DNA of 25,384 bases, taken from Candidatus Colimorpha enterica (GTDB lineage: Bacteria > Bacillota > Clostridia > Oscillospirales > CAG-272). Both the position numbers and the translations under genes were made by a program. Positions 1 to 25,384 of the stretch are shown here, piece by piece. The stretch covers positions 1 to 25,384 of the forward strand of contig JAGHTD010000196.1 in NCBI GenBank assembly GCA_018065475.1, in the 5' to 3' direction. Each line of letters begins with the position of its first letter. Within the stretch, counting starts at the first letter, position 1. The notes beneath the pieces were generated by a model. The model saw only the letters and a program-made list of their open reading frames with translations. It ran no database searches and was not told the DNA's origin.

Positions 1-692
1 TTTCTCGGCTCGCAGGGCGTGATGACGTTTTCCGTGGCCTCGGACTCCCACTGAGCGGAGATATTGCCCTGGGCATGAATAAGAGCGCGGTGATATACCA
101 TGTTTTCGGCTCCCACTCTGCCGAATATTTCCTTCTGCATAAAGTCGGAAAACCTCATTCCCGACGCCTCCTCGATGACGGCGGCGAGCACGTCGTGGCA
201 GAGGGAATAACGGAACTGCGTTCCCGGCTCGAAATGGAGCGTGCGGGAGGCGAGAGCGTTGACGATCTGCCTCGTCGTGGCGTGACCGTCTTCGTTGGCT
301 TTATTTATTTCGGGGGAGGCGAGCATATAGTCAAGCCCGCCCTGCATACTCATAAGATGGCGCACGGTGAGAGGCGTTTTCACCGGTTTTATCCCGTCGG
401 GGGTCTCGACCGTCAGATCTTTGTAGGCGGGAAGATACTTTGATACCTCGTCGTCAACGCCGATAACGCCGTCCTCGATGAGCTTCATCGCGGCGCAGGA
501 GGTGTAGAGCTTCGTCATCGAATAGAGGGCGAAGCAGGTGTTTTCATCGACGGGCTTCGTCATCGCGTGGTCGTGGAAGCCGGAATACTTTTCAAAGACG
601 GTCTTTCCGTCGCGGGTGACGACGATACCGGTGCCCGGCACACCCCATCCGGCGACGGTTTCGAGATGTTTTTCAAGTGGTGTAAAGTCCAT
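1..692 (-). CDS. Serine hydrolase, beta-lactamase/class C-like (family VIII esterase type); runs off the left edge
   Basis: Not in the ORF track. Manual translation from ATG at 692: MDFTPLEKHLETVAGWGVPGTGIVVTRDGKTVFEKYSG...ALYSMTKLYT (SxxK) ...VSKYLP...LTVRHLMSMQGGL...FEPGTQFRYSLCHDVL (catalytic Tyr region). Open to the window edge. Confidence 0.85.
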   Translation of the reverse strand, partial: MDFTPLEKHLETVAGWGVPGTGIVVTRDGKTVFEKYSGFHDHAMTKPVDENTCFALYSMTKLYTSCAAMKLIEDGVIGVDDEVSKYLPAYKDLTVETPDGIKPVKTPLTVRHLMSMQGGLDYMLASPEINKANEDGHATTRQIVNALASRTLHFEPGTQFRYSLCHDVLAAVIEEASGMRFSDFMQKEIFGRVGAENMVYHRALIHAQGNISAQWESEATENVITPCEPR

Positions 693-704
693 TTTGTATG
701 CCTT

Positions 705-1172
705 TCATATAATTTCTTTTTCGGTTTTTCCGATGATGTCGGTGAGGAGACGGGCAAAGGAGGTTATTCCTTCCTCGTCCTCTTGTGAGAATCGGCAGTA
801 TTCGGGGCTGTCGATGTCGAGGACGCCGTAGAGGGCTCCGCCGACGTAAAGGGGGATCACGAGCTCGGAGTTCGATGCGCCGTCGCAGGCGATGTGACCT
901 GCAAACTTATGGACGTCGGGGACGTTCTGCGTTTTCCCGGTCGCCGCCGCCGTTCCGCATACTCCGCGCCCGAGGGGTATCTTCACGCAGGCGGTCCTGC
1001 CCTGAAAAGGGCCGAGGATAAGGTCTTTCCCGTCAAAAAGGTAGAACCCGCACCAGTTGAGCCGGCCGAGCGAATGGTAAAGGAGCGCCGACGCGTTGGA
1101 GAGAACGGTCACTCGGCTCGTCACCCCTTCCGAAAGGGCGGAGAGCTGTTCGGTGATCAGCTTGTAATCCAT
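705..1172 (-). CDS. msrC: GAF-domain free methionine-(R)-sulfoxide reductase
   Basis: NWCGFY, GPFQGRTACVKIPLGRGVCGTAA, HIACDGASNSE and LDIDSP match the YebR/fRMsr family, with its cysteines. Confidence 0.9.
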   Translation of the reverse strand: MDYKLITEQLSALSEGVTSRVTVLSNASALLYHSLGRLNWCGFYLFDGKDLILGPFQGRTACVKIPLGRGVCGTAAATGKTQNVPDVHKFAGHIACDGASNSELVIPLYVGGALYGVLDIDSPEYCRFSQEDEEGITSFARLLTDIIGKTEKEII

Positions 1173-1202
1173 AATATTTCCTCACAGTAAATCTTTTAAT
1201 AA

Positions 1203-1231
1203 ATTATAGCATTTTTGCTCCGTCAAGTCAA
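1203..1231 (-). promoter_or_regulatory. Sigma-A/70 promoter for msrC and the serine hydrolase
   Basis: Minus strand TTGACT (1231-1226), 17 bp spacer, TATAAT (1208-1203), with an extended -10 TG. Confidence 0.75.
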
Positions 1232-1249
1232 CAAATATCGCTTTATATA

Positions 1250-1279
1250 TTGACAAATATCGGGGTAATATGATATAAA
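1250..1279 (+). promoter_or_regulatory. Sigma-A/70 promoter for the PlsC-like gene
   Basis: TTGACA (1250-1255), 18 bp spacer, TATAAA (1274-1279) preceded by TGn. Confidence 0.6.
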
Positions 1280-1310
1280 TATTCCGAATAAACCGAAAAG
1301 GGAAAAATAT

Positions 1311-2582
1311 ATGAAAAAAGAGTTCAAACGGTTTGATATGCGCATACATCCGCGCAACACGAAATGGTATCTGAGACCGCTCACCTATCTTCTCGGCGTG
1401 CCGGACGCCAACAGGCACGGAGCGAAGATAACGAAGACGGGCGTTGATGGCTTGAAACCTCCGTACCTCATGCTCTGCAACCACAACGCCTTCCTCGACT
1501 TCAAGGTCGCGACGAAGGCGATCTTCCCTCAGCGCGCCAACTACGTGGTCGCGATAGACGGCTTCATCGGGAGGGAAAAGCTCCTCCGCGACGTCGGATG
1601 TATCTGCAAAAGAAAGTTCACCAACGACGTTCTGCTCGTCAGACAGCTTCAGAGGTCGGTGAAGAACGGCAACGTCCTCATCATTTACCCCGAGGCGAGA
1701 TATTCCCTCTGTGGGACGACGGCGGTACTGCCCGAGTCGCTCGGTCAGCTCTGCAAAATGCTGAAGGTCCCGGTCGTCACCTTTATATGCCACGGCCATC
1801 ACGTCAATTCGCCGTTCTGGAATCTTCACAGCAGAGGAGTGAAGCCCACCGAGGCGGAGATGACGCTCCTCTATACGGCGGACGAGCTGAAGGACGTGAC
1901 CGCCGACGAGATAAACGACAAACTGCTTGAAAAGTTCACCTACGACGACTTCGCGTGGCAGAAGGAAAGGGGCATAAAGACACCCTATCCTAAGCGCGCC
2001 GAAGGGCTCCACAAGGTACTTTATCAGTGCCCCGCCTGCGGGAAAGAATATAAGATGTCCTCCGCGGGCGACGAGATATTCTGCACGGAGTGCGGGAAGC
2101 GCTGGAGGATGACGGAGCTCGGCGAGCTTGAAGCGAAGGACGGGAACACCGAGTTTTCTCACATTCCCGACTGGTACGAGTGGGAAAGAGCCAACGTAAG
2201 GAGGGAGATCGAGGAGGGAAGGTATTCGACGGGAGAAATGCCCGTCACGGTCGATACGCTCCCCAACGCAAAGAAGTTCATCCGCCTCGGAGAGGGAACG
2301 ATGATACACGATATGAACGGTTTTACGGTCAAGGGCACCGACGTTGACGGCGACCCGTTTGAGATGATAAAGCCCGTTCCGTCGCTCTATTCCTGCCATA
2401 TCGAGTACGAATATCTCGGAAAACACGGCGACTGTGTCGATCTCAATACCCTTGAGGATACGTGGTATATATACCCTCACGACTGCGAGTTCGCCGTCAC
2501 GAAAATGGCGCTCGCGACGGAGGAGCTGTATTTCAATCACCGCGCAAAAGAGGGCAGACCCTGCAAAAAGGGATTTGCTTGA
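1311..2582 (+). CDS. 1-acyl-sn-glycerol-3-phosphate acyltransferase-like (PlsC/GPAT family) with a C-terminal zinc-ribbon extension
   Basis: NHNAFLD (HX4D motif), IIYPEAR (FPEG-like motif); CPACG...CTECG in the C-terminal half. Confidence 0.8.
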   Translation: MKKEFKRFDMRIHPRNTKWYLRPLTYLLGVPDANRHGAKITKTGVDGLKPPYLMLCNHNAFLDFKVATKAIFPQRANYVVAIDGFIGREKLLRDVGCICKRKFTNDVLLVRQLQRSVKNGNVLIIYPEARYSLCGTTAVLPESLGQLCKMLKVPVVTFICHGHHVNSPFWNLHSRGVKPTEAEMTLLYTADELKDVTADEINDKLLEKFTYDDFAWQKERGIKTPYPKRAEGLHKVLYQCPACGKEYKMSSAGDEIFCTECGKRWRMTELGELEAKDGNTEFSHIPDWYEWERANVRREIEEGRYSTGEMPVTVDTLPNAKKFIRLGEGTMIHDMNGFTVKGTDVDGDPFEMIKPVPSLYSCHIEYEYLGKHGDCVDLNTLEDTWYIYPHDCEFAVTKMALATEELYFNHRAKEGRPCKKGFA

Positions 2583-2593
2583 CAAAAAAACGA

Positions 2594-2632
2594 AATCCGC
2601 CGGGAGAAAATCTCTCGGCGGATGATTTTTTT
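2594..2632. terminator. Bidirectional intrinsic terminator
   Basis: ATCCGCCGGGAGA-AAA-TCTCTCGGCGGAT stem (one wobble), T-run after and A-run before, between convergent genes. Confidence 0.85.
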
Positions 2633-2657
2633 GTTTTGATTTTGGAGTTCAGCCGTG

Positions 2658-3329
2658 TCACAGCGTATTCAGATACGCCTTCTGCTCCTCGGTGATCCGG
2701 TAGCTTTCCCTCGCTTTGCGGACGGTCATTTTCATCACCTTTTCGTCAAGCCGTCTCCCCTCAAGATAAGGTATCGCGGCGCCCCACTGCTTGGTGAGCG
2801 CGGTGGCGAAGAACCACGCGATCATCATATTGACGTAATATTCATCCGAGCGCAGGCGGGCGGGTATTTCGAGATATTCGGGTCTGAAATCCCCGTCAAG
2901 ATAATGGCTCATCAACATTTCGATGCCGAATCTGACCGTGTAGGTCTCGCCCGACTCCGTCCACCCGCGGATCTTTTCGAGAAGCTGTGCTTTATGCTTT
3001 TTGAAGACCTTGGGCGACATAATGTCGCACACCGCCCAGTTGTCAACGTATGGGAGAAAACGGTCGGTCTCTTCGACCGCCTTTCCGTAATCCCTGATCT
3101 CGGATATCAGCAGCGCGTGGAGCATATTCTCGTCGTAGTATCTGTGGGGAAGCTCGCGGAGAAAGTCGGACGATAAGGGATCGTCCTTAAGCGCTTTTGC
3201 GAGTTTTCTGACCTCCGGCACTCTGACGCCGATGAACAGCTCTCTGTCAACGGTGGGAGTCAGCTTTGCCTGAAACGCGGCATATTCTTCGTCTCTCAGA
3301 TCAAATAACAGTTTTTCGATCTTTTTCAT
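2658..3329 (-). CDS. DNA alkylation repair protein (AlkD-like, HEAT-repeat family)
   Basis: FIGVRVPEVRKLAK, DNWAVCD and YYVNMMIAWFFATAL are typical of the family. Confidence 0.85.
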   Translation of the reverse strand: MKKIEKLLFDLRDEEYAAFQAKLTPTVDRELFIGVRVPEVRKLAKALKDDPLSSDFLRELPHRYYDENMLHALLISEIRDYGKAVEETDRFLPYVDNWAVCDIMSPKVFKKHKAQLLEKIRGWTESGETYTVRFGIEMLMSHYLDGDFRPEYLEIPARLRSDEYYVNMMIAWFFATALTKQWGAAIPYLEGRRLDEKVMKMTVRKARESYRITEEQKAYLNTL

Positions 3330-3341
3330 GCTTTTTTTGTG

Positions 3342-4682
3342 TTATTTCGCCCTCCTTCCTACAATGAGCAGGATGTTCTGCGGATCGACGGACATTGACG
3401 TGCTTTCAAACGCAAGCCCCGCAAAGGTGTGTCCGCCGGAATACCATACCCTCGTCGGCTCGCCGTTCGGGGAGAGGGTGAGCACCTTTTCGGGGATGAT
3501 GTCGGCCTTGACGGTGATCGTCTCGGGCGTCATATTGGAGAGGACGACGGCGACGCTGTCTTCGTCCTCGGCGGCGACGGCGTAAACTCCGTCCTGTACG
3601 GGCGAGGTTATCTCGACCTGCGTGCCTCTTTTGTAAAGCTCGTTGTAGAATGTGAAGGCGTAATAAGCGGGGAAGGGCTTGAAGGTGAGCGGGCTGAAAA
3701 GCGAGCCGTAAATGCTCGTGCCTATCCTTGCGTCGTAGAACATCGCGCCGTCAAGCGGGCAGTCCTGCATTGCGAGCATCATTCCCTCTATGTACGCGGC
3801 GTGTGAGACCGTGCCTCTCCATGCCGCCTCGTTGTGGTTCCATTCGTTGCAGAAGGTCTCGGTCTCCGTGTATCCCGCCTCGTCGAGACGGCGGCGGCAG
3901 TAGCCGGCATACGCCTTCGTGTTGTCGATGTTGTCGTAGCTGTGCCAGGAGAAGAAGTCGAGCGGCGCGCCCGTCTTCTTTATGTAGTCGAGGAAGCCGT
4001 TGAAGAAGTCGAGGAAGTAATCGAATCTGCGCTTCGTTTCCTCGCTTCTGTCGGCACTTTCAATGATCGAATAGAATCCGCAGGAGGCGTAGCCGCCGAT
4101 TTTCAGCTCGGGGAACTTCTCTTTCAGATATCTGGCGGAAACGTCGTAAAGCTCGTAATACTGCTCCGGAGTGCCGCGCCACATCGGGTTTTTCATCATG
4201 TCGGGGGCGTTGTCCGGCTCGTTCCATATCTCCCAGTATCTTATCTTGTAGAAGAAACCGTTTGCCCACCCCTGCGTGTAATGGCGGATGACGCCCTCGC
4301 AGATCTTTGCCCATTTGAGGGGATCGGCGGGAGGATCGAGGCGGTACTGTCTGATCTCGACGTTGTTCTCTATCGTTACGCCGAGGCGGAAGAATGGCTC
4401 GACGCCGTTGTCGTCAAGCGCTTTCATCAGAATGTCGGTGAAGGCGAAGTCGTAGCTTTCGGGATCGGACGGATCGGCGGAAAAATCGCGGAAGAGGTTG
4501 GGGATATCGACGTACATATTTGCGCCGTACCATCCTCCGACGTCGTGGAGACGGGAGAAGGGAATGCCCGCGTCCTTCAGATATTTGACGTATGAGAAGT
4601 TGATCCCTACAAACGGGGGCTGACCGACCCCGTGCATCGGCTTGATGTTCCCGAGTTTTTTGCCCAGCTTGATTTCTGTCAT
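3342..4682 (-). CDS. Glycoside hydrolase, GH39-like (clan GH-A), no evident signal peptide
   Basis: RLHD, YWEIWNEPDN (acid/base NEP), LDFFSWHSY, FCNEWN (candidate nucleophile Glu); RBS AAGGAG. Confidence 0.8.
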   Translation of the reverse strand: MTEIKLGKKLGNIKPMHGVGQPPFVGINFSYVKYLKDAGIPFSRLHDVGGWYGANMYVDIPNLFRDFSADPSDPESYDFAFTDILMKALDDNGVEPFFRLGVTIENNVEIRQYRLDPPADPLKWAKICEGVIRHYTQGWANGFFYKIRYWEIWNEPDNAPDMMKNPMWRGTPEQYYELYDVSARYLKEKFPELKIGGYASCGFYSIIESADRSEETKRRFDYFLDFFNGFLDYIKKTGAPLDFFSWHSYDNIDNTKAYAGYCRRRLDEAGYTETETFCNEWNHNEAAWRGTVSHAAYIEGMMLAMQDCPLDGAMFYDARIGTSIYGSLFSPLTFKPFPAYYAFTFYNELYKRGTQVEITSPVQDGVYAVAAEDEDSVAVVLSNMTPETITVKADIIPEKVLTLSPNGEPTRVWYSGGHTFAGLAFESTSMSVDPQNILLIVGRRAK

Positions 4683-4716
4683 AACTTATTCTCCTTTACG
4701 GTTATTATCAGTTATG

Positions 4717-4745
4717 ATTATAAATGAAGACGGGGAAAAAGTCAA
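4717..4745 (-). promoter_or_regulatory. Sigma-A/70 promoter for the GH39-like gene and alkD
   Basis: Minus strand TTGACT (4745-4740), 17 bp spacer, TATAAT (4722-4717). Confidence 0.75.
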
Positions 4746-4818
4746 TAGCTTTCCGACGATAATAATCACATTTCACATCCGGCGTCAGCCGGATATTTCA
4801 CAATTTGCGCTTTGTCCC

Positions 4819-4848
4819 TTTACATATTATACCGTTTTGTGGTATAAT
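4819..4848 (+). promoter_or_regulatory. Sigma-A/70 promoter for the 7-gene sugar operon
   Basis: TTTACA (4819-4824), 18 bp spacer, TGgTATAAT (4840-4848, extended -10); RBS AAGGAG before ATG 4888. Confidence 0.7.
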
Positions 4849-4887
4849 ATCATTAAATAATAAACGTATAATAAAGGAGATCACGTT

Positions 4888-5742
4888 ATGTATCAGTTTC
4901 CCATAGGAGCAATGCTCGAATCATTTAAGCTTCCCACCGCCGAGGCGCTTAAAAAAGCGTCGGAGATAGGCGTCAGCGGTATTCAGATGTACGCCACGAA
5001 AGGTGAGCACGCACCCGAAAATATGACGCCCGCCAAGATAAAAGAGCTCAAAGACATGATGACGTCAAACGGCCTCGTTTTCTCGGCTCTCTGTGGTGAC
5101 CTCGGCCACGGCTTCGGTCACGCCGACCTCAATCCCGCCCTCGTGGAAAAGAGCAAGCGCATAGTCGATCTTGCGCTTGAGCTCGGCACTAACGTAGTCA
5201 CGACGCATATCGGCGTCGTCCCGTCGGATAAAAGCAACCCCCGCTACGCCGTCATGCAGGACGCCTGCTCTCAGCTCGCCGAATACGCCGACAGCGTAGG
5301 AGCGCATTTCGCGATAGAGACGGGCCCCGAGCTTTCGGCAACTCTCTGCTCCTTCCTCGACGGTCTCGGCTCGACGGGCGTAGGCGTAAACCTCGACCCC
5401 GCAAACCTCGCCATGGTAGTCGGCGAGAACGCCGTCAACGCCGTCCGCAACCTCAAAAAATACATCGTTCACACCCACGCCAAGGACGGCAATATGCTCG
5501 TCAAGGGCGACCCCGAGCAGATCTACGGCGTCACCCCCATGCCGGAGGATATGAAGAACATTTCCTTCTTTGAGGAAGTGCCTCTCGGCACCGGATCGGT
5601 CGATTTCCCCGCTTACCTCAGGGCTCTCGACGAGATCGGCTACCGCGGTTTCCTCACGATAGAGAGGGAATGCGGCGACAACCCCGCCGCCGACATCGCT
5701 CTTGCCGCCGACTTCCTCAAAAAGGTCGAGGCGGAGGGCTGA
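4888..5742 (+). CDS. Sugar phosphate isomerase/epimerase family TIM-barrel protein (AP_endonuc_2/IolE-like)
   Basis: Metal-ligand motifs FAIETGPE, NLDPAN, HTHAKD, LTIERE; VPLGTGSVDF. Confidence 0.85.
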   Translation: MYQFPIGAMLESFKLPTAEALKKASEIGVSGIQMYATKGEHAPENMTPAKIKELKDMMTSNGLVFSALCGDLGHGFGHADLNPALVEKSKRIVDLALELGTNVVTTHIGVVPSDKSNPRYAVMQDACSQLAEYADSVGAHFAIETGPELSATLCSFLDGLGSTGVGVNLDPANLAMVVGENAVNAVRNLKKYIVHTHAKDGNMLVKGDPEQIYGVTPMPEDMKNISFFEEVPLGTGSVDFPAYLRALDEIGYRGFLTIERECGDNPAADIALAADFLKKVEAEG

Positions 5743-5743
5743 T

Positions 5744-6886
5744 ATGGCAGACACACCCGTTCTTGACGCTCCGAAGAAGGAGAGAAACGCGGGTATAGAG
5801 CTTTTCCGCTGTGTGTCGATGTTCCTCATCCTCGTCCTGCACGTTCTCGGGCAGGGAGGCGTCATCGCCTACACGGGCGGGGCAAGGATAGCGCAGTACC
5901 GCGCGGCGTGGTTCCTCGAGACGCTCGGCTACTGCTCCGTCAACTGCTACGCGCTCATCTCCGGCTACGTCAACAAGGACAAGGAGCTGAAGCTCCGCCG
6001 TTACGTCCTGCTGTGGCTTGAGGTGGTCTTCTGGCTGGTCGTTCCGCTCCTCGTGTCAAAGTTCTTCTTCCCGTCGGTGAAGATCACCGAGGGGGACGTA
6101 TGGGAGGGGCTGATGCCCGTCACCTACAAGGTGTTCTGGTACTTCAACGCCTACACCCTCCTCTTCCCCTTCATCCCCCTGCTCAACAGAGGACTTGAAA
6201 AGCTGTCGAAGACACAGCATCAGACGATCCTCGCCTTCCTTTTCATCACGACCTCGGTCACTCACGTCATAAACGGTGCCGACAACTTCGTGCTTTCGAG
6301 CGGATATTCGGCGATGTGGCTGATCGTCCTCTACGTTTTCGGAGCTTACTTCCGTATCCACGGCGCGCCGAAATGGGCGAAGTGGTACGTGACCATCCCC
6401 GTTTTCCTGCTGTCGTGGGGCTTCGCCTGGGCTATGAAGATCCATCAGACCGACCTTCTCGACGCCGGAATAATCACGTCAGACGACATCAATTACAGCA
6501 TTCTCGGGAGGTACGTTCAGTACACCTCGCCGTTTATGGTGATAATGGCGGTCTGCCTCCTCATCTTCTTCTCAAACGTAAAGCTGAGGACGAACGTCGG
6601 CAAAAAGGTGATCACCCTCATGGGCAAATGCTCCTTCGGAGTGTACCTCTTCCACGTCGGCCCGATAATGTGGCAGTATTTTATGAGATACAGATACAAG
6701 GGGTACGCTTACGAGACGCCCGGAATGCTTATGGTCAAGGTCCTCATCACCGCGCTCGTGCTCTTTATCGTATTCGACGCCGCCTCGATGATCAGATATG
6801 CGATCTTCAGATACTGCGGTATAAACAAGCTCGTCAACAAGCTTGCCGATTATATTGCGGGTGACAAGCCCGAAAAAGGAGAATAA
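5744..6886 (+). CDS. Acyltransferase family 3 (OafA/OatA-like membrane O-acyltransferase, no SGNH domain)
   Basis: Start moved to ATG 5744 (MADTP), 1 nt after the upstream stop. ERNAGIELFR, LHVLGQGGV, VNCYALISGY, FWYFNAY, SFGVYLFH; many hydrophobic segments. Confidence 0.85.
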   Translation: MADTPVLDAPKKERNAGIELFRCVSMFLILVLHVLGQGGVIAYTGGARIAQYRAAWFLETLGYCSVNCYALISGYVNKDKELKLRRYVLLWLEVVFWLVVPLLVSKFFFPSVKITEGDVWEGLMPVTYKVFWYFNAYTLLFPFIPLLNRGLEKLSKTQHQTILAFLFITTSVTHVINGADNFVLSSGYSAMWLIVLYVFGAYFRIHGAPKWAKWYVTIPVFLLSWGFAWAMKIHQTDLLDAGIITSDDINYSILGRYVQYTSPFMVIMAVCLLIFFSNVKLRTNVGKKVITLMGKCSFGVYLFHVGPIMWQYFMRYRYKGYAYETPGMLMVKVLITALVLFIVFDAASMIRYAIFRYCGINKLVNKLADYIAGDKPEKGE

Positions 6887-7909
6887 ATGTTCAGAAACGA
6901 TTACAGCGAGATATGCGCTCCCGAAGTGCTTGAAAAGCTGAAAAACTGCCTCGGAGAACAGAATATCGGCTACGGCCTCGACGTCCATTCGGCTGCCGCC
7001 GCGGAAAAGATCCTCGACGCCTTCGGGCTTTCGGACAGCGGGGCGGAGGTGTTCTTCCTTGCGGGAGGAACGCAGGCGAACGCGGTCACGCTCTCCTTCC
7101 TCATGCGCCCCTACGAGGCGGTGATATGCTGCGGTACGGGACACATAAACGTCCACGAGACCGGAGCGGTGGAGGGAAGCGGCCACAAGGTGCTCACCTC
7201 GCCCGGAAAGGACGGCAAGCTCCTGCCCGAAGAGATCGAGAGGATATACCGCCTCCACACCGACGAGCACATGGTCAAGCCGAAAATGGTCTATATCTCG
7301 GATTCCACCGAGACCGGAACGGTCTATAAGAAGGCGGAGCTCGAGGCGATAAAGAAGACCTGCGAAAAGCTCGGTCTCCTGCTCTTCATCGACGGCGCGC
7401 GCCTCGGCGTTGCGCTCACCTCCCCCGAAAACGATATGACCCCCGCCGACTTTGCCGCAAACTGCGACGTCTTCTACGTCGGAGGCACCAAGAACGGCGC
7501 GATGTACGGCGAGGCGATCGTCGTAAAGGATCCGTCGCTCTCAAAGGAGTTCAGATACCATATAAAGAACAGAGGCGCAATGCTCGCCAAGGGCTTTGCG
7601 GTAGGAATACAGTTTGAGGCGCTCTTTACCGACGGGCTGTATTTCAAACTTGCCGAAAACAGCAACGCGACGGCGGCTTTCATCCGCGAGGGGCTTGAAA
7701 AGCTCGGTGTCGAGACCGGCGGCGGCGCAAAGACGAATCAGATATTCATCTCCGTCCCCGCTCCTCTTGGGCTGAAGCTCGAAAAGGAGTTCGGGCTTGA
7801 ACTCTGGACCGACAACGGAGACACGAGAGTGGAGCGTATCGTCACCTCGTTTGCCGCGAAGATCGGCGACTGCGAGACGCTGATAAATTATATCGGAAAC
7901 AACCTTTAA
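6887..7909 (+). CDS. ltaE: Low-specificity L-threonine aldolase (PLP-dependent, beta-eliminating lyase family)
   Basis: FRNDYSE, GGTQAN, HETGA, DGARL, GGTKNG (PLP Lys). Confidence 0.88.
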   Translation: MFRNDYSEICAPEVLEKLKNCLGEQNIGYGLDVHSAAAAEKILDAFGLSDSGAEVFFLAGGTQANAVTLSFLMRPYEAVICCGTGHINVHETGAVEGSGHKVLTSPGKDGKLLPEEIERIYRLHTDEHMVKPKMVYISDSTETGTVYKKAELEAIKKTCEKLGLLLFIDGARLGVALTSPENDMTPADFAANCDVFYVGGTKNGAMYGEAIVVKDPSLSKEFRYHIKNRGAMLAKGFAVGIQFEALFTDGLYFKLAENSNATAAFIREGLEKLGVETGGGAKTNQIFISVPAPLGLKLEKEFGLELWTDNGDTRVERIVTSFAAKIGDCETLINYIGNNL

Positions 7910-7922
7910 CGGAGGACACGCC

Positions 7923-10244
7923 ATGTATCTGTCTGACAGATTCATCTCCGCATCGGAGAAAATGTGCGAGTACGACGTGTTCGTCCCCGCACCTTATTTC
8001 AGAAAAAACGTAATAATTGACGGAAACGCCGAAAAGGCGGAAATGTCGGTCTGCGGGCTCGGCTTTTACCGCTTCTTCCTCGACGGCGAGGAGCTGACGA
8101 GGGGCTTTCTGTCGCCCTATATTTCAAACTCCGACGACATCGTCGATTACGACGTTTACGACCTCACCGACAGACTGACGGAGGGCAGGCACGTCCTCGC
8201 CTTCACGCTCGGCAACGGTATGCAGAACGCCTTCGGCGGTTACGTCTGGGACTTTGAAAAGGCCGCCTTCCGCTCTGCGCCGAAGCTCGCCTTCTGCCTT
8301 GAGATCACCGGGAAGGACGGCAAAACGTCGAGGATCGAAGCCGACGAAAGCGTAAAGACCTTCCCGTCGCCGCTTCTCTGCGACGATCTCCGTTACGGTG
8401 AATATTACGACGCAAACGCCGAGGTCACGGGTTGGAATACCGTGGGTTTTGACGACAGCGGATGGAAGCCATCGGTCGCCGTCCCCTCCCCGAAGGGAAA
8501 GAAGCAGGTCTGCGCTGCAAACCCGATCGTCGTTACGGAGGAAAGAAAACCCGTCATCATCGGCGAAAAGACGGTGAAAATGAAGCTGGCGAAGGAGCCG
8601 TTCACGGGCATCCTTTACGACTTCGGCCTCAGCACTGCGGGAATACCCCGTCTGAAGATCGACGGCAAAAAGGGACAGAAAATTGAGATGTATTTCGGCG
8701 ACTGCTGTATAAACGGCGAGCTTCAGCTCGACAATATCAGCTTCCCCCGCGACGAATACAGAGATATGCCGCTCTACGTCCAGAAGGACACCTATATCTG
8801 CAAGGGAGAAAAGGGCGAGACCTGGGAGCCGTCGTTCACCTATCACGGTTTCAGATACGTCCTCGTCTGCGGCCTTGAGCCGGAACAGATAAGGGAGGAC
8901 CTCCTCACCTACAAGGTGATGAATACGTCACTGCCGGTAAGAGGCGGTTTCTCCTGCTCCGACGAGGTACTTAACAGACTTCAGAGGATGACGGAGGTTG
9001 CCGATCTCGCAAACTTCTGGCACTTCCCGACCGACTGCCCTCACAGGGAGAAAAACGGCTGGACGGGCGACGCCAACTTCTCTGCGGAGCAGATGACGAT
9101 CCTTTTTGAGACCGACAACAACTACACCGAGTGGATGAAGCATATATGCGCCTCAATGGACGAAAAGGGAGCGATCCCGGGTATCGTCCCGACCGGCGGA
9201 TGGGGCTTCAACTGGGGCAACGGCCCCGCCTGGGACAAGGTGCTCACCGAGCTCCCCTACGTCATTTACAGATACAGAGGGAAAAAGGAGATCGTCGAAA
9301 ATACCCTTCCTTACCTCCTCAAATACGTGAAATATCTTTCGACCCGGACGGACGAAAAGGGGCTTATCGCGATCGGCCTCGGCGACTGGGTAGCGCCCAA
9401 AGGCGTGAGAGTGCCTCTCGTCTTCACCGACAGCGTCCTCTCTATGGATATATGCCGCACCGCGGCGTTCCTTATGAGGGAATGCGGCAGAGACGCCGAC
9501 GCCGACTACTGTCAGAGCGTCGCCGACGGGCTCATGAAGGCGGTGAGGGACAACCTCATCGACCACGAGAGATGTACGGCGATAAGCTGTTTTGAGGACG
9601 ACCCGTGGAGGGGCTGTCAGAGCTCGCAGGCGATGGGACTTTACTACGGCGTGTTTACCGAGGAGGAAAAGAACAGGGCGTTCACCGTCCTGCTCGACCG
9701 TCTGAGGGAAGAGAACGACCACCTCGACACCGGAGTGCTCGGCCTGCGCGTGCTGTTCCGTGTGCTTTCCGACTTCGGATATACCGATTACGCGCTTCGG
9801 ATCGTCACCGATCCCGCCGCTCCCTCCTACGGCGAGTGGGTGGCAAGAGGCGAGACGGCACTCTGCGAGGACTTCAACGGCTTCGACGCGCTCGGCAAGG
9901 CGGAGGTCGCGGCAAACTCGCTCTGTCACCACTTTATGGGCGATATCAGCGCGTGGATGATCTCCGAGCTCGGCGGTATCAGGTACAACCCCGACGGTAA
10001 CGATATTAACAAAGCGGTAATTGCGCCGAAGTTCGCCCGTTCGCTCACTCACGCCGAGGCGTTCCATATTTGCCCGAAGGGCAGGATCGACGTGAAATGG
10101 GAGAGAAAGGGCCGCACCGTCGTATGCAGTATCTCGGTACCCGAGGGAATGTACGGCGAGATAAGAGCCGACCTCAATACCCACTGCGGAGGAAAGACCG
10201 TTCTTCCTCTCCTCAGCGGTGAATATATTTTCAAAGAATGCTGA
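7923..10244 (+). CDS. Alpha-L-rhamnosidase, GH78, no evident signal peptide
   Basis: GLGFY, FTYHGFRYV, TDCPHREKNGWTGD, GLGDWVAP, HLDTGVLG, TALCEDF, SLCHHFMG; 773 aa. Confidence 0.88.
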   Translation: MYLSDRFISASEKMCEYDVFVPAPYFRKNVIIDGNAEKAEMSVCGLGFYRFFLDGEELTRGFLSPYISNSDDIVDYDVYDLTDRLTEGRHVLAFTLGNGMQNAFGGYVWDFEKAAFRSAPKLAFCLEITGKDGKTSRIEADESVKTFPSPLLCDDLRYGEYYDANAEVTGWNTVGFDDSGWKPSVAVPSPKGKKQVCAANPIVVTEERKPVIIGEKTVKMKLAKEPFTGILYDFGLSTAGIPRLKIDGKKGQKIEMYFGDCCINGELQLDNISFPRDEYRDMPLYVQKDTYICKGEKGETWEPSFTYHGFRYVLVCGLEPEQIREDLLTYKVMNTSLPVRGGFSCSDEVLNRLQRMTEVADLANFWHFPTDCPHREKNGWTGDANFSAEQMTILFETDNNYTEWMKHICASMDEKGAIPGIVPTGGWGFNWGNGPAWDKVLTELPYVIYRYRGKKEIVENTLPYLLKYVKYLSTRTDEKGLIAIGLGDWVAPKGVRVPLVFTDSVLSMDICRTAAFLMRECGRDADADYCQSVADGLMKAVRDNLIDHERCTAISCFEDDPWRGCQSSQAMGLYYGVFTEEEKNRAFTVLLDRLREENDHLDTGVLGLRVLFRVLSDFGYTDYALRIVTDPAAPSYGEWVARGETALCEDFNGFDALGKAEVAANSLCHHFMGDISAWMISELGGIRYNPDGNDINKAVIAPKFARSLTHAEAFHICPKGRIDVKWERKGRTVVCSISVPEGMYGEIRADLNTHCGGKTVLPLLSGEYIFKEC

Positions 10245-10257
10245 AAGGAATAACAAT

Positions 10258-11322
10258 ATGTCAGACAAGAGATTTACCGTCGCAGTCATCGGCTGCGGAA
10301 GAATAGCAAACTCCGCCCACCTGCCTCAGCTTGCGGGAATGGAGGACGTAAGGATCAAATACGTCTGCGACCTCATCGCCGAAAAGGCGGAGAGCGCAAA
10401 GGAAAAATACGGCGCGGAGCAGGCGATACTTGACTATAAGATCGCTCTTGACGATCCCGAGGTGACGGCCGTCTTCGTCCTCACCCCCAACTACGCTCAC
10501 TATACCGTCACGATGGACGCTCTGCGTGCAGGAAAACACGTTTTTTGTGAGAAGCCGATCACCGTCAACTACGCCCTCTCCTGTGAGATGGCGGCTGAGG
10601 CGGAGAAGCAGGGAAAACTGCTCAACATCGGTGTATGCAACCGTTACCATAAGACGGTCGAGATCATCGAGGAGATGAACCGCAAGGGCGAGCTCGGAAA
10701 CATCTATCACGTTTACTGCTCGTTCAGACAGTACCGCTCCATCCCCGGTCTCGGCGGTCCCTTCACGACTAAGGCGCAGTCGGGCGGCGGTGTCCTCATC
10801 GACTGGGGTATCCACTTCCTCGACCTCATCCTCTTCATCCTCGGCGGCGCAAAGCTGAAGACCGTCACCTGCGACGCGTACAGCGAGATGGCGAAGAACA
10901 TCAGCGACTACGTCTATAAGGATATGTGGGCAGGCCCCCCGATCCCCGACGGCACAAACGACGTCGAAGACCTTATCAGCGGCTACATCCGCACCGACAA
11001 GGCGTCGGTTTCCTTCAACGGCGCGTGGGCACAGAATATCAACAAGGCGGAGATGTTCGTCGATTTCCTCGGCGACAAGGCGGGTATCAGAATGTCCTAT
11101 TGCAGTCAGTTCACGCTCTATAAGATCGAGAACGGCGAGTACGTGGAGATCAAATCCGACCACGAGATACCCAATATGTACGGCAGAGAGGACAGGGCGT
11201 TCCTCGAAGCAACTCTGACCGGAGAGCATACGAGAGAGCATATCGAGAACATCCTCGAGAGCGCAAAGCTCCTTGACTGTCTCTATGCTTCCGCCGAGCA
11301 GAAGAAAGAAATATCGTTTTAA
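10258..11322 (+). CDS. Gfo/Idh/MocA family NAD(P)-dependent oxidoreductase
   Basis: Start moved to ATG 10258 (MSDKR). VAVIGCGRIA (Rossmann), CEKP, GGGVLIDWGIHFLD. Confidence 0.9.
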   Translation: MSDKRFTVAVIGCGRIANSAHLPQLAGMEDVRIKYVCDLIAEKAESAKEKYGAEQAILDYKIALDDPEVTAVFVLTPNYAHYTVTMDALRAGKHVFCEKPITVNYALSCEMAAEAEKQGKLLNIGVCNRYHKTVEIIEEMNRKGELGNIYHVYCSFRQYRSIPGLGGPFTTKAQSGGGVLIDWGIHFLDLILFILGGAKLKTVTCDAYSEMAKNISDYVYKDMWAGPPIPDGTNDVEDLISGYIRTDKASVSFNGAWAQNINKAEMFVDFLGDKAGIRMSYCSQFTLYKIENGEYVEIKSDHEIPNMYGREDRAFLEATLTGEHTREHIENILESAKLLDCLYASAEQKKEISF

Positions 11323-11333
11323 GGAGACAAAAG

Positions 11334-13220
11334 ATGAAAATTGAACTCAAAATCGCCGAAGAGCTGAAAAAAGGTGTCGAATATCTTGCAGAGGAAAAGA
11401 ACGTCGAGCTCGGAGAGGGCGGATACGTCCTCGAAGGGGTAAAATGCGGCGAGCCCACCCTCCGCGTCACCCTCGACGGCAAAAAGATCACCGTCCGGTA
11501 CTGCGAAAAGTGCCAGTTCTTCCGTGCCTTCGGACTTGCTTTGCAGCATATCGAAGAGGGAGAAAAGGCGTTTGACATAGTCGAGCACCCCTCCTTCACG
11601 ATGAACGGCGTTATGTTCGACCTCAGCCAGGGCAACGCGGCGTTCAATCAGAAGGCATCGAAGTCCGTCATCAGAAAAATGGCGCTCATGGGTCTCAACA
11701 CGCTCATGTTCTACCTCGAGGACAACTACGAGGTTGACGGTCAGCCCTATTTCGGCTATATGAGACCGATCTACAAGCAGAGCGAACTGAAAGAGCTTGA
11801 CGACTACGCATACGATCTCGGCATTGAGATGATCCCCTGCATACAGATCCTCGCGCACCTTCCCGACGCGCTCAGATGGAACGTTTACAGCGGGATCCGC
11901 GACTATGAGGAATGCCTGCTCGTCGGTGAACCCAAGACGTACAAGTTCATCGAGGACCTCATCACCTCCGCGGTCAAGCCCTTCCGCACGAAGCGCATAA
12001 ACGTCTGTATGGACGAGGCGTTCAAGCTCGGCTCCGGCCAGTACCTGAGAAAATACGGCTACAAGACCACCGGAGAGATCATGAAGGAACACCTTGCAAA
12101 GGTCTCCGAGATCCTCGACAGACACGGCCTCAAACCGATGATGTGGTCGGATATGTACTTCCATACCTTCGGAAACGGAAGCTATCACGAGCCGAACTGC
12201 TACGCTCCTCAATCGACGAAGGACCTCATCCCGAAGAATATGAGTCTCATCTTCTGGGATTACAGCTATCTGTCGAAGGAGCACGAGGAACTTCTCGACA
12301 TCAACCTCGACCTTTGCGAGAGGACGGTCTTTGCCGGCGGATGCTGGGCATGGCTCGGCTACGGCCTCTCCTATTTCCACACGATAAAGCACTCCGTGGA
12401 TGCGCTTGAGCTTTGCAGAAAGCACGGGCTGAAGGAAGTCTTCATGACCACCTGGGGCGACAACGGCACCGAGGCGCTTCAGAACGTCAACCTCGTCGGA
12501 GCGCAGGTCTATGCGGAATGCGGATACAACGAGACCTTCGATCAGAAGGCGTTTGAGAGCAGGTTAAAGTTCTGCACGGGCGGAAACGCCGCCGACTTCG
12601 AGCTTATGGACGCTCTCGACAGATCGCCCTACGCCCTCCAATACACCCCCAACTACTCGATCAACACGACGAAGTTCGCCATGTGGCAGGACATCCTCAC
12701 AGGTCTTTACGACAAGAACCTCGAGGGGCTTGAAATGGACAGACACTACGAGGAGCTGACGAAGAAGCTCGAGGGCTCCGACAGACGCAACGGCGAGTTC
12801 AACGGCCTCTTCGGTATCAACTACAACGTGGCAAACGTCCTCGCCCTCAAGAGCGAAATGGGTCTGAGACTGAGAAAGGCCTACCTCGGCGGAGACAAAG
12901 AGACGCTGAAAAAGATCGCCTGCGAGGAGCTTCCGGAGCTCTATAACCGCGTTCTTGCCCTCCACGAAGCACACCGCGAGGCGTGGTTTGAGATCTACAA
13001 GCCGACCGGCTGGGACATCATGGATATGAGATACGGCTCGCTCGAATCGAGAATAAGAAGCGCCGAGATACAGGTCAAGGCGTACCTTGACGGCAAGCTC
13101 GACAGCATCGAGGAGCTTGAAAAGGAACGCCTGCCTTACAACGGCGTCACCGGACCCCTCAAATGGCAGAACTTCTACGGAGACATCGTTTCGGCTTCGA
13201 GGATCGCACCGAAGGCGTGA
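11334..13220 (+). CDS. Beta-N-acetylhexosaminidase, GH20 (GcnA/GH20C-like with helical C-terminal domain), no evident signal peptide
   Basis: GVMFDLSQG, MGLNTLMFYLED, IPCIQILAH, NVCMDEA (catalytic DE pair), MMWSDM, TTWGDNG. Confidence 0.88.
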   Translation: MKIELKIAEELKKGVEYLAEEKNVELGEGGYVLEGVKCGEPTLRVTLDGKKITVRYCEKCQFFRAFGLALQHIEEGEKAFDIVEHPSFTMNGVMFDLSQGNAAFNQKASKSVIRKMALMGLNTLMFYLEDNYEVDGQPYFGYMRPIYKQSELKELDDYAYDLGIEMIPCIQILAHLPDALRWNVYSGIRDYEECLLVGEPKTYKFIEDLITSAVKPFRTKRINVCMDEAFKLGSGQYLRKYGYKTTGEIMKEHLAKVSEILDRHGLKPMMWSDMYFHTFGNGSYHEPNCYAPQSTKDLIPKNMSLIFWDYSYLSKEHEELLDINLDLCERTVFAGGCWAWLGYGLSYFHTIKHSVDALELCRKHGLKEVFMTTWGDNGTEALQNVNLVGAQVYAECGYNETFDQKAFESRLKFCTGGNAADFELMDALDRSPYALQYTPNYSINTTKFAMWQDILTGLYDKNLEGLEMDRHYEELTKKLEGSDRRNGEFNGLFGINYNVANVLALKSEMGLRLRKAYLGGDKETLKKIACEELPELYNRVLALHEAHREAWFEIYKPTGWDIMDMRYGSLESRIRSAEIQVKAYLDGKLDSIEELEKERLPYNGVTGPLKWQNFYGDIVSASRIAPKA

Positions 13221-13816
13221 TGATGGACTTCACGAAGATAAAGGCGTCGCTTGAAAAGAACGGCTATTCGGTGAAGGTCTTTGCTTCCTCCGCAGAGGCG
13301 AGGGACTACCTCGACGGCGAGATCGACGGTCAGACCGTCGGTATCGGCGGCTCGGTCACCGTGGAACAGCTCGGGCTTTACGACGTTCTTTCAAAGCACA
13401 ACGAGGTCTTCTGGCATTGGAGGCCGAAGGACGGGGACGAACGCGAAAAGGCGAAGAACGCCGGGGTCTATATCTCATCGGTCAACGGGATTTCGGAGAA
13501 CGGTGAGATAGTCAACATCGACGGTACGGGCAACCGCGTCGCGTCGGTGACCTACGGGCACGAAAAGGTCTATCTCGTCGCGGGGCAGAACAAGATCGCC
13601 CCCGATCTCGAGGCGGCGATATTCCGCGCGCGCAACGTCGCCGCACCGCTCAACGCGAAGCGCCTCGGAGTGAAGACGCCCTGCGCAGTAAACGGGGACA
13701 AATGTTACGACTGCTCCTCGCCGTCGAGGATATGCAAGTCGCTCTCCGTGCTTTGGAGAGCCCCCGGCGGGTGCGGATACGAGGTCGTCCTTGTCGAAGA
13801 AGACCTCGGGTATTGA
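13220..13816 (+). CDS. LUD-domain (lactate utilisation protein C-like) protein with a C-terminal Cys cluster
   Basis: Start moved to the ATGA overlap at 13220. GIGGSVT, NIDGTGNRVA, GQNKI, PCAVNGDKCYDCSSPSRIC. Confidence 0.8.
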   Translation: MMDFTKIKASLEKNGYSVKVFASSAEARDYLDGEIDGQTVGIGGSVTVEQLGLYDVLSKHNEVFWHWRPKDGDEREKAKNAGVYISSVNGISENGEIVNIDGTGNRVASVTYGHEKVYLVAGQNKIAPDLEAAIFRARNVAAPLNAKRLGVKTPCAVNGDKCYDCSSPSRICKSLSVLWRAPGGCGYEVVLVEEDLGY

Positions 13817-13832
13817 TCGTATCGGAACAAAC

Positions 13833-13861
13833 GCAAAAGCCGCCGAAAGGCGGCTTTTTGC
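13833..13861 (+). terminator. Intrinsic terminator of the sugar operon
   Basis: AAAAGCCGCC-GAAA-GGCGGCTTTTT directly after the last stop. Confidence 0.9.
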
Positions 13862-13920
13862 TGCTTTCAAGGGCTGAAATGAGAGGCCGGAGAAGTGTGC
13901 CTGCGGCACGTGATGAACCA

Positions 13921-14108
13921 GTAGGGTGAGCTGCGCTCGCCGGCTTGCAAATGTTCTGCGGAAATGATATGGCTGCCGTCCGTAGGGTACGGCCCCCGGA
14001 CGTACCGCTCAATGGTATCTGCACAAATTATCCGGCTACGTCGTAGGGGAGGGCAGCTACGCGCTATGCGCTCCACGAGCTTCGCTTACGCTCGGCTTGC
14101 TCCTCCCG
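13921..14108 (+). repeat. Three GTAG-tagged REP-like hairpins at 61-bp spacing; the third is interrupted by a 41-bp insert
   Basis: GTAG starts at 13921, 13982 and 14043. Stems: GGTGAGC/GCTCGCC; GGTACG/CGTACC; GGGAGGGGC/GCTCCTCCC once 14054-14094 is removed. Each stem is followed by G. Confidence 0.7.
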
Positions 14109-14220
14109 CTTGTATGCGGGGCACTAACTTGAAGCAAGCACCGACTGTCCACCTCCATCCGGATGAGGGATGCTACGCGCTTCGCGCTCCACGATCTCCC
14201 GACCGCAAGGCGGTCGCTCG
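14054..14220 (+). repeat. Two copies of a short hairpin cassette GCTACGCGC-TNN-GCGCTCCACGA...CGCTCG
   Basis: 14056-14078 and 14172-14194 match at 21/23 nt. Both end in CGCTCG (14089-14094, 14215-14220) after different middles. Confidence 0.7.
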
Positions 14221-14289
14221 CCGCCGGAGCCCGCGGCACTTTATTTGCTGTATCGCAATGAATAGAATATATAAAGAAACGATAAGGAT

Positions 14290-14473
14290 TAGCCTCCCCG
14301 AGATGCGAAGCATCTCTTGTAAGGGGAGGTGGCATCCGAAGGATGACGGAAGGGCTGTTTCGGACTATTCTAACATTTTGCAAAAGTTACATCCTTCAAG
14401 AACAACCCTTCCACCGCTCCGCGGTCATCGAGATGAGCTTGCTCATCTCTACCCCTATACACAGGGGAGGCTA
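14290..14473. mobile_element. 184-bp non-autonomous inverted-arm (MITE/REPIN-like) element
   Basis: Outer inverted repeat TAGCCTCCCC (14290-14299) / GGGGAGGCTA (14464-14473). Inner inverted repeat GGAAGGGCTGTT (14348-14359) / AACAACCCTTCC (14401-14412), 11/12. 41-bp AT-richer core. Mobility is inferred, not shown. Confidence 0.55.
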
Positions 14474-14585
14474 CCGCAGCCGCCGCGCGTAGCACACCTC
14501 CCGGAGGAAGGCGGACAAGCGAGCGCAGACTTCATAGTTAGTGTATACCTCACGAGGGGACTTGACGCTCGGGATAAACCCCATC

Positions 14586-14619
14586 AAAAAAACAGCAGAC
14601 CGATCCGGTCTGCTGTTTT
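14586..14619 (-). terminator. Intrinsic terminator of the heparinase II/III-like gene
   Basis: AAAACAGCAGACCG-ATC-CGGTCTGCTGTTTT 14-bp stem; the A7 run gives the U-tract on the minus strand. Confidence 0.88.
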
Positions 14620-14630
14620 CATATTATATA

Positions 14631-16445
14631 TTACCACTGAGCCACGGGTGTGACCTTTGCGCTCTTTGCGCTCTCGTCGTCTGCGGCGAAGGCAACGGCG
14701 ATCGTGTAAGCGTCCTTGCCCTTCATATTGATGACGAGCTTGCGTGTGCCGTCGTTGGGGGACTGACCTTCGATCTTCGGCGAACCGGGATGAGACTTTG
14801 CCTCTGCAACGGCGAACTCACCGTCAGCGAGGATCTCGCACCAGAAGGTCTTGCCGTCCTGGGTGAGCTTTGCGGTCTTGCCGCCGTTCAGGATCTCAAT
14901 GTCGGCGCAGGTGTGTGCGTACCAGTAGAGGTCGTCCTCTGCGGAGCATTTGATGTCGTCCTGGATGAGAACGGCTCCTGTCTTCTTGATGAGCTTGAGA
15001 CCGCGAAGGACGTTCTGACCGTAGTAAGCGGAGGTCATATCTGCGACCGCGAACGCCTCGTTCTCGTTTGAAGCGCAGGCGGAAATGTAGGTCTCGCCCG
15101 CCCACTTCTGGTCGGGAAGCTCGTTCGGGTTGAATACGACCGTGTTATGCCCCTCTGCGCGGACACGGTAGCTCTGATAGCAGCCTTTAAGGTTGTAGTT
15201 TTCTTTTTCAACGTCGGTGATGAAACGCGTGTCGGCGTAATCGACGATGAAGTCGCCCATATCGAGATGACCGTGGCAGACCTGGTTGTGACCGAAGTGG
15301 ATGCCCGTGAATACCGCGTCGTGATCCCATCCGGTACGGAACGTCGCGTTGGGAACGTCCTTCTGAACGTAATCGGTGGAAAGGTCGCTGATCGGCTTGT
15401 ATTCTTCGGTTCTGTAATGGACGGCGTCATAGCTGTCGGGATTTACCTTGCCCGCTATGATCGCGTCGATTCTCATAGCCGAAAGCGTGTAGTCGCCGGT
15501 GATGTGTCCGAGCCAGAGCAGGTCGGAGCAGTTCATGTTGGTGTATACGCCGCCGTCACCGAACTGGAAGGACTTGTACTCGTTGTTGGAGATCATAAGG
15601 GCGAAGTTTCCGGTCTTTTGGATGCCTTCCCAGTCGCAGAGGTCGAAAATGGAACCGACCGCGCTCTCAAGGAACGCTGCGTAGAGGGTGAGCTGTTCCT
15701 GACCGTAATGCCAGTAGGAGGAGCCCTCCATGTAGGAGCCGTCCCTGCCCTCGTAGATGTTGCGGATGAACTTGTATATCTCTCTGTAAACGTAGGTGAA
15801 GACGATCTCGCACTCTGCGGCTACGTCGCCTTCGTCGAACATCGCCATAGCGGCGGTGGCGATACCGCCTCCGCAGATGAACTTCCAGTTGTCGCCGGGA
15901 GTGTCGTTGTACCAGTTGTAGCCGGTCTGTCTGCGCGTCTGATAGAAATCGCACTCGAATGCGTGATGGAAGGAGTTGTTGACGATGGTCTTGCGGCATT
16001 TTGCTCTCTGCTCCTCGGTCATCTCGTGGTAGAACCAGTCGTAGCCGAAGCCCATGAACATTGCCGTCCAGCCGACGTCGAGATAGTGGTGCTCGGCGTT
16101 CCAGTCGGGCCACTCGGAGACGTTGACAAGCTCTGCGACCGCTCTGTCGGCGTACTTCTTCTCACCGGTGAGATAGTAAGCGAAGGCTAGGTCGAGGAGA
16201 TAGTTGTGGATGGTGTTGTGCTCTGCGGCGCGGAGACCGTCGTAGATACGGAACTGACCGAGACGCTTGTCGAGAGCGGCGTCTGCCTTTGCGATGACCG
16301 TTCCGTAGATCTTCTGCGCTACGGGATCGGTGGCGTAGGCGTTTTTCATTGCCGCAAGTCTGTCTTCGGTGAAAAGAAGACGGGGATGAACGCCGCGGCT
16401 GTGTTTCCACAGTTCGGCATATACTTCATGCTCGTTTTTTAACAT
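14631..16445 (-). CDS. Heparinase II/III-like polysaccharide/oligosaccharide lyase (alpha/alpha toroid plus beta-sandwich), no evident signal peptide
   Basis: HPRLLFT, WNAEHHYLD, NWKFI, GSYMEGSSYWHYG, HGHLDMGDF, RAEGHNTVVFN. Start 16445 (MLKN) chosen because GGAGGT lies 7 nt upstream; the ORF track gives 16460. Confidence 0.78.
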   Translation of the reverse strand: MLKNEHEVYAELWKHSRGVHPRLLFTEDRLAAMKNAYATDPVAQKIYGTVIAKADAALDKRLGQFRIYDGLRAAEHNTIHNYLLDLAFAYYLTGEKKYADRAVAELVNVSEWPDWNAEHHYLDVGWTAMFMGFGYDWFYHEMTEEQRAKCRKTIVNNSFHHAFECDFYQTRRQTGYNWYNDTPGDNWKFICGGGIATAAMAMFDEGDVAAECEIVFTYVYREIYKFIRNIYEGRDGSYMEGSSYWHYGQEQLTLYAAFLESAVGSIFDLCDWEGIQKTGNFALMISNNEYKSFQFGDGGVYTNMNCSDLLWLGHITGDYTLSAMRIDAIIAGKVNPDSYDAVHYRTEEYKPISDLSTDYVQKDVPNATFRTGWDHDAVFTGIHFGHNQVCHGHLDMGDFIVDYADTRFITDVEKENYNLKGCYQSYRVRAEGHNTVVFNPNELPDQKWAGETYISACASNENEAFAVADMTSAYYGQNVLRGLKLIKKTGAVLIQDDIKCSAEDDLYWYAHTCADIEILNGGKTAKLTQDGKTFWCEILADGEFAVAEAKSHPGSPKIEGQSPNDGTRKLVINMKGKDAYTIAVAFAADDESAKSAKVTPVAQW

Positions 16446-16508
16446 ATTCATTACCTCCATGGTAAGATGCCGCCCGACGGGCAGGCATTACGTTTTTTTG
16501 CTTCTCCC

Positions 16509-16537
16509 ATTATAGTACAATGAGGGAAAATAGTCAA
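16509..16537 (-). promoter_or_regulatory. Sigma-A/70 promoter for the lyase gene
   Basis: Minus strand TTGACT (16537-16532), 17 bp spacer, TATAAT (16514-16509). Confidence 0.75.
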
Positions 16538-16558
16538 CCCTTTATGGGCATTTTGTGA

Positions 16559-17224
16559 TTATTTTTTCGGAAGGACGTAACAGTCGTACCTTATCGCCTT
16601 GCCGCTTATCGAATATCCCGGCTTTCTGCCCGCGAGATACGGGGCTTTCAGCGGACGTTTGACGATGATCTTCTGCGGGAGGGCAGACAGGGCGGCGTCG
16701 AATAGTTCCTCCTCGTCGGCGCAGGGTTTTTCGAGGCCGTGGATGAGCTGAAACTTCTTCTTGACCTCGGCACTCTTCGTCCGTTCGGGAAACATCGGGT
16801 CGAGAAAGATGACGTCGGCGACACCTACGAGGGAGGGAAGGGCGGCGATGCTATCCTCGGCACGGAGCTCCATCCGTGAGGCGATCTCCGATATTCCGTG
16901 GTCCGCCTTCGCCCGTTCAAGTCCGTCGGAAAGCAGGGAGGAGATCACCCCGTCACGCTCGAAAAGGATGACTCTGAAGCCCGCGGCGGCAAGAAGAAAA
17001 GAGTCCTCGCCCATTCCCGCCGTTGCGTCGATGACCGTCAGCCCTTCGGCGGAGTTTTTTATCTTCGCCGCTCTCACAACTAGCTCGCCGCCGAGGTTGT
17101 TCGGCTTCAATCGCCTTGAAAGCGCCGAAAAGTCGCACTTTATCTCAATTTTTCCATCGGTGAGCGCAAGCCCGCCGTCGGTCTTTATCAGTTTTACGCC
17201 ACTAAGGCAGTTCATTTCGTCCAT
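16559..17224 (-). CDS. rsmJ: Class I SAM-dependent methyltransferase, RsmJ/YhiQ-like (16S rRNA m2G1516 family)
   Basis: VIDATAGMGEDSFLLA, VIFLDPMFP, KSAEVKK, IIVKRP, GKAIRYDCY. Confidence 0.8.
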   Translation of the reverse strand: MDEMNCLSGVKLIKTDGGLALTDGKIEIKCDFSALSRRLKPNNLGGELVVRAAKIKNSAEGLTVIDATAGMGEDSFLLAAAGFRVILFERDGVISSLLSDGLERAKADHGISEIASRMELRAEDSIAALPSLVGVADVIFLDPMFPERTKSAEVKKKFQLIHGLEKPCADEEELFDAALSALPQKIIVKRPLKAPYLAGRKPGYSISGKAIRYDCYVLPKK

Positions 17225-17244
17225 AACCGTTTCTCCGTACTCAT

Positions 17245-17272
17245 ATTATATCAAAAAGGAAAGAAAAATCAA
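17245..17272 (-). promoter_or_regulatory. Probable promoter for the rsmJ-like gene
   Basis: Minus strand TTGATT (17272-17267), 16 bp spacer, TGaTATAAT (-10 at 17250-17245). Confidence 0.55.
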
Positions 17273-17332
17273 GATAATACTTGAAAAAAACGGAGGAAAA
17301 AGAGATCCTCCTCGGCAAAATGTAAAAATATA

Positions 17333-17361
17333 TTGACATTGAAATGAGTTTGTGATATTAT
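17333..17361 (+). promoter_or_regulatory. Near-consensus sigma-A/70 promoter for the second acyltransferase (possibly also msrA and the HNH gene)
   Basis: TTGACA (17333-17338), 17 bp spacer, TGaTATTAT (-10 at 17356-17361). Confidence 0.8.
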
Positions 17362-17408
17362 TAAACAAAAAATGAAAACTTATAATATAAGGAGAGAAAT
17401 CAGACAAC

Positions 17409-18463
17409 ATGGTAAAAGAGCGGAATTATGGAATTGAATTATTGAGACTGGTGCTGATGTTTATGGTTTGTGTACTCCATACACTGGGCCGGGGGGGGGG
17501 GTACTGAACGCAAGCGTTCAAGGCTCTGTCAACTATAAAATATATTGGTTTTTAGAAGCAATGGCATACTGCGCCGTTGACGGATTTGCTTTGATAAGCG
17601 GATATGTGGCAGTCGATAAGCCGAGAAAATATGAACGGCTTGTTGAGATGTGGTTTCAGGTCGTTTTTTATTCGTTGGTCGTAACAGTCGTCATGACTTT
17701 GTTCGGCCTGTCCGACAGACTGTCGGTTATAGACATTATCAAATGCATTCTGCCCGTAACGGCGGGTAAGTTCTGGTATTTTACGGCGTTTTTCTGCCTT
17801 TATTTTGCAATTCCCGTGCTCAACAGGTTCCTGTTCAGCGTTGATGAGGTTATGGCGAAAAAGGCTCTGATTATTTTTGCGGTCCTGTTTTCCTTAATGG
17901 AAACATTGAACGGACCGTTCAAAACGAACAGCGGTTATTCCGCTCTTTGGCTTATCGCTCTTTACTGTATCGGAGTCCTTGCAAAAAGGATAAAACTTTT
18001 TGAGAAAAAAAGCAATTTGTTTTTAATAATAAGCTGGCTTTTATGTGTAATAGTCAGTTGGGCTGTGAAAATGTATCTCGGCACGGGACGGTTGATTTCT
18101 TATACTTCGCCGACAATTCTGCTGTGCGGGATGATTATGGTCATCTTGTTTTCGAGAATAAAGATAAAAGGCACAGTGATAAAATCAGTATCTCCTTTGG
18201 CATTCGGTATCTACCTGTTTCAGCTGAATCAGGTGATTTGGGGCAAGGTTCTCGGCGGAAGATTTTCGTTTGTCGCAGATGAGCCGCTGTATATCGGCGT
18301 GGTTCTCGTGTTTGCGTTCTCACTTTGCATATTCCTTGCCGGATTGGCTGTCGAGTTCGTCAGAAGCAAGTTGGCAAACCTTTTGAGAATACCTTTGCTC
18401 AGCAAGAAAATTGTATCATTGTTTGACTGGACAATGTCAAAACTGTTTTTTATAATGAATTAA
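17409..18463 (+). pseudogene. Acyltransferase family 3, frameshifted at a G11 tract (phase-variable OFF allele, pseudogene or homopolymer error)
   Basis: ATG 17409 gives MVKERNYGIELLRLVLMFMVCVLHTLGRGGGY*, stopping at 17505-17507. The rest (VLNAS...YCAVDGFALISGY...FWYFTAF...AFGIYLFQ) continues in another frame to 18463. The N-terminus aligns with the paralog at 5744. Confidence 0.85.
17491..17501 (+). repeat. G11 homopolymer at the frameshift
   Basis: CTGGGCC-G11-TACTGA; G9 or G12 restores the frame. Confidence 0.9.
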
Positions 18464-18497
18464 ACCGAAAGATATTTACGGACGGAGCAAATAAAAA

Positions 18498-19001
18498 ATG
18501 AAAAAAGCGTATTTTGCGGGTGGGTGCTTCTGGTGTATGGAAAGCGCGCTGAGGGACGCCGAGGGCGTGATAAAAGCCGTGAGCGGATATTCCGGCGGCG
18601 GGGAGAGAAACCCGAAATACGAGGATGTGAAGGCGCAGAGAACGGGACACCGCGAGACGGTGGAGATCGAATACGACGAGAAAAAGACCTCGTTCGAGAC
18701 CCTGCTCGGAGTTTACCTTTGCAGTATTGACCCGAACGACGGGGAAGGGCAGTTCATAGACAGAGGACGTTCCTACACCTGCGCCGTTTACTGCAACGAC
18801 GACCGTGAGGAGGAGATCACCCGCGCGGCGCTTGACGCACTCGAAAAGGAAAGCGGGATGAAGCCGATGGTTTCGGTGGAACGCTTCGCCTTCTTCTGCC
18901 CCGCCGAGGAGTACCACATCGGCTACTCGCTGAAAAACCCCGAGGCGTATAAGGAAGAATACCGTGTGTCGGGAAGAGAAGAGTTTTTTGGGAAGAAATG
19001 A
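18498..19001 (+). CDS. msrA: Peptide-methionine (S)-S-oxide reductase
   Basis: FAGGCFWC, SGYSGG, TGHRETV, GQFIDRG, AEEYH. Confidence 0.93.
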   Translation: MKKAYFAGGCFWCMESALRDAEGVIKAVSGYSGGGERNPKYEDVKAQRTGHRETVEIEYDEKKTSFETLLGVYLCSIDPNDGEGQFIDRGRSYTCAVYCNDDREEEITRAALDALEKESGMKPMVSVERFAFFCPAEEYHIGYSLKNPEAYKEEYRVSGREEFFGKK

Positions 19002-19043
19002 TTTTTTGGAAAAACATTATTATATTACGATTGAGAGGCAAAA

Positions 19044-19403
19044 ATGGATATATCTGAATTATTGAATGAATATGAAAAAGAATTGACTTGCCAGTATAAA
19101 GACGAGACGTATTCTGTACGAGATAACGGAGCAGTATATCGTCATCCAAAAGCTGGAAAAAGGCCGCGACCGACGGACGGCAAATGGACTTTTGGCAAAT
19201 ATGATGAAAAAAATGGATATGCTTTTATTGCCGGAGAACCCGTTCACAGAATTGTTGCGACTGCGTTTAACGGTGCGGCTCCTACTACTCAACACGTTGT
19301 TGATCACATTGACACAAATCGCAGAAACAACCGCCCCGAAAACCTGAGGTGGGTAACTAAACTTGAAAATGTATTACTGAATCCGGTTACCGCAAAAAAA
19401 TAG
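19044..19403 (+). CDS. HNH endonuclease domain (HNH_3-like); probably the N-terminal part of a longer frameshifted protein
   Basis: VHRIVATAF...VVDHIDTNRRNNRPENLRWVT; ends GCA AAA AAA TAG at an A7 run. Confidence 0.8.
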   Translation: MDISELLNEYEKELTCQYKDETYSVRDNGAVYRHPKAGKRPRPTDGKWTFGKYDEKNGYAFIAGEPVHRIVATAFNGAAPTTQHVVDHIDTNRRNNRPENLRWVTKLENVLLNPVTAKK

Positions 19404-20755
19404 TGATGTTGTGCGGAAGCATAGAAAACTTTTTGAAAGATCCGACAATATTGCGGGTAAGTGAAGAGCAAAAAGATTTTGCTTGGATGAGAGCAGTTTC
19501 AAAAGAAGAAGCGGCGGCAAGCTTGGAAAGAATGCAGAATTGGGTAAAAAGCGATTCTCCAAGGACAAACGGTACTTTGGGAGAATGGATTTATCAAAGA
19601 CAATATATTATGACTAAGAAAAAGAAAGAAGAGAAGACTGCTGCCCAAATAGAAGAAGAAAAAATCAGAAAAGAGCAAGAAAAAATAAAGAAAGAGCAAG
19701 AGAAGCAAGTTCAAAAAGAAAAAGAAGCGATTGAGAAACAAAAGTGGAGGGAACGAAAATACAACCCGTTTGATTTTCCAAGACCTACGAGCCCGGAAAA
19801 TACCGTGAAAATGTATAGAACTGACACGGAATTATTCAATCTTTTGTTGTCGGATTTGGAGAACAAAAAAGAGATTACTGTGCCCGATCTAATTATGCGT
19901 ACGGCGGGGAGAGGATTAAAAATCAAAGATTCATGGACGATCGACTATGAAAAGGTCGAACGTCCCGACGGTGAAAAGAAAAAAGTCCCGCAATATCTAC
20001 TTTTGGATTGTCCCGATCAAATGTTAGCACTGCTTGTTAAAAGGAAAAAGATCATAAGCGAAGATGAACTCGATAATTTGAAAAAGCATAAATATAACAT
20101 TCTTGAGATTGATTTGTCGTGGGCGAAAGACGGTGTCACGGAAGACGAGATGAAATACATCCTTCACACCGACGTGAGCAAAAAGAAATGGATATATCAC
20201 GAAAAAACAGCCGATGCAAGACAACGAGCAGAGAAAATATGTGAGCAAGTGCAAAGCGGAGGACATGGCGTTTTACATTCCTATTACATTTGCCCACTAT
20301 CCTCCAAAAGTTTGCAAGACTTAAATTGCTTTTATTGTGATTATCGTCTTGACAATGATAATGCAGAAATGCCAATGGTATGTTTTGGAAAATCAGGCGT
20401 GAAATCGTATGAAGAACTTATGTCAATAACTAATGTTGAAAGAGAAGATGATAAAATCAAAAGGATCACTTTCCTTAAAGATGGAAGAGAAGTTGTGAAA
20501 GAATACAATGATGTGGTGCTTGAAGGGAAAACTCTGTTCCAATTATGGGATGAAAAAACCACCGACAGCATTGTTGCGAAAAATATTCTCAGTGGAGTGT
20601 TTGTGATGATATACGAAAACCCCTATGAGACCCTCAATGAATACGAATGTGTCTATGGCAAGTTTGGTCGTGATCTTGAATCACTATACAAGAGCGAAGA
20701 ACGCGAGATATATAGCGCCGATTGCTATATTTGGGAATGCGTTAATCAGCAATAG
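19403..20755 (+). CDS. Hypothetical protein: Lys/Glu-rich coiled-coil linker plus a possible degenerate CoiA-like/PD-(D/E)xK fold and a Cys cluster; likely the -1-frame continuation of the HNH ORF
   Basis: 450-codon AT-rich ORF whose GTG overlaps the HNH stop. KEQEK repeats; NILEIDLS...KKWIYH; CPLS...CFYC. The domain call is weak. Confidence 0.55.
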   Translation: MMLCGSIENFLKDPTILRVSEEQKDFAWMRAVSKEEAAASLERMQNWVKSDSPRTNGTLGEWIYQRQYIMTKKKKEEKTAAQIEEEKIRKEQEKIKKEQEKQVQKEKEAIEKQKWRERKYNPFDFPRPTSPENTVKMYRTDTELFNLLLSDLENKKEITVPDLIMRTAGRGLKIKDSWTIDYEKVERPDGEKKKVPQYLLLDCPDQMLALLVKRKKIISEDELDNLKKHKYNILEIDLSWAKDGVTEDEMKYILHTDVSKKKWIYHEKTADARQRAEKICEQVQSGGHGVLHSYYICPLSSKSLQDLNCFYCDYRLDNDNAEMPMVCFGKSGVKSYEELMSITNVEREDDKIKRITFLKDGREVVKEYNDVVLEGKTLFQLWDEKTTDSIVAKNILSGVFVMIYENPYETLNEYECVYGKFGRDLESLYKSEEREIYSADCYIWECVNQQ

Positions 20756-20769
20756 CATTTGCAAAAAAG

Positions 20770-20794
20770 AAAAAGGACGCGGTGCGTCCTTTTT
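20770..20794. terminator. Bidirectional intrinsic terminator
   Basis: AAAAAGGACGC-GGT-GCGTCCTTTTT between convergent genes. Confidence 0.9.
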
Positions 20795-20808
20795 GCTTTC
20801 AATGTGAA

Positions 20809-20985
20809 TTACTTGAACTTGCGCTTTCTTGCAGCTTCTGCCTTTTTCTTGCGCTTTACGCTGGGCTTCTCGTAGCATTCTCTCTTGCGGAGCTCTGCGA
20901 GAACACCGGATCTCTGACACTGTCTTTTGAATCTGCGGAGTGCGCTGTCAAGAGATTCGTTTTCCTTTAATCTGATTTCTGCCAT
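20809..20985 (-). CDS. rpsU: 30S ribosomal protein S21 (58 aa; absent from the ORF track)
   Basis: Manual translation [58 protein letters not shown]; RBS GGAGG. Confidence 0.97.
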
Positions 20986-21040
20986 TTATTTTCCCTCCCC
21001 TCGCAAGCAAAGAGATACTTTCCTTAATTTCACGCTATGT

Positions 21041-21069
21041 ATTATACAACACAAAACGCAAAATGTCAA
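21041..21069 (-). promoter_or_regulatory. Consensus sigma-A/70 promoter for rpsU
   Basis: Minus strand TTGACA (21069-21064), 17 bp spacer, TATAAT (21046-21041). Confidence 0.88.
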
Positions 21070-21090
21070 GAATAAAAACAAAGAAAATGA

Positions 21091-22284
21091 TTATTTTTCC
21101 CTTATTTGGTCAAGAAGCGTGAAAAAATCCGGGAAACTTTTGGAAACGTGCTCCTCACCCTCGACTTTTCCGCCCGTGTATGAGAGGATGACGGTGAGCG
21201 CCATGGCTATCCTGTGGTCGGAACGTGAGGACACGGTGACGTCCTCCGGGAACTCATCGACCTCGCCGACGTCGATGAAACCTTCGCCGACGGTGACGGG
21301 GACGCCGAACTTCCCAAGCTCCTCCGCCATCGCCCTGCCTCTGTCGCTTTCCTTGCCTTCAAGCCGGTCGGTACCGGTCAGGTGCGCGCCGTAGAAAAAC
21401 GGGGCAACTGCCATCAGGACGGGAGCAAGATCGGGGCAGTCGGTGACGTCGATCTCGGCCTTTCCTCTTTTCAGTCTGCCGAGCAGGAGCTTTATCGCTC
21501 TGTCACCCTGGCAGGAGGCGTTTTCAAGGCCTTTTACCGTGATCTCCGAGCCGACTGCGTTGAGAGCGAAAAGCGGCGCGGCGGCGCTCCAGTCGCCCTC
21601 GGCGGTGTATTCGGTCGGGAGCGTTCCCGCGCAGGAGGGGACGACGATCCTGTCGCTGACCGAAAGGTTCACGCCGAACGAGGAAAGCACCGACAGCGTC
21701 ATAGCTATATAGGGCTTCGATACCGTCTCTCCCTCGACCTCGATAACGGAATAGCCGTGCAGGTGGGGAAGGGCGAGCATAAGCCCGCTGACGAACTGGC
21801 TCGAAACCGAGCCGTCAACGGTGAAAAACCCGTTTTCGAGCTTCTCTCCGCTGACGAAAAGGGCTCCGTCCTCGATGTGCATATCAATGCCGTTGCGGTC
21901 GCAGAGCGTCTGATACGCCTCCATTGGGCGGGAAAGCAGTCTTTCGCTCCCCTTGAAACGCATCGTTTTCCCGCTGATAATCGCAAACGGGATGAGAAAG
22001 CGGAGCGTCGAGCCGCTCTCGCGGCAGTCGAGGGTGACGCCATCGGGAATGTCTTCGACCGACGTTCCCTTTACGACTGCGTCGCTCCCTTTAATTTTTA
22101 TGGCGGCACCGAGCTTGCGGAGACATTCGACGGTCGCAATGACGTCGTCGCAGACCGCAAAATTGTGTATCACGCTCTCCCCGTCGGCAAAGGCGGCGCA
22201 GATGAGCGCGCGGTGAAGTATGCTTTTTGACGGCGGGACGGTGATCTCGCCGCAGTATAACCCTTTCGGGATGATCTTTGTCAT
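21091..22284 (-). CDS. aroA: 3-phosphoshikimate 1-carboxyvinyltransferase (EPSP synthase)
   Basis: PPSKSILHR, ESGSTLRF, SSQFVSG, DCPDL, KESDR, DHRIAM, KSFPDFF. Confidence 0.92.
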   Translation of the reverse strand: MTKIIPKGLYCGEITVPPSKSILHRALICAAFADGESVIHNFAVCDDVIATVECLRKLGAAIKIKGSDAVVKGTSVEDIPDGVTLDCRESGSTLRFLIPFAIISGKTMRFKGSERLLSRPMEAYQTLCDRNGIDMHIEDGALFVSGEKLENGFFTVDGSVSSQFVSGLMLALPHLHGYSVIEVEGETVSKPYIAMTLSVLSSFGVNLSVSDRIVVPSCAGTLPTEYTAEGDWSAAAPLFALNAVGSEITVKGLENASCQGDRAIKLLLGRLKRGKAEIDVTDCPDLAPVLMAVAPFFYGAHLTGTDRLEGKESDRGRAMAEELGKFGVPVTVGEGFIDVGEVDEFPEDVTVSSRSDHRIAMALTVILSYTGGKVEGEEHVSKSFPDFFTLLDQIREK

Positions 22285-23501
22285 TTATATTCTCCGATTA
22301 TGGCGTTTTCGCAGTCCGACTTGAGGATCGTGTCGGCGGATGATTCGTATATGGGGGACCTTTCCTCAAATATCCTTTTCAGCTTCCCGCAGTCGGACGT
22401 CAGCGGACGGTCGGGCGACGGGATGAGGTCGGCAAGCTCCTTTTTCAGATAGAAGACCCTGCCGTTCTTTTTCAGATTTTCGACGTTTGAGGGGTCGAGG
22501 ATCGCTCCGCCTCCGGTGGAGATCACCCTGCCGTCGGCTTTTTCGGTGAGGGAAGACACGACCTCGCTTTCGATCCTGCGGAAGACGTCCTCGCCGTCGG
22601 AGGTGATGATTTCGGCGGGCGTCCTGCCCGTCTTTTCGTATATTACACCGTCGGTGTCGTAAAACGGTCTGCCGAGCGCGTCGGCGACGGCCTTCCCCAC
22701 GGCTGTTTTTCCGCAGGAGGGCATACCGATGAGGATGACGTTCTCGGTGCTTTTTCTTATCTTTTCATAGATCGCCGAGCCGTCGATCTCCCTGTCAAAA
22801 AAGAGTGAGGCGGCGTATATCGCCTGCGTGACGAGCATACGGAGGCCGTTTTCGGCTCTTATTCCGCGCTTTTCGGCGTCGAGAATGAGCTTCGTCCGTC
22901 TCGGGTTGTAAACGGCGTCGCAGACGAAACGGAGATGAGGAAACCGCGAAACGCCGATCGGCGACACGCCGGCGTGCGGGTACATCCCGACCGGGGTGCA
23001 GTTTATCACGGCGTCGGTATCCCCGGGGATCGAGGCGTAGCCGACGTCCTTTCCCTTCGGGTTGCGGCTGACGCGGAATATTTCGGCGTCTTTCCACAGC
23101 TTTCCCGCGACGTAAACGGCGGTGAGTGAGGTGCCTCCCGTGCCGAGGACGGCGACCTTCTTCGGGATATAGCCGTCAGAGGCGCGTTTCAGCATTTCCT
23201 CCATACCGAAAACGTCGGTATTGTAGCCGTATAGCTTCCCGCCGCGGTTGAGGACGGTGTTGACACAGCCGATCTCCTTCGCTTCGGGGCTGATTATATC
23301 GAGGTATTTCATCACCGCTTTTTTGTACGGGATCGTTACGTTGACGGCGTCGAAGTCCTTTTCGGCGAAAAAGCCGTCAAGCTCCTCTTCCGCAAGAGGG
23401 CAGAGAACGTAGGGATATGCGCCGATCTCCTCACCTATCGCCGAGTGTATCTCGACCGAGAGGGAGTGAGAAAGCGGATTGCCGATGAGACCGTATTTCA
23501 T
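22281..23501 (-). CDS. aroE: Fused shikimate dehydrogenase (AroE) and shikimate kinase (AroK)
   Basis: N-terminal: HSLS..IH, NVTIPYK, GCVNT, GYNTD, GTGG. C-terminal: GMPSCGKT (P-loop), DTD, GEDVFR, STGGG, RP. Confidence 0.9.
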   Translation of the reverse strand: MKYGLIGNPLSHSLSVEIHSAIGEEIGAYPYVLCPLAEEELDGFFAEKDFDAVNVTIPYKKAVMKYLDIISPEAKEIGCVNTVLNRGGKLYGYNTDVFGMEEMLKRASDGYIPKKVAVLGTGGTSLTAVYVAGKLWKDAEIFRVSRNPKGKDVGYASIPGDTDAVINCTPVGMYPHAGVSPIGVSRFPHLRFVCDAVYNPRRTKLILDAEKRGIRAENGLRMLVTQAIYAASLFFDREIDGSAIYEKIRKSTENVILIGMPSCGKTAVGKAVADALGRPFYDTDGVIYEKTGRTPAEIITSDGEDVFRRIESEVVSSLTEKADGRVISTGGGAILDPSNVENLKKNGRVFYLKKELADLIPSPDRPLTSDCGKLKRIFEERSPIYESSADTILKSDCENAIIGEYK

Positions 23502-24577
23502 CTTAAAAATCTTCCCGAGACGAGAAGGTCAAGGAGCGCAAGCTCGGTCACGGCGGTGACGACCTGCGGAACTCTTATGGCGAAGCAGGGGTCGTTTCTG
23601 CCTCCGAAGGCGACGGATCCCGGCTTTGCCGGATCGTTCTTCGACACCGTGGTCTGAGGCAGGGCGATCGTCGGGGTGGGTTTCAGCGCAGTCGTGAAGA
23701 CGACGGGCATACCGTTTGAGATACCGCCGTTGATACCGCCCGCGCGGTTGGAGGAAGTCAAAAGGACGTTCTCCGCGGAGATGATCGGGTCGTTCGCCTC
23801 GCTCCCCTTCATCGCCGAGAGGGCGAAGCCGTCGCCGAAGGAGATACCCTTGACGCCGGGGATCGAGAATACGGCGTGCGAGATCACCGATTCGAGACTG
23901 TCGAAGTATGGTTCGCCCACGCCTGCGGGGAGACCGAGGATGACCGTTTCAAGCGTCCCGCCGAGCGAGTCGCCTTCTTCTTTGACACGGAGTATCTCAC
24001 GCTTCATTTCCTCGGCGATCTCCGGGGAAACGACGGGGAAGAAAGCGTTTTTCAGCTCCCCGTGTGTCTTGCGGTCGGAAACATCAGACGGATCGGTCAC
24101 GCTGCCGACCGACTTTATCCTCGTAGCGGCCGAAACGCCGGGAAAACGGCCGCAAAGGACGCTCTCGGCTATCGCTCCGGCGGCGACGAGCAGGGAGGTC
24201 AGACGCCCCGAAAAGAAGCCCCCGCCCCTCATATCGGCAAAGCCGCCGTATTTGACGAAGGTGGTGAAGTCGGCGTGCGACGGGCGGAAATATTCCGGCT
24301 GATCGCCGTCACCGCAGTCGGAGTTGCCGATCGAAATGCAGATCGGCGTGCCGTCGGTGAAACCGCCGAAAACGCCTGCCGTTATTTCAAACCCGTCCGG
24401 CTCGATCCTTGAGGTGGATAACACCCCGTCGGGACGGCGCAGGGAAAGACGGCGGGAAATCAGCTCACCGTCAACGGCGATACCAGCCGGTATCCCGTCG
24501 AGGATGGCCGTCAGCTTTTCTCCTCTGCTTCTTCCGCTGACCGTCAGCGTCACGTTTTTTCCGAAAGTGCTGCTCAT
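23498..24577 (-). CDS. aroC: Chorismate synthase (divergent motifs)
   Basis: RPSHAD, RGGGFFSGR, GGINGGISNG, KPTPTI, RNDPC; lies between aroB and aroE. Confidence 0.88.
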   Translation of the reverse strand: MSSTFGKNVTLTVSGRSRGEKLTAILDGIPAGIAVDGELISRRLSLRRPDGVLSTSRIEPDGFEITAGVFGGFTDGTPICISIGNSDCGDGDQPEYFRPSHADFTTFVKYGGFADMRGGGFFSGRLTSLLVAAGAIAESVLCGRFPGVSAATRIKSVGSVTDPSDVSDRKTHGELKNAFFPVVSPEIAEEMKREILRVKEEGDSLGGTLETVILGLPAGVGEPYFDSLESVISHAVFSIPGVKGISFGDGFALSAMKGSEANDPIISAENVLLTSSNRAGGINGGISNGMPVVFTTALKPTPTIALPQTTVSKNDPAKPGSVAFGGRNDPCFAIRVPQVVTAVTELALLDLLVSGRFLR

Positions 24578-24581
24578 TCGA

Positions 24582-25384
24582 TTATCCCTTCGTTATCCTT
24601 CCGATACGCGCGGATATTTCCTCCGCGTCGAGTTTTTCTGTCCTGTAACTGCCTATCCTGTCGCAGATAATGCAGTTTATCTTCTTTCCTTCGCCCTTTT
24701 TGTCCTTCATCACGAGGGGAAGAAGGGCGTTTGCGTTCGTGCTTATCGAGGTCGGCAGACCGTGGCGGGAGATGAGGGCTGTCAGCCGATCCTTCGCCTC
24801 GCCCTCCGACATACAGAGCATACCGGGGCAGATCGCCTCGCCGTGCAGGAGTCCCTCCGCCATTTCGACGGCGTGACCGACGGTGTGGCCGAAGTTGAGC
24901 ACCCTGCGGGTGCCTTCGTCGCGGAAGTCAAGCCCGACTATCTCGTTTTTCAGCCCGACGGCGCGCTTTATTATCTCGGCGAGGTCGCCCTCGCCTCTTT
25001 CGAGCATTTCAAACAGTCCGGCGTCGAGGACGGCGGCGATCTTGATTATCTCCGCCATACCGCTCTCAAACTGCCTTTCCGGGAGCGATGAAAGCGTGGA
25101 AACGTCTATCATAACGCCTGCCGGCAGGGCGAAACATCCGACCGAGTTCTTCACTCCGCCGAAGTTGACGGCGGTCTTTCCTCCGACCGAAGCGTCCGCC
25201 TGCGAAAGCAGGGTGGTGGGGACGTAATAGCAGGGAATGCCCCTGCCGAAAACGGCACACGTGAACCCGACGAGATCGAGAAGACTTCCGCCTCCGACCG
25301 CGACGACCGGGTCGGCACGTGTCAGCCCGTCCTCAAAGAGGACCGAAAGGAGCCTTGAAGCGTTTTCGACCGTTTTCCCTTCCT
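24582..25384 (-). CDS. aroB: 3-dehydroquinate synthase (5' part beyond the right edge)
   Basis: The frame stays open to the window edge: EGKTVEN...AVGGG..LDLVGF...PTTLLSQADASVGGKTAVN...KN; AEIIK; LNFGHTVGHAVE; HGEAI; KDKK. Confidence 0.92.
   Translation of the reverse strand, partial: EGKTVENASRLLSVLFEDGLTRADPVVAVGGGSLLDLVGFTCAVFGRGIPCYYVPTTLLSQADASVGGKTAVNFGGVKNSVGCFALPAGVMIDVSTLSSLPERQFESGMAEIIKIAAVLDAGLFEMLERGEGDLAEIIKRAVGLKNEIVGLDFRDEGTRRVLNFGHTVGHAVEMAEGLLHGEAICPGMLCMSEGEAKDRLTALISRHGLPTSISTNANALLPLVMKDKKGEGKKINCIICDRIGSYRTEKLDAEEISARIGRITKG

Follow-up and report, generated by a model that had tools for sequence, protein, structure and literature searches.

The window analysed here, i.e., the whole stretch of 25,384 nucleotides, is contig C125 of a metagenome-assembled genome (G000; 1.43 Mb in 334 contigs, 76% complete, 52% G+C). 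As this genome is incomplete and broken at repeats, all copy numbers given below are lower bounds. Two convergent genes, at 13163-13816 on the forward strand and at 14631-16460 on the reverse strand, each with its own terminator hairpin, are separated by an 810-bp spacer occupied by a cluster of hairpins (Table 1). The spacer is organized as a mosaic similar to BIMEs, with REPs and other conserved short motifs placed in varying order, and nearly every part of 13970-14530 was found again elsewhere in G000, in other combinations. Positions 13982-14108 form a direct REP doublet, in which a variant of a second REP family, REP-C, is followed by a long REP of the family REP-A. The same doublet occurs elsewhere with a short REP; in one such case, on contig C174, identity to the window is 89% and the alignment ends exactly at position 14053. 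In general, long and short REPs have the same sets of left and right neighbour modules.

Some regularities of spacing were also observed. The segment 13921-14108 contains three GTAG-tagged hairpins with different stems, whose starts (13921, 13982, and 14043) are 61 bp apart, and direct REP doublets with a linker of approximately 35 nt are recurrent across G000.

Table 1. Hairpin modules and their parts in the intergenic spacer of the window.
Feature	Position	Strand	Remark
REP-C variant (second REP family) and 35-nt linker	13982..14042	+	First unit of the direct doublet with the long REP
Whole long REP-A, from the GTAG tag to the right arm, with a 7-bp basal stem, a 41-nt insert and a displaced apex	14043..14108	+	12 copies
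GTAG tag and left basal arm of the REP stem	14043..14053	+	Identical to the start of 53 short REPs
Inserted block: degenerate GCTTCGC-type heptamers, two mini-hairpins	14054..14094	+	Boundary ambiguous by one G
23-nt head (three heptamers) within the long REP	14056..14078	+
Displaced apex (GCTTGC), right arm of the REP stem and closing G	14095..14108	+
Family B copy, with two hairpins in the slot that separates its first hairpin from the GGAGCCCG-type end	14151..14236	+	9 core-matched copies
Same 23-nt head in family B, where it substitutes for the arms of the first hairpin in the slot	14172..14194	+
Inverted head-type B copy, left part only, broken off 9 nt into the head	14485..14527	-

The short REP-A is a 25-nt unit consisting of the GTAG tag, a 9-bp stem with one G.T pair, and a short CTTG-type apex. 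G000 contains 53 such units, representing 12 sequence variants; pair 7 of the stem is invariantly G.T, and two further pairs covary (G-C, C-G, T.G). Together with the 12 long copies described below, they are dispersed and mostly extragenic. Searches with reversed patterns, used as controls for the REP-A counts, yielded no matches. In published REPs, a GTAG or GTGG tag is located 0-2 nt 5' of the hairpin foot, and the hairpin has a basal stem of 7-20 nt that either ends in a loop of 2-5 nt or continues, past a bulge of 1-3 nt, into a second stem (PMC3733652, PMC6006769). In all 65 REP-A copies, including the one tagged at 14043-14046, the tag directly adjoins the foot of the stem, and the short form agrees with the stem and loop ranges as well.

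The original prediction held that 14054-14094 had been inserted into such a unit and that its removal would rebuild a clean REP. Indeed, joining 14043-14053 to 14095-14108 yields a 25-nt unit with GTAG and a 9-bp stem, and 11 of the 53 short REPs of G000 are exactly this 25-mer. It was also found in 7 of 18 congeners (approximately 80 copies altogether, with a maximum of 30 per genome) and was absent from the 22 more distant relatives examined.

The long REPs of G000 (n = 12) are located on 11 contigs and have different flanks. Each of them contains an extra block of 25-43 nt, invariably between stem positions 7 and 8; thus, the window copy departs from the stem and loop rule, its seven basal pairs being followed by a 41-nt branch with two hairpins. 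The left end CAG[C/A]TAC and the right end GCTCG of the block are kept in the copies, with two small hairpins and an interior of 25-43 nt. Neither inverted termini nor a target duplication were found at the ends of the insert, only a 1-nt ambiguity of a G at the junctions. The whole insert was not found in G000 outside REP-A, and it does not show the variety of targets by which a self-moving cassette of the MITE or PATE kind would be recognized. At least three outer-stem variants carry the insert. One outer type is enriched among the long forms (6 of 12, compared with 11 of 53 short ones; binomial probability approximately 0.02), and the GCTTGC outer type accompanies 6 of 8 copies of the main insert subtype and 0 of 3 copies of the second one (p approximately 0.06, hand count). 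Insert variants hence partly track those of the outer stem, a pattern that descent of long REPs from one another would produce.

Copies of the insert consist of CA, two to four tandem heptamers GCTNC[G/A]C, and a short tail ending with GCTCG; the number of heptamers differs from copy to copy, e.g., two in C56a and four in C111. TRF described the C111 copy as 4.0 repeats with a period of 7 and the consensus GCTTCGC (low score, 35), and it did not call the heptamers in the window's own, more degenerate copy. GCTTCGC is the complement of d(GCGAAGC), a very stable DNA mini-hairpin, and the two mini-hairpins of the insert arise because neighbouring GC-TTC-GC units pair with each other. In the predicted single-stranded DNA structure of the long REP, the basal stem is extended by GCAGC pairing across a T bulge and carries two small hairpins. 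Folding energies of either strand, calculated for DNA or RNA, were no better than those of shuffled sequences (z from -1.4 to +0.1); thermodynamics was therefore set aside, and covariation and the comparison of copies were used instead. A search of Rfam 15 with the region 13500-14900 yielded no match, only three sub-threshold chance hits. Among the insert variants, the one in C96 has a fully compensated stem, and in C240 and C56b a stretch of the insert matches the following hairpin arm in reverse complement. Such variation would point to slippage and to small changes by template switching.

The long REP is lineage-specific, being private to G000 among the genomes scanned. The long-form pattern was not found in 25 relatives, 15 of them congeners, apart from an unrelated 16-nt insertion in G015. 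The head motif was absent from 40 relatives, and a search of 185,579 species genomes and 241 million metagenome records revealed only three chance matches to it, in high-GC DNA.

Insertions of a different kind were noted at the apex of short REPs, one in G000 (C288:2622-2673; about 22-27 nt, with a 5-nt direct duplication) and one in G015 (C18:15595-15635; 16 nt, with a 4-nt direct duplication). They are unrelated, and the C288 insert has no other copy in G000. Since both are flanked by duplications, the REP apex may be a true insertion hot spot.

Using a congener's protein resembling a RAYT (REP-associated tyrosine transposase), we located an intact RAYT-like gene in G000 (C240:4001-4732, L028) encoding a protein of 243 amino acids. 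The Pfam Y1_Tnp search of the genome had missed this gene, as REP insertions split the domain and leave a weak match; for the same reason, the NCBIfam family REP_Tyr_transpos matches with an E-value of 6e-17 and 61.8 bits, below the equivalog cut-off of 80. Homologues of the protein are named RayT at JGI. The Pfam search revealed no second Y1 transposase in the 76%-complete genome. The gene has REPs both inside and beside it, the mark of a cognate RAYT: two short REPs lie in frame before the HuH motif, an inverted long REP lies after it, between HuH and the catalytic Tyr, and two further REPs are located just downstream of the gene.

The long REP of this gene provides an orthologous empty site. 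In the DNA alignment with the RAYT genes of three congeners (G016, G011, and G001), a single clean gap of 42 nt is seen in the congeners at the exact stem position, a length by which the reading frame is kept; thus, all three have a short REP where G000 has the long one, this being the one such case. Likewise, eight aligned homologues (excluding P0002) have GGASPSPT, or GTASPRPT in the most distant one, where the G000 protein has 14 extra residues. It follows from the gap and from the homologues without extra residues that the short form is ancestral and the long form is derived, so that the segment is an insertion, as had been claimed, judged both by the abundant paralogous empty forms and by the orthologous one. 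The covarying apex pair of the in-gene REP also differs from that of the congeners, so that the whole REP changed, and not just its middle. The only other protein with the long form, P0002, comes from an independent ENA assembly and is 87% identical; its extra residues correspond to a translation of the C96 copy of G000 rather than of the C240 copy, and this shared head variant would speak for exchange between copies.

In-frame REPs of RAYT genes vary in other respects, too. The two short REPs in C240 translate as VGEGLAPP and are located in a 48-bp tandem duplication before HuH. One or two forward REPs are present in the RAYT genes of congeners (in-frame REPs are also seen in L023 and L031-L033), and up to approximately four are present in distant homologues. 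A second RAYT paralogue, found in two congeners at L023 (G016 C32) and L024 (G010 C38), contains a different in-frame REP variant, VGRGLAPA, and its inverse, so the embedded hairpin differs between paralogous enzymes.

Downstream of the long REP the 23-nt head recurs, as predicted, with 21 of 23 positions identical; shuffling the window 100 times yielded no such match. The two sites share more than was first noted, namely 33 nt at 85% identity, with an extension of 5-7 nt to the left. A palindrome precedes the second head (14152-14168), also in agreement with the prediction, and the inverted 9-mer reported at 14485-14493 is present as well: it is the end of a truncated inverted copy of head-type B (94.6% identity to the copy in C115). 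CTAC in the head was considered as the tag of an inverted REP on the other strand; this was rejected, as the tag would lie 3' of its hairpin and the sequence preceding it forms no hairpin.

The further claim that 14171-14220 is a second copy of the same cassette, with an exchangeable middle, did not hold. The CGCTCG tail and the inner hairpin are present in all copies of another repeat family, B, as parts of its conserved core. Family B is private to G000 and comprises nine core-matched copies and a tenth one (C38) with a 1-nt deletion in the core. Four of the nine core-matched copies contain the head, and the remaining five have another stem around the same central heptamer. Since these five hold the core without the head, the part shared with the long REP is only the head of 20-23 nt. 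Judged by these copies, the head of family B replaces another sequence and is not an insertion.

Family B is itself a derivative of the scaffold of a larger family, D, in which a slot follows a first hairpin and precedes a GGAGCCCG-type end, and which has at least 62 copies in G000 (e.g., C59:2108-2294 and C240:1770-1948). The slot is occupied by many different hairpins (20 slot fillings), most of them with perfect stems and often with GNA triloops. The scaffold of family D was also found in five congeners, with other hairpins. The region 14290-14473 of the window is probably an element of the same kind. Family D copies often occur as inverted pairs approximately 135 bp apart, with different hairpins in the two arms.

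We propose, with a probability of approximately 0.6, that the segment 14043-14108 is an elongated version of the REPs associated with the RAYT of G000, and that it spreads as a unit. In this lineage, a block of 25-43 nt consisting of two to four degenerate heptamers came to separate stem positions 7 and 8, while GTAG and the seven basal pairs were retained. As the retained parts are those that such an enzyme would need, the long REP could be copied, replaced, and shuffled as a unit. The block may then have diversified by heptamer slippage, by small palindrome-making changes, and by exchange between copies; the match at 14172-14194 would mean that two repeat families have exchanged hairpin arms, and not that the cassette was inserted a second time. 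This proposal is favoured by the coexistence of 53 short and 12 long copies, the fixed position in the stem, the common flanks, the empty site and the change of the whole unit in the RAYT gene, the heptamer structure, the head variant shared with P0002, the restriction to G000, and the partial association with the outer stem. Against it one may count the three outer-stem variants, which would also fit repeated independent insertion, the duplication-flanked insertions at the REP apex in C288 and G015, and the window copy, in which TRF did not call the heptamers.

The original prediction regarded the insert as a very small mobile cassette that targets hairpins. The insertion as such is real; however, the block never occurs outside REP-A, and inverted termini and target duplication are missing. 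The accompanying idea of a parasite of parasites was not borne out, insert variants partly following those of the outer stem. Constant co-inheritance of the flanks, named beforehand as the outcome that would contradict mobility, was half borne out. In a more specific form, a tiny non-autonomous cassette would insert itself into REP hairpins after a GAGGG-type arm with the help of the RAYT or another enzyme acting on single-stranded DNA. This would account for the same position in three outer-stem variants, for the empty site in the RAYT gene, and for other insertions at the REP apex, and GAGGG followed by 2-3 nt does precede both head contexts. Ends of the IS200/IS605 type have subterminal hairpins and produce no target duplication, and the same combination, with two subterminal hairpins, is seen here. 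We nevertheless consider such a cassette unlikely, given that the whole block is confined to REP-A and that family B has the head only, as a hairpin replacement; moreover, the length of 25-43 nt changes by heptamer units, insert subtypes partly match outer-stem types, the outer stem of the RAYT-borne copy changed together with its insert, and a second Y1 transposase was not found in the 76%-complete genome. Equally doubtful is an origin of the block within the REP itself, through slippage during replication of the apex, followed by spread through gene conversion only, without transposition. Tandem heptamers differing in copy number, the head variant common to the in-gene copy of P0002 and a dispersed copy of G000, and the mosaic flanks seen everywhere agree with this scenario, but the homology arms are merely 7-14 nt long, the first heptamer is no obvious copy of the apex sequence, and the arrival of REPs at new sites would be left unexplained.

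A structured RNA, either a stabilizer of the 3' UTR or a small RNA with variable arms under selection for RNA folding, could be suspected from the invariant G.T and the covarying pairs on the GTAG strand and from the position downstream of a gene. It appears improbable, considering the lack of an Rfam match, folding energies no better than those of shuffled sequences, the in-frame translation of one copy within a gene, and the location of the window copy beyond the terminator of the upstream gene. An artefact of assembly in a fragmented metagenome bin, for which the 334 contigs and the location of several copies near contig ends could be cited, is highly improbable: the 12 copies are spread over 11 contigs with differing flanks, and P0002, from an independent assembly, encodes the same long form in its RAYT. 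On a more speculative note, and against what we regard as long odds, the RAYT, as an enzyme of single-stranded DNA, might use the REP apex as a landing site for joining small hairpin modules. REPs and at least two other repeat families of G000 would then contain exchangeable hairpin cargo that moves between hosts, and CTAC of the head, the complement of GTAG, would be the site of cutting and joining. If true, this would be a genuine nested parasite or a system for shuffling hairpins.

In several respects REP-A resembles the GTAG REPs that go with RAYTs of subclass 2.4 (RAYT group 4): they have in common GTAG at the foot, a short stem that is rich in GC and contains one non-canonical pair, tens of dispersed copies, and a single RAYT-like gene with in-frame REPs around HuH. 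The protein motifs are similar as well, being DHIH, FQ, and YIYDNP in G000. REPs in frame within tnpA-REP genes of this subclass have already been published (Quentin et al., 2018; PMC6006769). Unlike these elements, the long form has the two-hairpin branch of 41 nt in place of a loop of 2-5 nt, which lies outside the published hairpin rules. The taxonomic setting also differs: the REP families listed in the cited papers (PMC3733652, PMC6006769) come mainly from Proteobacteria, Cyanobacteria, and a few other phyla, not from Firmicutes, whereas the host here is an uncultured Clostridia-like lineage, judged by the names of homologues.

The nesting of REPs in palindromes is known from GTAG-15 of Anabaena, GTAG-23 of Thermomicrobium, and CGTC-1 of Halothiobacillus (Di Nocera et al., 2013; PMC3733652). 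There, too, a small palindrome lies inside another one at a fixed position; however, the REP is the guest in those families, whereas here it is the host and the heptamer block is the guest. The mosaic in the spacer resembles the BIMEs of E. coli, which are intergenic clusters combining REPs with other short conserved motifs in many orders. It differs from them in the other motifs, in the arrangement of REPs as direct doublets approximately 61 bp apart instead of alternating Y and Z units, and in the many modules that have a slot for exchangeable perfect hairpins. As in Rickettsia palindromic elements and in-frame REP insertions, a peptide was added without a break of the frame (14 amino acids in the RAYT), but the in-frame event here lengthened a REP already residing in the gene. 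The pneumococcal BOX element is a modular repeat of boxA, a variable number of boxB, and boxC, in which the copy number of the middle part varies and which folds into hairpins. The modular middle of varying number and the hairpins are shared with the long REP; BOX has neither a GTAG tag nor a link to a RAYT, and its module sizes differ.

The long form may be regarded as a natural experiment on recognition by the RAYT. It keeps GTAG and the seven basal pairs with the G.T, and its apex tolerates 41 extra bases, yet twelve copies of the unit exist, including the in-frame one within the RAYT gene itself. In addition, the insert is a sub-lineage marker within the REP population, which could make copying measurable against conversion, given strain genomes.

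The genome is unusually rich in REPs, slot-bearing scaffolds, and hairpin arrays. Arrays were observed at 38 places in G000 (e.g., in C63, C227, C246, and C177) and have three to eight units, in each of which the hexamer (GTGATG or GTGAAA) is fixed and the small hairpin behind it differs; to our knowledge, no named family is of this type. Their stems are mostly perfect, and the arrays are often located directly after the terminator of a gene and directly before a REP. A one-unit remnant of such an array is present in the window at 13897-13920.
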